Source of the DNA: Gammaproteobacteria bacterium
Lineage (GTDB): Bacteria; Pseudomonadota; Gammaproteobacteria; SZUA-229
DNA length: 64,000 nt
NCBI GenBank assembly: GCA_013041745.1
Contig: JABDRN010000026.1
Span: 4,652-68,651 of the forward strand
Reading direction: 5' to 3'
Numbering within the stretch: the first letter of the stretch is position 1; every line of letters starts with the position of its first letter. Both the position numbers and the translations under genes were made by a program. Of this stretch, positions 1 to 64,000 are shown one piece after another. The notes under the pieces were generated by a model. That model was given only the letters and a program-made list of their open reading frames with translations, made no database searches and was not told the origin of the DNA.

Positions 1-432
1 TTATTTGCGAGACTGCGTAAGAGCGGCCTGGTGAAAGGTGTCCGTGGTCCAGGCGGCGGTTACCGACTAGCACGTCCTGCCTCTGAGATCAGTATCGCTG
101 AGATAATCTGTTCTGTTGATGAGAATGTCGATGTTACCCGATGTAAAGGGCAGGGCAATTGTCAGGATGGCTCGAAATGCCTGACACATGAGCTGTGGAC
201 CAATCTGAGTACTAAGCTTCATGAGTTCTTATCCGGCATAACCCTTGCGCAATTTGTAGAGCGTCCGGGGATTCCTGAACTCTCCCTGCAGCGTGACAAG
301 AAGATCGGTCGTTTCATCCTGGCGAAGAAGCAGGCTGCTGCGATCAATCAGGGCGTCTTCGCTGTCAGCAAGAATATAAACACGAATGAACGGGCCAGTA
401 CCGGCCTGGTTGATAAAGTATCGGTGAGGTAA
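1..432 (+). CDS. iscR: Fe-S cluster assembly transcriptional regulator IscR (Rrf2 family), 5'-truncated by the window edge
   Basis: Frame 1 is open from nt 1. The translation LRKSGLVKGVRGPGGGYRLARP...VDVTRCKGQGNCQDGSKCLTHELW parallels E. coli IscR, including the three-Cys cluster-ligand region. It lies directly upstream of iscU. Confidence 0.85.
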   Translation, partial: LFARLRKSGLVKGVRGPGGGYRLARPASEISIAEIICSVDENVDVTRCKGQGNCQDGSKCLTHELWTNLSTKLHEFLSGITLAQFVERPGIPELSLQRDKKIGRFILAKKQAAAINQGVFAVSKNINTNERASTGLVDKVSVR

Positions 433-435
433 GTT

Positions 436-813
436 ATGGCATACGGTGAAAAAGTTCTGGATCACTATGAGAATCCAAGAAATGTTGGCAGTTTTGAAAA
501 CGACGAAAGTGTTGGAACCGGTATGGTCGGTGCACCTGCCTGTGGCGACGTGATGAGGCTGCAGATAAAGGTAGGGGATAACGGCGTTATCGAAGATGCT
601 GTATTTAAAACATATGGTTGTGGCAGTGCAATCGCATCCAGTTCACTCTTGACCGAGTGGGTCAAAGGCAAAACATTAGATGAAGCAAAAGCGATTAAAA
701 ATACAGATATCGCCGAAGAGCTTGCATTACCACCGGTCAAGATCCATTGCTCCGTTCTAGCGGAAGATGCGATCAACGCAGCGATAGAAGATTATAAAAA
801 GAAAAACGACTGA
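436..813 (+). CDS. iscU: Fe-S cluster assembly scaffold IscU
   Basis: The 125-aa product is almost collinear with E. coli IscU (MAYxEKVxDHYENPRNVGSF, GAPACGDVM, YGCGSAIASSS, LPPVKIHCS). Confidence 0.95.
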   Translation: MAYGEKVLDHYENPRNVGSFENDESVGTGMVGAPACGDVMRLQIKVGDNGVIEDAVFKTYGCGSAIASSSLLTEWVKGKTLDEAKAIKNTDIAEELALPPVKIHCSVLAEDAINAAIEDYKKKND

Positions 814-831
814 TCTGTTCCTGTCGATCTT

Positions 832-863
832 AAAAAAAGCCTGCTCAGCCAGGCTTTTTTTTC
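832..863 (+). terminator. Rho-independent terminator after iscU
   Basis: An AGCCTG-ctcagc-CAGGCT hairpin is flanked by an A-run and followed by a run of nine T, about 20 nt after the iscU stop. Confidence 0.6.
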
Positions 864-1080
864 GCCTTTAATATGGCTGCCTGGTGATATTTGTCCAGCT
901 TGCTTGCATTATTTTGGTGCGAGCTGTGTGTGTCGTGAGATGCACCTCGCATGAATATTGGTAATCAAGATCATTATATCCGTCGCATGATAATTTGCTG
1001 TATGCAGAGCCTGAAGAGCAGGAAAAAGCGATGCTACTCGGGTATAATGTGTCGCTTTATTATTTAATTGAGGATTCCCT

Positions 1081-3636
1081 GTGCTTGAGTCATATCGCCA
1101 ACATGTTGCTGAACGTGAAGCAGAAGGTTTGCCGCCACTAGCGCTAGACGCGAACCAGGTGGCCGAGCTGGTAGAGATCATTAAAGACTGTCCTGCTGGT
1201 GAAGAAGACTTCGTGATCAACCTGCTGGTAAACCGGGTACCGCCGGGTGTCGATCAGGCTGCCTATGTTAAAGCAGCATTCCTGGCCGATGTCGCTAAAG
1301 GTAATACCAAGTGTGATCTGATCGACCCGGTGCGCGCCACAGAGATCCTGGGTACCATGCTGGGTGGATACAATATTCAGCCATTGATCGATCTGCTCGA
1401 TTACGATACTACTGCTGATACAGCAGCTACCGCCTTGTCACACACGCTGCTGGTATATGATGCATTTCATGATGTCGCAGAGAAATCAAAATCTAATGAA
1501 GCGGCGGCGAGGGTCATCCGCTCATGGGCGGATGCTGAATGGTTTACCTCAAAGCCTGAACTGGATAAAGAGATTACGGTCACCGTTTATAAAGTTCCCG
1601 GTGAGACCAATACAGACGACCTGTCACCGGCTACTGAAGCATGGAGCCGGCCGGATATTCCATTACACGCCAAGTCTATGCTGGTCTCTAAAATGGACAA
1701 GCCGATTGAAACCATCACAGAACTGAAGAAGAAAGGCCATCCGATCGCCTACGTCGGCGATGTCGTCGGTACCGGTTCATCACGTAAATCAGCGATCAAT
1801 TCCGTATTGTGGCACATGGGTGCAGAGATCCCCTTCGTACCAAACAAACATGAAGGTGGTGTTGTTTTAGGCGGCAAGATCGCACCGATCTTTTTTAATA
1901 CGGCCGAAGATTCCGGCGCATTGCCTATCGAGTGTGATGTGTCATCGATGGAGACAGGTGATGTTATTACCATACGTCCGTATGAGGGTTTGATCGTTAA
2001 CGAAGCCGGTGATGAGGTATGCAAGTTCTGTCTGACCCCGACGACTATGGCAGATGAAGTCCGTGCAAATGGGCGTATCCCGCTGATTATCGGTCGTGGC
2101 CTGACTGACCGCGCGCGTGAATTTTTAAGTGAAGACCCGTCTGACGTATTCTTAAGACCGCAGCAAGGCCAGGATACCGGTAAAGGATTCACCCAGGCGC
2201 AAAAGATTGTTGGCCGCGCTTGCGGCGTCGAGGGTGTTCGACCGGGAACTTACTGTGAACCCAGGATGACTACGGTCGGTTCACAGGATACCACAGGAGC
2301 GATGACCCGTGATGAGTTAAAAGAACTCGCCTGCCTGGGTTTTTCAGCAGACCTGGTGATGCAGAGTTTCTGTCATACAGCCGCCTATCCGAAGCCGGTC
2401 GATATTAAGCTGCAGCATGAATTGCCTGATTTCATGCAGACACGTGCCGGTGTATCACTGCGGCCGGGTGACGGTATCATCCACTCATGGTTAAACCGCA
2501 TGATCCTGCCCGACACAGTCGGTACCGGTGGAGATTCACATACCCGTTTTCCGATGGGTATCAGCTTTCCAGCAGGTTCAGGCCTGGTCGCATTTGGCGC
2601 CGCACTCGGTGTGATGCCACTGGATATGCCGGAATCGGTACTGGTGCGTTTTAAAGGTGAGATGCAGCCAGGGATCACTCTGCGTGACCTGGTAAACGCT
2701 ATCCCTTACGTGGCGATCCAGAAAGGTCTGTTGACTGTCGAGAAAAAAGGCAAGAAGAATGTGTTTAACGGCCGCGTTCTGGAGATCGAAGGTTTGCCGG
2801 ATCTTAAAGTTGAACAGGCATTCGAGTTATCTGATGCCTCGGCTGAACGTTCAGCAAATGGTTGTACCGTTCAACTGGCTAAAGAGCCGATCATCGAATA
2901 TATCAATTCGAACATCACGCTATTGAAATGGATGATCTCTAACGGTTACCAGGATAAGCGTACCCTGGAACGCAGGATCATCGCCATGGAAGAGTGGTTG
3001 AAGAACCCTGAGCTGATCTCGGCAGATGCAGATGCTGAATATGCAGAGGTTATCGAGATCGACCTGAACGAGATCAAGGAGCCTATCCTGGCGTGTCCAA
3101 ATGATCCGGATGATGTCAAGACTCTATCCGATGTTGCGGGTGTAGACGTCGATGAAGTTTTCATCGGATCCTGCATGACGAATATCGGGCATTATCGCGC
3201 TGCCGGTAAAGTTCTGGAAAGTGTCAGCAGTCTGCCGACGCGTATGTGGATCGTACCGCCGACAAAGATGGATGAGCGTGAACTGATGGAAGAGGGTTTT
3301 TACAATATCTTTGGCCGTGCAGGCGCCCGCACCGAGGTGCCCGGCTGCTCTCTATGTATGGGCAACCAGGCCCGTGTGGCTGATAACGCTACAGTTGTAT
3401 CTACTTCGACACGTAACTTCCCGAACCGTCTGGGTAACGGCGCCAACGTCTATCTCGCTTCAGCAGAGTTGAGTGCCGTGGCAGCTACGCTGGGCCGGAT
3501 CCCTACCATGGAAGAATATCTGGAAGGCGTGAAGGGTATTCAACCGATGTCAGCAGATATCTATCGTTATCTGAATTTCCACCTGTTACCGGAATACCAG
3601 GATGTTGCTAACGAAGTAAAGGTTGAACTGGTCTAG
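1081..3636 (+). CDS. acnB: Aconitate hydratase B / 2-methylisocitrate dehydratase
   Basis: 851 aa with a GTG start 6 nt after GAGGA. It is collinear with E. coli AcnB from [16 protein letters not shown] through [26 protein letters not shown] and [12 protein letters not shown]. Confidence 0.95.
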
Positions 3637-3688
3637 TAGAATAAGACTGGTATAGTAATATAATCCGATCATAAACTGAGCTGAAGAC

Positions 3689-4069
3689 ATGTTGAAAACA
3701 CTCATGTTAATTGCTGCCGGCGGTTCACTAGGTGCAGTCATGCGCTTTCTGTCTCAGGCCACAGTGTATGAACTGGTGGGGAAAACTTTTCCATATGGTA
3801 CATTGTTCGTCAATGTGACGGGTTCCTTTTTGATGGGATTATTGTCTATCTTCCTGGTAGAAAAATTTAATTTGAGTGCAGAGTGGCACCTCGCCATACT
3901 GGTCGGCGTGCTCGGCTCATTTACCACGTTCTCCACCTTCTCGCTCGAAACCCTGGTGTTGTTCGAACAGGGTGATATGTTTAAAGCGATGACTAATATC
4001 CTGTTGAGTGTTGTACTCTGTATTACTGCAGTATGGGCAGGTGCCTTTTTTGCAAAACAGCTGGTTTAA
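3689..4069 (+). CDS. crcB: Fluoride ion channel CrcB/FluC
   Basis: 126-aa four-helix membrane protein with CrcB-type motifs (GGSLGAVMRF, FVNVTGSFLMG, GSFTTFSTFS). Confidence 0.85.
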   Translation: MLKTLMLIAAGGSLGAVMRFLSQATVYELVGKTFPYGTLFVNVTGSFLMGLLSIFLVEKFNLSAEWHLAILVGVLGSFTTFSTFSLETLVLFEQGDMFKAMTNILLSVVLCITAVWAGAFFAKQLV

Positions 4070-4086
4070 CCAATAAAGATTTATAG

Positions 4087-5367
<1,281 letters not shown>

Positions 5368-5440
5368 GCCCTGCGCTGTTCATGCTGTAGTACGCTTTCT
5401 AATACTCACAGATGAGTTTTTGTTTTAAGATTAATCATCT

Positions 5441-6946
5441 ATGCAAGATCTCCCTGAAAAACTTTACACGGTCGAATCTGTCGTAAATCTCGAACAGATC
5501 GCTATCAATCAATTTGCCATACCTGGCTATGAGTTGATGAAGCGTGCTGGTAAAGCTGTTTACCAGGTCCTCGAATCAAACTACTCTCGAGGCAAAAAAA
5601 TTCTGGTCTTGTGCGGTGCCGGGAATAATGCCGGTGATGGCTATGTCGTCGCCAGGCTGGCCAGCGAGAACGGCTTTGATGTTCGACTGATCAGCCTGAT
5701 CGATCCGCTAACGTTGAAAGATGAAGCATCACTCGCTTATCAGGACTGGCTTGATGTCGGGCAGGTAAGCAGGCCTGAGCCGGCCTTGATAGAGCAGGCT
5801 GATATCATCGTCGATGCCCTGCTGGGTACTGGCCTGACACGAGATGTCTCAGATGACTGGGCCGAGTGGATCACGGCGGTAAACCTGTCATCCACTCCGG
5901 TGATCGCTGTCGATGTGCCTTCAGGTCTGATCGCGAACACCGGCAGCATCGCCGGTGTTGCCGTAAAGGCCGACACCACGGTGTGTTTTATCGGCCTCAA
6001 GCAAGGTATGTTCACCGCTCAGGCTAACGATCACTGTGGTGAGATCATCTACCATGACCTCGGCTTGCAAAAAGACATATTTGACCAGGTCACAGCAGAT
6101 GCCAGGCTGCTAAATACGGTCGACTATTCTTTACTGCCAAAAAGAAACGCAGCATCAAACAAAGGTAATTTTGGCCATGTCCTGATCGTCGCTGGAAATA
6201 CCGGCATGCCGGGTGCAGCGATCCTGGCGGCAAGAGCAGCGTTACGAACTGGCGCGGGTCTGGTTACGGTGATCACCGTTGCTGATAACCTATCTGCGAT
6301 ATGCTCAGCTGTTCCCGAGGCTATGGTCAAAAGCTGTGATGCTGAATCCATACCAGACGTGGTCACGGAAAAACTGACAGCAAGTATCACGCATATAGCA
6401 ATCGGTATGGGTCTGGCCCAGGATGACTGGTCGTTAGCTCTGTTACGTTATTGTATCGGATTAGACAGGCCGATGTTGCTCGATGCCGATGCATTAAATC
6501 TGATCGCACAACACAGGCTCAGGATAGATTCCCCCATGGTAATAACGCCGCATCCCGGAGAGGCAGCCCGTCTGTTATCTGGCAGCACAACAGTCACCAG
6601 TGCAGACGTTCAGCGAGACAGGTTCACTGCTATCAGACAACTACATGATATGTTTGCTGCTGGCGACGATTGTACGGTTATATTGAAGGGCTCTGGAACG
6701 CTGATCTTTGACGGTGACGCACTAAAGGTGTGTGCACTGGGAAGTGCTGCCATGGCCGCACCGGGTATGGGCGATGTCTTGAGCGGTATCGTTATCGCAC
6801 TGATGGCTCAAGGAATAAAAATCACTGATGCAGCTGAGCTAGCTGTCTGTTTACACGCCTCGGCAGCCGAAATGAAAGCAGCTGACAGAACCCGGGGCCT
6901 GGTTGCTTCGGATATCATCGAAGCCCTGGCGGAGGTTGTACGATGA
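5441..6946 (+). CDS. nnr: Bifunctional NAD(P)H-hydrate repair enzyme Nnr (epimerase/dehydratase, YjeF)
   Basis: 501 aa. It has an N-terminal YjeF_N module (CGAGNNAGDGYV) and a C-terminal carbohydrate-kinase-like dehydratase (GMGDVLSG). It holds the conserved position upstream of tsaE. Confidence 0.9.
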   Translation: MQDLPEKLYTVESVVNLEQIAINQFAIPGYELMKRAGKAVYQVLESNYSRGKKILVLCGAGNNAGDGYVVARLASENGFDVRLISLIDPLTLKDEASLAYQDWLDVGQVSRPEPALIEQADIIVDALLGTGLTRDVSDDWAEWITAVNLSSTPVIAVDVPSGLIANTGSIAGVAVKADTTVCFIGLKQGMFTAQANDHCGEIIYHDLGLQKDIFDQVTADARLLNTVDYSLLPKRNAASNKGNFGHVLIVAGNTGMPGAAILAARAALRTGAGLVTVITVADNLSAICSAVPEAMVKSCDAESIPDVVTEKLTASITHIAIGMGLAQDDWSLALLRYCIGLDRPMLLDADALNLIAQHRLRIDSPMVITPHPGEAARLLSGSTTVTSADVQRDRFTAIRQLHDMFAAGDDCTVILKGSGTLIFDGDALKVCALGSAAMAAPGMGDVLSGIVIALMAQGIKITDAAELAVCLHASAAEMKAADRTRGLVASDIIEALAEVVR

Positions 6947-7440
6947 CAACGTCTTCGAATGAGGCAGCGTTTGCCAGTAAAACCATTTTCCTGGCGGATG
7001 AGGCAGAGCAGCTCGCCCTGGCGGGAGCTGTGGCAAAGCACCTGAAAACATCGTTTGTCATGCTGCTAAAAGGCGACCTGGGCGCAGGCAAGACGACTTT
7101 TGCTAGAGGCTTCATCCAGGCCAGCGGTTTTGACGGCGTGGTCAAAAGCCCGACATATACCTTGGTGGAACCGTATGCCATCAGTAATGACAGGATGTGT
7201 TACCACTTTGATCTCTACCGCCTGGCCGATCCTGAAGAGCTGGAATTTACCGGTGCGCGTGATTATTTCAACGAAAGTGATGTCTGCCTGATCGAATGGC
7301 CGGAAAAAGCCGAAGGATTTTTACCGCCAGCAGACTGGATATGTGAGTTCAGTTACCACGATGGCGGGCGTGATTTAACTATTTTGGCGCTGTCAGATAA
7401 GGGGCGAGAGCTGATGTTACAGGTCTTTTCTTATGGTTGA
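6943..7440 (+). CDS. tsaE: tRNA threonylcarbamoyladenosine (t6A) biosynthesis ATPase TsaE (YjeE)
   Basis: 165 aa with P-loop GDLGAGKTTFARG and the YHFDLYRL motif. Its start overlaps the nnr stop (ATGA). Confidence 0.85.
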   Translation: MTTSSNEAAFASKTIFLADEAEQLALAGAVAKHLKTSFVMLLKGDLGAGKTTFARGFIQASGFDGVVKSPTYTLVEPYAISNDRMCYHFDLYRLADPEELEFTGARDYFNESDVCLIEWPEKAEGFLPPADWICEFSYHDGGRDLTILALSDKGRELMLQVFSYG

Positions 7441-7598
7441 ATCTAGGAAAGTGGCGTATGTCTATAAAAAATAATAAAAAATGCTTGCAATATTTAAATA
7501 TTTTGCCACAATATATTTACCTGAAGCCGATAGCAATTTTACGGTAACTAAAACATAAGGGGCATATTAGTAGAAATCCCGTAACTTATGGATCAATA

Positions 7599-8921
7599 AT
7601 GGTTGAAAGCGATCGCCGAAAATTTCTTAAAAGTTTAGCTGGACTTAGTGGTCTGGCTGCTTCTGCTGTGCCTGGTCTTACATCAGCGAAAACAGCTGCG
7701 GGCGTGCAGGTCAAAGATATCAGGCTTTCCAAGAACAAGAATTATGTTCGACTGGTGTTTGACCTGGATAAAATTGCAGATCATTCCCTTTTCGCACTAC
7801 AGGGCCCGGACAGGGTCGTGCTGGATGTAAAGAATGCCAAGATGCCGCATGGTATGGTCGATCGGGTTCAGGCAAACTCCCTGATACGAAGCATACGAAG
7901 CGGTGTCAGGAATGATAAGGACCTGCGAGTGGTGTTCGACCTCAGTGAAGAAGTGTCTCCACGCAGTTTTCTGCTGGCACCTTCAGGTAAGTCGGGGCAT
8001 CGTCTGGTCATCGACCTGCATGGTAAAAAAGATAAAACAAAAGCCGCTAAAAAGAAGAGTAAGCGTGATGTGATCATCGCTATCGATGCTGGTCATGGCG
8101 GTAAAGATCCGGGGGCCACTGGTCGCTCGGGTACGCATGAAAAGATCGTTACACTGCAGATCGCCAAACGCCTGGAAAAAGATATCAATGCTCAGCGTGG
8201 TATGAAAGCGGTACTGGTGAGAAAGAACGACCGCTATATGAGACTACGCGATCGAATACATAAAGCTCGTGACCATCATGCTGATATGATGATCTCACTG
8301 CATGCCGATTCATTCCCCGATCCACGCGCGCGCGGTTCCTCGATCTATGCACTCTCGGTTGATGGCGCCACTTCTGAAACGGCTAGAATGCTGGCGGAAA
8401 AAGAAAATGCGGCAGATATATTATTCGGTGATGTCGATCTTGCCGTCGAAGATCAGATGGTGAAAGAAGTCCTGTTTGACCTCTCTCTCACCGGAACCAT
8501 CGAATCGAGCCTCGATATCGGTAGTGAGATACTCGGGCAGTTAAAGACAGTAAACCGCGTACACAAGAAAAAGGTACAACAGGCAGGTTTTGCTGTATTG
8601 AAGGCACCAAATATTCCTTCCGTTCTGCTGGAAACGGCCTTTATATCAAATCCCAGGGAAGAGAAGAATCTACGGAGCGCTGCGCATCAGAAGAAAATAT
8701 CAAAAGCGATCACACGCGGAGTAAATAAGTATTTTTCACGCAAAGCACCGCCAGGAACCTGGCTGGCATCTTCCGAGTGTGAATACGCAGTTTGCCAAGG
8801 TGACAATGTGGCAAAGATTGCCGATAAGTATGATGTCAATGAATCAGATTTGCGTGCACGCAACAGCTTGTATGCTGATAACCTGCTAGCAGGACAGGTG
8901 ATTAAAATTCCAGTGAGTTAG
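7599..8921 (+). CDS. amiB: N-acetylmuramoyl-L-alanine amidase (AmiB/AmiC type) with Tat signal and C-terminal LysM
   Basis: 440 aa. It has a twin-arginine signal (RRKFLKSLAG), an AMIN-like N domain, an Amidase_3 core (IAIDAGHGGKDPGA, SLHADS, LLETAFISN) and a LysM-like tail. It sits in the tsaE-amiB-mutL syntenic position. Confidence 0.88.
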   Translation: MVESDRRKFLKSLAGLSGLAASAVPGLTSAKTAAGVQVKDIRLSKNKNYVRLVFDLDKIADHSLFALQGPDRVVLDVKNAKMPHGMVDRVQANSLIRSIRSGVRNDKDLRVVFDLSEEVSPRSFLLAPSGKSGHRLVIDLHGKKDKTKAAKKKSKRDVIIAIDAGHGGKDPGATGRSGTHEKIVTLQIAKRLEKDINAQRGMKAVLVRKNDRYMRLRDRIHKARDHHADMMISLHADSFPDPRARGSSIYALSVDGATSETARMLAEKENAADILFGDVDLAVEDQMVKEVLFDLSLTGTIESSLDIGSEILGQLKTVNRVHKKKVQQAGFAVLKAPNIPSVLLETAFISNPREEKNLRSAAHQKKISKAITRGVNKYFSRKAPPGTWLASSECEYAVCQGDNVAKIADKYDVNESDLRARNSLYADNLLAGQVIKIPVS

Positions 8922-8967
8922 ATATATAAAAATAATAACAACAAAACAATTCACGGAAATACTGCTA

Positions 8968-8994
8968 ATGACCCTTCTCAGGGTCATTTTTTTT
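8968..8994 (+). terminator. Rho-independent terminator after amiB
   Basis: An ATGACCC-ttctca-GGGTCAT hairpin is followed by a run of eight T. Confidence 0.6.
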
Positions 8995-9327
8995 CAATAA
9001 AGAAATATAACTGCTAAATCAATGATATAGGCGATAAATCAGTCGGTTATGCTAGCTATACTCGGCTGTCTATTAAAAAAATAATGATGCCATATCAGCA
9101 TTCCGGCAGATGTGATTGTGTGACAGATATCACAGTTTTATTCATTAATCTAAATGCTTTTCTGCTTTACCTGTTGAGTTATCAACACGCTGAAAACTAA
9201 TCTACCGGCAATAGTAAAAATGAGTGGTCATTTTTCAAGGTTAAGTGGCTGATTTCCCGAAATAGTATCAGTGTGTTTGATCTGAAATGTGATGTCCCCG
9301 GCATGATTCGATGGCGTCGTTAAAGAG

Positions 9328-9386
9328 ATGTCAATAAACCGACAAAATTGTCACTTATTGACATCAAAACTAATCAAAATAATTAT
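9328..9386 (+). promoter_or_regulatory. Candidate sigma70 promoter (TTGACA-17 nt-AATTAT) overlapped by a nested palindromic operator
   Basis: The nested palindrome ATGTCAATAA-acc-GACAA-aa-TTGTC-ac-TTATTGACAT spans 9328-9364. Its right arm contains a perfect TTGACA at 9358-9363. A -10-like AATTAT lies at 9381-9386 after 17 nt. The site is about 275 nt upstream of the first island ORF. Confidence 0.35.
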
Positions 9387-9578
9387 TGTTTTTTCTTTGA
9401 TATTCACGGACTTAGCGTCTATTTTATAAGTATTATAAAAATAAAAAATAACCATAAAAAGATCCTGAATACAAATCACTGTTGCTGCTTTATTTCACAT
9501 CATAAACAGAAACACCAAATGCGATAAAAAAGAACTTCGTTGATCGATTTATTTTCAGCGTAAACGATTCTTTGACGA

Positions 9579-10868
9579 TTGTATTTTTTAGGTGGGCTAA
9601 ATAACTTGTACCTCTACAACCACAACTTTAGAAAAGAAATTATTAATATTTTTACGATATTGATAATCTCTGCGATTGATAAAAGAGTTGTCGAAAACAT
9701 AAGCAGAAAAAAATCTGTACTTGAAGCCGGTGTCTTACTGGTATTTTTCCTGCTGATATTTTCTGTTACAGAAAAGCTGCATGCAGCAGCTGGTGATTCG
9801 ATAAGTAATACCGCAACCATCAATTATGATATTGCCGGCGTTCCAGCTTCAGATAGTGCTTCGGCTTCATTCCTCGAAGACCGCGTTATAAATTTCTCAG
9901 TCATCGAATCAGATGGCGGATCTGCAGTGCCCGTCGTTAGTGACATGGCCGATGCTGTATTGCAATTTACTGTTACCAATCTTGGTAATGCCAGTCAGGA
10001 TTTCCTGTTAACGGCTGTAAATACATCTCCCAATCCATTCGGTTCACCGGTAGACAACTTCGATCCCTTAGCGGGAACCATCCAGGTCTTTGTCGAGAGT
10101 GGTGTCACGCCAGGTTACCAGGCTGCTGAAGATACAGCTGTATTTGTCGATGAGGTGATATCAAATACTTCTCGCATCGTATATGTAGTCGCCGATATGC
10201 CGACGCAGGCAATCGATGATGTCTCGGCAATCGCCCTGATCGCTCAGGTTGCAGAAGGTGGTGCGGCTGCGCTTGAGGGTAACCCTGTGAATGCAGATGA
10301 TAATGGAAACATCAGCCCCGCCGGTATTTTCAGTAATGGCACTACGAACATGCCAGCCGGTATCGCAAACACCATTCCAGATTCGATCAGTACGATGGAG
10401 ACCGTGTTCAACGATCCTGCTGGTCTGAATGTTGAAGATGTCAGTACAGATCTGAATCAGGATGTGGCCAGTAATGGTCAGCATTCAGATGCTGGTGCAT
10501 ACCAGGTGATGTCACCGGTAAGCATCGTCAAGACGGTAACGGTACTCGATACGCTGGGCGGTACTGATCCGCACCCGGGCTCGACCTTACGTTATCAGCT
10601 CGATGTGACCGTCTCTGGCAACACCGCGGTAGATAACCTGGTGATCTCTGACGCTATTCCGGCGAATACGACATACACCGATAATTCTATCCTGTTGAAT
10701 ACCATTGCTCAGACAGACGCAGATGACGCTCCGATAGATTACTCGCAGGCTATAGACATCCTTAGCAAGCCTGTGATTTCGATCGAGGTGGATCTGAGCC
10801 AGGGAGGTACTGTATCGGTCGCACCGGGTGTAACAAACGTAATAATTTTTGAAGTAACTATTGATTGA
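9579..10868 (+). CDS. Secreted DUF11/CnaB-like repeat protein, paralogue 1 (candidate fibre subunit); function unknown
   Basis: Long ORF. A signal-peptide-like segment KKSVLEAGVLLVFFLLIFSVTEKLHA precedes AAAGDSISNTATINYD. The C-terminal module (IVKTVTVLD...LRYQLDVTVSGNTAVDNLVISDAIPANTTYT...VIIFEVTID) looks like a DUF11 conserved-repeat Ig fold. There is no in-frame ATG upstream of the signal peptide. The track start is TTG 9579, and TTG 9660 is an equally plausible start. Confidence 0.7.
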   Translation: MYFLGGLNNLYLYNHNFRKEIINIFTILIISAIDKRVVENISRKKSVLEAGVLLVFFLLIFSVTEKLHAAAGDSISNTATINYDIAGVPASDSASASFLEDRVINFSVIESDGGSAVPVVSDMADAVLQFTVTNLGNASQDFLLTAVNTSPNPFGSPVDNFDPLAGTIQVFVESGVTPGYQAAEDTAVFVDEVISNTSRIVYVVADMPTQAIDDVSAIALIAQVAEGGAAALEGNPVNADDNGNISPAGIFSNGTTNMPAGIANTIPDSISTMETVFNDPAGLNVEDVSTDLNQDVASNGQHSDAGAYQVMSPVSIVKTVTVLDTLGGTDPHPGSTLRYQLDVTVSGNTAVDNLVISDAIPANTTYTDNSILLNTIAQTDADDAPIDYSQAIDILSKPVISIEVDLSQGGTVSVAPGVTNVIIFEVTID

Positions 10869-10877
10869 GGACTAAAA

Positions 10878-11375
10878 ATGAAAAACATAAAACAAAAAAT
10901 GGCTGCAGGTTTAATGATCTTTGTGATGGCAATGATGACATCGGTGGAAGCCTATGCGGAAGGCGCTATCCGCTTTAGTAATAACGCATTCAAACAGGTC
11001 ATCTCTAAAAGTGCTGACGGCTCTACGACATTTGATTATGTCGAACCGGGCCTGGTGTTGCCTGACGATGTGATCTTATACGAGATCGTCTTTGAGAATA
11101 TCAGTGACCAGGAAGTTTCTAATATCGTGGTTAATAATCCGATCGCAAATAATTCGACATACCGTGACAGGTCTGCAACGGGTGATTCGACGACCATAAC
11201 TTTTTCAGTCGACGGGGAGAACTTTGCATCGGCAGACGCGCTGACCGTGAAAGATAAAACGGGAAAAATCTGGAAAGCAAAACCAGAAGATTACAAGGCG
11301 ATACGCTGGATATACACAAAGCCATTGAAACCCGGTGAGAAAGGCAAGGTTACATACAAGACGACTATCAAATAG
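10878..11375 (+). CDS. Small secreted single-domain DUF11-like protein; function unknown
   Basis: 165 aa. GAGGA lies 7 nt upstream of the ATG, which is 9 nt after the paralogue 1 stop. It has a signal peptide (MAAGLMIFVMAMMTSVEAYA) and one Ig-like module (VILYEIVFENISDQEVSNIVVNNPIANNSTY...KVTYKTTIK). Confidence 0.7.
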   Translation: MKNIKQKMAAGLMIFVMAMMTSVEAYAEGAIRFSNNAFKQVISKSADGSTTFDYVEPGLVLPDDVILYEIVFENISDQEVSNIVVNNPIANNSTYRDRSATGDSTTITFSVDGENFASADALTVKDKTGKIWKAKPEDYKAIRWIYTKPLKPGEKGKVTYKTTIK

Positions 11376-11468
11376 CTAGCAGGATGAGATGACCTGAAGC
11401 AATGGTCGTTAGTTCATAGCTAGGAACAGTTTATGCGAAGTTATATTCGACAATCAGGATCTTATTCT

Positions 11469-11501
11469 TGGCCCATTTCGACTGGGCCATTTGTCGTTTT
11501 T
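11469..11501 (+). terminator. Candidate Rho-independent terminator after the 165-aa ORF
   Basis: A TGGCCCA-tttcgac-TGGGCCA hairpin is followed by TTTGTCGTTTTT. Confidence 0.5.
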
Positions 11502-11573
11502 GCGCATGCCAGAAATGTGATCAGAAAATCAACAAAAACTGCGGCTGGATACAGTTCTGCACATAGCAGGGAT

Positions 11574-11689
11574 GGGCCGCTCATCTTCCACATGCGAGAC
11601 GGGCCGCCAAATGTTACCGGCCCGCCAGGTGGAACTGGACCGCCAAGACATACGTCTGGTTCAGGTCCACCGAAAACAACCGGCCCACC
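11574..11689 (+). repeat. Periodic GGN-CCR-CCR repeat array (spacing 27, 18, 18, 27, 18 nt)
   Basis: GGNCC(G/A)C(C/T) copies start at 11574, 11601, 11619, 11637, 11664 and 11682. They are in frame with the downstream ORF, giving GPL, then GPPNVT, GPPGGT, GPPRHTSGS, GPPKTT, GPPMEW. Confidence 0.8.
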
Positions 11690-11798
11690 GATGGAGTGGC
11701 TGGCCAGGAAAAAATCTCTGAAGAAATCTTCAGAAAAAAATCAGGAAAAAAACTTAAACATAGAAAAATCTCATAGAGATTTATTAGAGGAAAACATA

Positions 11799-13112
11799 AT
11801 GAAAACAAGTAAACGAAACAAGCTATTAGGCTTGGCACTTACAGGCAGTTTTAGCCTGTTCGGTGCATCAGGTGCATATGCTGCGGCAGGTGACACCATC
11901 TCGAACCAGGCGACGCTGAACTATGATGTTGGCGGTGCGGCCCAGGTGCTGATCGAGTCAGGTACCGGCGCTGGTAACTCAACCCCGGGTGCTGGTAATG
12001 GTACAACGACGGATTTCATCGAAGACCGTTTGATCAACTTTGATATCGTCCGACTTGGTGCTACTGGCGATGCTGTTCCAAGTGGAACTTTGCAGCCAGT
12101 AACGTTTAATCTGACCAATAACGGTAACGCGGCACAGGGCTTCTTGTTAAAAGGCCTGAACAATGCTGATGGTACAGCTGATCCATGGGGTGGTACTAAC
12201 GACGAGTTTGATGCGACTTTAGTACAAACATTCGTGGAAAATGGCCTCCAGGCTGGTTACCAGTCAAGCGGTGCTAACCAGGATACTGCTGCACACGTTG
12301 CTTCTCTGGCTTCAGGTGCAAACGTTGACGTTTACGTGGTATCTACTATGCCACTGAACGATACTGGCGGTAACCCGCTGGTTAACGGCAATGTGGCTGT
12401 GATGACTCTGGTTGCGCAGGCGGCGATCGATGGCAGTACTGGTATCGCAGCTGATGCGATAGTGACTGATGATAACCAGCACTTCAGCCCGGGCGGTACT
12501 GGTTTCACCAATGCTACTGCTGATGTGACTGCAGGTGTTGCTGGACCTGTGACTCCGGATGACCCGACTAATGAAGAGGTCGTCTTCGGTGAAGCTGCTG
12601 GAACACAGGATGGTACAGGTGCTGCAGACATCGTCAGTAACGGTCAGCATTCAGATGACAGTTCTTATACGATCGTTACTGCTGCATTGAATGTTACCAA
12701 GGCCTCAGTGGCGTTGTGGGATCCTGTCAACCTCGAAGTTAATCCCAAGTCGTTCCCGGGGGCCTATGTCCGTTATACCATCACCATCGAGAACACTGGT
12801 ACGGTTGCAGCGGATCTGACTACCCTGAGCGACACATTGGCAGCTGCGCTGGATCTCGATGCTGACTTTGGTGATGGAACGGCCGCCAATAATCCGACAA
12901 GTGCTGTTGGTGACTCGTTCGAAGTAACACATGTCGACAATGCTGTGACTAACTACTGTACCGGATCGACAGTTGATGCAGACGGTTGTGGATATGTCGG
13001 TAGTCCCGGTGGCGTGATCACGGTTGACATCAATGCTGTCATGGGTGCAACTGATGCCCAGTTAGCAGCAGGTGAATCACTGACTATCACATTCAATGTG
13101 GTCGTACAGTAA
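11799..13112 (+). CDS. Secreted DUF11/CnaB-like repeat protein, paralogue 2 (candidate major fibre subunit); function unknown
   Basis: ATG 11799 lies 8 nt after AGAGGA. A signal peptide MKTSKRNKLLGLALTGSFSLFGASGAYA precedes AAAGDTISNQATLNYD. It is collinear with paralogue 1 (FIEDRLINF, NNGNAAQGFLL, YVVSTMP, SNGQHSD). The C-terminal DUF11-like module reads VTKASVALWD...YVRYTITIENTG...LTITFNVVVQ. The open frame extends upstream to ATG 11433 (see findings). Confidence 0.75.
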   Translation: MKTSKRNKLLGLALTGSFSLFGASGAYAAAGDTISNQATLNYDVGGAAQVLIESGTGAGNSTPGAGNGTTTDFIEDRLINFDIVRLGATGDAVPSGTLQPVTFNLTNNGNAAQGFLLKGLNNADGTADPWGGTNDEFDATLVQTFVENGLQAGYQSSGANQDTAAHVASLASGANVDVYVVSTMPLNDTGGNPLVNGNVAVMTLVAQAAIDGSTGIAADAIVTDDNQHFSPGGTGFTNATADVTAGVAGPVTPDDPTNEEVVFGEAAGTQDGTGAADIVSNGQHSDDSSYTIVTAALNVTKASVALWDPVNLEVNPKSFPGAYVRYTITIENTGTVAADLTTLSDTLAAALDLDADFGDGTAANNPTSAVGDSFEVTHVDNAVTNYCTGSTVDADGCGYVGSPGGVITVDINAVMGATDAQLAAGESLTITFNVVVQ

Positions 13113-13134
13113 TCACGGATGACCTGGTAACGCC

Positions 13135-16100
13135 ATGTTGCAGAAATTATTACGCATAGTCTTCATCTGTACCGGCCTGTTGGCTGGTATGGGTGCTGCC
13201 GTGCGTGCTATTTTTGTCATGGCTAACCAAAGAAAAGAGATGAACTGTGTGTGTGGACATGCAGTCCATCTTGCACATCGCATTCAAAACGGGAAGCTGT
13301 TGAATGCGATGTGCAAGATGCCTCGGTCACTTTCGATAATGGTCTTATTGTCAGTGGCGCTCAATGTACAGGCTTTAACACCTCCAGGTACGGCGATCGA
13401 TAATACCGCCGTCGCCGCATTTGATTTTTCAGGTACTGGCAGTACTGCTGCCAGTAATATCGAAACGGTGGTGACTACGATCATCCAGACGCCTTCGTCT
13501 ATCTCCTTGTTGCAGTATGATTCTACAGGTACCAGTGGATTTACCCCGACCGTTGTCACACAGCATGCAACGAGCGGCCCGCCCGGAACTGGTTTTGTCG
13601 TATCGGCTGACCCTGTAGTCCCTGTCATAGGCAGTGGTGTCAATGTGCTAGATCCAGCTGATCCGCAGCCATTGAGCACTGTCAGTCTATATGCAACCGG
13701 TGAGCCGATATTTGCTCAGGTCGACGACAGGGATCAGAACCTTGATCCATCGCTAAGGGAAACTGTAGGTATCATCGTTACCAGTTCTACCGGTGATGTA
13801 GAGGAGCTTATATTGCTGGAGACAGAAGTAGACTCTGGAATCTTTATCGGATATGTGCAGTCCACATCAAGTACGGTTGCACAATATGATGGCCTGCTCA
13901 GCCTCGGTGCAGAGACTGACGTCAGTATTCAGTATACCGATCAATACGATCCTTCCGACATCAGTACCGGTACAGCTCTAGTCGATCCTTATGGCGTCGT
14001 CTTCAGTAGCCTGGATGGAACCCTGCTCGACGGCGCTACTGTCAGCATCCTGGATACTAGCGGTAACCTGGCGGCTGTATTTGGTGATGATGGAGTCAGC
14101 ACTTATGATAACCCTGTAATAACAGGTGGCAGCGTTACTGATAGTGGTGGTACTCTTTATGACTTCCCGACAGGCTCATACCGTTTCCCACGCATGAACC
14201 CGGGCAGTTATCGAATCGTGGTAGATCCACCCGCCAGTTACCAGGGGCCATCTGTAGTAAGTATCAGTGACCTGCAGACATTACCTGGTGCACCCTATGC
14301 GCTCGATTCAAATGCGTCATTTGCCGAGATATTCCTGTTGCAACCAGGACCGCCTCTCCACGTCGACGTGCCGCTCGATGCCCTGAGCTCGTATCTCGTT
14401 ATCGAGAAATCAGCATCAAAAGATACCGCTGCCATCGGTGATTTTGTACAGTATACGCTGAACCTGAGTAATACCGACACGGTCACTGCAGCGAATAATG
14501 TCGTGATCACTGATACTCTGCCAGTCGGCCTGCGTTATCAGAAATCATCTGTTCGTTACGATGGTGCACCGGGAGCTGAGCCCCAGGTCTCTGGTGATGG
14601 TCGTACGCTCAGCTTCCCGGTTTCAGCTATTGCTGCTGCTTCGTCTATACAGGTCAAATATGTCACGGAGATTACCGTCGGAACAAAACTGGGTAAGGCG
14701 GTCAACAGTGTGATCGCTCAGGACGATCGAGGCACGCAGTCTAATACTGCTGTTGCAGGGATCGCGGTGACAGAAGACCTGTTTGCAAGCAAGAGTTTTA
14801 TCGCAGGTCGCGTTATCGTTGGCGAATGTGATGATGACAGTACGTTGATTAATCCGGGACTGCCATCTGTACGTATCTTCATGGAAGATGGCCGATATGC
14901 CGCGACAGATGAACAGGGCCGCTTCCACTTCGAAGGCGTCAATCCCGGTACCCATGTCGTACAGGTGGATAAAGAGAGCATCCCGGATAATCTCGAGATT
15001 GTTGAGTGTGTAAAGAATACCCGTTATGCAGGTACGCCATACTCTCAATTCGTCGATATCCAGGGTGGTACATTATGGCGTACAGATTTCTATGTGCGTG
15101 AGAAAAAACCGATAACTGACACGGCATCATTCTTCATAAAGAGCGAACTAAATGATGAAGACATCAAGTATACAATCGAGATGTCGAATGGAGAGATTCC
15201 GGTCAAAAATTATCGTCTCATCGTCAACCTGCCGGCAGGTATCGAATTTGACCCGGGCAGTGCTGTTCTCGACGGGGTAGCTCTCGAGGAGCCGTACGTC
15301 AATGATAACGTCGTAGTCTATCGCCTTGGTGATCCTGGTAATAACTGGAAAAAGAAACTACAGTTCCGTGGCCGTATAAAGGAGCGGGCAGATGGAGATC
15401 TGATTACCTCGGTATTTACCATGATGGATACCGCTACCAAGAAAAATATACGCTCTACACCCAGTAAGAACAAGCTCGAAGTCGCACGTGCACGTAAAGA
15501 GGATAAAACAGTCGTCTACCAGGCTTATTTTGAACCGATGGGGACTGACCTGTCATATATCAGCAAAAAAGGTATCCGTGAAGCGGTCGATAACCTGGGT
15601 GAGGTAGAGATAACCCGTAACGAGATTACCGGATATTCCGATGGTCTACCGGTCAAGCAAAGGAGTGTCTGGGTGTTTGGTGACAATACGGCGATGTCGG
15701 AAAAGAGAGCAAAAGCTGTAGGTGATTACCTGATCAATGATCTTGGCCTGGATGAAGACACTGTTGTCATGAAAGGTGCTGGCGCCTCAGAACCGGTCGC
15801 ATCAAATGATACGTTAGAGGGCAGGGCACTGAATCGCCGCGCTGATCTTGTCATCACTACCAGTGAAGTTGTTGGGCCAGGCAAGGTTGAACTGGTGACA
15901 TCAGAAAGCGAAGTAAGTGAAGTGGTTCTCGAAGGACAGCCTGAGTTCAAGATCGAGAAGTTGATCGAGGCGCCACCAGTCACCGAGCAACTGGACATCA
16001 GTGCTTTTGATGAGTTCTGGATAAAAGACGCTGTACCCGGTCAGGAATGGTTGATGCCTGATCCTAACTATGCACCTATCTCTCCATCGGTAAATATCGC

Positions 16101-19100
16101 AATAAAACATAAGCCGTCTGACAATTTTGAAATGATGTTTAACGGTAAGCCGATAAACCCACTGTTTTATTTCGGCATGATCAGGAATAAATCAAATACG
16201 GTTGCCCGTAGTTACTGGCAGGGTGTTCACCTCGTTAGTGGTGTAAATCGCTTTGAATTTGTATTAAAAGATGATGATGGAAAAGTCATCAGGACATTGA
16301 CCAGGGATGTCGTATTTGCAGATATTCCGGTACGGGCTGAATTAGATGCTGAACATTCTCGCCTCATAGCTGATGGTCGGAATGTGCCGGTCATCGCATT
16401 ACGTGTATATGATAAAGACGGAAATTTCGCTCGCCCAGGATCACGCGGCAGATTTACGCTATCAGAACCCTACCTGCCACAACAACTCGTCGAAGCGTAC
16501 CAGGTGAACCGACTCTCCGGTCTCAATAATGAAGATCCAGAATATGTCGTCGGTCAGAACGGTATCGCTTATATCGTACTGGAACCCACGACTATTACCG
16601 GCAAACTGGAAATAGAAATGCCGTTCTCAGGTCGTAAGCGCTCGCGTATAGAGACATGGATGCAACCGGAGGTGAGGGACTGGATCATGGTAGGCCTTGC
16701 TGAAGGTACTGCAGGTTACAATGCTGTATCAGGTAACACTGAAGCACTCGGTGCAGCTGATATCAATGATGAGTTCTATAGTGAAGGTAAAGTTGCGTTT
16801 TATGCCAAAGGTAAGGTGAAGGGTGAGTGGCTGTTAACGACATCATATGATACCTCGAAGAACACAGATGATACTGATAACCGTGTCAATCAGATGATCG
16901 ATCCGAACACTTATTACACTATCTATGGTGATAACTCTACTCAGCGTTATGATGCTTCGAGCGCAGACAAACTATATATAAAGATGGAGCGTGAACAATT
17001 CTATGCTATGTATGGTGACATGAACACAGGTCTGAGTATCACCGAATTATCCAAGTTCCAGCGTAATATGACCGGTGTCAAATCAGAGTTTGATAGTGGC
17101 AAGTTTGCCTATACGGCATTTGCAGCAGAAAATAAAAATAATTTCATCAAGGATGAGATCCAAGGTGAAGGGATATCCGGCCTGTACCGGTTGAGCGGAA
17201 ACGATATCGTCATCAATAGCGATAATATCGTGATAGAAACACGTGACCGTTTCCGCAGCGAGATCATCATAAAATCTGAAACCATGCGCCGTTACCTGGA
17301 TTACAGTATCGATTATTCTGACGGTACGATCTTCTTCCGGCGCCCTATCCCCAGTCGCGATGAAAGTTTCAATCCGATATTCATCGTTGCTGACTATGAA
17401 GTTGAAGCACCGGTCGACGGTGATATAACTGCTGGTGGCCGCGCTGCAGCCAGGTTCAATGACGGCCAGATCGAAGTCGGTGCCACAGTCGTACATGATG
17501 CAACCTATCTGAATGAAGGCGATCTGGTAGGTGCTGATGCCCGTATCGAGATCAATAGCACGACAGAAGCCAGGTTCGAAGCGGCTGTTTCAGATGTTAC
17601 GTCTGGTACTCAGGACCTTGACGGTTCAGCTTATAGCGCCGAGATAGTGCATGGTGGAGATAACCTGAAAGTCAGGGTATACGCGAAACAGCAGGATGAA
17701 GACTTCGGCCTTGGCCAGCAATCGATCAGCCAGTCTGGTACGCGTAAATATGGTGCAGATGCGAATTACCAGGTCAATCGATCGATCGTTCTGGATGGTA
17801 CGGTCTATCACGAAGACAACCTGGTCACAGGCGGAAAACGTGATGTTGCCGAAGCAAATGTTATATATAGTAAACGTGATTACTCGTTAAATGCCGGTGC
17901 AGTTATAGCCCGTGACAGGTTTGTTCTCGGCGAGACTAATGCTTCTAACCTGTTGACCTTTGGTGCCAGTAAAAACTTCCTGCAGGATACAGTTAAGCTG
18001 CGTGCTAATGCAGAGGTGGCGGTCGACTCTGCGGATTCAAATATTGATTATCCATCTCGCTTCATACTGGGTGCTGACTATTTTATAACATCAAAAGTGA
18101 ACCTGTTTGCGGAGAATGAATGGACCGTCGGTCGCGATCAGGACACCCAGATGGCCCGTGCTGGTGTACGTGCGACACCCTGGACCAATGCGCAGATCAA
18201 TACGGCGGTTAACCAGGAAACCAATGAAAGTGGTATCCGCTCGTTTGCAACTCTTGGCCTGACTCAGACATTCCCGATCAACAAGCGCTGGAGTGGTGAT
18301 GTTACCTTCGACCATGCGAAGACACTGCGTACACCAGGCGTCGTGCCGTTCTATGATAATGTTCCGATTGCTCAGGGTACGGAGAATAATGACTTCACCG
18401 CTATATCCGTGGGTACGACTTACAATGCTGCCAGCTATACACTGAATAACCGCGTCGAATTACGCGCCGCCGACCTCGAAGATAAATTAGGTATGATCGT
18501 TAACTGGGAGAGGAACCTGAAAGGCGGTGTCGGTTATTCTGCAACGACGAAACTGTTCAGGACCGATCGAACAGATAATAGCGAGTTACTCGACGGTGAT
18601 ATACGTTTCTCTGTTGCATACCGCCCGCTGCAGTCACGCTGGATCACTCTGAACCGTCTCGATTTCAAATTTGATTCCAGTACCGATATCCTGGGGATTA
18701 AAACACGGCAACGTAAACTTATCGAAAACCTGACGTCGAACTACCTGATCGATAACTGGAACCAGGTCTCATTTAATTTTGGTCTGAAGTATGTCGTCGA
18801 TACATTCGATAAAGCTGAGTACAGTGGTATAACGAATCTGCTTGGTACCGAGTACCGTCACGATCTAAGTGATCGTTTCGATGTCGGTGTGCATGCGCAT
18901 ACTCACTATACAACAAACTCATCTACCATGAAATATTCAACAGGCCTGTCATTCGGCTGGAACATGTCACGCAATATATGGCTGAGTATCGGCTATAATT
19001 TCGACGGTTTCGAGGATAGAGATTTTTCAGCGGCAGGTTACACCGCGACTGGTCCGTACATCCGGTTCCGTATGAAGTTCGATCAGGATACTGCTGATGA

Positions 19101-19122
19101 AGTTCAGGATATGTTGAATTAA
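13135..19122 (+). CDS. Giant (up to 1995 aa) multidomain outer-membrane protein: Ig-like/DUF11 modules, SdrD-B-like module, internal OmpA-C-like domain, very large C-terminal beta-barrel-like region; function unknown
   Basis: Uninterrupted ORF. A DUF11-like module lies around aa 418-546 (LVIEKSASKDTAAIGDFVQYTLNLSNT...VITDTLPVGLRY). An SdrD-B/CarboxypepD_reg-like module lies around aa 553-615 (GRVIVGEC...DEQGRFHFEGVNPGTHVV). An OmpA-like segment lies around aa 795-908 (ITGYSDGLP...SEKRAKAVGDYL...GAGASEPVASNDTLEGRALNRRADLVI). From about aa 1180 to 1980 the sequence has alternating-residue beta-strand character and ends in YIRFRMKF. The start is uncertain. ATG 13309 or 13318 would give the better signal peptide M(CKM)PRSLSIMVLLSVALNVQA. 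Confidence 0.75.
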   Translation: MLQKLLRIVFICTGLLAGMGAAVRAIFVMANQRKEMNCVCGHAVHLAHRIQNGKLLNAMCKMPRSLSIMVLLSVALNVQALTPPGTAIDNTAVAAFDFSGTGSTAASNIETVVTTIIQTPSSISLLQYDSTGTSGFTPTVVTQHATSGPPGTGFVVSADPVVPVIGSGVNVLDPADPQPLSTVSLYATGEPIFAQVDDRDQNLDPSLRETVGIIVTSSTGDVEELILLETEVDSGIFIGYVQSTSSTVAQYDGLLSLGAETDVSIQYTDQYDPSDISTGTALVDPYGVVFSSLDGTLLDGATVSILDTSGNLAAVFGDDGVSTYDNPVITGGSVTDSGGTLYDFPTGSYRFPRMNPGSYRIVVDPPASYQGPSVVSISDLQTLPGAPYALDSNASFAEIFLLQPGPPLHVDVPLDALSSYLVIEKSASKDTAAIGDFVQYTLNLSNTDTVTAANNVVITDTLPVGLRYQKSSVRYDGAPGAEPQVSGDGRTLSFPVSAIAAASSIQVKYVTEITVGTKLGKAVNSVIAQDDRGTQSNTAVAGIAVTEDLFASKSFIAGRVIVGECDDDSTLINPGLPSVRIFMEDGRYAATDEQGRFHFEGVNPGTHVVQVDKESIPDNLEIVECVKNTRYAGTPYSQFVDIQGGTLWRTDFYVREKKPITDTASFFIKSELNDEDIKYTIEMSNGEIPVKNYRLIVNLPAGIEFDPGSAVLDGVALEEPYVNDNVVVYRLGDPGNNWKKKLQFRGRIKERADGDLITSVFTMMDTATKKNIRSTPSKNKLEVARARKEDKTVVYQAYFEPMGTDLSYISKKGIREAVDNLGEVEITRNEITGYSDGLPVKQRSVWVFGDNTAMSEKRAKAVGDYLINDLGLDEDTVVMKGAGASEPVASNDTLEGRALNRRADLVITTSEVVGPGKVELVTSESEVSEVVLEGQPEFKIEKLIEAPPVTEQLDISAFDEFWIKDAVPGQEWLMPDPNYAPISPSVNIAIKHKPSDNFEMMFNGKPINPLFYFGMIRNKSNTVARSYWQGVHLVSGVNRFEFVLKDDDGKVIRTLTRDVVFADIPVRAELDAEHSRLIADGRNVPVIALRVYDKDGNFARPGSRGRFTLSEPYLPQQLVEAYQVNRLSGLNNEDPEYVVGQNGIAYIVLEPTTITGKLEIEMPFSGRKRSRIETWMQPEVRDWIMVGLAEGTAGYNAVSGNTEALGAADINDEFYSEGKVAFYAKGKVKGEWLLTTSYDTSKNTDDTDNRVNQMIDPNTYYTIYGDNSTQRYDASSADKLYIKMEREQFYAMYGDMNTGLSITELSKFQRNMTGVKSEFDSGKFAYTAFAAENKNNFIKDEIQGEGISGLYRLSGNDIVINSDNIVIETRDRFRSEIIIKSETMRRYLDYSIDYSDGTIFFRRPIPSRDESFNPIFIVADYEVEAPVDGDITAGGRAAARFNDGQIEVGATVVHDATYLNEGDLVGADARIEINSTTEARFEAAVSDVTSGTQDLDGSAYSAEIVHGGDNLKVRVYAKQQDEDFGLGQQSISQSGTRKYGADANYQVNRSIVLDGTVYHEDNLVTGGKRDVAEANVIYSKRDYSLNAGAVIARDRFVLGETNASNLLTFGASKNFLQDTVKLRANAEVAVDSADSNIDYPSRFILGADYFITSKVNLFAENEWTVGRDQDTQMARAGVRATPWTNAQINTAVNQETNESGIRSFATLGLTQTFPINKRWSGDVTFDHAKTLRTPGVVPFYDNVPIAQGTENNDFTAISVGTTYNAASYTLNNRVELRAADLEDKLGMIVNWERNLKGGVGYSATTKLFRTDRTDNSELLDGDIRFSVAYRPLQSRWITLNRLDFKFDSSTDILGIKTRQRKLIENLTSNYLIDNWNQVSFNFGLKYVVDTFDKAEYSGITNLLGTEYRHDLSDRFDVGVHAHTHYTTNSSTMKYSTGLSFGWNMSRNIWLSIGYNFDGFEDRDFSAAGYTATGPYIRFRMKFDQDTADEVQDMLN
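13267..13320 (+). promoter_or_regulatory. Perfect 21-bp inverted repeat (12-nt loop) covering candidate start codons of the giant ORF
   Basis: CATCTTGCACATCGCATTCAA (13267-13287) is the exact reverse complement of TTGAATGCGATGTGCAAGATG (13300-13320). The loop AACGGGAAGCTG contains a GGGAAG Shine-Dalgarno-like element. The 3' arm contains ATG 13309 and ATG 13318. Confidence 0.8.
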
Positions 19123-19171
19123 TCAAGCCTGTGTCTGCTGAAGGTGTAGTCATTCATCATTTATTTCTGAT

Positions 19172-19693
19172 ATGAAAACAAGACGTTTATTTTTTGCATT
19201 ATGGCCTCCCGATAGCGTCAGACAATCGATCATTAAGGCTTCTAAGCCGTCAATGCATAAATTGAAAGGGCGTATCATCAAGCCGGACAGGCTGCATATC
19301 ACACTGCATTTTATCGGTCCGGTTAATGATGATGTCAGACAGTGCATGCATGAAGCGGCGCTAACCGTGTCCGGCAAATCCTTTGATCTCAAGCTGGACT
19401 ATCTCGGACAGTTTTTCAGGGCAAGGATACTCTGGCTGGGAGCACGCGTAATACCCGTCGAACTCAGCGAGTTGCACAAGGATCTTGGCCAGGCGTTATC
19501 AGCATGCGGTTATCAATGTGATAGACGGCCCTTCAGTCCCCATATAACCCTGATGAGGAAGTGCATAAAACCCGTTAAACATCAGCCTGAAATCAGCATA
19601 CCATGGAGGATAGAAAAGTTTGTGCTGGTCGAGTCAGTGCAGGATGAAACAGGCGTTAGTTATCAGGTCCTGGAAAAATATTCATTGAAGTAA
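19172..19693 (+). CDS. thpR: RNA 2',3'-cyclic phosphodiesterase ThpR (2H phosphoesterase, LigT-like)
   Basis: 173 aa with two HxT motifs (HITLHF and HITLMR) at the spacing typical of the 2H family, and an RLFFALWP N-terminus. Confidence 0.8.
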   Translation: MKTRRLFFALWPPDSVRQSIIKASKPSMHKLKGRIIKPDRLHITLHFIGPVNDDVRQCMHEAALTVSGKSFDLKLDYLGQFFRARILWLGARVIPVELSELHKDLGQALSACGYQCDRRPFSPHITLMRKCIKPVKHQPEISIPWRIEKFVLVESVQDETGVSYQVLEKYSLK

Positions 19694-19911
19694 CCGAAGC
19701 CTTGGTAAATCATGCGGGCAATCGCGGTTTGCAGAACCGCTCCTACGCGGAGGTACAGTCCTGTAGCAGCGGAATTTATTCGGCGATAACAAACCTTTTG
19801 ACACTCACCGGTGCCATCTCAAAGAAAGTGAGGATTCTTCAGCTAAAACACATGCTGAAAATACGATAAACTAGTCTGTCTCGGAGCTTATTAAATATCA
19901 CAAAAGTATTT

Positions 19912-21747
19912 ATGACAACAGACAGTCGAATTCAGCCGATGCCAGTACAGCTGGTCAACCAGATCGCTGCCGGCGAAGTCGTGGAACGGCCTGCCTCAGT
20001 CGTAAAAGAGCTTCTCGAAAACAGCCTGGATGCCGGTGCTACTAAGATCAGTATTGACATCGAAAAAGGCGGCACTAAGCTGATCCGCATTACAGATAAT
20101 GGCCACGGTATCCATAAAGATGATCTGGTGCTGTCGCTATCACCCCATGCCACCAGTAAGATTCACTCGATCGATGACCTGGAAAAAGTACGTAGCCTGG
20201 GGTTTCGTGGTGAGGCCCTGCCGAGTATTGCCTCAGTGAGCCAGCTGCAACTGACATCATGCTGGAATGGTGCTGATGAGACATGGCAGCTGACGATGAA
20301 TAATAGCCAGGCCAGTGATATTGCACCTGCCGCGAATAAACCGGGTACCACTGTCGAAGTACGTGACCTGTTCTTCAATATCCCGGCGAGGCGTAAATTT
20401 TTACGGACAGAGAAAACAGAATTCTCTCATCTCGATGATGTCGTGAAACGGATATCATTGAGCCATTTCGGTGTCGACATTACATTACGGCACAACCAGC
20501 GGGTGGTCAAAGCCCTGTCTGCAGCGAATAGCCGAATCGAGCAGGAGAAACGCATCGCCGAACTACTTGGACCGGCATTTATCGAACAGGCTGTACATAT
20601 AGATTTTGAATATGAGGGCCTGCGCCTCTGGGGCTGGATTGCTCAGCCGACTTTTTCGCGCAGTCAGGCAGATATGCAGTATTTTTACGTCAACGGTCGG
20701 GTCGTCAAAGACAGGCTGGTTAGCCATGCGGTGAGGCAGGCTTATGCTGATGTACTATTCCATGGCAGACACCCGGCATATGTATTGTTTTTTGAATGCG
20801 ACCCTGTGATAGTCGATGTCAATGCGCACCCTGGTAAACACGAGGTGCGTTTTCGACAGGGCCGTCAGGTACATGATTTTCTGTTCCGTGCCATACATAA
20901 AAGTCTTGCAGAGGTCAGTGCGGGGGATGCACGTTCGCATGACTTTCAGCATTTTTCCAGCACGCCAGCAGCGTCTGCTGATGAGACAACTGCGGCAGGC
21001 ACAAACAGTTCTTCTGTCGATAACCGTTATAGCAGCCAGTATCATGGCAGCCAGCCATCGCAGGCTTCGATGCCATTCGCCGTCGCAGAACAACGGCGCA
21101 GTTATGCTGAATTCTTACCAGGCACTGGCAGGCAACCGATGCCCGATGAGGCTATGCGGGAGATGCCTGCACTTGGTTTCGCCCGAGCGCAGCTTCATGG
21201 TATCTATATACTGGCAGAAAACGCAGAGGGACTTGTGCTGGTCGATATGCATGCGGCCCATGAGCGGATCACCTATGAGCGATTAAAAACCGCACGTGAA
21301 GGCGCTGGCATTCAATCACAGCCGTTGCTGGTGCCGATTACGATGTCTGTCAGTGCTAAAGAGGCTCAGCTGGTCGAAGAGGCCTCGAATATATTCAGTC
21401 AGCTAGGGTTCGAAGTCGACAGGGTCGCCGATGAAAGCATCAAGTTACGTCAGATTCCAGTCATATTATCGAACAGTGATGTCGAGATGCTGACGCGTGA
21501 TGTGCTCTCAGATCTGCTGACACATGGTACCAGTTCAAGGATCCAGCAGGAGCTCAATGAGATCCTCTCCACGATGGCATGTCACGGTTCGGTGAGAGCT
21601 AATCGCAAGTTGAGCATCGAAGAGATGAACGCGCTATTGCGTGACATGGAGACGACCGAGCGAAGCGGGCAGTGTAATCACGGTCGACCGACATGGATCC
21701 AGCTGACTATTGCCGAGCTGGACAAGCTGTTCATGCGCGGACGTTAA
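19912..21747 (+). CDS. mutL: DNA mismatch repair endonuclease/ATPase MutL
   Basis: 611 aa with a GHKL ATPase N-terminus (IAAGEVVERPASVVKELLENSLDAGAT, ITDNGHGI, GFRGEAL) and a MutL C-terminal dimerisation domain. Confidence 0.95.
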   Translation: MTTDSRIQPMPVQLVNQIAAGEVVERPASVVKELLENSLDAGATKISIDIEKGGTKLIRITDNGHGIHKDDLVLSLSPHATSKIHSIDDLEKVRSLGFRGEALPSIASVSQLQLTSCWNGADETWQLTMNNSQASDIAPAANKPGTTVEVRDLFFNIPARRKFLRTEKTEFSHLDDVVKRISLSHFGVDITLRHNQRVVKALSAANSRIEQEKRIAELLGPAFIEQAVHIDFEYEGLRLWGWIAQPTFSRSQADMQYFYVNGRVVKDRLVSHAVRQAYADVLFHGRHPAYVLFFECDPVIVDVNAHPGKHEVRFRQGRQVHDFLFRAIHKSLAEVSAGDARSHDFQHFSSTPAASADETTAAGTNSSSVDNRYSSQYHGSQPSQASMPFAVAEQRRSYAEFLPGTGRQPMPDEAMREMPALGFARAQLHGIYILAENAEGLVLVDMHAAHERITYERLKTAREGAGIQSQPLLVPITMSVSAKEAQLVEEASNIFSQLGFEVDRVADESIKLRQIPVILSNSDVEMLTRDVLSDLLTHGTSSRIQQELNEILSTMACHGSVRANRKLSIEEMNALLRDMETTERSGQCNHGRPTWIQLTIAELDKLFMRGR

Positions 21748-21764
21748 CACTCCTGCACTATATA

Positions 21765-22751
21765 ATGAGTGATCTAATAATTCAGCCGGGTGAATCCAGA
21801 GAGTCTCCGATAACGATCTTTATCATGGGGGCTACCGCCACAGGAAAGACCGATCTTGCGATGGCCATATCCAGTGAGCTGAGAGAGGATTTGCCTTGTG
21901 AGCTGATCAGTGTCGACTCGGCCCTGGTTTATCGCGGCATGGATATCGGTACTGCGAAACCGGATGCACAGACACTGAAAGATTTCCCGCATCATCTGAT
22001 CGATATGATCGATCCGGCAGAAGTATATTCTGCAGGACAGTTTCGCCAAGATGCTCTGCGACTGATGCAGAAGATAAGTGATAAGTGGAGTATCCCGGTA
22101 CTCGTCGGAGGCACTATGCTTTACTTCAATACCCTGCAGAAAGGTATGGCTGATATGCCAGAGGTTAGTGATAAGGTAAAAAAGTCGATTGAAGCAGAGG
22201 CTAGAACCGATGGCATCGGTGCTATGCATCAGCGTTTGAAGAGTATCGATCCAGTATCAGCGGAACGGATTCACCCTAACGATCCGCAGAGGATTAAGCG
22301 TGCACTTGAACTCTTTGATTTTACAGGGAAAACATTGACCCAGTTCTGGCAGGAGCAGGAGCAAAAGCAATTAGTTAACTGTTTTCCGTATCGCCGAATA
22401 AAGATCGCTTTAATGCCCGATGACCGTGTCGAGCTGCGTAAGCGTATAACGAAACGCTTCGACATGATGCTCAAGCAGGGCTTTATCGAAGAAGTTGAAG
22501 CTCTGTATAATCGGGGTGACCTGCATGCCGGGATGCCCTCGATACGGGCTGTCGGTTATCGTCAGGCCTGGTCGTACCTGGCGGGTGAATACGATTTTGA
22601 TGAGATGAGAGACAGGGCCATAATAGCGACAGCTCAGCTGGCAAAGAGACAGATGACCTGGCTACGCAAGGAGTCTGATTGCAATTTTATTGATCCAATT
22701 GCATTAAATACTCCGAAAGTGCTGAAAAACCTCAAAATTTTACTATCATAA
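21765..22751 (+). CDS. miaA: tRNA dimethylallyltransferase MiaA
   Basis: It has P-loop GATATGKT, DSALVYRGMDIGTAKP and a conserved C-terminal region. I prefer ATG 21765 over the track start 21693, which overlaps mutL by 55 nt. Confidence 0.92.
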   Translation: MSDLIIQPGESRESPITIFIMGATATGKTDLAMAISSELREDLPCELISVDSALVYRGMDIGTAKPDAQTLKDFPHHLIDMIDPAEVYSAGQFRQDALRLMQKISDKWSIPVLVGGTMLYFNTLQKGMADMPEVSDKVKKSIEAEARTDGIGAMHQRLKSIDPVSAERIHPNDPQRIKRALELFDFTGKTLTQFWQEQEQKQLVNCFPYRRIKIALMPDDRVELRKRITKRFDMMLKQGFIEEVEALYNRGDLHAGMPSIRAVGYRQAWSYLAGEYDFDEMRDRAIIATAQLAKRQMTWLRKESDCNFIDPIALNTPKVLKNLKILLS

Positions 22752-22838
22752 GGGGGTGACAACTGCATGTGATCAGAACTGATTACTGTTAGATATGTCT
22801 ATACCCTAAACATAAAAACAATAAATGGGGAATCAACT

Positions 22839-23099
22839 ATGTCAAAGGGGCACCACTTACAAGACCCTTATTTAAACGCGCTCAGAAAAGAGAGAGTACC
22901 AGTCTCTATCTTTTTGGTGAACGGAATTAAATTGCAGGGGCAAATCGAATCTTTCGACCAGTTTGCAGTGCTGTTGAAAAACACAGTCACGCAGATGGTC
23001 TACAAACACGCTATTTCTACCGTGGTGCCATCACGCCAGATCAAATGGAGTGACGAGAGCGATACTGACAGCCATGGTAACAGTATGGATGGTAATTGA
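22839..23099 (+). CDS. hfq: RNA chaperone Hfq
   Basis: 86 aa. [64 protein letters not shown] is a canonical Sm-like Hfq core. Confidence 0.97.
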
Positions 23100-23148
23100 G
23101 TATAATTACCGGGTCGATATGAAATGGTCGCATAGCGACCATTTTTTT

Positions 23149-23304
23149 TGCCCACATGGAAGTGGGCAAGGGGCGAGAGCATATGACCATGGATGGTCGG
23201 TATTAGAGCAATGCAGGAGCGATTGCCGAGGACGCGGTAGCTTTGCCCACATGGAAGTGGGCAAGGGGCGAGAGCAGGACGCGGTAGCTTTGCCACATGG
23301 AAGT
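23149..23304 (+). repeat. Hairpin-containing direct/tandem repeats in the hfq-hflX spacer
   Basis: TGCCCACATGGAAGTGGGCAAGGGGCGAGAGCA occurs at 23149-23181 and 23244-23276. The 47-nt unit GGACGCGGTAGCTTTGCCCACATGGAAGTGGGCAAGGGGCGAGAGCA (23230-23276) is followed by a partial copy at 23277-23304 with a 1-nt deletion. Each unit contains the 8-bp stem TTGCCCAC/GTGGGCAA. Confidence 0.85.
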
Positions 23305-23427
23305 ACAAAATAACCTTATTCATTATTGAGCAGTGACAGCTCAGGCGAATAATTAACCTTTATCGATGTCGATCCGGCATCATCGACAGCTTTAACAACC
23401 ATACTAAAAGATTGAATTGATTAGAAA

Positions 23428-24714
23428 ATGCTAGACATCGAACGCGTCGAAGGCGGTAACCGGGCAATCCTTGTCCATATGGATATCTATGATGATGCGC
23501 ACCGTGAGAACCTCTCAGAATTCAAGGAGCTGGTGGTGTCATCCGGTGCGGAGATCATGGCAATCACCACTACGAGTCGCCAGCGCGCTGACCCAAAGTA
23601 TTTCATCGGTAGCGGTAAGGCTCGAGAGATCGCGGAACTGGTAAAACAGTATGATGCTGATATCGTTCTATTTAACCATCAGTTGGCAGCGTCACAGGAA
23701 CGCAACCTGGAAAGGCTGGTAGAGTGCCGCGTGCTCGATCGTACCGGTCTCATCCTCGATATCTTTGCCCAGCGTGCACGTTCATTCGAAGGTAAGCTGC
23801 AGGTCGAGCTAGCACAGTTAAAACACCTCTCTACCCGCCTGGTCCGTGGCTGGACCCACCTGGAGAGACAGAAGGGTGGTATCGGTTTAAGAGGTCCGGG
23901 TGAAACCCAGCTTGAAACCGACCGCCGTTTACTCGGGTTGCGCATCAAGCAGATCAATAAACGCCTTGAAAAAGTAAAAAAACAGCGTGAACAGGGCAGG
24001 CAATCGCGTCAAAAAGCGGAGATAGCAACAGTCTCCCTGGTCGGTTATACCAATGCCGGAAAATCAAGCCTGTTCAATGTGCTGAGTGAAGATCAGGTCT
24101 ATGTGCAAGACCAGCTGTTTGCGACACTGGATCCAACACTTCGGCGTGTCGATCTGGCGCGCGATGTCTCGATCATACTGGCTGATACGGTCGGTTTCAT
24201 ACGCCACCTGCCGCATGATCTGGTCACTGCTTTTCGTTCCACATTACAGGAGACTGTAGAAGCGCAATTGTTACTGCATGTGATTGATTCAGCAGATGAA
24301 AATCGCGATGCCAATATTCATGAAGTAGACAAGGTGCTGGCACAGATAGGGGCTGATGAGATCGCTACTATCCAGGTGATGAATAAAATAGATCTAACAG
24401 GTACAAAGCCAAGGATTGATTATGCAGATGACGGTAGTGTGAAACGTATCTGGCTATCCGTTGAATCCGGTGATGGTCTCGACCTGCTCAAACAGACCCT
24501 GGTCGACCAGTTCAGGGAGAAGATGGTGGAAGGCAAGCTGGTATTATCGCCAGCAGATGCCCGCATTCGCGCAAGGTTATTTGAAGCGGGCGCTATCAGG
24601 GAAGAAAAGATCGACGAAGAAGGACAGTTTTTACTGCAGATCAGCATGTCTCGCCGGGATTTAAATCAATTTGAGTCGCGAGAACAGGTTCATCTGGAAT
24701 CGATGTTGTCATAA
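23428..24714 (+). CDS. hflX: Ribosome-associated GTPase HflX
   Basis: 428 aa with an HflX N-domain (GKLQVELAQLKHL, GPGETQLETDRR) and a G domain (GYTNAGKSSLFN, DTVGF, NKID). Confidence 0.95.
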   Translation: MLDIERVEGGNRAILVHMDIYDDAHRENLSEFKELVVSSGAEIMAITTTSRQRADPKYFIGSGKAREIAELVKQYDADIVLFNHQLAASQERNLERLVECRVLDRTGLILDIFAQRARSFEGKLQVELAQLKHLSTRLVRGWTHLERQKGGIGLRGPGETQLETDRRLLGLRIKQINKRLEKVKKQREQGRQSRQKAEIATVSLVGYTNAGKSSLFNVLSEDQVYVQDQLFATLDPTLRRVDLARDVSIILADTVGFIRHLPHDLVTAFRSTLQETVEAQLLLHVIDSADENRDANIHEVDKVLAQIGADEIATIQVMNKIDLTGTKPRIDYADDGSVKRIWLSVESGDGLDLLKQTLVDQFREKMVEGKLVLSPADARIRARLFEAGAIREEKIDEEGQFLLQISMSRRDLNQFESREQVHLESMLS

Positions 24715-24910
24715 GTAACTGCAAAAATCTTAGGAGTACTGCGTGTCTCTGCAGTAAAAAGCTTTTAATGATTAATTATTCAGGTAGAATTACGCGTTTG
24801 CGGCCTTGATAAATAAGATAACGGCCATAAATCATAACTGATTGTGACAATTTGGAAACCAACTTATGCGAAAGCAAGATGATTTGACTCCAGAGATGGG
24901 GAAGCAGGAC

Positions 24911-26083
24911 ATGGCCTGGAATGAACCCGGCGGTAATGGTGATAAAGACCCATGGGGCGGTAATCGAGGCAATCGAGGCAACCAGGGGCCGCCTGATCTG
25001 GACGAGGTCTTCAAGAACCTGCAGAAGAAATTCGGCAGTCTTTTCGGTGGCAAAGGCGGCCGGTCCAGCGGCGGTGGCAGCGGTGTTGCCGGCGGTGGCT
25101 TTGGCATCGGAGTCGTCATCGTCATACTCCTGCTTTTCTGGATAGCAACCGGCTTCTACAAGGTCGAGGAAGCTGAGCGAGGTGTCGTTTTCCGATTTGG
25201 TAAACATGTCGAGACCACACAGAGAGGCCTGCACTGGCACCTGCCTGTGCCGATCGAACGCGTCGAAAAAGTCGACGTTACCAAGGTCCATACCATCCCG
25301 TTGAATTCCACCATGTTGACCCAGGATGAGAATATCGTGGATATCCTCGGTACCGTGCAGTATCAGATCGATGATGCGGAAAAATATCTTTTCAATGTAA
25401 GAGCTCCCGAGCTCTCGTTGACACAGGTCACGGAAAGCGCCCTACGTGAAAGTATTGGTCGCAGCAAGATGGACTATGTCATCACCGAAGGTCGTGGTGA
25501 AATCGCGATACAGGTCAAAGGCATCATCCAGGGTATCGTAAATAATTACGAGACAGGCCTTAACATTTTCAAAGTTAACATCCAGAGTGCCAAGCCGCCT
25601 GAGGCAGTGAAAGATGCATTCGATGATGTAACGCAGGCGCGAGAGGATGAAGAGCGTTTCAAGAATGAAGCGGAAGCTTATCGTAACGAAGTGCTGCCAA
25701 AGGCACGTGGTGCAGCGGCACGTTTGCGTGAAGAGGCCGAAGCATACAAGAACGAGGTAATCGCCAGGGCTGAAGGTGAAGCTGAACGATTTGAACAACT
25801 GTTAAAAGAATATAACAAAGCGCCAGAGGTTACTCGTGAGCGTCTCTACCTTGAGATGATGGAGTCAGTGCTGAGTAACAGCTCTAAAGTCATGGTCGAT
25901 GTCGAAGGCGGCAACAACCTGCTTTACCTGCCCCTGGATAAACTGATGGAGCGTCATACTACTGGAAAAACACAGGATCAGCAGGATGCGGCCGATATAA
26001 TGGAAGGTATCCAGCAGCGTGCAGCGTCAAAGAATAACCAGAGAAACAGAATAGAAAGTCTGCGTACAAGAGGTACACGATAA
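24911..26083 (+). CDS. hflK: FtsH protease modulator HflK
   Basis: The N-terminus MAWNEPGGNGDKDPWGG matches the E. coli HflK N-terminus (MAWNQPG...), and an SPFH/band-7 domain is present. I prefer ATG 24911, preceded by GGGGA, over the track start 24866. Confidence 0.93.
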   Translation: MAWNEPGGNGDKDPWGGNRGNRGNQGPPDLDEVFKNLQKKFGSLFGGKGGRSSGGGSGVAGGGFGIGVVIVILLLFWIATGFYKVEEAERGVVFRFGKHVETTQRGLHWHLPVPIERVEKVDVTKVHTIPLNSTMLTQDENIVDILGTVQYQIDDAEKYLFNVRAPELSLTQVTESALRESIGRSKMDYVITEGRGEIAIQVKGIIQGIVNNYETGLNIFKVNIQSAKPPEAVKDAFDDVTQAREDEERFKNEAEAYRNEVLPKARGAAARLREEAEAYKNEVIARAEGEAERFEQLLKEYNKAPEVTRERLYLEMMESVLSNSSKVMVDVEGGNNLLYLPLDKLMERHTTGKTQDQQDAADIMEGIQQRAASKNNQRNRIESLRTRGTR

Positions 26084-26952
26084 TGTTAGTTAATAGTTTA
26101 AAAATTATTGTACCTGTATTTGCCTTACTGGCGTGGGCATCATTGTTTACAGTTGATGAGCGCCAGGAAGCCATACTGTTCCAGTTCGGTGAAATCATCG
26201 AAGCCGATTTCGAGCCGGGACTTCATTTCAAAATACCGTTTATCAATAATGTCAGAAAGTTCGATAATCGTATCCTGACTATCGACCAGAAACCTGAGCG
26301 ATTCCTTACCCAGGAGAAAAAAGACCTGATCGTTGATTCCTATGTGAAGTGGCGCATCGCTGATGTGGTTCAGTATTACAAGACCACGCAGGGTGATGAA
26401 CTGACTGCCGGTCGTCTGCTCTACGAGAACATCAATAATGGTCTTCGTGATGAGTTCGGTAAGCGGACGATCCAGGAGATCATCTCGGGTGACCGTACCC
26501 AGATCATGGAGCTGATGACCCAGCAGGCGTCAAAGCGTGCCAAAACACTTGGTCTCGATGTGATTGATGTTCGCGTCAAGAAGGTCGATTATCCGGAACG
26601 AGTCAGTAACTCGGTCTACCAGCGTATGCGTGCTGAACGTGAGCGTGAAGCAACCGATTTTCGCTCGAAGGGACATGAAGCCTCGGAACGAATCCAGGCT
26701 GATGCTGACCGTCAGCGTAGCATCTTGCTTGCCGAGGCTTACCGTGACTCTGAGATCGCACGAGGTGAAGGTGATGCACGTGCTACCGAGATATATGCCG
26801 AGGCGTTCAATAAAGATAGAGAGTTTTACAAGTTCACACGAAGCCTGACGGCATACCAGGAAACCTTTTCAAACTCTGGTGATGTGATTTTACTGCAGCC
26901 GGATTCAGAGTATTTCCGTTTCTTCAAAGATCCGACAGGTAAAACTAAGTAA
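26083..26952 (+). CDS. hflC: FtsH protease modulator HflC
   Basis: 289-aa SPFH-domain protein whose start overlaps the hflK stop, with an N-terminal membrane anchor. Confidence 0.93.
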   Translation: MLVNSLKIIVPVFALLAWASLFTVDERQEAILFQFGEIIEADFEPGLHFKIPFINNVRKFDNRILTIDQKPERFLTQEKKDLIVDSYVKWRIADVVQYYKTTQGDELTAGRLLYENINNGLRDEFGKRTIQEIISGDRTQIMELMTQQASKRAKTLGLDVIDVRVKKVDYPERVSNSVYQRMRAEREREATDFRSKGHEASERIQADADRQRSILLAEAYRDSEIARGEGDARATEIYAEAFNKDREFYKFTRSLTAYQETFSNSGDVILLQPDSEYFRFFKDPTGKTK

Positions 26953-26955
26953 ACA

Positions 26956-27141
26956 ATGTGGGACAGTATAATTCCAGCACTGGCGCTGGTGCTGGTGATA
27001 GAAGGCATGTTGCCTTTCCTGAGCCCGAAAAGCTGGCGTGATGCCATGTCACAGGCAGCTCAGCTGCCAGATAATGTGTTAAGAAGCATGGGCTTCATCA
27101 GTATGCTGGCAGGCGTGGTTATCCTTTACCTGGTTCAATAA
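26956..27141 (+). CDS. yjeT: DUF2065 small membrane protein (YjeT family)
   Basis: 61 aa. ALALVLVIEGMLPFLSPKSWRDAM...LPDNVLR parallels E. coli YjeT, and it holds the conserved position after hflC. Confidence 0.8.
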   Translation: MWDSIIPALALVLVIEGMLPFLSPKSWRDAMSQAAQLPDNVLRSMGFISMLAGVVILYLVQ

Positions 27142-27175
27142 TGCTGTTCCTGCTTGAACGGTAATAACAATAATT

Positions 27176-28354
27176 ATGACAACGAAACAACACTGGATAT
27201 TACCTGAGGGTATAGAAGAAGTTCTGCCTGAACAGGCAGCAAGGTTGGAAGCGATGCGTCGCTTATTGCTCGATCTTTATGCCACCTGGGGCTATGAGCT
27301 GGTGATGCCACCGACCATCGATTTCATCGAATCACTATTGACCGGTACCGGGCATGACCTTGATCTGCAGACCTTCAAGCTCGTCGATCAGATGTCAGGA
27401 CGGACTCTCGGCCTGAGGGCAGACATGACCCCGCAGGTCGCACGCATTGATGTTCACCAGCTAAGAAGAGATGTACCGACGCGCCTGTGTTATATGGGTA
27501 CAGTATTGCGTACGCGTCCAGAGTCGATCGGTGATAGCCGCAGCCCGCTGCAGGTGGGAGCTGAGTTGTATGGCCATGCAGGTGTTGAATCCGAAGTAGA
27601 AATCCTGGGCTTGATGTTGCAGACATTTTCTGCGCTGGGGATCGATGATATCTATCTCGACCTGGGAAATGTGGATATCTATCGCGGCCTGGCAGAGCAG
27701 GCGGGCCTGTCGTCAGAGATCGAGAGCCAGCTGTTCGATATGCTGCAGCGTAAAGCCGTTACCGAGATCAATACATTACTGGATTCTCTCGATATCGACG
27801 ACAAAGTCAAAACCATGCTGGCAGGATTGTCATCACTCAACGGTGATAGATCTGTAATTGCACATGCACGCGAATTACTTGCTGATGCCAATGATTCTGT
27901 GAAACTGGCTATCGATTACCTGGAAAAAACAGCAGAACTTATGTGGCAGCGCTACGGAGAGATCAAGGTGCACTTTGATCTTTCCGAACTGCATGGCTAT
28001 CACTACAAGACTGGTGTCGTGTTTGCTGCCTTCGTACCACAGCTGGGGCAAGCTATCGCACGTGGCGGCCGTTATGATGATATCGGAAAGATCTTCGGAC
28101 GTGCCCGTGCTGCCACCGGCTTCAGTACTGACCTGAAAGTATTGAGCCAGTTAGCCAGCAAGCATTTTACTGCTGCTGAAAAAATATTTGCGCCAGTCGA
28201 TGAATCGCCGGAGCTCAAAGAAAAAATCACCCAGTTGCGAAACGATGGCAATGTTGTCATCCAGCAGTTACCTGATGTGGAAGCTGATGCAGAGGCCATG
28301 GGTTGTAGTAGACGTCTTTGCCTGGTCGATGGGCAGTGGCTTGTGAAGGACTGA
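27176..28354 (+). CDS. hisZ: ATP phosphoribosyltransferase regulatory subunit HisZ
   Basis: 392 aa, a HisRS-like catalytic-core paralogue without an anticodon-binding domain (LPEGIEEVLP, RLCYMGTVLR, GGRYDDIG). The hisZ-purA pairing is common in gammaproteobacteria. Confidence 0.88.
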   Translation: MTTKQHWILPEGIEEVLPEQAARLEAMRRLLLDLYATWGYELVMPPTIDFIESLLTGTGHDLDLQTFKLVDQMSGRTLGLRADMTPQVARIDVHQLRRDVPTRLCYMGTVLRTRPESIGDSRSPLQVGAELYGHAGVESEVEILGLMLQTFSALGIDDIYLDLGNVDIYRGLAEQAGLSSEIESQLFDMLQRKAVTEINTLLDSLDIDDKVKTMLAGLSSLNGDRSVIAHARELLADANDSVKLAIDYLEKTAELMWQRYGEIKVHFDLSELHGYHYKTGVVFAAFVPQLGQAIARGGRYDDIGKIFGRARAATGFSTDLKVLSQLASKHFTAAEKIFAPVDESPELKEKITQLRNDGNVVIQQLPDVEADAEAMGCSRRLCLVDGQWLVKD

Positions 28355-28468
28355 ATAACAGTAGTGTTATTTCGACCAGAGGAAGAAATCTTAAACCTCA
28401 GTGTGCAAGATCCTGCATCCGGCTCATGATAAAAAATCAATTATCAATAAAAAATTTCAATTCTATAA

Positions 28469-29794
<1,326 letters not shown>

Positions 29795-29816
29795 GCCCGC
29801 AAGTCGGTAAATATAA

Positions 29817-29858
29817 CCTGCACCTGCAATTTAATTTCTATGCAGGTGCGGGATTTTT
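29817..29858 (+). terminator. Rho-independent terminator after purA
   Basis: A CCTGCACCTGCA-atttaatttcta-TGCAGGTGCGGG hairpin with one G-U pair is followed by ATTTTT. Confidence 0.6.
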
Positions 29859-29993
29859 ATCAATTTCAAGTGACAATTCCGTCTTTTTCTTGAACTTGTT
29901 ATATTTCTCTCCCTCAAAATAGCGATTGACTGGCAGTTATAAACTGACAGTAAATGGTTGATTCTATCGTAGATAAGAACTATTCTTTATATC

Positions 29994-30401
29994 GTGAACA
30001 GTAATCGTTACAAATCGCTGCGTTATGTGCTCATCATCCTATTGATGTTCGCGCCGATACGCAGTGCTATGGCTATGCAGCAGCCGCACTGCGATATGGA
30101 CGAGATGGATATGGCAGAAACGTCCATGTCCATGCAAGAGCATGCTATGCATGACATGTCATCAAATGCTGATTTTACTGATCCGATGTCAAACGAACAT
30201 GCTGGTGTCAGCGTGCAATGCTGCTGTTGTGATAGTGATTGCGTCAGTAACTGTGGCATAGGAGTGCCGGTTTCACTCATCATACAGGTTTCAGACTATT
30301 CGCCCGTCTTCGTCAGTACTTCAAGAATACAAGGTTATATCTCACCCCTTTTACTAAGAACCCTCTCGCCGCCGTCTAGGCCCCCGGCAACAATCTCGTA
30401 A
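29994..30401 (+). CDS. Met/His/Cys-rich small exported protein, putative metal-binding or metal-sensing accessory of the cus operon
   Basis: 135 aa with a GTG start and signal peptide (RYVLIILLMFAPIRSAMA). The mature part is rich in M, H and D (QQPHCDMDEMDMAETSMSMQEHAMHDMS) and carries a CCCCDSDCVSNC cluster. It ends in LSPPSRPPATIS. It lies immediately upstream of cusC-like. Confidence 0.55.
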   Translation: MNSNRYKSLRYVLIILLMFAPIRSAMAMQQPHCDMDEMDMAETSMSMQEHAMHDMSSNADFTDPMSNEHAGVSVQCCCCDSDCVSNCGIGVPVSLIIQVSDYSPVFVSTSRIQGYISPLLLRTLSPPSRPPATIS

Positions 30402-30468
30402 TTACTCTAACGCGTCTCGTTTTACTCTGTGAGTGAGACGATGTGTCGATTTATATTAGTTATGGAGG

Positions 30469-31767
30469 TTGGCCATGAGTCAATCACGATTATCGAACTA
30501 TTCTGTCAACAGAATATTAGTTTCACCTTTATTACTGGCATCTGCTGTCTTCATCAGCAGCAATGTATTTGCCCTGGATCTACCACTGGCAGAGCAGCTC
30601 GCGATCGATTCTGATCCGTCGATAGAAAGCTTCAGGGTAACCGCTCTATCTTATGAAGATGCGTCTGTCGCTGATGATACCCTGCCTGATCCCCGCCTGC
30701 GTCTTGGCGCAGTCAATGTCCCATTGGATAGCTTTGATCTGGAGCAGGAGCAGATGACGCAACTCAAGGTGGGCATCCGTCAGGACTTTCCGCGTGGCGA
30801 TGTGCTCTCTATAAAGCAGCAACAGTCGCAATATCTTTCGCGAGCGGCACTATCCATGGCGGATGATGCCAGGTTGAAAATTCTACGCGATGTCCGTGAG
30901 ACCTACCTGAACCTGTTCTACGAGGTTTCTGCATACCAGATAATCAGGGAGACCAGGCAGTTATTCTCTGAACTGGTCAAGATAACAGAGTCGAATTATG
31001 CTGCGGGCCGTGTCAATCAGCAGGATGTTATTCTTGCCGGCCTGGAGTTGGCTCGTCTGGATGATCGTTCGACAAAAATCAAGGCGAGGGAGGAGTCTAA
31101 CCGGGTCAGGCTGTCACAGTGGATAGGAGATGTCGCCTGGAATGACATCGATAATGTTTTTCCGCCATTGCCAACACTGCCTGAGGAGATCGACCTCAAC
31201 GAGGTTATCCCGCAGCATCCACTCATCCGTGCGGAAAGTGCAAAAGTCAATGCCAGTAAACAGATGACTGAAATGGCTCGCCAGGAGTATAAACCGGGCT
31301 GGAGCCTGCTGCTCGATTATGGTTATCGCTCTGGCAATAATCCTGACGGCAGCGAAAGGACGGATTTTGCTACCGCGATAGTTAGCCTGGATGTCCCTTT
31401 ATTTACCGGTAATCGCCAGGATAGAAAGGTCTCAGCTAATGAGAAGAAGATATCAGCCGCACGTTATATTAAAGATGACCAGCTACGAAAATTAAAACAG
31501 ATGTATGAGAAGAATCATTATCTCTGGCAACGTCTGCATGATCGTGAACGTCTATATAAAAACAGCCTGCTCACCGCGGCCAGAAACAATTCAAAGGCTT
31601 CTCTCAAAGCCTACCAGAGTGGTGTCACAGAATTTAATACGCTGATGCGAGCGGAGATAACAGAACTGGATGTCCGCCTGGAAGATCTCCGGGTGCGTGT
31701 CGACCGTGCAGTGGCACAGGCGAATATACTTTATATCCTAGGAGGGACTGGCTATGAAAATTTATGA
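30469..31767 (+). CDS. cusC: TolC-family outer-membrane factor of a heavy-metal RND efflux system (CusC-like)
   Basis: 432 aa with GGAGG 7 nt upstream, a signal peptide and two OEP-type repeat halves. It is the first gene of a C-B-A operon with overlapping or adjacent junctions. Confidence 0.8.
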   Translation: MAMSQSRLSNYSVNRILVSPLLLASAVFISSNVFALDLPLAEQLAIDSDPSIESFRVTALSYEDASVADDTLPDPRLRLGAVNVPLDSFDLEQEQMTQLKVGIRQDFPRGDVLSIKQQQSQYLSRAALSMADDARLKILRDVRETYLNLFYEVSAYQIIRETRQLFSELVKITESNYAAGRVNQQDVILAGLELARLDDRSTKIKAREESNRVRLSQWIGDVAWNDIDNVFPPLPTLPEEIDLNEVIPQHPLIRAESAKVNASKQMTEMARQEYKPGWSLLLDYGYRSGNNPDGSERTDFATAIVSLDVPLFTGNRQDRKVSANEKKISAARYIKDDQLRKLKQMYEKNHYLWQRLHDRERLYKNSLLTAARNNSKASLKAYQSGVTEFNTLMRAEITELDVRLEDLRVRVDRAVAQANILYILGGTGYENL

Positions 31768-32995
31768 TTTAAAAAGTGTGATGGCAGTGATGCTATTTAT
31801 CACTTATCTGTATCCAGGGTTGCCAGCGATAGCCGATACAGCGGCAGACCGGGAAAAAGAAATCCTGTACTGGGTAGCACCGATGGACCCTAATTACCGG
31901 CGAGATAATCCCGGAAAGTCGCCGATGGGTATGGATCTCATCCCTTTTTATTCTTCTCCTGATGAGGGCGGCAGCAGTGTGACAATCTCACCGGTGGTAG
32001 TGCAGAACCTGGGTGTCAGAACGACCGAGGCGGAGCTGACACGCCTGTGGCGTGGTATCGATACGGTTGGATATGTCGATTACGACGAGTCCAAGGTCAG
32101 CCATATTCACCTGCGCACCGAAGGCTGGATCGAAAAGCTCGCTGTTGAATCAGAAGGCGAAAGGGTGAAGAAAAGGGACTTCCTGTTCGACGTTTATTCT
32201 CCCAAGCTGGTCAATGCACAGGAAGAACTGGTGACCGCACTGGCTACTGGCAATAGCGGGCTGATACGTGCGACGAAGGAGCGTCTCTCTGCTCTGGGTA
32301 TATCCGAGTCACAGATCAGTCAGCTCGAGAAGACAAAAAAGGTTAAACAGCGCATATCCATCTATGCACCCCAGGATGGTGTGGTCTCGGTGTTAGCAGT
32401 ACGTGAGGGAATGTTTGTTAAACCGTCACAGAAAGTCATGAAACTTGGCGACCTTTCCAGTGTCTGGTTGCTCGCAGAGGTCTTCGAGCGACAATCGCAG
32501 TGGGTCGAAGTAGGGCAGGACGCAGAAGTCACCCTGTCTTATATACCGGGTCAAAGCTGGCAAGGTAAGGTTGAGTATATCTACCCCAGCCTTGATCCAA
32601 AAACACGTACATTGAAGGTGCGTTTACGTTTTGATAATCCCGGTGAGCGCCTGAAGCCAAATATGTATGCCAACGTAAAAATATTTGGTGGTGCCAAAGT
32701 AAATACCACTGTCATACCCCTCGAAGCACTGATACGTAGTGGCCGCGAGGAGAGGGTCATCATGTCACTCGGCGATGGCAGGTTCGAAGCACGCGATGTC
32801 AAGGCGGGTATCGAAAGTGGTAACTATGTTGAGATACTCGAGGGTGTTGAGCCGGGTGAAGAGGTCGTGACATCTGGCCAGTTTCTGATCGATTCAGAAG
32901 CAAGCATGCGCGCCAGTCTTAAACGTATGACCGATGATGGTGTAGACATGGCTACAGATAAAGAAGCTGATGACCCTATCAGCGGGGAGATGTAG
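31754..32995 (+). CDS. cusB: Efflux RND periplasmic adaptor (CusB-like)
   Basis: 413 aa. The N-terminal [25 protein letters not shown] segment is typical of Cu/Ag adaptors, and an HlyD-type barrel-sandwich/beta-barrel is present. It overlaps cusC by 14 nt. Confidence 0.82.
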
Positions 32996-32997
32996 TC

Positions 32998-35900
32998 ATG
33001 ATCGCAAAGATAATCGACTGGTCGATCGATAACCGTTTCATGGTGGTCATGCTGACCTTTATCATCATCGGTATGGGTGTCTATGCGGTAAAACAGACAC
33101 CACTGGATGCGCTGCCTGATCTCTCAGATGTACAGGTCATCATTAAAACCAGTTATCCCGGACAGGCGCCGCAGGTCGTTGAAGACCAGGTGACCTATCC
33201 GTTAACGACAGCGATGCTGTCTGTTCCCAAGGCCGTCAACGTACGCGGTTATTCTTTCTTCGGCGACTCTTACGTCTATGTGATCTTCGAGGATGGTACC
33301 GACCTGTACTGGGCGCGTTCTCGCGTGCTGGAATACCTCAGCCAGGTATCGAGCAAACTGCCGCCCGAGGCCAGGCCGGAGTTAGGGCCTGATGCTACCG
33401 GTGTCGGCTGGGTGTATGAGTATGCACTGGTAGACAGGAGCGGAAAAAACGATCTGTCACAGCTGCGAAGTATGCAGGACTGGTTTCTGAAATATGAGCT
33501 GCAGACCGTGCCGGGTGTTTCTGAAGTCGTCACCGTCGGCGGCATGGTGAAACAGTACCAGGTGGTGCTTGATCCTGACAGTTTGCGGGCGTATGGCCTG
33601 CCGCTATCGAAAGTCAGGCAGGCGATACAGCGTGGTAACCAGGAAACCGGCGGTTCGGTGATCGAGATGTCTGAAGCAGAGTACATGGTGCGTGCCACAG
33701 GTTATGTCGATGAACTCGATGATCTTCGGCATATCCCGCTCGGTGTTAACGAGCAGGGCACACCCATCTTGTTAAAAGATGTCTCGCAGGTAAGACTGGG
33801 CCCTCAGATGCGTCGTGGTGTGGCTGAGCTGGACGGCGAAGGCGAAGTGGTCGGTGGCATCGTCGTCATGCGATTCGGCGAGAATGCTTTATCGACTATC
33901 AAAGGGGTAAAGAACAAACTGCAGGAACTGTCACGGAGCCTGCCCGAGGGTGTCGAGATTATAGAGACCTACGACCGTTCGGCGTTGATCAACCGTGCAG
34001 TCGATAACTTGAACAGGAAGCTGATAGAAGAGTTTATCGTCGTCGCTCTGGTATGCGCGATATTCCTGTTTCATCTTCGTTCTGCGCTGGTGATCATCCT
34101 CTCTTTACCGGTAGGGATACTGGTGGCCTTTATCGTGATGGAACGGATGGGCATCAACGCCAACATCATGTCGCTGGGCGGTATCGCTATCGCCATCGGC
34201 GCCATGGTCGATGCTGCGATCGTGATGATCGAAAACGTGCACAAACATATCGAGCAAATGAGAGCAGATGGGCATGGCGATGCCAGCAGCAGTGATATAT
34301 TGAGCGATGAAAGGCGCTGGCAGGTGATACGTGAAGCGTCGAAGGAAGTCGGGCCGCCACTGTTTTTCTCACTTATGATAATCACGCTGAGTTTCCTGCC
34401 GGTGTTTACCCTGGAAGCGCAGGAAGGACGCATGTTCTCACCACTGGCTTACACCAAAACATTTGCCATGGCTGCGGCAGCAGGTCTATCGATCACCCTG
34501 GTGCCTGTGCTGATGGGGTATTTCATCCGGGGTCATGTTACCCCCGAGAGTAAGAATCCGGTTAACAGTATATTGATCGCGGGTTACCGACCTTTCATAA
34601 ATATGGTCCTGCATTCACCGAAGCTGGTGCTGGCAGCGATACTGCTGATCGTTCTGCTCGGACTATGGCCGCTGAGCCAGCTGGGTTCTGAGTTCATGCC
34701 TGACCTCGATGAAGGTGACCTGCTTTATATGCCCAGCACCTTTCCTGCGATATCGGTCGGCAAGGCACAGGAGCTATTGCAGCAGACCGATAAACTAATA
34801 AAGACAGTGCCTGAAGTGAAACGGGTTTTTGGCAAAGTCGGCCGTGCCGAAACTGCAACAGATCCAGCGCCATTGACCATGATCGAGACCACCATCCTGC
34901 TGAAACCAAAAGAGCAGTGGCGTCAGGGAATGACCATCGATAAGTTAAAGAAAGAACTGAATGAGCTGGTTCAGTTTCCCGGATTAACCAATGCCTGGGT
35001 GATGCCGATTAAAAACCGTATCGATATGCTGGCAACCGGGATCAAGACCCCGGTCGGCATCAAGGTTGCCGGACCGGACCTGGAAAAGATTCAGGAGATC
35101 GGTAAGCAGATCGAAAAGGTTCTCAAAGATGTCACAGGCACAGCTTCCGTTTATTCAGAACGGGTTGTCGGCGGCCGTTATGTGACAGTCGATATAAAGC
35201 GTCGTGAAGCAGCGCGCCTGGCGCTGAATATTGCAGATATCCAGGAAGTGGTGCGTACCGCGCTAGGAGGTATGCGTGTTGCCATGACGGTAGAAGGGCT
35301 GGAAAGGTATCCGGTCAATGTACGCTATCCACGAGATGTCCGTGACTCCCTGGAGAAATTACGCAACCTGCCTGTGGTAACCCCGGCAGGCGCACGTATA
35401 CCGCTGGCAGAAGTGGCAGATATCCGTATCGAAAGTGGTCCCGGGCTGATCAAAACCGAGAATGCCCGCCTCAATGGATGGATCTATATCGATATCGAAG
35501 GACGTGATCTCGGGTCCTATGTAGATTCAGCACAGCAGGCCGTTGCTGACCAGGTCAGGCTGCCACCTGGTTACTCGATCTCATGGTCAGGACAGTACGA
35601 GTTTATGCTGCGGGCTATCAATCGCCTGGTAACTGTTATACCGGTAACGCTGATAATTATCGTGCTCTTGTTATACCTTAGTTTCAGGCGCTTCAGCGAA
35701 GTGGCTATCATCATGGGCACATTGCCTTTGGCCCTGGTCGGTGGATTCTGGCTGCTATATATGCTGGATTACAATATGTCGGTCGCGGTCGGAGTCGGTT
35801 TTATTGCACTCTCAGGGGTCTCCGTCGAGATAGGTGTGGTCATGCTGGTCTATCTCAACCAGGCGCTCGAAAAGCACCGTGCCAGTGCTAGAAAATCCGG

Positions 35901-36165
35901 TAAGGATCTCACGCTTGAAGGAGTACGCTCAGCAGTTATAGATGGCGCTCTGATGAGGGTGCGGCCCATCATGATGACGGTCTCAACGATCATCGCCGGT
36001 TTATTGCCTATTATGCTCGGCAGCGGTACTGGCTCTGAAGTAATGCGGCGTATCGCTGCACCCATGGTCGGTGGCATGGTCAGCGCGACATTATTGACAC
36101 TGGTAGTTATACCGGCAATATTTTTATTGTGGAAGAGTCAAAAATTGAAAAGCGAAGTTGTTTGA
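32998..36165 (+). CDS. cusA: Cu(I)/Ag(I) efflux RND permease, CusA family
   Basis: 1055 aa, 12-TM RND. The TM4 motif [21 protein letters not shown] is CusA-type rather than CzcA-type. Confidence 0.9.
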
Positions 36166-36324
36166 TCGTCCGTTATCGAACGGCGGGTTCAACCGGTAGG
36201 TACAACACAACGATTAAAACTTGCTAAACAGCAGGAGATATACAAAGCAGACATCTAACTCTGATTTCTATTATTTTCGTGAAGAACTGATAGTTGGCAA
36301 TAATAAGGCTGAAGCCCTCTTATT

Positions 36325-36555
36325 CTATTTTCGTCCACCCTTAACATTACGTGAATTAATGGTTTCAACCACATCCTTTGCATGTGCTGTAACAGACTTG
36401 AGAGAACCAGTTTTTTTACCCTCCATTATTGAATTGGTTAGATTGCCTTTTTGGATAACATAGCGATACCAGTTTTCACCCAACATACCGTCTGGAGCGG
36501 TAGTTTTTTCGACCTGTATCACATTGTATTTACTTTTGATGGAATCATTTTGCAT
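36325..36555 (-). CDS. Small hypothetical protein (76 aa)
   Basis: ATG 36555 is preceded by AGAGG at 9 nt. The product is MQNDSIKSKYNVIQVEKTTAPDGMLGENWYRYVIQKGN...SLKSVTAHAKDVVETINSR. It lies in an AT-rich stretch beside tRNA-Leu. The track ORF extends to 36639, but that extension lacks an RBS. Confidence 0.45.
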   Translation of the reverse strand: MQNDSIKSKYNVIQVEKTTAPDGMLGENWYRYVIQKGNLTNSIMEGKKTGSLKSVTAHAKDVVETINSRNVKGGRK

Positions 36556-36715
36556 TGTTAAATACCTCTTATAAATGCCTGGAAAAAACAGGTGCGAAAC
36601 TGAAGGAGCTGTTAGAACCATACACCCTAAATTACTCACTGCCTATATTTAAATCGCTGCTGGCACTAATTGAAGGTGTGATTGAGTATCCATACTATAT
36701 ATGAGATCACCCGAC

Positions 36716-36740
36716 GCGGCTCCTTCGGGAGCCGTTTTTG
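36716..36740 (+). terminator. Orphan canonical terminator hairpin
   Basis: GCGGCTCC-TTCG-GGAGCCG is followed by TTTTT, in plus orientation. No plus-strand gene ends nearby. Confidence 0.45.
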
Positions 36741-37036
36741 ATGCTGACAGTCCGCTTTTTGCTAAAAACATGCATCAACAGGCTTCATTGGTTCTAGCGA
36801 ATGGTATCTGTCACTAACTCGATAATCTATCAGTGACCACTGCTCAAATGTTACGTCATAATAGACGTTTTGAAAGTCTTTATAAAACCAAGCTAACGTT
36901 GATTGATAAATGTTACAATACGCACCTGTTAGACATACCGCAAAAAACGGTATTAGAGTCTGTCTAGTCTGGAATAGAATTAATCTCCAGTCAGGCTGCA
37001 GAAATTATATGTAAGTTATTGAATTATATAGGTAAG

Positions 37037-37123
37037 TGGTGCCGAGAAGAGGACTTGAACCTCCACGAGCCAAAGCTCACTAGCACCTGAAGCTAGCGCG
37101 TCTACCAATTCCGCCACCTCGGC
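37037..37123 (-). tRNA. tRNA-Leu (anticodon CAG)
   Basis: The reverse complement GCCGAGGTGGCGGAATTGGTAGACGCGCTAGCTTCAGGTGCTAGT...GGAGGTTCAAGTCCTCTTCTCGGCACCA folds as a class II cloverleaf with a long variable arm. The anticodon loop is TTCAGGT. It is near-identical in the 5' half to E. coli tRNA-Leu(CAG), and CCA is encoded. Confidence 0.95.
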
Positions 37124-37234
37124 ATGGTGCTGAAATTTTCAAGCAGCGAACTTTACAAGGCGGACACCCCATTGTCAATTTACATCTGCAAATTAATTTT
37201 TGCAGTTTAGCTGGCTATTAAGCCATTATTTATT

Positions 37235-39511
37235 ATGTTGAAGAAAATTAAGAAAAAAATCAAAGATAGCCTAAGTAAGAAAACGAAAAAGAATTCAGAT
37301 AAAAAACACTCGGATAAAAAACACACATCCAGAAAGCCGTCGAGAAAACGTAAACGCAAGATAAAAGATCCTGAAGCGAAGCTAGAGGCGAAACGTTATC
37401 AGAACCCGGTCGCCAGCCGCACGCTCATCCTCAAAACGATTACCGAAGCCGGCATGATGACACAGTCATCCATCTTCGAAACACTGCAGGTGAAGCCAGA
37501 TCAGGAAGAGGGCGTCAGTCGTCGTCTCTCAGCTATGGTTCGCGACGGTCAGCTTGTACAAAATCGCCGTGGCGGTTATCTACCGGTGGATGAGAAACAT
37601 CTTATCCGGGGTCGTGTCATCGCACATGCCGATGGTTTCGGTTTCCTGGTGCCAGATGAAGGCGGTGATGACCTGTTCCTCAGTGCCAAGCAGATGCGCG
37701 GCGTGCTGCATGGTGACCATGTCGTTGCCACGGTAGCCGGTGTCGACCGCCGTGGTCGCAAGGAAGGCTCTATCGTCTCTGTCGTGGAACGTGGCAACAC
37801 CACCTTGATTGGGCGCCTGTTCGATGATGAAGGTATCGCCTACGTTGTTCCTGATAACAAGCGTCTTACACAGAATGTCCTGATCCCGGCCAATATGTTC
37901 GGCGGTGCGAATCCCGGACAGATAGTAAAAGTTGAGATTACCAAGCAGCCGACCAGTAGAAAACAGATGGTGGGTAAAGTTACCGACGTCATCGGTGACC
38001 ATATGGCACCGGGTATGGAGATCGAGATCGAGATCCATAACCACGGTATCCCTTATGAATTTCCCGATGCGGTCATGCAACAGGCGGATAAATTTGGCGA
38101 CAGTGTCAAACAGAAAGACAAGCAGGGACGGCTCGATCTGCGTGATCTGGCCCTGGTCACGATCGATGGCGAAGATGCCAGGGATTTCGATGATGCGGTC
38201 TATTGTGAGCCGCGTGACAATGGCTGGAAGCTGTTCGTTGCCATCGCCGATGTCGCACATTATGTTGATATCGGCTCAGCGCTGGATGATGAAGCATATG
38301 AGCGTGCAACCTCGGTTTATTTCCCTGGGCGTGTCGTACCCATGTTGCCGGAGGCACTGTCAAATGGATTATGCTCGATCAATCCTGATGTCGACCGACT
38401 GTGCATGGTCTGCGAGATGTTCGTAAACAAAAAGGGGGAGATAGAGAGCTATGACTTCAAAGAGGCCGTGATGCGCTCTCATGCGCGTCTCACCTATACC
38501 CAGGTAGCTGACGCACTGGCAGATGATGGCACGGGTGTTATACCGGCTGACATCTATCCGCATATCGAAAACCTGAACCGGATGTACCAGGCTCTCGATG
38601 GTGCCAGGCGAGGGCGGGGCACGATCGAGTTCGATACCACTGAAACTATCATCAACTTCAATGATGATAAACGCATAGAGAGCATAAGGCCTGCAGTGCG
38701 AAACGATGCACACAAGATAATCGAAGAATGCATGATCTCTGCAAACGTCTGTGCAGCAAAATATATCGCGAAAAGTAAATCGCCCTGCCTGTACCGGATA
38801 CATGAAGATCCGGCGGATGAGAAGATCGAAGACCTGCGCGGCTTCCTTTCTGACCTCGATCTTAAGCTGGGTGATCCATCGGGGAAGATCAGTTCGAGTG
38901 ATTACGCAGAGCTCAGTGCACAGATCCAGGGCCGTGACGATTACCATATGATCCAGACATTGATGCTGCGTTCGATGAAGCAGGCGATATACACTGCCGA
39001 GAATCACGGGCACTTCGGCCTGGCGTTAACGCATTACACCCATTTTACCTCGCCGATCAGACGCTATCCTGACCTGCTGGTTCATCGTGCACTGAAACAT
39101 ATCATCCGTAAACGCAAAAAAGATGATTATATGTATAGCCAGGAACGTATGGTGGTGATGGGTGAGCACTGTTCGAGCAACGAGCGCAGGGCGAACGAAG
39201 CAACACGTGATGCTGAGTTTGCACTGAAATGTGAATATATGCTGGACAAGGTCGGTAAGACTTACGATGCACACATATCCGGAGTCGTCGGTTTCGGCTT
39301 GTTCGTCGAGCTGGATGAACATTATGTCGAAGGCCTGGTACATATCACCAGTTTGCCTAAAGATTATTATGTCTTCGATCCGAAATCGCATCAGCTCGTC
39401 GGTGAGAACCGCGGCTTGCAGTTCGGCCTGAATGACAAGGTATGCATCACTGTCACCCGGGTCGATATGGATGAACGTAAGATTGACTTTGAACTGGTCG
39501 CGGATGATTAA
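37235..39511 (+). CDS. rnr: Ribonuclease R (3'-5' exoribonuclease) with Lys-rich N-terminal extension
   Basis: 758 aa, collinear with E. coli RNase R from EAKRYQNPVASR through the RNB domain (VTIDGEDARDFDDAV, HFGL...YTHFTSPIRRYPDL) to the S1 domain (MDERKIDFEL). Confidence 0.95.
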   Translation: MLKKIKKKIKDSLSKKTKKNSDKKHSDKKHTSRKPSRKRKRKIKDPEAKLEAKRYQNPVASRTLILKTITEAGMMTQSSIFETLQVKPDQEEGVSRRLSAMVRDGQLVQNRRGGYLPVDEKHLIRGRVIAHADGFGFLVPDEGGDDLFLSAKQMRGVLHGDHVVATVAGVDRRGRKEGSIVSVVERGNTTLIGRLFDDEGIAYVVPDNKRLTQNVLIPANMFGGANPGQIVKVEITKQPTSRKQMVGKVTDVIGDHMAPGMEIEIEIHNHGIPYEFPDAVMQQADKFGDSVKQKDKQGRLDLRDLALVTIDGEDARDFDDAVYCEPRDNGWKLFVAIADVAHYVDIGSALDDEAYERATSVYFPGRVVPMLPEALSNGLCSINPDVDRLCMVCEMFVNKKGEIESYDFKEAVMRSHARLTYTQVADALADDGTGVIPADIYPHIENLNRMYQALDGARRGRGTIEFDTTETIINFNDDKRIESIRPAVRNDAHKIIEECMISANVCAAKYIAKSKSPCLYRIHEDPADEKIEDLRGFLSDLDLKLGDPSGKISSSDYAELSAQIQGRDDYHMIQTLMLRSMKQAIYTAENHGHFGLALTHYTHFTSPIRRYPDLLVHRALKHIIRKRKKDDYMYSQERMVVMGEHCSSNERRANEATRDAEFALKCEYMLDKVGKTYDAHISGVVGFGLFVELDEHYVEGLVHITSLPKDYYVFDPKSHQLVGENRGLQFGLNDKVCITVTRVDMDERKIDFELVADD

Positions 39512-39542
39512 TTATTTACCTGTCATCATAGTTAAATAATAT

Positions 39543-40286
39543 ATGTCTAAAAAATCGCATGAAATAATCTATGGGATCCATGCTGTCGAGGCTGCGTTAA
39601 GGAAACAGCCAGAAAACGTATTGCAGGTTTTTGTGCAGCAGGGACGCAATGATAACCGCATAAAGAAAATAATAGATATCGCAAAAAATTCTGGCGTATC
39701 ACTGCAATCGATCAGTAATGACAAGCTGAAAGAAAAATGTCCAAAAGCAAGACACCAGGGCGTGGTTGCAGAAATACGTTCGGGCAGGGCTGCGACGGTG
39801 TCACTCGATGATGTTCTGCAGAAAGAATCGGTGTTATTACTGGTGCTAGACGAAGTACAGGATCCGCATAACATAGGTGCCTGCTTGCGCACAGCCGATG
39901 CCATCGGGGTAGATGCTGTCATAGTATCTAAAAATCGCAGCCCGTCATTAACGCCGGTAATTCGTAACGTCGCCAGCGGTGCTGCTGAAACAGTGCCGTA
40001 TATCATGGTGTCGAACATCGCCCGAGCCCTGGAAAAGATCAAGGATGATAATGTCTGGCTCATCGGCACCAGTAGTGACGCCAGTCATACGATTTATGAC
40101 TGTGATGTAAATAATCGTCTAGCGCTGGTGATGGGCTCCGAAGGCAAGGGTATGCGGCGCTTGACACGGGAAGCCTGCGACGAACTTGTTTCTATTCCCA
40201 TGCAGGGCAGTGTCGAAAGCCTGAATATCTCTGTGGCGACGGCTGTCTGCCTGTATGAGATCCGACGCCGGCAAACAGGCAGTTAA
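39543..40286 (+). CDS. rlmB: 23S rRNA (guanosine2251-2'-O)-methyltransferase RlmB
   Basis: 247-aa SpoU/TrmH family protein (LDEVQDPHNIGACLRTADAIG, LVMGSEGKGMRRLT, IPMQGSVESLNISVA). It holds the conserved position after rnr. Confidence 0.9.
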   Translation: MSKKSHEIIYGIHAVEAALRKQPENVLQVFVQQGRNDNRIKKIIDIAKNSGVSLQSISNDKLKEKCPKARHQGVVAEIRSGRAATVSLDDVLQKESVLLLVLDEVQDPHNIGACLRTADAIGVDAVIVSKNRSPSLTPVIRNVASGAAETVPYIMVSNIARALEKIKDDNVWLIGTSSDASHTIYDCDVNNRLALVMGSEGKGMRRLTREACDELVSIPMQGSVESLNISVATAVCLYEIRRRQTGS

Positions 40287-40295
40287 ACCGGCAGT

Positions 40296-41345
40296 ATGCA
40301 GAAACCTTCTGAACTGCACCTTATCGTTCCCGGTATCTGCGGACCGCTTGCAGAGACACAGGCGCCGCATGCTAATCCGGCTGTCAAACGATGGCTGAAA
40401 ACATTATCAAAGTCCCGCTGTCAGCCATCAGGGGAGGACGAACATGATGTCATCGCCGAGGTGTTAGGCCTGGAGTATAAAGACAGCTTTCCTTCGGCAG
40501 CACTTACTCTACTGGCAAACGATCTCTATGATGATGGCATGTTCTGCATGCATGCTGACCCGGTACACCTGCAGGCAGATATGGATCATGCGGTATTGAC
40601 CTCCAGTGCAGATCTGGACATAGCGGTGCAGGAGTCATCGGCCATCTGTGCTGCTCTCGATCAGCATTTTCACCAGGATGGCCTGACTTTTTTTACTTTG
40701 AATAAAGACCAGTGGTTCGTTTCCAGTAAGGAAAAGATCAGGATGGAAACAACGTCACTGGTAGATGCGACGGGAAGGAATGTAAACTTTATCCTGCCCG
40801 CCGGTGAAGACTCTCCACGCTGGAGGCAACGGCTGACAGAAGCCCAGATGCTGATGCACTCACACGAACTTAACATGACAAGAGAGCGTGCCGGTCTGCC
40901 CAGTATCAACAGCTTGTGGTTTCATGGCCCCGGCGAACTTGAGGTATCTGTTAGTGATCCAGTGGCCTCGATATGCAGCAATGATGACATGTTAAAAGGG
41001 CTCGCAAAACATATCCAATGTGATCATATAAAGGTGCCGGAGTCAGTCGCTGCATATGCAGAATATCTATCGTCTGGTGAGCCCGGAAGCAGGCATATTC
41101 TACAATTCTCACAGCTCGAACACCTGACGAATTACACCGATGTCAGCCTGTGGATGAATGCGCTTGAGCAATTGTTGCAACAATGGGTTTACCCACTGTT
41201 GAAATTGATGAGCAAGAATAATATCACGCTGACTTTGTATCCCTGTAATGGAAAATGTTACCGCTTCTCGAAATATGATGTCCTGTGTTTTTGGCGCCAG
41301 GCCGGGCGAAAGGATAAGATAGAAGATTATGTCAGCAGCTACTGA
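40296..41345 (+). CDS. Conserved hypothetical protein (349 aa)
   Basis: Clean ORF packed between rlmB (9-nt gap) and recJ. I recognise no motif with confidence. Confidence 0.5.
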   Translation: MQKPSELHLIVPGICGPLAETQAPHANPAVKRWLKTLSKSRCQPSGEDEHDVIAEVLGLEYKDSFPSAALTLLANDLYDDGMFCMHADPVHLQADMDHAVLTSSADLDIAVQESSAICAALDQHFHQDGLTFFTLNKDQWFVSSKEKIRMETTSLVDATGRNVNFILPAGEDSPRWRQRLTEAQMLMHSHELNMTRERAGLPSINSLWFHGPGELEVSVSDPVASICSNDDMLKGLAKHIQCDHIKVPESVAAYAEYLSSGEPGSRHILQFSQLEHLTNYTDVSLWMNALEQLLQQWVYPLLKLMSKNNITLTLYPCNGKCYRFSKYDVLCFWRQAGRKDKIEDYVSSY

Positions 41346-41367
41346 TCATTTGCCGGGCAAAAAGATT

Positions 41368-43119
41368 ATGAAGAATGGTGTCACTTCCAGTATCGTTCGC
41401 AGAGATGCCGATATAAGTGAAGAACTCGAAGCCAGTGAGCTGCATCCTCTATTGAAGAAGATATATGCCAACAGGGGCGTGACCAGCTTAAAGCAGGTCG
41501 ACTATAGTCTTAAAGGGCTGCTCGATTTCGCTTTACTGAAAGACATCGATGTCGCCGCCGAACTGGTCTCTGAAGTGATCATCGAAGACAAACGTATCGT
41601 GGTGGTCGGTGATTTCGATGCAGATGGCGCTACCTCCTGTGCCGTGATGGTCCGCTCACTGAGGGCTTTCGGTCTCAGTAATGTCGAATACCTGGTACCG
41701 AACCGTTTTGATTTTGGTTATGGTTTGAGTCCACAGATCGTCGATGTGGCAGCAGGCTCCGAGCCGGAGCTGATCATCACCGTGGATAATGGTATCTCGA
41801 GCATCGATGGGGTACGCCGCGCCGCTGAGCTGGGTATCCAGGTGGTGGTTACCGACCACCACCTGGCGGCAGATGTTCTGCCCGAAGCTGCCGCTATCGT
41901 GAATCCTAATCAACCGGGCTGCGAGTTTCCTAGCAAGATGATCGCAGGTGTCGGTGTCGCGTTTTACCTCATGCTTGCTGTCCGCGCGAGGCTGCGGGAT
42001 AAAGACTGGTTTGCAGATGGTACGGCTCGCGTCGAACCAAAAATGGCAAACTATCTGGACCTGGTTGCCCTTGGTACGGTTGCTGACGTTGTTCCACTGG
42101 ATGTGAATAATCGTATTCTAGTCGAGTCGGGATTGCAACGCATACGTAGAAACAAGGCGTGCGCGGGCATCAATGCTTTACTGACGATAGCGGGAAAGTC
42201 GATAGAAGGCTGCTCCTCGCAAGATTTTGGTTTCATCATCGGTCCGCGTCTCAACGCCGCTGGTCGACTGGATGATATGTCGATCGGTATCGAGTGCCTG
42301 CTTTGTGACGACTACGAACAGGCCTTCAAACATGCTTCCACTCTGAACCATATGAATCAGCAGCGGCGCCAGATTGAAGGTGAGATGCTGGACCAGGCCT
42401 ATGACATATTAAATCATCAGATGTCATTACTCGATGATGAAGAGCAAATACCCGATGCGCTCGCGCTGTATGATGCGCAATGGCATCAGGGTGTGGTCGG
42501 GCTGCTGGCCTCCAGGATCAAAGAAAAATATCATCGGCCGGTAATCGCATTCGCAAATGCGGTTGGTGGTGAATTAAAAGGTTCGGGACGTTCGATACCT
42601 GGTCTGCACATGCGTGATGTGCTCGATGTGATATCAAAACAGCATGCTGGTCTGATAGAAAAGTTTGGTGGACATGCCATGGCAGCTGGCCTGAGCATCA
42701 GACAGGAAAACTTTTCCAGCTTCCGCTCGGCATTTAATGAACATGTGAGTGCTTCGTTACGCCCGCAAGACCTGGATAATATCAACGAAAGTGATGGCCC
42801 TGTCGCTGAGAAATTTATGACTATGGAAGCATCAGAGATAATCAAATATGCCAGTCCCTGGGGGCAGTTATTTCCGGAGCCTGTCTTTGATGATGAATTT
42901 AAAATATTAAACTGGCGTATCGTCGGTGAAAAACATCTGAAGCTTGAGCTTATGAAGGAGGATTCGGGAGCATGTTACTCGGCAATCGCATTTAATAAAA
43001 CAGACGATGATCTTCCACTGGGTGATAAAAATATCCACGTCGTCTATCGCCTCGATGTCAATGAATTTCGAGGCAACCGAAGTTTGCAGCTTATAATACA
43101 GCATATCGAAGCTGCCTGA
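41368..43119 (+). CDS. recJ: Single-stranded-DNA-specific exonuclease RecJ
   Basis: DHH (VVVGDFDADGATS, TVDNGI, VVVTDHH) and DHHA1 (GGHAMAAG) motifs are present. MKNGVTSSIVRRD...LLKKIYANRGV aligns with the E. coli RecJ N-terminus. The track start is 41329. Confidence 0.93.
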   Translation: MKNGVTSSIVRRDADISEELEASELHPLLKKIYANRGVTSLKQVDYSLKGLLDFALLKDIDVAAELVSEVIIEDKRIVVVGDFDADGATSCAVMVRSLRAFGLSNVEYLVPNRFDFGYGLSPQIVDVAAGSEPELIITVDNGISSIDGVRRAAELGIQVVVTDHHLAADVLPEAAAIVNPNQPGCEFPSKMIAGVGVAFYLMLAVRARLRDKDWFADGTARVEPKMANYLDLVALGTVADVVPLDVNNRILVESGLQRIRRNKACAGINALLTIAGKSIEGCSSQDFGFIIGPRLNAAGRLDDMSIGIECLLCDDYEQAFKHASTLNHMNQQRRQIEGEMLDQAYDILNHQMSLLDDEEQIPDALALYDAQWHQGVVGLLASRIKEKYHRPVIAFANAVGGELKGSGRSIPGLHMRDVLDVISKQHAGLIEKFGGHAMAAGLSIRQENFSSFRSAFNEHVSASLRPQDLDNINESDGPVAEKFMTMEASEIIKYASPWGQLFPEPVFDDEFKILNWRIVGEKHLKLELMKEDSGACYSAIAFNKTDDDLPLGDKNIHVVYRLDVNEFRGNRSLQLIIQHIEAA

Positions 43120-43134
43120 ATGAGTAGAAATACC

Positions 43135-44160
43135 ATGTATTCATTGATAAAAAGAATCTTGTTTTTTTTTGATGCAGAGAGCATACATAACTTTTCGTTA
43201 AAATTTTTGAGTTTTGCAAACAGCACAGGTCTTCTGAAACTGCTGGTAAAGAAACGCATAGAGTCACCCGTGACCGTGATGGGGCTGGAGTTTCCCAATG
43301 CTGTCGGTCTCGCTGCCGGTCTCGATAAAAATGCGCAGCATATAGACGCAATGGCTCAATGCGGATTTGGATTCATCGAGGTCGGCACCGTAACGCCATT
43401 AGCACAGCCCGGTAATGAAAAACCCAGGCTGTTCCGCCTGGTCGATGATAATGCCATCATCAATCGGATGGGCTTCAATAATGCAGGTGTAAAAGCATTG
43501 ATCGATAACGTAAAACAGCGTCGCAGTAACTGTGTGCTAGGAATCAATATCGGCAAGAATAAAGATACGCCGTTGCAGGATGCAGTCGATGATTACCTCG
43601 CATGTATGCAGCAGGTCTATCGTTATGCAGATTACATCACTATCAACATCTCATCACCTAATACGCCGGGCTTAAGGGAACTGCAGCATGGTGAAGGCCT
43701 GACATCACTACTCACACAGTTAAAGGATAAACAGGAGAAAATGAACAGACAGTACCAGCGTTATGTCCCACTGGTCGTCAAGATCGCACCTGATCTTGAT
43801 GAGCAGGAGATCGAGGATATCGCTGCACGATTATTGTCTGCTGATATCGACGCAGTCATTGCGACCAATACCACTAACAGCCGTCCTGATTCATTATCCT
43901 GCAAAGAGCTCGCTGCCGAAGCAGGTGGCTTGAGTGGCGCACCGGTTTTTGAGTTATCGACACATGTCCTGTCAAGCCTTGTGAAAGCACTGCATGGCAA
44001 GATACCGGTGATCGCAGCCGGTGGCATCTCATCAGCGGATGATGCAATGAAAAAGATAAAGGCGGGTGCCAGCCTGGTACAGATCTATACCGGTTTTATC
44101 TACTCCGGTCCTGGGCTGATCAATGACTGTGCTAAAGCTTTGAAAAATAGCATTAAATAG
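43135..44160 (+). CDS. pyrD: Dihydroorotate dehydrogenase (quinone), class 2
   Basis: Collinear with E. coli PyrD ([20 protein letters not shown] vs [54 protein letters not shown], GGLSG). The track start is 43120. Confidence 0.95.
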   Translation: [341 protein letters not shown]

Positions 44161-44341
44161 CTATTATGCAGGCTTTTATACGGCCGAATCTGCTTATTAT
44201 TCATCATATCTGCTATATAAGAAGTAATCTAATTATCATATAAAAACAGCGCTTATAACATCTATTGCGATCGTGTGATGATGGGACTTGTTCTGGTACT
44301 TTGTCGCATTGAATGACTGTACTGTTTACTGAGGTAAGGTT

Positions 44342-44737
44342 ATGAGTGAGCGTGTATTTCTATTTATCGTCGGTGTTTATATATTGATGGCGTTATACCT
44401 GGGTATGGACGTCATGATCTACCTGTTGAGCTTGTGGTTATTGTTCGAAGCAGTTACCGATATCCGTCTCACAACTCTAAGCCAGCGTCTCCTGAAAAAA
44501 TCAGTACCGGCCGGTCTTATCATATTTAATTCCAGGCAGCGTTTTGATTTCGACGCACTGCGTATATGGCGTATCAGTGTTGCTGTGCTCCTTGGCGGTT
44601 CCCTCATATTACTAAAAGAACAGAATTTCGAATTCATGTGGTTCTTTCCCTGGTTCATGGGTTTTGCCATTATGGGTGCCGGGGCAAGCAGTGTCTGCCC
44701 GGTGCTGCTGTTTATCCGCTGGATAGGCTTCAAGTAA
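44342..44737 (+). CDS. Small multi-pass membrane protein, possibly DUF2892/YgaP-like
   Basis: 131 aa with four hydrophobic segments. The C-terminal GAGASSVCPVLLFIRWIGF resembles the G-x-CP-x-Y motif region of DUF2892. The family assignment is tentative. Confidence 0.5.
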   Translation: MSERVFLFIVGVYILMALYLGMDVMIYLLSLWLLFEAVTDIRLTTLSQRLLKKSVPAGLIIFNSRQRFDFDALRIWRISVAVLLGGSLILLKEQNFEFMWFFPWFMGFAIMGAGASSVCPVLLFIRWIGFK

Positions 44738-44741
44738 TCAG

Positions 44742-47141
44742 ATGCAGACAGAGGGACAAAAATTTGAGGTAAAACTTCCTGCTCGAATTACCGGTCTGGT
44801 TTTCTGGGGGCTGGTTTTTATCGGACTGTTCCTGGCGGTTATCGTCCTGCAACAGGCCGAGTCAGACCTCAAAGCAGAAAACCTGGAAGAAACACTGATC
44901 ATTTCTTATGAGATAGAAGAGATCATCGAACAGTTTTCGCAGCCGCCTGTACTGCAGCGAGCGTCAGGTCGAATAAGGTCAAAGATCAGTGAGCATATGG
45001 AAGAGTTTGGCTTTCATGCAATACGTCTCTATGAGGAAGATCAAACACTCTCCATGGGAGAAATCAATGACAGTGATGATCTTTACGAATTTACAATACA
45101 TTATTACCCTCTGGGCTCAAGTGATCTGCATGCTGTCAGGCTTGAGATCTACTGTACGAACTCGAAAGACGTTATCTCAGATATCCGTAAGAATTTTCTG
45201 CTCTCTATCGGCATAGGAGTTTTTGTCTTCGGATTATTTCTGCAGCGCATATTGCAGAAGATGCTGTCTATACCATTCCAGAAGATGGTGATGACAGCCG
45301 ATCAATTTTCTAAGGGCAATGAAGACGTTCGCTTCGATGAACAGAGAGCTGACGAATTTGGTTATCTGGGTAAGTTCATCAATAACGCGATAGATACAAT
45401 TCTATCGAATAAGAATGATCTGGTACTTGCACTGCAGCGGGCTTCAACCTCGGAGATAGCTTTAGGCCTGGAAAAAGAGCGTGCCGAAGTAACTCTGCAT
45501 TCGATTACAGATAGCGTGATTACTGTCGATATCGACGAATGTATCGTATATCTGAACCCTGCAGGTGAAAAGTTGCTGGGTTATACCATCAAAGAAGTAT
45601 CTGGGGTTAAGTTTAAGGATATATTTAACGTCGTTGAAGAGAGTAGCGGTGAACCGATAGACGACGCTTTGCATGAGTGCTTCGTGAGCGGAAAAACGGT
45701 CCACCTGCCAGAGCATTCTTCGTTGATATCCAAGGATGATTCAGTAATATCTATCGAGGCATCAATCGCTCCGATGAAAGTCGAGACAGGCGACCTCATG
45801 GGAGCGGTCATCGTGATCCAGGATGTCAGTCATACCCGTCGATTGACTCGGCAGCTGTCCTACCAGGCAAGTCACGATCTGTTGACTGGTTTATATAACC
45901 GTCGAAAATTCGAAGAATACCTGGAAGATATCCTGATCAATGTCCGTGAAGAGGACCGGCACCACGCACTGTTCTATCTTGACCTTGATAACTTCAAGAT
46001 CGTCAATGATACCTGTGGCCATGTCGCTGGTGACGAGTTGCTGAAACAGCTACCAACACTGTTCAACGAGGTTTTCCGTAGCGGTGACATCATCGCCCGT
46101 CTGGGTGGTGATGAATTCGGCATCATCCTTGAGAACTGTGGCATACAGAAAGCCGCCAGTATCGCTGACAAGGTGCGCCAGAAGATAAAAGATTACCGCT
46201 TTACATGGGATGATAGAACGTTTGAAATCGGTGTCAGTATCGGTGTCATCGGGATCAATGCCGATAATGCCGAGATGTCACAGGTACTCAGTTCGGCGGA
46301 CGTCGCATGTTATGCAGCAAAAGACTCCGGCCGTAACCGTGTGCATATATATGAGCCATCAGACAAGGTTGTCAGTGAGCGCTATGGACAGATGCACTGG
46401 ACCGCGAGGATTTCTAAAGCTCTTGAAGATGGGCGATTTACACTCTACCAGCAGCCTATCGTGGGTGTGGCAAACAAAGTAAGAAAACATCTTGAGATAT
46501 TGTTACGCATGATCGATGAAAGTGGAAAAATCATACCGCCTGGCGCCTTTATGCCGGCGGCTGAGCGTTATGGCTTGATGCCGGATATCGACCGCTGGGT
46601 GATCCATGAAGTGTTCAGTTATATCGCTAAATCTGGAACGGCAGATCCTGTAGATGGTGCCGAACGTGTATTTGCGGTTAACCTGTCGGGCGACTCTATC
46701 AATGACTCGAGCTTGCTCGAGTATATTCTAGAGCAGAAGAAAAGGCAGAATATCTCATTGAGCAACATCTGTTTTGAGATTACCGAAACCGTGGCCATAA
46801 GTAATTTGAGTAAGGCTTCGGCATTCATAAACGAACTGAAAGAACATGGTTGCCAGTTTGCCCTGGATGATTTCGGCAGCGGCCTGAGTTCTTTTGCTTA
46901 CCTGAAAAACCTACCGGTGAACTACCTGAAGATCGATGGCAGTTTTGTTCGAGATATCAGCCGCGATATGATCGACCGCACCATGGTCGAATCTATCCAG
47001 CAGATCGGTAATGTTATGGAGCTGACGACCATTGCCGAACATGTCGAAGATGAACCGACTCTAAATATACTAGAAGAGATCGGTGTTCATTATGCCCAGG
47101 GCTTCCACCTTGGTAGGCCGCAAGCGATCGATAAGAGTTGA
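44742..47141 (+). CDS. Membrane-bound PAS-GGDEF-EAL c-di-GMP signalling protein
   Basis: 799 aa. It has two TM segments flanking a periplasmic region, a HAMP-like linker and a PAS domain (ITDSVITVD...YLNPAGEKLLGY). The GGDEF domain reads RLGGDEFGIIL. The EAL domain reads YQQPIV...LEILLRM, EITET, DDFGSG. Confidence 0.9.
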   Translation: MQTEGQKFEVKLPARITGLVFWGLVFIGLFLAVIVLQQAESDLKAENLEETLIISYEIEEIIEQFSQPPVLQRASGRIRSKISEHMEEFGFHAIRLYEEDQTLSMGEINDSDDLYEFTIHYYPLGSSDLHAVRLEIYCTNSKDVISDIRKNFLLSIGIGVFVFGLFLQRILQKMLSIPFQKMVMTADQFSKGNEDVRFDEQRADEFGYLGKFINNAIDTILSNKNDLVLALQRASTSEIALGLEKERAEVTLHSITDSVITVDIDECIVYLNPAGEKLLGYTIKEVSGVKFKDIFNVVEESSGEPIDDALHECFVSGKTVHLPEHSSLISKDDSVISIEASIAPMKVETGDLMGAVIVIQDVSHTRRLTRQLSYQASHDLLTGLYNRRKFEEYLEDILINVREEDRHHALFYLDLDNFKIVNDTCGHVAGDELLKQLPTLFNEVFRSGDIIARLGGDEFGIILENCGIQKAASIADKVRQKIKDYRFTWDDRTFEIGVSIGVIGINADNAEMSQVLSSADVACYAAKDSGRNRVHIYEPSDKVVSERYGQMHWTARISKALEDGRFTLYQQPIVGVANKVRKHLEILLRMIDESGKIIPPGAFMPAAERYGLMPDIDRWVIHEVFSYIAKSGTADPVDGAERVFAVNLSGDSINDSSLLEYILEQKKRQNISLSNICFEITETVAISNLSKASAFINELKEHGCQFALDDFGSGLSSFAYLKNLPVNYLKIDGSFVRDISRDMIDRTMVESIQQIGNVMELTTIAEHVEDEPTLNILEEIGVHYAQGFHLGRPQAIDKS

Positions 47142-47199
47142 ATGACTGTCTGAACGAGAAAAAGTAGATGAGACGCACTATGCGCCTATCATAGAAGTT

Positions 47200-47748
47200 C
47201 TATATGTACACGCGCCGGGTCTGTATATCCGGTGTGCTATGCTCCCATGCTTCGTTGAAGAAGTCGGTGAGCTTTGCCGCCCGTTGCGGCGACATGAAAT
47301 TGACGCTGGCTTTGTAGTTTCTGTTCGATGCACTCACCCGATATAATATACCTAACTGATCGACTACTAAGAAGGCACATCTTTCATCTTTCATTGCATT
47401 CGAGGGGGTATTGATAAAGACCGAACTTGTCAGGTCCTGCGCCAGTTTGATCAAGCGATGTCCGTTGCTGACAGCTAGCTTTGAATCCTTAGTCAGGATG
47501 CGTACCCTGGTGTCAGGATGCTTTTTTGCAAGATTGAAAATTGAGTGCTCGATCTCTTTATTATTATAAAGTTCGGCATCCAGGTCCTGAGTGAAGATAT
47601 TGATGCTGAAGCGTGCCTGCTGGATCAGTGAGATAGCAGCATTTCTGTTTTCTTCTGCGCTATCGATATGGATCTCTTCCTCTGTTTCGCCAAGTTTGTA
47701 AAACATAGGGAGCTCGTTAGTCATCGGCATAGAAGGGTTGGTTAACAT
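47200..47748 (-). CDS. Conserved hypothetical protein (182 aa)
   Basis: Last ORF of the tightly packed minus-strand run purB, cupin, GNAT and this ORF. I recognise no catalytic motif. Confidence 0.5.
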   Translation of the reverse strand: MLTNPSMPMTNELPMFYKLGETEEEIHIDSAEENRNAAISLIQQARFSINIFTQDLDAELYNNKEIEHSIFNLAKKHPDTRVRILTKDSKLAVSNGHRLIKLAQDLTSSVFINTPSNAMKDERCAFLVVDQLGILYRVSASNRNYKASVNFMSPQRAAKLTDFFNEAWEHSTPDIQTRRVYI

Positions 47749-47787
47749 TGATTACAGGCATCTATTGCACTTGTCGTATGACTATAT

Positions 47788-48219
47788 CTAGCAGATTTTT
47801 TTCAACATTTCACGGTGTGGGATATCTGCTTCATAAAAAATTTCGCCAACTGAAATAAAGCCCTGTTTTTCATAGAATGGGATCGCTGATACCTGTGCGT
47901 GAAGGTAGACCTCATTGATATCTTTCTCGGCAGCCGTACGGAGTACAAATCGCAGTAGCTCCTGTCCAATCCCCTGGTTTCGATATCCGGTCAATACTGC
48001 CATGCGACCTATCTGGCCATCACTTTTCAACCGTGCACATGCGATCGCCTGGCCAGACAGGGTGACGATGAAATGAGTGGCAGTTTCGTCATATTCATCC
48101 CATTCCAGTTCAACCGGAACCTTCTGCTCTTCGACGAAGACCCGGTGACGAATACTTTTCAGCGCGTCTTTATCCTGAATCCAGTCGGCCACGCGGCACT
48201 GTATCGGCTGATCGATCAT
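47788..48219 (-). CDS. GNAT family N-acetyltransferase
   Basis: 143 aa with the acetyl-CoA binding motif RNQGIGQELLRF and a typical GNAT beta-alpha pattern (FYEKQGF). Confidence 0.85.
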   Translation of the reverse strand: MIDQPIQCRVADWIQDKDALKSIRHRVFVEEQKVPVELEWDEYDETATHFIVTLSGQAIACARLKSDGQIGRMAVLTGYRNQGIGQELLRFVLRTAAEKDINEVYLHAQVSAIPFYEKQGFISVGEIFYEADIPHREMLKKIC

Positions 48220-48224
48220 TTCTG

Positions 48225-49379
48225 TTATTCACTGATCAAAGCGCCAGTATTATATAGCACCAGCAGGGTGATCTTATCGTCGGCTGTGATGATTTCGTTT
48301 AACTGCTGCAGATCGATGGCATCGCTCTCACAGATCGATTCTGCAAATACACTGCTGACCTGGTGGCTGCCGCCATTTACAAATAATATTGCACCACGCT
48401 CGTTATAGCTAAACAGGAAATTAGAATAGGGCGAGCGTTGTAGAGGATGTCTGCGTGCTATGTCAGTGAGTTCATCATAGCTGACGATATGCTGTTCAAC
48501 TATCATCTCTTCATAAGTTTTATTATCGCTGCAATACTGTCCCAGCCAGTTTTTTACCTGGTCGTGTTCTATGCTGATCCCCTGTTTAAGGTAGTCGATA
48601 AAATGAGCGACCGTCTGATCAGTGATCTCTGCATGATGCTTCGGTTTAACTGCAACAGCATCACGATAGCGGCGCTCGTCATGCACGTTCTCGTTGAGAT
48701 AATTTATGTAGTCGCTGGTGATGGTCTTTAGAGAAGGTGCGCGGAAACCGACCGATGCTGTCAGGCAGGGTTCGCCATTATCCAGCGCGATACCATGATG
48801 CGCGATGTTTGGCGGCAGGTAAAGCATGTCGCCGCTGTTAAGTAACCACTCGTTCTCGGCCTCGAATTTTTCCAGTATACATAGATCGACACCGTCGAGT
48901 GTCCTGTCAGGAAACTCCTCAGCGATCTTCCACAGGCGCTGTCCGCTCAGCTGTATCAGGAAGACATCATAAGCATCGGTATGCGCGCCTACTGAACCAC
49001 CCTGAGGAGCGTAACTGATCATCAGGTCATCGATACGCCAGTCCGGAATAAAGCGAAAAGGCTTCAGCAGGACGGCGGTTTCAGGAACATGTTTTTCGAC
49101 ATCACTGACCAATAATGACCAGTGTGATTCCGGCAGTTGAGAAAAACGTGATTCTTCGAATGGGCCAAACTCAACCTGCCAGGGGTAGTCACCATCTCTC
49201 TCCAGGACCAGGCGCCCATTCACATGTTCCTCACAAGACAGCCCGGCGAGTTCTTCAGCGCTTATCGGTGACTCCAGGCCCGGGAATGCATCTCTGATCA
49301 GCAGCGGCTTCTTCTGCCAGTAATCAGCCAGGAATTCCTCGATACTGGTCTCGCCCAGGCAGTTATCAGGATCGATCAT
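48225..49379 (-). CDS. JmjC/cupin 2-oxoglutarate oxygenase, ribosomal protein uL16 hydroxylase RoxA (YcfD)-like
   Basis: 384 aa. The cupin core has an HTD...H facial-triad pattern (GGSVGAHTDAYDVFLIQ ... PPNIAHHG), followed by a winged-helix-like C-terminus. Its length and layout resemble E. coli YcfD. Confidence 0.75.
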   Translation of the reverse strand: MIDPDNCLGETSIEEFLADYWQKKPLLIRDAFPGLESPISAEELAGLSCEEHVNGRLVLERDGDYPWQVEFGPFEESRFSQLPESHWSLLVSDVEKHVPETAVLLKPFRFIPDWRIDDLMISYAPQGGSVGAHTDAYDVFLIQLSGQRLWKIAEEFPDRTLDGVDLCILEKFEAENEWLLNSGDMLYLPPNIAHHGIALDNGEPCLTASVGFRAPSLKTITSDYINYLNENVHDERRYRDAVAVKPKHHAEITDQTVAHFIDYLKQGISIEHDQVKNWLGQYCSDNKTYEEMIVEQHIVSYDELTDIARRHPLQRSPYSNFLFSYNERGAILFVNGGSHQVSSVFAESICESDAIDLQQLNEIITADDKITLLVLYNTGALISE

Positions 49380-49388
49380 CTAAAGCAG

Positions 49389-50777
<1,389 letters not shown>

Positions 50778-50862
50778 TTAAATCACTATAAAAGCGGTAT
50801 TATATCATCCTAAAAACATCAGCAGGGGAGACCGCGGTAGATACAGCCAGGAGCGATACGAA

Positions 50863-52239
50863 ATGAGTGATTATCGAATTGAGAGAGACAGTATGGGAGA
50901 GTTGCAGGTGCCTGCAGATGCTGCTTATGGTGCCCAGACACAACGCGCCATAGAGAATTTTCCGATCAGCGGCGTCACCATGCCAGAGTCGTTCATCAAG
51001 GCACTGGGCCTGGTAAAGCAGGCATGTGCAAATGCAAATCATCAGCTGGGGACTCTCGATGAGAGCCACCGCCGTGCGATCTCTGCTGTCTGTGACGATA
51101 TCAAAGATGGCAAGCTGATGTCGCAATTTCCGCTGGATGTGTTCCAGACAGGTTCTGCGACCAGCACCAACATGAACGCCAACGAGGTGATCGCACGACT
51201 GGCATCACTGCAAGCCAGGGATGAGATCCATCCCAATGATCACGTCAATATGAGTCAGAGTTCAAATGACGTAATCCCGACCACTATCCATGTCAGTGCG
51301 GCGATCGACTGTCAGCAGAACCTCATCCCTGCGATAAATCATCTGATCCTCACTATCGAGGAGAAAGCCGAGACTGTCGCCTCGATAGTGACAACTGGCC
51401 GCACGCATCTCATGGACGCCATGCCGGTGAGCCTGGGCCAGGAGTTATCGGGATGGGCGGCGCAGTTGAAATCTGCCCTGTCTCACATCGAGCGCACATT
51501 ACCGGATGTTCTGCAACTGGCGATAGGTGGTACCGCGGTGGGCACAGGCATCAATGCTGCCCCAGCTTTTGGCGACCTGGTGGCCGAACAGTTAGCCAGC
51601 AGCACCGGTCTGCGGTTCAGCGTGGCACACAATCGATTTGCGGCACTGAGCTCACAGGATACCGCTGTCGCTCTCAGCGGTCAGTTAAAAACACTGGCGA
51701 CAGCATTGATGAAGATATCCAATGATCTGCGCTGGATGAACAGCGGACCGCTGGCCGGTATCGGTGAGATCGCTCTGCCTGCATTACAGCCTGGTAGCAG
51801 TATCATGCCCGGCAAGGTCAACCCGGTGATACCTGAGGCAACAGCGATGGTCTGTGCACAGGTGACGGGTAACGATAGTGCTATCACTATCGCAGGGCAG
51901 TCTGGTAATTTTCAATTGAATGTCATGCTACCGCTGGTGGCATATAACCTGTTGCAGAGTATCGAGATATTATCGAATGCATCACGCTTGCTCGCTGATA
52001 AAGCGATAGCTGGATTTACCGTTAATGAGGATAACATCAATGCAGCACTGGCAAAGAATCCGATCCTGGTGACGGCGTTGAATACCGTCATCGGTTATGA
52101 ACTGGGAGCAAAGATAGCCAAAACAGCCTATGCTGAAGGCCGTGCTGTTATCGATGTGGCAGATGAGATGTCTGAATTATCGCGTGATGAGCTGGAAAAA
52201 TTACTCGACCCTGTAAAATTAATCGAAGGTGGGAGCTGA
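50863..52239 (+). CDS. fumC: Class II fumarate hydratase
   Basis: 458 aa with the GSSIMPGKVNP signature and YGAQTQRA, TGSATSTNMNANEV motifs. Confidence 0.96.
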   Translation: MSDYRIERDSMGELQVPADAAYGAQTQRAIENFPISGVTMPESFIKALGLVKQACANANHQLGTLDESHRRAISAVCDDIKDGKLMSQFPLDVFQTGSATSTNMNANEVIARLASLQARDEIHPNDHVNMSQSSNDVIPTTIHVSAAIDCQQNLIPAINHLILTIEEKAETVASIVTTGRTHLMDAMPVSLGQELSGWAAQLKSALSHIERTLPDVLQLAIGGTAVGTGINAAPAFGDLVAEQLASSTGLRFSVAHNRFAALSSQDTAVALSGQLKTLATALMKISNDLRWMNSGPLAGIGEIALPALQPGSSIMPGKVNPVIPEATAMVCAQVTGNDSAITIAGQSGNFQLNVMLPLVAYNLLQSIEILSNASRLLADKAIAGFTVNEDNINAALAKNPILVTALNTVIGYELGAKIAKTAYAEGRAVIDVADEMSELSRDELEKLLDPVKLIEGGS

Positions 52240-52352
52240 TCGCCGCCTGATAACCATAGAGCATGTCAATAGCTAAAAAAGCAGGTGTATGTCAACTGTC
52301 GATATGAGTGCGTTGCAGCTTTTGCCAGGTATAAAACATTTGCTTACATAAG

Positions 52353-53978
52353 GTGGAACAGATGGATCAGGTGCTTTCGAAAATAGTACAGCTAAATGAG
52401 ATCGGAATCGCGCTGTCTGCTGCGACAGATGTCGATGTGCTGTGTGACAAGATCTTGACAGGTGCTATGGATCTGACCGGCGCTGATGGTGGCAGTCTAT
52501 ACAAGATGTCTGAAGACAAGACATCACTCGAGTTTGTCATCGTCACCACGCATTCCCTCGATATCCACATGGGCGGATGTAGCGGCCACGAGATCAGGTT
52601 TCCTGCGATACCGTTGATGGTGAATGGTCAACCGAACAAGAGCAACGTGGTGAGCTCGGCAGTCCATGATGAACATACTATCAATATTACGGATGCCTAC
52701 CATGCTGAAGGTTTCGACTTCAGCGGCACGCGAAAATTTGACCAGCAGACCGGCTATCGTACACAGTCGATACTGACTATCCCGATGACCAATCACCACA
52801 ACGAGATCATCGGTGTGCTGCAGTTGATCAACGCCAAGGATGAAGCCAGTGGTGAGACCAGGGATTTCAGTAAAGCAGACCAGCAGTTAGCTGAATCATT
52901 AGCCTCACAGGCTGCTGTGGCGATAACTAATAACAAGTTGATCGAGGAGCAGCGGGAACTGTTTGAGGCTTTCATCAAACTGATGGCCAGTGCGATCGAC
53001 GAAAAATCACCATACACAGGTGGTCATTGCAAACGTGTCCCAGAGCTCACCATGATGATAGCGGATGCCTGTCATAATTCGCAGAGTGAAGCGCTAAAGG
53101 ATTTCAGGATGACGGGAAAAGATCGCTATGAACTCACCATCGCTGGTTGGCTGCATGATTGCGGCAAAGTGACCACGCCAGAGTATGTCGTTGATAAAGC
53201 GACCAAACTTGAGACTATCTATGACCGCATTAACACGGTGGATACACGATTTGAAGTATTGAAGAGGGATGCGACGATAGACTGTATGCAACAGAAGATC
53301 GAGCGCTTGAGCAAGGACAGTGCGGCTGACTGTTCTGATATTGACGACCAGCTTCAGCAGACGATCGAACAGCTGAATGATGACCGTAACTTTATACGTA
53401 AAAGTAATATTGGCGGCGAGTTTATGGATGCAGAGTTTCAGCAACGGGTGCGCGATATTGGCGAATACCGCTGGACCGATCCTGACGGTGTCAATGCAAA
53501 GTTTTTTGATGATGACGAGATAGAGAACCTGACCATCGCCAAGGGCACGCTTACCGCTGAAGAACGCGAAGTTATCAACAATCATATGGCGGTAACGATC
53601 AAGATGCTGGCGCAACTGCCTTTTCCTAAACACCTGAAGAATGTACCGGAATATGCCGGTGGTCACCATGAACGTATGGATGGTAAGGGGTATCCTAACG
53701 GTCTGACACGAGAACAGATGTCGCTGCAAGCACGGATGATGGGTATCGCAGATATCTTCGAAGCACTATCAGCGAGTGATCGACCCTATAAGACTGGTAA
53801 ACCATTGACTGAGTGTCTGCGCATCCTGGGATACATGAAGAAAGATAACCATGTCGATCCAGATATCTTCGATGTCTTCGTTCGCGATAAAGTTTATATG
53901 CGCTACGCAGAAACGTTCTTGCCGAAGAGCCAGATAGACCAGGTAGATCACTCAAAAATACCGGGCTTTGATGCTTGA
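52353..53978 (+). CDS. GAF-domain HD-GYP c-di-GMP phosphodiesterase-type protein
   Basis: 541 aa with an N-terminal GAF-like domain and an HD-GYP domain (GGHCKRVP, WLHDCGK, HHERMDGKGYP). The start is GTG 52353 or ATG 52362. Confidence 0.85.
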   Translation: MEQMDQVLSKIVQLNEIGIALSAATDVDVLCDKILTGAMDLTGADGGSLYKMSEDKTSLEFVIVTTHSLDIHMGGCSGHEIRFPAIPLMVNGQPNKSNVVSSAVHDEHTINITDAYHAEGFDFSGTRKFDQQTGYRTQSILTIPMTNHHNEIIGVLQLINAKDEASGETRDFSKADQQLAESLASQAAVAITNNKLIEEQRELFEAFIKLMASAIDEKSPYTGGHCKRVPELTMMIADACHNSQSEALKDFRMTGKDRYELTIAGWLHDCGKVTTPEYVVDKATKLETIYDRINTVDTRFEVLKRDATIDCMQQKIERLSKDSAADCSDIDDQLQQTIEQLNDDRNFIRKSNIGGEFMDAEFQQRVRDIGEYRWTDPDGVNAKFFDDDEIENLTIAKGTLTAEEREVINNHMAVTIKMLAQLPFPKHLKNVPEYAGGHHERMDGKGYPNGLTREQMSLQARMMGIADIFEALSASDRPYKTGKPLTECLRILGYMKKDNHVDPDIFDVFVRDKVYMRYAETFLPKSQIDQVDHSKIPGFDA

Positions 53979-53985
53979 TCGATCG

Positions 53986-55071
53986 CTAGATGCCCGCCTG
54001 GTCGATGGCGATATTGCTGCCTTCGAGATCTTCGGGCGGAACGTCTTTAATACCGTTGCTGAGTACCGTGGTCTTGAATCCTTTCTCACTCAATATGTAT
54101 GATGCTGACGAGCTTCGTCGTTCTGTGTCGCAATATAAGATATAGTTTATCATCGGGTCGAGCTCCTTGAGCTTCATGCGCAGGAATATCAGTGGCATAT
54201 GCGTCGCCGCCTTGATATGTACCGACTCATACTCGCCCGGTAAGCGTACATCCAGCCAGCTGGCCGCACCGCTATTAACTTTTAACTTGGCTGCAGTGTA
54301 ATCTATCTTCTCGATCAACGGTTCATTGAGCAGGGAAAGAAAGTCCTGCTTAGACAGACGGCTCAATGTGCCTTTCGTTAGCATCACGATTGAAGCATTA
54401 CGTGTCGCCTCTGAGATCAGTGCTTCCTCGCCAAATGTGTCACCGCTCGACAGGTCGGCAAGTTTGATCTCCTCATCTGATCCGGGGTTCTTTCTTGTCA
54501 CCATGCAGCGGCCTGATTTGATGATATAGAAGTAGTCTCCAGGTTCGCCCTGGCGAATGATGCTGTCACCGACGTTGACGTTTATATCTTCAAGGCTGGT
54601 AAAGATGGCCTGAATATTGGCTGGCGGAATCCGGCGAAATGCTTCTGTCTGCAAGATGTGCGACATCCAGTCATCATCGTCATCGCTGCTGCTGAGCTCT
54701 TCAACCTGAAAGCTGCCTGTCTGGTCCCATGCCAGCATCAGGTCCAGCAGATCGGCATCGACTTTGAAGATGATAGCATCTGAGGAGGCAACACATGACA
54801 GGTTGCGGGGGATGATATGAGCGACAGCTGTTTTAGCTGCAGCGGTGCCGGCTTCGATGGTCTTCAGTGTTTTTCCTGCTTTTAAGAGGTCGATATTTCC
54901 CGTGTAGAGAAATATATGGTCTTCGTCTTTATCACCCTCTTTGAAGACAGCATCGCCTTTCTTTAATTCCAGTACGACCAGTTTCTCTGCGATCTCTTTA
55001 AGGTTTTCTGGCGTCAGGGAATCGAGTGGCTGATAGTTGTTGAGATCCAGAAAAGAAATCGTTTTGCTCAT
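53986..55071 (-). CDS. Dual cyclic-nucleotide-binding-domain protein with C-terminal rhodanese domain
   Basis: 361 aa with two CAP_ED-like modules (FKEGDKDEDHIFLYTG; GEPGDYFYIIKSGR...GDTFGEEALI). The rhodanese-like domain is WLDVRLPGEYESVHI...ILYCDTERRSS, with an active-site-position Cys. Confidence 0.8.
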   Translation of the reverse strand: MSKTISFLDLNNYQPLDSLTPENLKEIAEKLVVLELKKGDAVFKEGDKDEDHIFLYTGNIDLLKAGKTLKTIEAGTAAAKTAVAHIIPRNLSCVASSDAIIFKVDADLLDLMLAWDQTGSFQVEELSSSDDDDDWMSHILQTEAFRRIPPANIQAIFTSLEDINVNVGDSIIRQGEPGDYFYIIKSGRCMVTRKNPGSDEEIKLADLSSGDTFGEEALISEATRNASIVMLTKGTLSRLSKQDFLSLLNEPLIEKIDYTAAKLKVNSGAASWLDVRLPGEYESVHIKAATHMPLIFLRMKLKELDPMINYILYCDTERRSSSASYILSEKGFKTTVLSNGIKDVPPEDLEGSNIAIDQAGI

Positions 55072-55130
55072 TTAGTATGTACCGAAAAATTATTGGTTAC
55101 ATCTGTGTTCTTATGAGCTGTTACCGGAAA

Positions 55131-56819
55131 TTAACCCGGTGTGCCACTCTGTTCAGTAACATCGATATATAGCTTCAATCGCTGTCCGGGCTTGATATAT
55201 TTTCCCTTGATCGTGTTCCAGCGGTGCAGGTCTTTTACATTGACACGGTACTTGCTGGCGATGGTAGAGAGTGAATCACCACTTCTAACCGTATAGTTAA
55301 TTGATTTCACCGTGCTGTTAGGATTATGGGTTTTGATGTGGCTGCTTGCGACGCTCGACTTCGAAGACCATACCACCAGTTTTTGCCCTTGTTTTAGCGG
55401 GTCTCTGATCGCCATGCCGTTCCATTTGGCCAGTTTATGCATATCAACACCATACTTTCTCGATATGGTCCAGAAACTCTCACCTGACTGAACGCGGTGG
55501 TTGATGCGTGATTTATTCTTGCCACGTTTTTTGTTCTGTGTCGCTTTTAGACGCTGGGGTGAGGATAGGGCATAGCTGCTATTATTTTTACTGGAGACAG
55601 GTATCATCAGATATTTGCCTGCACGGATATTATTGCCCCGAATATTGTTTACTTTCTTCAGATGCTTCACAGAGGTGTTATATTCCACTGCGATTTCACT
55701 CAGGGTTTCACCGGATTTGATCTTGTGACGTGACCAGCGCAGGTGTTTCTCAGCAGGTAATTCTGAATAATTCTTTTCGAAGATCTCGGCCGCTTCGACA
55801 GGCAGGATCAGGTTGTGCGGTCCATCAGGATCGGTCGCCCAGCGGTTGAACGCCGGGTTGTAATTATACAGGGTTTCAATATCCAGATCGGCCAGTTCAG
55901 CGGCCAGTGCCAGGTCTATCTGCGCATTTGCCTGTACCTGTCTGAAGCCGGGAGCATCCGATATGCAGCGCAGGCTGACGTTGTACTGATCCGGGTCGCT
56001 GATGACGGCTTTTAATGCCAGTAGCTTTGGCACATAGGCACGCGTTTCTTTCGGCAGTTTTAAATGCCAGAAATCGGTAGGTTTGTTCTGCTTTTTATTA
56101 CGCCTGATCGCACGTTGCACGGTACCTGAGCCTGAGTTGTATGCAGCCAGTGCCAGCATCCAGTCCCCCTTGAACTGCTTGTTCAGGCTTTCAAGATAGT
56201 TCAGTGCCGCCTGAGTGGAGGCATAGATATCACGTCGTCCATCGTACCACCAGTTTTGTTTCAGACCGTAGTATTTGCCGGTAGAAGGGATGAACTGCCA
56301 GATGCCTGCAGCCCGGCCATGTGAATAGGCAAATGGCTGATACGCACTTTCGACGATCGGTAAAAGCACCAGTTCGGTAGGCAGGTCACGTTTTTCAGCT
56401 TCTTCCAGGATGTAATAGATAAACGGGTCAGCGCGTCGCATGACACGTTGCATGTATTCTGGATGGCGTGCCAGCCAGTCGATCTCGTCCTGCAGTGATT
56501 TGTGCTCTACATCATCAGGCAATTGAAATCCTGCCCTGACACGTGGCCAGATGCTCACTGATGACTCAGTATTCAGATAGAGTTCTTCGAACTGGTCAAA
56601 TTCAAAATCTTCGAACGATGCAGATACTTCTCTGGTTTCTGCATGGCTGGACTGCTTCTCAGCCACTCCAGTAGTTGGTAAAGGGGCCATATCACTTGCC
56701 GGATTATCAAGCTGACTGGATTTGATATCGTTACAGGCAACTAGAAAACTAACACTGGCCACTATAAAGACAGGTTTAAAAACAGAGGTATACGGGACAC
56801 AAAGAAATAAGTTTTTCAA
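55131..56819 (-). CDS. mltD: Membrane-bound lytic murein transglycosylase D (lipoprotein, LysM repeats)
   Basis: 562 aa with lipobox LVAC, an SLT domain (ESAYQPFAYSHGRAAGIWQF, AAYNSGSGTV) and three LysM-like repeats in the C-terminal half. Confidence 0.9.
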   Translation of the reverse strand: MKNLFLCVPYTSVFKPVFIVASVSFLVACNDIKSSQLDNPASDMAPLPTTGVAEKQSSHAETREVSASFEDFEFDQFEELYLNTESSVSIWPRVRAGFQLPDDVEHKSLQDEIDWLARHPEYMQRVMRRADPFIYYILEEAEKRDLPTELVLLPIVESAYQPFAYSHGRAAGIWQFIPSTGKYYGLKQNWWYDGRRDIYASTQAALNYLESLNKQFKGDWMLALAAYNSGSGTVQRAIRRNKKQNKPTDFWHLKLPKETRAYVPKLLALKAVISDPDQYNVSLRCISDAPGFRQVQANAQIDLALAAELADLDIETLYNYNPAFNRWATDPDGPHNLILPVEAAEIFEKNYSELPAEKHLRWSRHKIKSGETLSEIAVEYNTSVKHLKKVNNIRGNNIRAGKYLMIPVSSKNNSSYALSSPQRLKATQNKKRGKNKSRINHRVQSGESFWTISRKYGVDMHKLAKWNGMAIRDPLKQGQKLVVWSSKSSVASSHIKTHNPNSTVKSINYTVRSGDSLSTIASKYRVNVKDLHRWNTIKGKYIKPGQRLKLYIDVTEQSGTPG

Positions 56820-57022
56820 GGTATTAACACTAGTAATTTAATTATAATGAGTCATGACAGTGGCATCATCAGTTTGCCGTTTCTGGCAACAGTTATAACC
56901 ACCGAAGTTTCAACTGGTTTTCTGTTAACAGGCACTATAATATCGCCATGCACGATACAACTTGCCATAACTATGTTTGTTATAGTTTAAATTGTACAAC
57001 ATCAATACAGAAATGGGCCGAT

Positions 57023-57466
57023 ATGAGCGTAAATATTGTAGAAATATATACTGATGGCGCTTGCCGCGGTAATCCTGGTCCAGGCGGCTGGGGCGCCAGC
57101 TTACGTTTTAATGGGAAACAGAAGGACCTGTATGGTTCAGAAGCTAATACCACTAATAACAGGATGGAGCTGATGGCAGTGATCCAGGCGCTGGAAGCAT
57201 TGACCCGGCCCTGTGCGGTGAAAATATATACCGACTCTAAGTATGTCCTCGAAGGTATGACCAAATGGATGCCCAGCTGGAAAAAACGCGGCTGGAAAAC
57301 GGCGGCAAAAAAGCCGGTAAAAAACGCTGAACTCTGGCAGCGTCTGGATACCGCTGTACAGGCCAACGATGTCAGCTGGCAGTGGGTAAAAGGCCATTCC
57401 GGGCATGATGGCAATGAATACGCCGATATGCTGGCAAATCGCGGTATTGATGAGTTGCTGAGTTAA
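57023..57466 (+). CDS. rnhA: Ribonuclease HI
   Basis: [37 protein letters not shown] and [15 protein letters not shown] motifs are present. ATG 57023 is chosen over the track start 56948. Confidence 0.95.
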
Positions 57467-57505
57467 TATAGAAATTGCTGCGCTACACCTCGATACTGGG
57501 CCAGC

Positions 57506-58234
57506 ATGGAGATAAAGATGAACGATGAACAAGCAGTGAATAACCGGCAGATCGTACTCGATACGGAGACCACAGGCCTGGAGCCATCTCAGGGGCACAG
57601 GATCATCGAGATCGGTTGTGTCGAGATGATCAATCGTCGCCTTACCGGAAATAATTACCACCAGTATCTGCAGCCAGACCGGGAGATCGATGAAGGTGCT
57701 CAGGCAGTACATGGTATCAGTAATGAGTTTCTTGCCGATAAACCACGCTTCCCGGACGTAGTGAAAGATTTTATTGAATACCTCGATGGCGCGGAACTAA
57801 TCATTCATAACGCACCGTTCGATGTCGGTTTCATCGATCATGAGCTGAAACTGGCTGGTGATGAGTTTGGCCAGGTAGAGACCTATTGCATGGTCATCGA
57901 TACTCTGGTGATGGCGAGAAAGATGCGCCCGGGCAAGAAGAATAACCTCGATGTGCTATGTAGAGAGTACGATGTCAATAATGCGCATCGTGACCTGCAC
58001 GGCGCTCTGCTGGACTCTGAGTTGCTGGCAGAAGTCTATTTGCGGATGACCGGTGGCCAGAGTGCGTTGTCACTCGAGAGCGAGGATGTCACGACTGCGG
58101 CAAATGGTGATGTCGCCATCAAAAAATTAGCAGCCGACAGGAAGCCTATCAGGATAATTCAGGCCAGTGATGAAGAGCTGAGTGCGCACCAGGCGATCCT
58201 TGAAAAGATGGGTGATACTTCACTGTGGAAATAG
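57506..58234 (+). CDS. dnaQ: DNA polymerase III epsilon subunit (3'-5' proofreading exonuclease)
   Basis: 242 aa with DEDDh Exo motifs (VLDTETTGL, IHNAPFDVGF, HGALLDSELLAEVY). Confidence 0.95.
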   Translation: MEIKMNDEQAVNNRQIVLDTETTGLEPSQGHRIIEIGCVEMINRRLTGNNYHQYLQPDREIDEGAQAVHGISNEFLADKPRFPDVVKDFIEYLDGAELIIHNAPFDVGFIDHELKLAGDEFGQVETYCMVIDTLVMARKMRPGKKNNLDVLCREYDVNNAHRDLHGALLDSELLAEVYLRMTGGQSALSLESEDVTTAANGDVAIKKLAADRKPIRIIQASDEELSAHQAILEKMGDTSLWK

Positions 58235-58283
58235 CTCGTGCAGACATCTTCAGCATTCACCGTGCTCGGATCAAATCCAGCTG

Positions 58284-58763
58284 TTAACGTATTTTTAAAG
58301 ACCGGGCTTTTTCACGTTGCCAGTCACGTTCCTTGATCGCGGCGCGTTTGTCATGCGCTTTCTTGCCTTTTGCCAGGCCGATCTCGAGTTTTACCAGGCC
58401 TTTTTTATTCCAGAATAGTGCCAGCGGTACCAGGGTGTAACCTTTGCGCTCGATCTGCCCGATGAGGCGGTCGATCTCATAACGATGCATCAATATCTTA
58501 CGCGCACGCGTCGGATTGGCATGGATGTGGGTCGAGGTGCTGATCAGCGGAGTGATAGTGCCGCCGATCCATTCGAGTTCGCCATTTTTTGCAAAGATAT
58601 AACTCTCATCGATCTGCACTTTCCCGGCACGCAGGCTTTTGACTTCCCAGCCTTCAAGGGCGAGGCCAGCTTCGAAATTACTCTCGATGCTATAGTCAAA
58701 TCGCGCTTTCCTGTTACGCGCGATGGTGTTGTCATTGGGTTTTTTCTTCGGTTTCTTAGCCAT
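58284..58763 (-). CDS. smpB: SsrA-binding protein SmpB
   Basis: 159 aa with [16 protein letters not shown] and a basic C-terminal tail. Confidence 0.96.
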
Positions 58764-58940
58764 GTCCAGCAGAGGTATGAGCTCGGTAAAATCAGCTTGG
58801 CAAGTATAGGGTATGTGGCCACGGCTGTCATTGCTGCTGAGCGTGGTGGGGCTAAATTACTATTATTATTAAAAATAACTTGAGTCGGTGCTCTAAATTG
58901 TTAAAAATGAGCCACAAAAATATTTTGACACATCTCTTTT

Positions 58941-60311
58941 ATGGCTGAACAGCGCAAATCAATTCATGGTCAATGGACCAATCGCACCGTATTTATCCTG
59001 GCGGCTACCGGTTCTGCCGTCGGTCTGGGTAATATCTGGAAGTTTCCATATATCGCCGGTGAAAATGGTGGTGGCACCTTCGTGCTGGTGTACCTGCTAT
59101 GTATTGCCCTGATCGGCCTTCCGATCATGATGGCAGAGATCATGCTGGGGCGCCGCGGTAAACAGAGCCCGATAAATACCATGGCGGCACTGGCGAAAGA
59201 CGAACAGCGCAATCCGGGCTGGGTCTGGCTCGGCTGGATGGGTGTGCTGGCCGGTTTTTTGATCCTGTCTTACTATAGTGTGATCGCAGGCTGGGCCATG
59301 TCCTATGTATTTCGCACCGGTGGAGGCTTGTTTCTGGGTGTTACTGCGGATGGTGTAAACAGCATATTCACCGACCTGGTTACCGATCCTGAACGTCTAA
59401 TGGCCTGGCATACCCTGTTTATGGTGATGACCATGATCGTGGTCGCACGGGGAGTAAAGCATGGTATCGAGAGAGCGGTCACATATCTCATGCCATTACT
59501 GTTCGCCCTGTTGATCATCATTGTCATCTACTCCGTGACTACCGGTCACTTTATGGAGGGGGTAAGATTCCTCTTTACTCCCGGTAAGATCGACGGCAAG
59601 GCGATACTCATAGCGATGGGACATGCGTTTTTTACGCTTAGCCTGGGCATGGGAGCGATCATGGTCTATGGCTCGTATCTGTCCAATAAGCATTCGATCG
59701 CGCAGGCCTCCATCCTTATCGCACTGGCAGATACCGTGGTAGCGTTACTTGCTGGCCTGGCTATCTTTCCGATCGTGTTCGCCAATGGCCTTGAACCCGG
59801 TGCCGGCCCGGGGCTGATCTTTCAGACTCTGCCGATTGCCTTCGGCCATATGCAGGGCGGCACACTGGTGGGTGTGGTGTTCTTCACGCTGCTGGTTTTT
59901 GCTGCCTGGACTTCAGCTATATCGCTGATCGAGCCGGCAGTTGCATACCTGGTGGAGAATAAAGGAGTTAACCGTATCTATGCGTCTGTCTGGATCGGTT
60001 TTCTCACCTGGTTCGTTGGCCTTGGCACCGTGTTCTCCTTCAATATCTGGAAAGAAAAGACCCTGACTATCCCGTTCCTTTTCGAGGATCTAACCTTCTT
60101 TGACGTACTAGACTATCTGACGGCAAATATCATGCTACCTTTAGGCGGTCTGTTCATAGCATTGTTTGCTGCCTGGGTGATGAAGGAAAAGTCAACACGT
60201 GAGGAGCTGGCAACCTATCCATGGCTGTATAAGATCTGGAATTTTTTAACCAGCTTTGTTACCCCGCTTGCCGTGATCGTGGTATTCCTCAAAGCCATCG
60301 GTGTCATCTAA
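58941..60311 (+). CDS. Sodium-dependent transporter, neurotransmitter:sodium symporter (SNF) family
   Basis: 456 aa, about 11-12 TM, with the GSAVGLGNIWKFPY signature near the N-terminus. Confidence 0.88.
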   Translation: MAEQRKSIHGQWTNRTVFILAATGSAVGLGNIWKFPYIAGENGGGTFVLVYLLCIALIGLPIMMAEIMLGRRGKQSPINTMAALAKDEQRNPGWVWLGWMGVLAGFLILSYYSVIAGWAMSYVFRTGGGLFLGVTADGVNSIFTDLVTDPERLMAWHTLFMVMTMIVVARGVKHGIERAVTYLMPLLFALLIIIVIYSVTTGHFMEGVRFLFTPGKIDGKAILIAMGHAFFTLSLGMGAIMVYGSYLSNKHSIAQASILIALADTVVALLAGLAIFPIVFANGLEPGAGPGLIFQTLPIAFGHMQGGTLVGVVFFTLLVFAAWTSAISLIEPAVAYLVENKGVNRIYASVWIGFLTWFVGLGTVFSFNIWKEKTLTIPFLFEDLTFFDVLDYLTANIMLPLGGLFIALFAAWVMKEKSTREELATYPWLYKIWNFLTSFVTPLAVIVVFLKAIGVI

Positions 60312-60327
60312 GTTTTCATAGCGAATA

Positions 60328-60771
60328 ATGTCTCATATAAAACGCAGCGCACTGGTGCACTATTCACCCTCAGAAATGTATCAGCTGGTCAACAATGTCG
60401 GTGATTATGCGGAATTTTTACCTTGGTGCCGGTCTTCACAAGTGAAGTCAGAATCGAATACCGAGATGATTGCCTCGGTGGAGATCGCAAAGGGAATATT
60501 GAATAAAACCTTTACCACTCACAATCAGCTTTCTAAAGACCGGCGTATCGAGTTGCAGCTGGTCGATGGACCGTTCAAAAAACTCAGCGGTTACTGGCAG
60601 TTTGACAGTCTCAAGACCGATGAGGCCTGCAAGATAACCCTGGAACTGGACTTCGATTTTGACAGCGCGATGATGTCGATCGCGGCGACGCCGATATTTA
60701 CCCAGATAGCGAACTCCCTGGTCGATTCTTTCTGTAAACGTGCTGTCCAAGTTTATGGAGAGCGTGGATAA
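60328..60771 (+). CDS. ratA: SRPBCC/polyketide-cyclase-fold protein RatA (YfjG/PasT family)
   Basis: 147 aa with VxDYxxFLPWC and LxGxW motifs. It holds the conserved position next to rnfH and smpB. Confidence 0.85.
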   Translation: MSHIKRSALVHYSPSEMYQLVNNVGDYAEFLPWCRSSQVKSESNTEMIASVEIAKGILNKTFTTHNQLSKDRRIELQLVDGPFKKLSGYWQFDSLKTDEACKITLELDFDFDSAMMSIAATPIFTQIANSLVDSFCKRAVQVYGERG

Positions 60772-60774
60772 GTT

Positions 60775-61095
60775 ATGGTGATAGACAGCATCAATGTTGA
60801 AGTGGCATATGCCTTGCCACAAAAACAGGTCATTCGGTCAGTGAATGTCGATGCCGGTACAACCATCGGTGCGGCAATCGTACAGTCTGGCATCATGATG
60901 GATTTTCCTGAATTAGAGGCCGAGCTGGAAGATGCCAAGGTAGGCATTTTCGGAAAAGCAGCGGCGATGACCACAGTACTGTCCGATGGAGACCGTGTCG
61001 AGATCTATCGGCCGCTTATCGCTGATCCAAAAGAGGTCAGGCGGCAGCGGGCCGCAGCTGGCAAGAAGATGAAGAAGGGAGGCGGGGACGCCTGA
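60775..61095 (+). CDS. rnfH: RnfH family ubiquitin-like small protein (YfjF/PasI)
   Basis: 106 aa with VEVAYALPQKQ...GDRVEIYRPL...DPKEVRRQRA, typical of RnfH. Confidence 0.85.
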   Translation: MVIDSINVEVAYALPQKQVIRSVNVDAGTTIGAAIVQSGIMMDFPELEAELEDAKVGIFGKAAAMTTVLSDGDRVEIYRPLIADPKEVRRQRAAAGKKMKKGGGDA

Positions 61096-61142
61096 TTTCT
61101 CCATGAGTGCGATGCCTCACTGTGAAATGTTAAGCAATAAGA

Positions 61143-61511
61143 CTAAGGCTCAACATACTGCGAATCATCGATCTTCACCAGTACATCATCCTCAAAATAC
61201 AGCGTCAACAATGATTTGCGCTCGAATCCTTTATTGGGGATAAACCGGTAGATATAGTCCCAGCGCTGATTATGGAAAGGGTCTGACAACATCGGCGAGC
61301 CCATGATCTTGCGCACTTCGGTTTTTGTCATGCCGATGGAAATCGCTTCCAGCTGTTCGAGTTTGACAGTATTTCCCTGTTGCAGGTCCAGTTTATGGGC
61401 TTCTGGCAACCATTCTGCACATGCGTTCAGTACAATTATGCAAAAAAATACCAGCAGTGAGGCCTTGAAATTTTTCAATGTATTCCAGATGAGAGTGGTT
61501 CTCAGTATCAT
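61143..61511 (-). CDS. bamE: Outer-membrane protein assembly factor BamE (SmpA/OmlA lipoprotein)
   Basis: 122 aa with lipobox LNAC and QQGN...GMTKTEVRKIMGSP...RWDYIY motifs. Confidence 0.88.
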   Translation of the reverse strand: MILRTTLIWNTLKNFKASLLVFFCIIVLNACAEWLPEAHKLDLQQGNTVKLEQLEAISIGMTKTEVRKIMGSPMLSDPFHNQRWDYIYRFIPNKGFERKSLLTLYFEDDVLVKIDDSQYVEP

Positions 61512-61570
61512 AAACGTGTTTAAATACAGTTATTCTTAAAACGGGTCGAAATACTACCGTATATGCCCAT

Positions 61571-61589
61571 GATAATCAGTAGAAATTTA
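61571..61589 (+). promoter_or_regulatory. Weak Fur-box-like sequence overlapping the fur start
   Basis: GATAATCAGTAGAAATTTA matches the 19-nt GATAATGATAATCATTATC consensus at 11 of 19 positions by my count. Confidence 0.25.
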
Positions 61590-62002
61590 TGGAATCAAGC
61601 GATTTAAAAAAAGCAGGGCTTAAAGTAACACTGCCACGAATGAAAATTCTGGAGTTTCTTGAGGTTTCAAAAATACGTCATCAGAGTGCTGAAGATATCT
61701 ATCGCTCATTGCTGGATGATGGTGAAGAAATCGGACTGGCAACCGTGTATCGGGTCCTTACCCAATTCGAGGCTGCAGGGCTGGTGGAACGCCATCATTT
61801 TGAGAGTGGCCAGGCCGTTTTCGAGTTGAGTGAAAAAGGCCATCATGACCACATTGTCTGTGTTTCTTGCGGTAAGGTCGAGGAATTTTACGATGAAATG
61901 ATCGAAAATCGTCAACGTGAAGTTGCATCAGAAAAAGGCTATGAAGTCACCGACCATAGCCTGACCCTCTATGGCAAGTGCCCGGCCTGCCAGAAAAAAT
62001 AG
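61589..62002 (+). CDS. fur: Ferric uptake regulator Fur
   Basis: 137 aa with LKKAGLKVTLPRMKIL, ATVYRVLTQFEAAGLV, HHDHIVC and C-terminal CxxC pairs. Confidence 0.95.
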   Translation: MESSDLKKAGLKVTLPRMKILEFLEVSKIRHQSAEDIYRSLLDDGEEIGLATVYRVLTQFEAAGLVERHHFESGQAVFELSEKGHHDHIVCVSCGKVEEFYDEMIENRQREVASEKGYEVTDHSLTLYGKCPACQKK

Positions 62003-62160
62003 TTTCGAGTAAATCCTAAACCAGAAAGAACGAGTCGTGAAATCACACGCCCGCTCCCTTGAGCAGCAGGTATATTTATATCATTACTAGACTATGCTGT
62101 CGTCATTTGAATTAAAATAGACCTCATCAGGTCGATATTCAAAATGGAACTTTCCAGTTA

Positions 62161-64000
62161 ATGAAAAAAACGCGTGACTTTAATCAGATAACTAAAGACT
62201 TCACTCGAGACCAGTTTTTACATCAGCTGGTCGGCTATGATGTGGACGAGGATAGTCTGCTTCGTTATGCCTGTTATATGGTGTGGGAGTTGCCTACCGA
62301 AGGTTCAATGCCGAGCAGTCTTGATGTGGCACTGTTGTTAAGCGAGTTAGGCTCTGATGAGACTACGCTTATCGTCGCCATGTTGAGCAGTACACGCCTG
62401 ATGAAAGAGGCCGATCTCGAGGAGATGGAGCGTATCTTCGGTGCTGAGATCATGCGCCTGGTGGACAGTGTGCTACAACTGCATGAGTTCCGTGGAGAGC
62501 GTGACGAGTCGTCGCCTGAGCAGGTCGAACGCCTGCGCCGCATGTTGTTGTCGATGGTCGACGATGTACGTGCAGTCTTGATCAAACTTGCCTTCCGTGT
62601 ACAGCGACTGAGACAGTTGAAACTGGCACCGCAAAGTGAGCAGCAGGAGATCGCTCAGGAGAGTCTTGATATTTTTGCTCCGATTGCCAATCGCCTCGGT
62701 ATCGGCCAGTTGAAGTGGGAGCTGGAAGACCTGGCATTCAGATACCTGGAGCCTGATACCTATAAACGCATCGCGAAAAGTCTGGATGGCAAACTCGAGG
62801 AGCGTGAACAGTTCATCCATGAAGTCGTCGATAAGATCAAACAGATCACCCGTAAGGAAGATATCGCAGCTGAGATCTACGGCCGGCCAAAACATATCTA
62901 TAGCATCTGGAAGAAGATGACATCGAAAAGCCGTAATTTCGATGAACTGTTTGACGTACGTGCGGTTCGGGTCGTGGTCGACAGTATCGCCGAGTGTTAC
63001 GTCGTTTTAGGCATGATACATGCACAGTGGCGCCATATCGATAAAGAGTTTGATGATTACATCGCTAACCCGAAAGATAATGGTTATCAGTCATTGCATA
63101 CAGCAGTTTACGGGCCTCATGGTAAACCGGTAGAGGTGCAGATAAGAACGAAACAGATGCATGAGTTCGCCGAATTCGGTGTTGCAGCGCACTGGCGTTA
63201 TAAAGAAGCGAGCGGCGGCAAGAGTAACCTTCAGTCGGGTATCGAGTCACTGCGTAAGTTACTCGATGCTACACAGAGCAATGATGAAGAACTGCTGGAA
63301 AGTTTTCGCACGGAGATGTTCAACGATCGTGTCTATGTGCTGACGCCTGAAGGACGGGTTATCGATCTTCCCGAAGGTGGCACACCTCTGGATTTCGCCT
63401 ATGCAGTGCATACGGAGATAGGACATCGTTGTCGCGGCGCAAAAGTCAATGGACGTATCGTACAGCTGACCTACCAGCTGAAAAACGGTGAGCGTGTAGA
63501 GGTGCTGACCGGAAAAGAGGCAGCGCCGAGACGGGACTGGATGATCTCGCACCTGGGGTATATTAAAACCTCAAGGGCCAGAAACCGTATCCGTAGCTGG
63601 TTTAGAAAACAGGACAAGGAAAAGAACTATAACGAAGGTAAGGCGCTCTGTGAACGAGAATTCAAGCGACATGGGATAAAACCCGAGCTGTCCAGGATAG
63701 TGAAACATTTCAAGCTGGAAAGTGCTGACGATTTCTATATTCATCTCGGACGAGGTGATATAAGTATGGCTCAGATGGCGTCTATCCTGCACGAATTTGA
63801 TGAGGACCGAGATAAGAAAGGCAGTATCCCGGTTCGGGCGGTCAGACCCCGGCCTACGAAAAAATCCAGTAGTAGCATTAACGTACTCGGTGTAGGCAAC
63901 CTGTTAACGACTATCGCAAACTGCTGCATGCCGGTACCACATGATGATATCGTTGGTTTTATTACCAAGGATCGAGGTGTCAGTGTACACCGCACAGACT
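62161..64000 (+). CDS. relA: GTP pyrophosphokinase RelA ((p)ppGpp synthetase I), 3'-truncated by the window edge
   Basis: This frame is absent from the ORF track because it has no stop in the window. I translated it from ATG 62161 without a stop to nt 64000. It has a degenerate HD region (MLSS in place of LLHD), a synthetase motif (RPKHIYSIWKKM, DVRAVRVVV, ANPKDNGYQSLHTAV, EVQIRT) and a TGS domain (VYVLTPEGRVIDLPEGGTPLDFAYAVHTEIG). Confidence 0.9.
   Translation, partial: MKKTRDFNQITKDFTRDQFLHQLVGYDVDEDSLLRYACYMVWELPTEGSMPSSLDVALLLSELGSDETTLIVAMLSSTRLMKEADLEEMERIFGAEIMRLVDSVLQLHEFRGERDESSPEQVERLRRMLLSMVDDVRAVLIKLAFRVQRLRQLKLAPQSEQQEIAQESLDIFAPIANRLGIGQLKWELEDLAFRYLEPDTYKRIAKSLDGKLEEREQFIHEVVDKIKQITRKEDIAAEIYGRPKHIYSIWKKMTSKSRNFDELFDVRAVRVVVDSIAECYVVLGMIHAQWRHIDKEFDDYIANPKDNGYQSLHTAVYGPHGKPVEVQIRTKQMHEFAEFGVAAHWRYKEASGGKSNLQSGIESLRKLLDATQSNDEELLESFRTEMFNDRVYVLTPEGRVIDLPEGGTPLDFAYAVHTEIGHRCRGAKVNGRIVQLTYQLKNGERVEVLTGKEAAPRRDWMISHLGYIKTSRARNRIRSWFRKQDKEKNYNEGKALCEREFKRHGIKPELSRIVKHFKLESADDFYIHLGRGDISMAQMASILHEFDEDRDKKGSIPVRAVRPRPTKKSSSSINVLGVGNLLTTIANCCMPVPHDDIVGFITKDRGVSVHRTD

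Follow-up and report, generated by a model that had tools for sequence, protein, structure and literature searches.

Four adjacent genes, here called A, B, C and D, appear to encode a self-contained fibre or adhesin whose subunits would be joined by donor-strand complementation of split DUF11/CLIPPER domains, locked by SpyTag-like isopeptide bonds and anchored as a chain B-A-C-D by D; judging from the protein sequences, we give this reading roughly even chances. The genes lie in a gammaproteobacterial stretch of 64,000 nucleotides from contig JABDRN010000026.1 (hereafter, the window). The cassette seems to be widespread and undescribed in Gram-negative bacteria. A literature search found no paper describing it, and searches of Pfam, NCBIfam, the PDB and Foldseek gave no match putting A, B, C or the D barrel in a known pilus or secretion family. 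The preliminary description of the locus had proposed an undescribed fibre system with a peptidoglycan-binding outer-membrane platform; the idea stands, the split DUF11 domain now adding a concrete mechanism, with a surface location that we infer.

The four co-directional ORFs of exported type were recovered at the coordinates given earlier (Table 1). The bound then given for gene A, a TTG at 9579, is simply the first possible start, a TTG at 9660 being also possible, while that of gene C, 11799, is a conserved start within an ORF that runs upstream to 11433. Gene D could alternatively start at Met59 (13309) or Met62 (13318), just ahead of the signal-peptide-like h-region. The cassette is preceded by nnr, tsaE and amiB and followed by LigT/thpR, mutL and miaA. 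As noted previously, no gene for a chaperone, usher, sortase, secretin or ATPase was found at the locus or among the flanking genes; T9SS, Lpt and TonB partner genes and a separate translocon gene are likewise absent near the cassette. The promoter candidates sit in a 670-bp AT-rich spacer past the amiB terminator (hairpin 8967-8988; GC of 0.41 at positions 8001-10000), and are weak evidence because they are consensus matches only and fewer than in shuffled sequence. The hairpin between B and C is kept in close relatives with compensatory changes. The GC-rich block upstream of C, which has no Rfam match, is possibly a structured leader.

Table 1. Features of the A-B-C-D cassette (positions in the window)
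Feature	Position	Strand	Details
Two overlapping sigma-70-like promoter candidates	9358..9425	+	consensus matches only
Gene A	9579..10868	+	429 aa counted from first possible start
A tag, mature N-terminus AAGDSISNTATINYDIAGVPASDSAS	9786..9863	+	Asn77 codon 9807-9809
A acceptor domain, aa 306-429	10494..10868	+	
Gene B	10878..11375	+	165 aa
Terminator-like or attenuator-like hairpin and T-run between B and C	11469..11489	+	
Conserved GC-rich non-coding block with five GGnCCnCC repeats, upstream of C	11575..11710	+	
Gene C	11799..13112	+	437 aa
C tag AAGDTISNQATLNYDVGGAAQVLIESG	11883..11963	+	Asn36 codon 11904-11906
C acceptor domain, aa 290-437	12666..13112	+	
Gene D	13135..19122	+	1995 aa
D tag LTPPGTAIDNTAVAAFDFSGTGSTAASNIE	13375..13464	+	Asn90 codon 13402-13404
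D complete DUF11/CLIPPER domain, aa 421-541	14395..14757	+	38.0 bits vs cut-off 24.6
D CarboxypepD_reg-like core, aa 581-614 matched	14875..14976	+	35.9 bits vs 32.3
D OmpA_C-like peptidoglycan-binding domain, aa 798-907	15526..15855	+	GYSD and NRR motifs
D two Ig-like beta-sandwich domains, aa about 970-1180	16042..16674	+	predicted model, pLDDT 75-91
D conserved C-terminal module, aa 1180-1995	16672..19122	+	family-defining
D predicted giant beta-barrel, aa 1414-1980	17374..19074	+	AF2, DSSP, pLDDT mostly 70-90

Signal-peptide-like N-termini, judged by eye and without SignalP, are seen in all four proteins, with predicted cleavage sites LHA/AAGD (A), AYA/EGA (B), AYA/AAGD (C) and VQA/LTPPGT (D). 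The D ORF has about 80 residues ahead of its predicted cleavage site, an extension found in all relatives. None of the cassette proteins has a lipobox, the residue after the predicted cleavage being Ala, Glu or Leu, not Cys. Together with conserved Cys pairs in C and D and the outer-membrane-type barrel predicted in D, these N-termini suggest that A, B, C and D are exported, as had been assumed.

The paralogy of A and C holds: the proteins share 33% identity over 331 aa (BLASTP, E=2e-36), every motif quoted previously is visible in the alignment, and the profiles of the two families can be aligned from end to end (hhalign, E=3e-64). In protein A, a signal peptide and an N-terminal tag are followed by two beta domains that are not in Pfam and, at the C-terminus, by a DUF11-like acceptor domain without a G strand, which terminates in ...NVIIFEVTID-stop, i.e., in the F strand. 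Only some 40 of the 49 A-family members keep the tag Asn; in the acceptor, Lys318 (10530-10532) is present in 49/49 and Asp358 (10650-10652) in 48/49. C, encoded directly upstream of D in all loci, keeps its tag Asn in 55 of 56 members, and its acceptor, ending in ...SLTITFNVVVQ-stop, carries Lys301 (12699-12701) and Asp345 (12831-12833), found in all members, and a conserved Cys387/Cys397 pair. AF2 models C as an all-beta protein with Ig-like domains in tandem (pLDDT 88) and places the N-terminal segment confidently in this monomer (pLDDT about 86). B, described earlier as a lone module, is indeed a free-standing copy of the A/C C-terminal module (hhalign probability 96-97%). After its signal peptide, B has an additional conserved strand at the N-terminus (GxIxLxSxA, lacking Asn) and a single G-strand-less DUF11-like domain without the Lys and the Asp, 'NP' replacing 'D.P'. 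The presence of a conserved N-terminal strand in B as well was counted against our preferred reading.

A, B and C score below the Pfam threshold for DUF11 (17-20 bits) and at the cut-off of TIGR01451, and their C-terminal domains match the DUF11 profile of D itself with 97% probability. The alignment to this profile stops at position 99 of the 136 in the template, where the F strand ends, and A, B, C and the U proteins of other lineages, which are large (800-1400 aa) and have variable N-terminal regions, all end with the same strand, '...TIxFxVTI[DNQK]-stop' (82 loci). When the N-terminal tag was appended, the alignment reached positions 115-116 and the score rose by 5-8 units; reversed-tag controls gave neither a longer alignment nor a higher score. 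In these profile alignments, the tag Asn coincides with the Asn of 'AVN', the Lys of the acceptor with 'IEK' and its Asp with 'DTLP'. A point against the preferred reading is that Pfam scores of the domain-tag chimeras went up only modestly. The tag is also the sole region common to the N-terminus of D and A or C (hhalign probability 92-95%, 34 columns), and is absent from B and the U proteins, which have acceptor domains. Sequence analysis shows that the DUF11-like domains of A, B and C lack the last (G) strand and that A, C and D each start, directly behind the predicted cleavage site, with a tag of 34 residues that is homologous to this missing strand and carries the isopeptide Asn. The tag is a portable module joined to non-homologous downstream domains.

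Protein D, in which the tag Asn is conserved in 65/65 members, has in addition a complete DUF11 domain with its own Lys425, Asp (ITDTLP) and Asn524. The Lys and the Asn align with Lys715 and Asn806, the isopeptide pair of CLIPPER crystal structure 9IFR, for which the bond has been described (PMC12617251). Among the modules proposed for D, DUF11 and OmpA_C (40.7 bits for aa 798-901; cut-off 27.2) score above the cut-off, SdrD_B falls below it (22 bits vs 29.7), and a CarboxypepD_reg match was found. The region suspected to be an invasin-type Ig module is modelled as two Ig-like domains, the domain-level Foldseek matches of which are GH2 C-terminal Ig domains and titin Ig domains. The remainder, described before as a beta-rich C-terminus, is a module that is always C-terminal, in proteins of 1600-2700 aa, with 3363 cluster representatives at E<=1e-3 and 1309 at E<=1e-30. 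Its barrel is predicted to have about 32 long antiparallel strands (a count taken from the AF2 model), the last being GPYIRFRMKF followed by a short helix; the mean pLDDT of 71.6 indicates moderate confidence, and the most conserved stretch (D 1181-1280) is poorly modelled.

The gene order A-B-C-D is kept in 52 of 53 informative loci in several phyla, from Gammaproteobacteria to Desulfuromonadales, Nitrospirota and Lentisphaeria, so that the four genes do co-occur. This strict synteny, the signal-peptide-like N-termini, the OmpA_C match above threshold and the predicted barrel support an anchored chain. After Sec export, the D tag would insert into the acceptor domain of C, the C tag into that of A and the A tag into that of B. 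The D-C and C-A joints would lock themselves through a spontaneous Lys-Asn isopeptide bond, as in SpyTag/SpyCatcher, and the A-B joint would be non-covalent, since B has no Lys. A chain B-A-C-D would result, the tip of which could in other lineages be taken by a large tag-less U adhesin. D would hold this chain with its OmpA-like domain on peptidoglycan and its barrel in the outer membrane, and, in the least certain step, the barrel would be the conduit of the Ig chain to the cell surface, making D usher, terminator and anchor in one protein. The pairing and the B-A-C-D order are deduced from conservation bookkeeping only; surface exposure, subunit order and stoichiometry are presumed. The cassette likely serves adhesion, i.e., cell-to-cell or cell-to-mineral attachment of sediment and vent bacteria. 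A and C had been proposed as major and minor polymerising subunits, which we find unsupported as stated: two Lys/Asp acceptors and two invariant Asn donors are more in keeping with a defined chain D<-C<-A than with homopolymers of either protein, and the small non-covalent B would be an equally good candidate should any subunit polymerise. Against the anchored surface chain, no chaperone is encoded that would prevent premature self-assembly in the periplasm.

Because the tag and Ig stalk of D are N-terminal to its periplasmic OmpA domain, a chain at the surface must thread D's own barrel, or else assembly is periplasmic. The second option, which we regard as unlikely, would keep the split-domain assembly inside the envelope. 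D would then tether the outer membrane to peptidoglycan, as OmpA, OprF and the SlpA/OmpM class do, and C, A and B would be covalently attached to its periplasmic Ig arm as a structural scaffold under the outer membrane, with the barrel as a membrane anchor or pore only. The tag, Ig stalk and DUF11 domain of D all precede OmpA_C, a domain that is periplasmic in every characterised relative; Deinococcus SlpA, a tether between outer membrane and cell wall with a 30-strand barrel, is among the best Foldseek matches, and the lack of a separate translocon also suits such a scaffold. OmcB of Chlamydia, a DUF11 protein that is largely structural and sub-outer-membrane, offers a precedent. However, the D arm contributes about six Ig-size domains, C and A three each and B one, which at an estimated 4 nm or so per Ig domain adds up to several times the width of the periplasm, and a barrel of about 32 strands is far bigger than a mere anchor requires. 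The U proteins moreover resemble tip adhesins, and CLIPPER/Cna domains stabilised by isopeptide bonds are a typical feature of surface adhesins that bear mechanical load (PMC12617251).

The confident placement of its own N-terminal segment in the C monomer counts against inter-subunit assembly, and CLIPPER domains normally form their isopeptide bond within a single chain (PMC12617251). The N-terminal strand of each protein might then complete its own C-terminal domain, giving stapled, very stable monomers, and the cassette would encode co-regulated exported Ig-domain proteins and a large porin-like OmpA-family protein. Self-pairing is stoichiometrically possible in A and C, each having one Asn strand and one Lys/Asp domain, yet we hold it to be quite unlikely. 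The fully conserved tag Asn of D has no free acceptor domain or conserved Lys in D and needs the Lys of another protein, because the only conserved Lys in the first 1000 residues, K425, is already paired with N524 of the same chain. The Lys of A is invariant even where the A tag has lost its Asn, B and the U proteins are acceptors without tag, the tag is joined to non-homologous domains, and strict gene order and co-occurrence over phyla argue for physical interaction. A further reading takes D as a known-class transporter or secretion pore (a TonB-dependent Oar-like receptor, LptD-like, or a SprA-like translocon) with A, B and C as its substrates or accessory lipoprotein-like partners. CarboxypepD_reg precedes the barrel in D as it does in Oar/SusC-type receptors, and the best Foldseek matches of the barrel are SprA, SlpA, LptD, TonB-dependent transporters and FimD, but all with TM-scores <=0.29. 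This reading is very improbable: Pfam and NCBIfam gave no Plug, TonB_dep_Rec, LptD or usher match to D even at E<=1, a profile search of PDB sequences matched the OmpA domain only, and the cassette has neither nearby T9SS, Lpt or TonB partner genes nor a lipobox.

In chaperone-usher pili (type 1/P: FimA-H, FimC, FimD), Ig subunits also lack the C-terminal G strand, which the following subunit, nearer the cell, supplies with its N-terminal extension; at the tip stands an element that has a groove and no donor strand (here the U proteins), the last one donates a strand and cannot accept (PapH there, D here), an outer-membrane barrel stands at the base, and a hairpin follows an early subunit gene. 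Unlike these pili, the cassette lacks both a PapD-like chaperone and a PF00577 usher (as a Foldseek match, FimD is only weak, TM 0.14), its barrel has about 32 strands instead of 24 and is fused to the terminator/anchor and an OmpA peptidoglycan-binding domain, its subunit fold is DUF11/CLIPPER (CnaA-like), and two of its joints are predicted to be covalent.

The predicted chemistry is that of the split Cna domain of SpyTag/SpyCatcher and of the intramolecular CLIPPER domain 9IFR: the first strand supplies a Lys, the last strand an Asn/Asp, and a further, acidic residue is catalytic; a domain minus its last strand is the 'catcher', and the lone strand the spontaneously ligating 'tag'. The DUF11 domain of D, which is above the Pfam threshold, aligns in its Lys and Asn with the isopeptide pair of 9IFR. 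The SpyTag split was engineered, whereas here it is apparently natural, spread over three or four genes and conserved across phyla, with an isopeptide bond predicted from sequence. Donor strands at the extreme mature N-terminus, complementation without chaperone and, in archaeal threads (Saci_0406; PMC9715654) and Clostridium perfringens BsaA (10.1101/2024.11.04.621531), an additional intermolecular isopeptide lock are shared with the threads and the TasA superfamily (BsaA, archaeal AbpA/AbpX). Threads and BsaA thus provide a precedent for combining donor-strand assembly with a covalent lock between subunits. Those subunits have jelly-roll/TasA folds where the cassette has DUF11, the only sequence link being a chance-level match to AbpX (E=0.05). 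They polymerise with copies of themselves, in monoderm bacteria or archaea, and a dedicated SipW-type signal peptidase often goes with them. The cassette, in a diderm host and with no signal peptidase gene at the locus, points instead to a defined chain of different subunits held by an anchor in the outer membrane.

Sortase pili (SpaA/RrgB type) are likewise covalent Lys-linked chains of Ig-like (Cna-type) pilins, and the DUF11 domain of D weakly matches TIGR04226 (RrgB_K2N_iso_D2; 30 bits, at cut-off). The cassette has no sortase, LPXTG motif or pilin motif, and its linkage would form autocatalytically inside a complemented domain instead of by transpeptidation at a C-terminal Thr. Finally, D combines a peptidoglycan-binding module and an outer-membrane barrel in one polypeptide, as do Deinococcus SlpA, whose barrel is among its best fold matches (TM 0.26-0.29), and the OmpA/OprF tethers. 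Its domain order is reversed relative to OmpA, it has no SLH domain or coiled coil, and, beyond what such tethers have, it carries an N-terminal Ig arm of 700 residues that bears a donor tag and is accompanied by three dedicated partner genes.

The four exported-protein genes A, B, C and D form a cassette characterised by a split-domain architecture, by its conservation pattern and synteny, and by the domain content of D. As the preliminary description had it, the four ORFs are co-directional; the only points to correct were start codons, in A, C and D. On visual inspection, all four products begin with a signal-peptide-like segment ending in an AXA-type site, the residue following the predicted cleavage site being A, E or L and never Cys, in agreement with the export proposed earlier. 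The claimed paralogy of A and C is borne out by BLASTP (33% identity over 331 aa, E=2e-36), by the visibility of all motifs quoted in that description and by the end-to-end alignment of the two family profiles (E=3e-64), while B indeed corresponds to a stand-alone C-terminal module of A/C (profile alignment, probability 96-97%). Conserved Cys pairs occur in C and D. Pfam and NCBIfam scans of the four proteins and their sub-regions returned domain-level matches only, and nothing for the N-terminal two-thirds of A and C. The Pfam DUF11 profile (PF01345) remained sub-threshold in A, B and C (17-20 bits vs 24.6), and TIGR01451 was borderline (24.8, 22.5 and 23.8 bits, respectively, vs a cut-off of 24). 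PDB sequence searches with single sequences and a family profile recovered the OmpA domain only, plus chance-level matches to AbpX and 9IFR, and a Foldseek search with the C model produced only generic tandem-Ig matches (integrin legs, SafDAA, CsuE, AgI/II; TM<=0.32).

The window belongs to a gammaproteobacterial chromosome, and its closest relatives are marine and vent MAGs labelled as uncultured Thiotrichaceae or as "Gammaproteobacteria bacterium". The locus is flanked by housekeeping genes, nnr-tsaE-amiB on one side and LigT/thpR-mutL-miaA on the other. Between amiB, which is followed by a hairpin terminator, and gene A lies an unusually AT-rich spacer of 670 bp; its composition, its short A-rich tandem repeats and its promoter-like sites suggest a regulated, possibly horizontally inserted cassette boundary. 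The spacer between B and C, which has no match in Rfam, may determine how strongly A and B are expressed relative to C and D; it also accounts for the upstream extension of C to 11433 in the ORF list. Approximately 80 residues of D lie ahead of its predicted signal-peptide cleavage site, and 50-100 residues precede the conserved PPGT tag in all related loci. This pre-region may reflect a signal peptide extended in the manner of autotransporters and TPS proteins, or else a start that is consistently miscalled.

Coordinates of the cassette genes and associated features in the window, and of the U gene in relative loci
Feature	Position	Strand	Remarks
Spacer, amiB terminator to A	8989-9660		non-coding; GC ~0.41 vs 0.48-0.50 around
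A	9579-10868	+	ORF
B	10878-11375	+	ORF
B-C spacer	11376-11798		423 nt; DNA-level conservation in close relatives
Terminator-like hairpin	11469-11489		in B-C spacer; compensatory changes in close relatives
GC-rich block	11575-11710		~135 nt; five GGnCCnCC repeats; folds into nested hairpins
C	11799-13112	+	ORF
D	13135-19122	+	ORF; begins 23 nt past the C stop
D aa 1-80	13135-13374		pre-region
Alternative D starts	13309; 13318		Met59; Met62
D aa 1181-1280	16675-16974		conserved stretch
tRNA-Leu(CAG)	37037-37123	-	sole RNA gene found in the 64-kb window
U	L001 5259-8042; L002 3709-6807		upstream of A
U in L015, L017, L022, L023, L028, L029, L042, L052, L060, L074			upstream of A

A, B and C, as well as U, a large fifth protein encoded by some other loci, all terminate in the same amphipathic strand "...TIxFxVTI[DNQK]-stop", the last residues being ...VTID, ...TTIK and ...VVVQ in A, B and C. 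The C-terminal DUF11-like domains to which these strands belong, hereafter acceptor domains, align with the complete DUF11 domain of D with 97% probability (profile-profile). This alignment stops at template position 99 of 136, where the F strand ends; the G strand is therefore absent from A, B and C. Conversely, mature A, C and D begin, directly after the predicted cleavage site, with a conserved 34-residue tag ("AGTxIxNTAxxxYxxxGxxxxxSN") homologous to the G strand of DUF11/CLIPPER. Since this tag is the sole region common to the N-terminus of D and to A or C (profile alignment, probability 92-95%), it is a portable module and not a piece of a common first domain. When the tag was appended to the acceptor domain, the alignment reached template positions 115-116 and its score rose by 5-8 units, while reversed-tag controls yielded neither a longer alignment nor a higher score. 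These family-profile hhalign comparisons supersede a test of acceptor domain-linker-tag chimeras against Pfam, in which score gains were only small.

The same alignment places the Asn of the tag on the Asn of "AVN" in D, the Lys of the acceptor domain on "IEK" and its Asp on "DTLP". The Lys and Asn positions correspond, via a D-domain/9IFR alignment in which the 9IFR match is at chance level, to Lys715 and Asn806 of 9IFR, the CLIPPER crystal structure for which an intramolecular isopeptide bond was demonstrated by experiment (PMC12617251). PDB entry 9IFR is the only solved CLIPPER/DUF11 domain and originates from a protein of Acinetobacter silvestris named "OmpA-like domain-containing protein" by its depositors, so that the combination of a DUF11 stalk with an OmpA-like anchor recurs in Gram-negative adhesins outside the D family.

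The distribution of these residues differs among the four families. Acceptor domains of A keep the Lys in 49/49 members and the Asp in 48/49, and those of C keep both in all members. B lacks the Lys and has "NP" where the others have "D.P". The tag Asn is retained in D (65/65) and C (55/56) and in only about 40 of the 49 A proteins; the Lys of A stays invariant even where A's own tag lost its Asn. A complete Lys-Asp-Asn triad within one domain was found solely in the internal domain of D (K425, DTLP, N524), the A and C domains having kept Lys and Asp and missing the Asn strand. K425 is the only conserved Lys in the first 1000 residues of D and is already paired with N524, which leaves the invariant Asn of the D tag without a partner inside D. 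The simplest pairing consistent with this pattern would direct the tag of D to C and the tag of C to A, in lockable joints, and the tag of A to B, in a joint that would not be lockable; the relaxed Asn of the A tag fits the latter. This Asn is lost in 1 of 11 loci with U and in 7 of 37 without, a difference in the expected direction drawn from too few loci. B also possesses an extra conserved N-terminal strand, GxIxLxSxA, ahead of its own A strand and with no homology to the tag. Possible roles of B are those of a cap, a placeholder or a subunit that polymerises non-covalently.

The modules previously assigned to D were confirmed for DUF11/CLIPPER (aa 421-541; Pfam 38.0 bits vs 24.6, TIGR01451 64.3 bits vs 24) and OmpA_C (PF00691, aa 798-907; 40.7 bits vs 27.2), while SdrD_B scored sub-threshold only; CarboxypepD_reg was also above threshold. 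The D profile matches PDB OmpA-like domains with E down to 2e-18, and its OmpA_C sequence contains GYSD and NRR motifs. The D...NRR motifs of OmpA_C-like domains are peptidoglycan contacts. Residues 921-1995 were modelled with AF2 from an alignment of 41 sequences (mean pLDDT 71.6). The model displays two Ig-like domains (aa ~970-1180), the poorly modelled aa 1181-1280 stretch, a small beta domain and, up to the C-terminus, about 32 long hairpin-connected strands (aa 1414-1980, DSSP count). The "beta-rich C-terminus" noted before is thus predicted to form a very large beta-barrel. Foldseek against the PDB only retrieved generic large barrels, namely SprA (36 strands), Deinococcus SlpA (30 strands), LptD, TonB-dependent transporters, MtrB and FimD, all with TM<=0.29. 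No Pfam match was obtained for aa 920-1995 even at E<=1, nor was this region recognised when a family profile was compared with all PDB sequences. Residues 1181-1280 are among the most conserved of the C-terminal half (consensus RDWILVGLAEGT..GYN...KGEWLLT), with the invariant W1175, W1183, G1187 and K1225-G1226 clustering in or just ahead of them, and AF2 pLDDT is only 29-41 there. This stretch may be a plug, latch or oligomerisation element of the barrel.

The C-terminal module of D was detected in 3363 representatives of 50%-identity clusters at E<=1e-3 (1309 at E<=1e-30), nearly always as the last ~810 residues of 1600-2700-aa proteins whose public names are only "OmpA family protein", "DUF11 domain-containing protein" or "TIGR01451 repeat protein". 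GTDB representative genomes contain at least 589 loci with the D family, in at least 589 species; 80 of these loci were examined, together with two from distant-homologue look-ups. Loci were counted as informative when D was complete and the sequence reached 3.6 kb or more upstream of it. In 52 of these 53 loci, D follows an A-like gene (330-440 aa), B (~165 aa) and a C-like gene (360-440 aa), in this order. An automatic rule recognised the full set in 49/53, and inspection added three in which ORF calling had produced artefacts. The single exception, L047 (CP070719.1, "bacterium isolate bin47"), encodes a full-length D (2035 aa) with no A, B or C upstream. Lineages bearing the cassette include Thiotrichaceae, Woeseiaceae, Steroidobacteraceae, Burkholderiales, Desulfuromonadales/Geobacter, Desulfatitalea, Nitrospirota and Lentisphaeria. 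Flanking genes vary by lineage, hence the cassette is self-contained, and no additional conserved gene was found among 80 related loci. In about a quarter of the loci, many of them non-Thiotrichaceae, A is preceded by the U gene, which encodes a DUF11-positive protein of 800-1400 aa; the window lacks it. With its variable N-terminal region, U looks like an exchangeable tip adhesin; a tip position would also fit its lack of a tag and its C-terminal acceptor domain, in which the G strand is missing and LLK and TDPIP motifs occur.

We propose an assembly model in which the tag of one protein would complete the acceptor domain of another by donor-strand complementation, the joints would be locked by spontaneous isopeptide bonds, and the chain would run B-A-C-D, D being both terminator and anchor. 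We give this tag/acceptor chain an even chance. The chain takes the place of the major and minor polymerising paralogues suggested for A and C in the preliminary description, the remainder of which, namely a hitherto undescribed fibre system resting on an outer-membrane platform anchored to peptidoglycan, is upheld. Because the stalk of D lies N-terminal to its periplasmic OmpA domain, the chain either threads the barrel of D itself or stays in the periplasm. The latter alternative, a periplasmic scaffold instead of a surface fibre, would dispense with such threading, yet we consider it unlikely: we favour surface exposure in view of how long the Ig domains of the chain are together, of the adhesin-like character of U, of where isopeptide domains usually occur, and of the barrel's size. 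For a surface-exposed chain, the ~32-strand barrel of D would be the conduit to the cell surface, which is the most speculative step. The broader reading, to which we give somewhat less than an even chance, is that of a new and unstudied chaperone-free, sortase-free Gram-negative fibre class, assembled from self-locking split-CLIPPER tag/catcher subunits on a D protein acting as conduit, terminator and anchor, and spread over several hundred bacterial species or more from sediments, vents and groundwater.

Should the model hold, diderm bacteria would have a further fibre route devoid of chaperone, usher, sortase, ATPase or secretin homologues, and the first natural Gram-negative case of covalent, self-ligating pilus joints. 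To our knowledge, such self-ligating joint chemistry has so far been limited to engineered SpyTag/SpyCatcher, archaeal threads and one clostridial matrix protein. The model would also provide a function for the large "OmpA family / DUF11" giant family, define a new class of very large outer-membrane barrels, and offer the orthogonal pairs D-tag/C and C-tag/A as possibly useful protein-ligation parts. The giant family is common in Woeseiaceae, Thiotrichaceae, Steroidobacteraceae, Desulfuromonadales/Geobacter and Nitrospirota, groups that matter in sediment and subsurface biogeochemistry.

Several known systems were compared with the cassette. We discarded its interpretation as a TonB receptor, an autotransporter, a T9SS, a type V pilus or a sortase pilus, since the features that define these are missing. 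The termini of A, B and C bear no LPXTG-type sorting signal and the locus contains no sortase. Bacteroidia type V pili rely on lipoprotein precursors, proteolytic removal of an N-terminal strand and C-terminal donor strands, whereas the predicted sites of the cassette proteins lack a lipobox Cys and their donor-like element is N-terminal. Regarding type V secretion, neither PF03797 nor PF11924 matched, and the ~32 strands of D compare with a 12-16-strand translocator; moreover, the passenger of autotransporters directly adjoins the barrel while D has its OmpA and two Ig domains between stalk and barrel. TonB-dependent and Oar-like receptors have only CarboxypepD_reg in common with D, which shows no Plug (PF07715) or TonB_dep_Rec (PF00593) domain, does not conform to a 22-strand barrel and gives a TM of 0.13-0.16 to TonB-dependent transporters. 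The T9SS translocon SprA was the best Foldseek match, yet with a TMq of only 0.20 at 8% identity and no sequence match, and no T9SS genes were seen among the immediate neighbours of the locus. As for the TasA superfamily, AbpA, AbpX and Saci_0406, AbpX alone appeared, at chance level (E=0.05-0.07 over ~70 residues); no TasA-like chain figures among the best 50 Foldseek matches listed for the C model, and the locus has no signal peptidase gene, of the SipW type included.

Chaperone-usher pili display the same donor-strand logic, and their G-strand-less Ig subunits with an N-terminal donor extension resemble those of the cassette by analogy of topology, though in a different Ig family. However, the cassette has no chaperone or usher homologue: Pfam and NCBIfam gave no PapD-like chaperone match (PF00345/PF02753) in A-D, the flanks are housekeeping genes, and no Pfam usher match (PF00577; 24-strand barrel, plug, N/C periplasmic domains) was obtained in D 920-1995, FimD ranking 47th by Foldseek for the D C-terminal model (TM 0.14; ~32 strands vs 24). 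Sequence homology to fimbrial pilin families was likewise not found in A-D. In the literature searched, whose coverage was incomplete, we came across neither the cassette nor any split-CLIPPER assembly in Gram-negative bacteria. The cassette would represent a donor-strand-complemented fibre type whose machinery matches no known class among those compared. By analogy, the chemistry proposed for its joints would be that of SpyTag/SpyCatcher, and the combination of a donor strand with an isopeptide bond has been described for archaeal threads (PMC9715654) and for C. perfringens BsaA (10.1101/2024.11.04.621531), the folds of which are unrelated to those of the cassette proteins and the hosts of which are monoderm bacteria or archaea.
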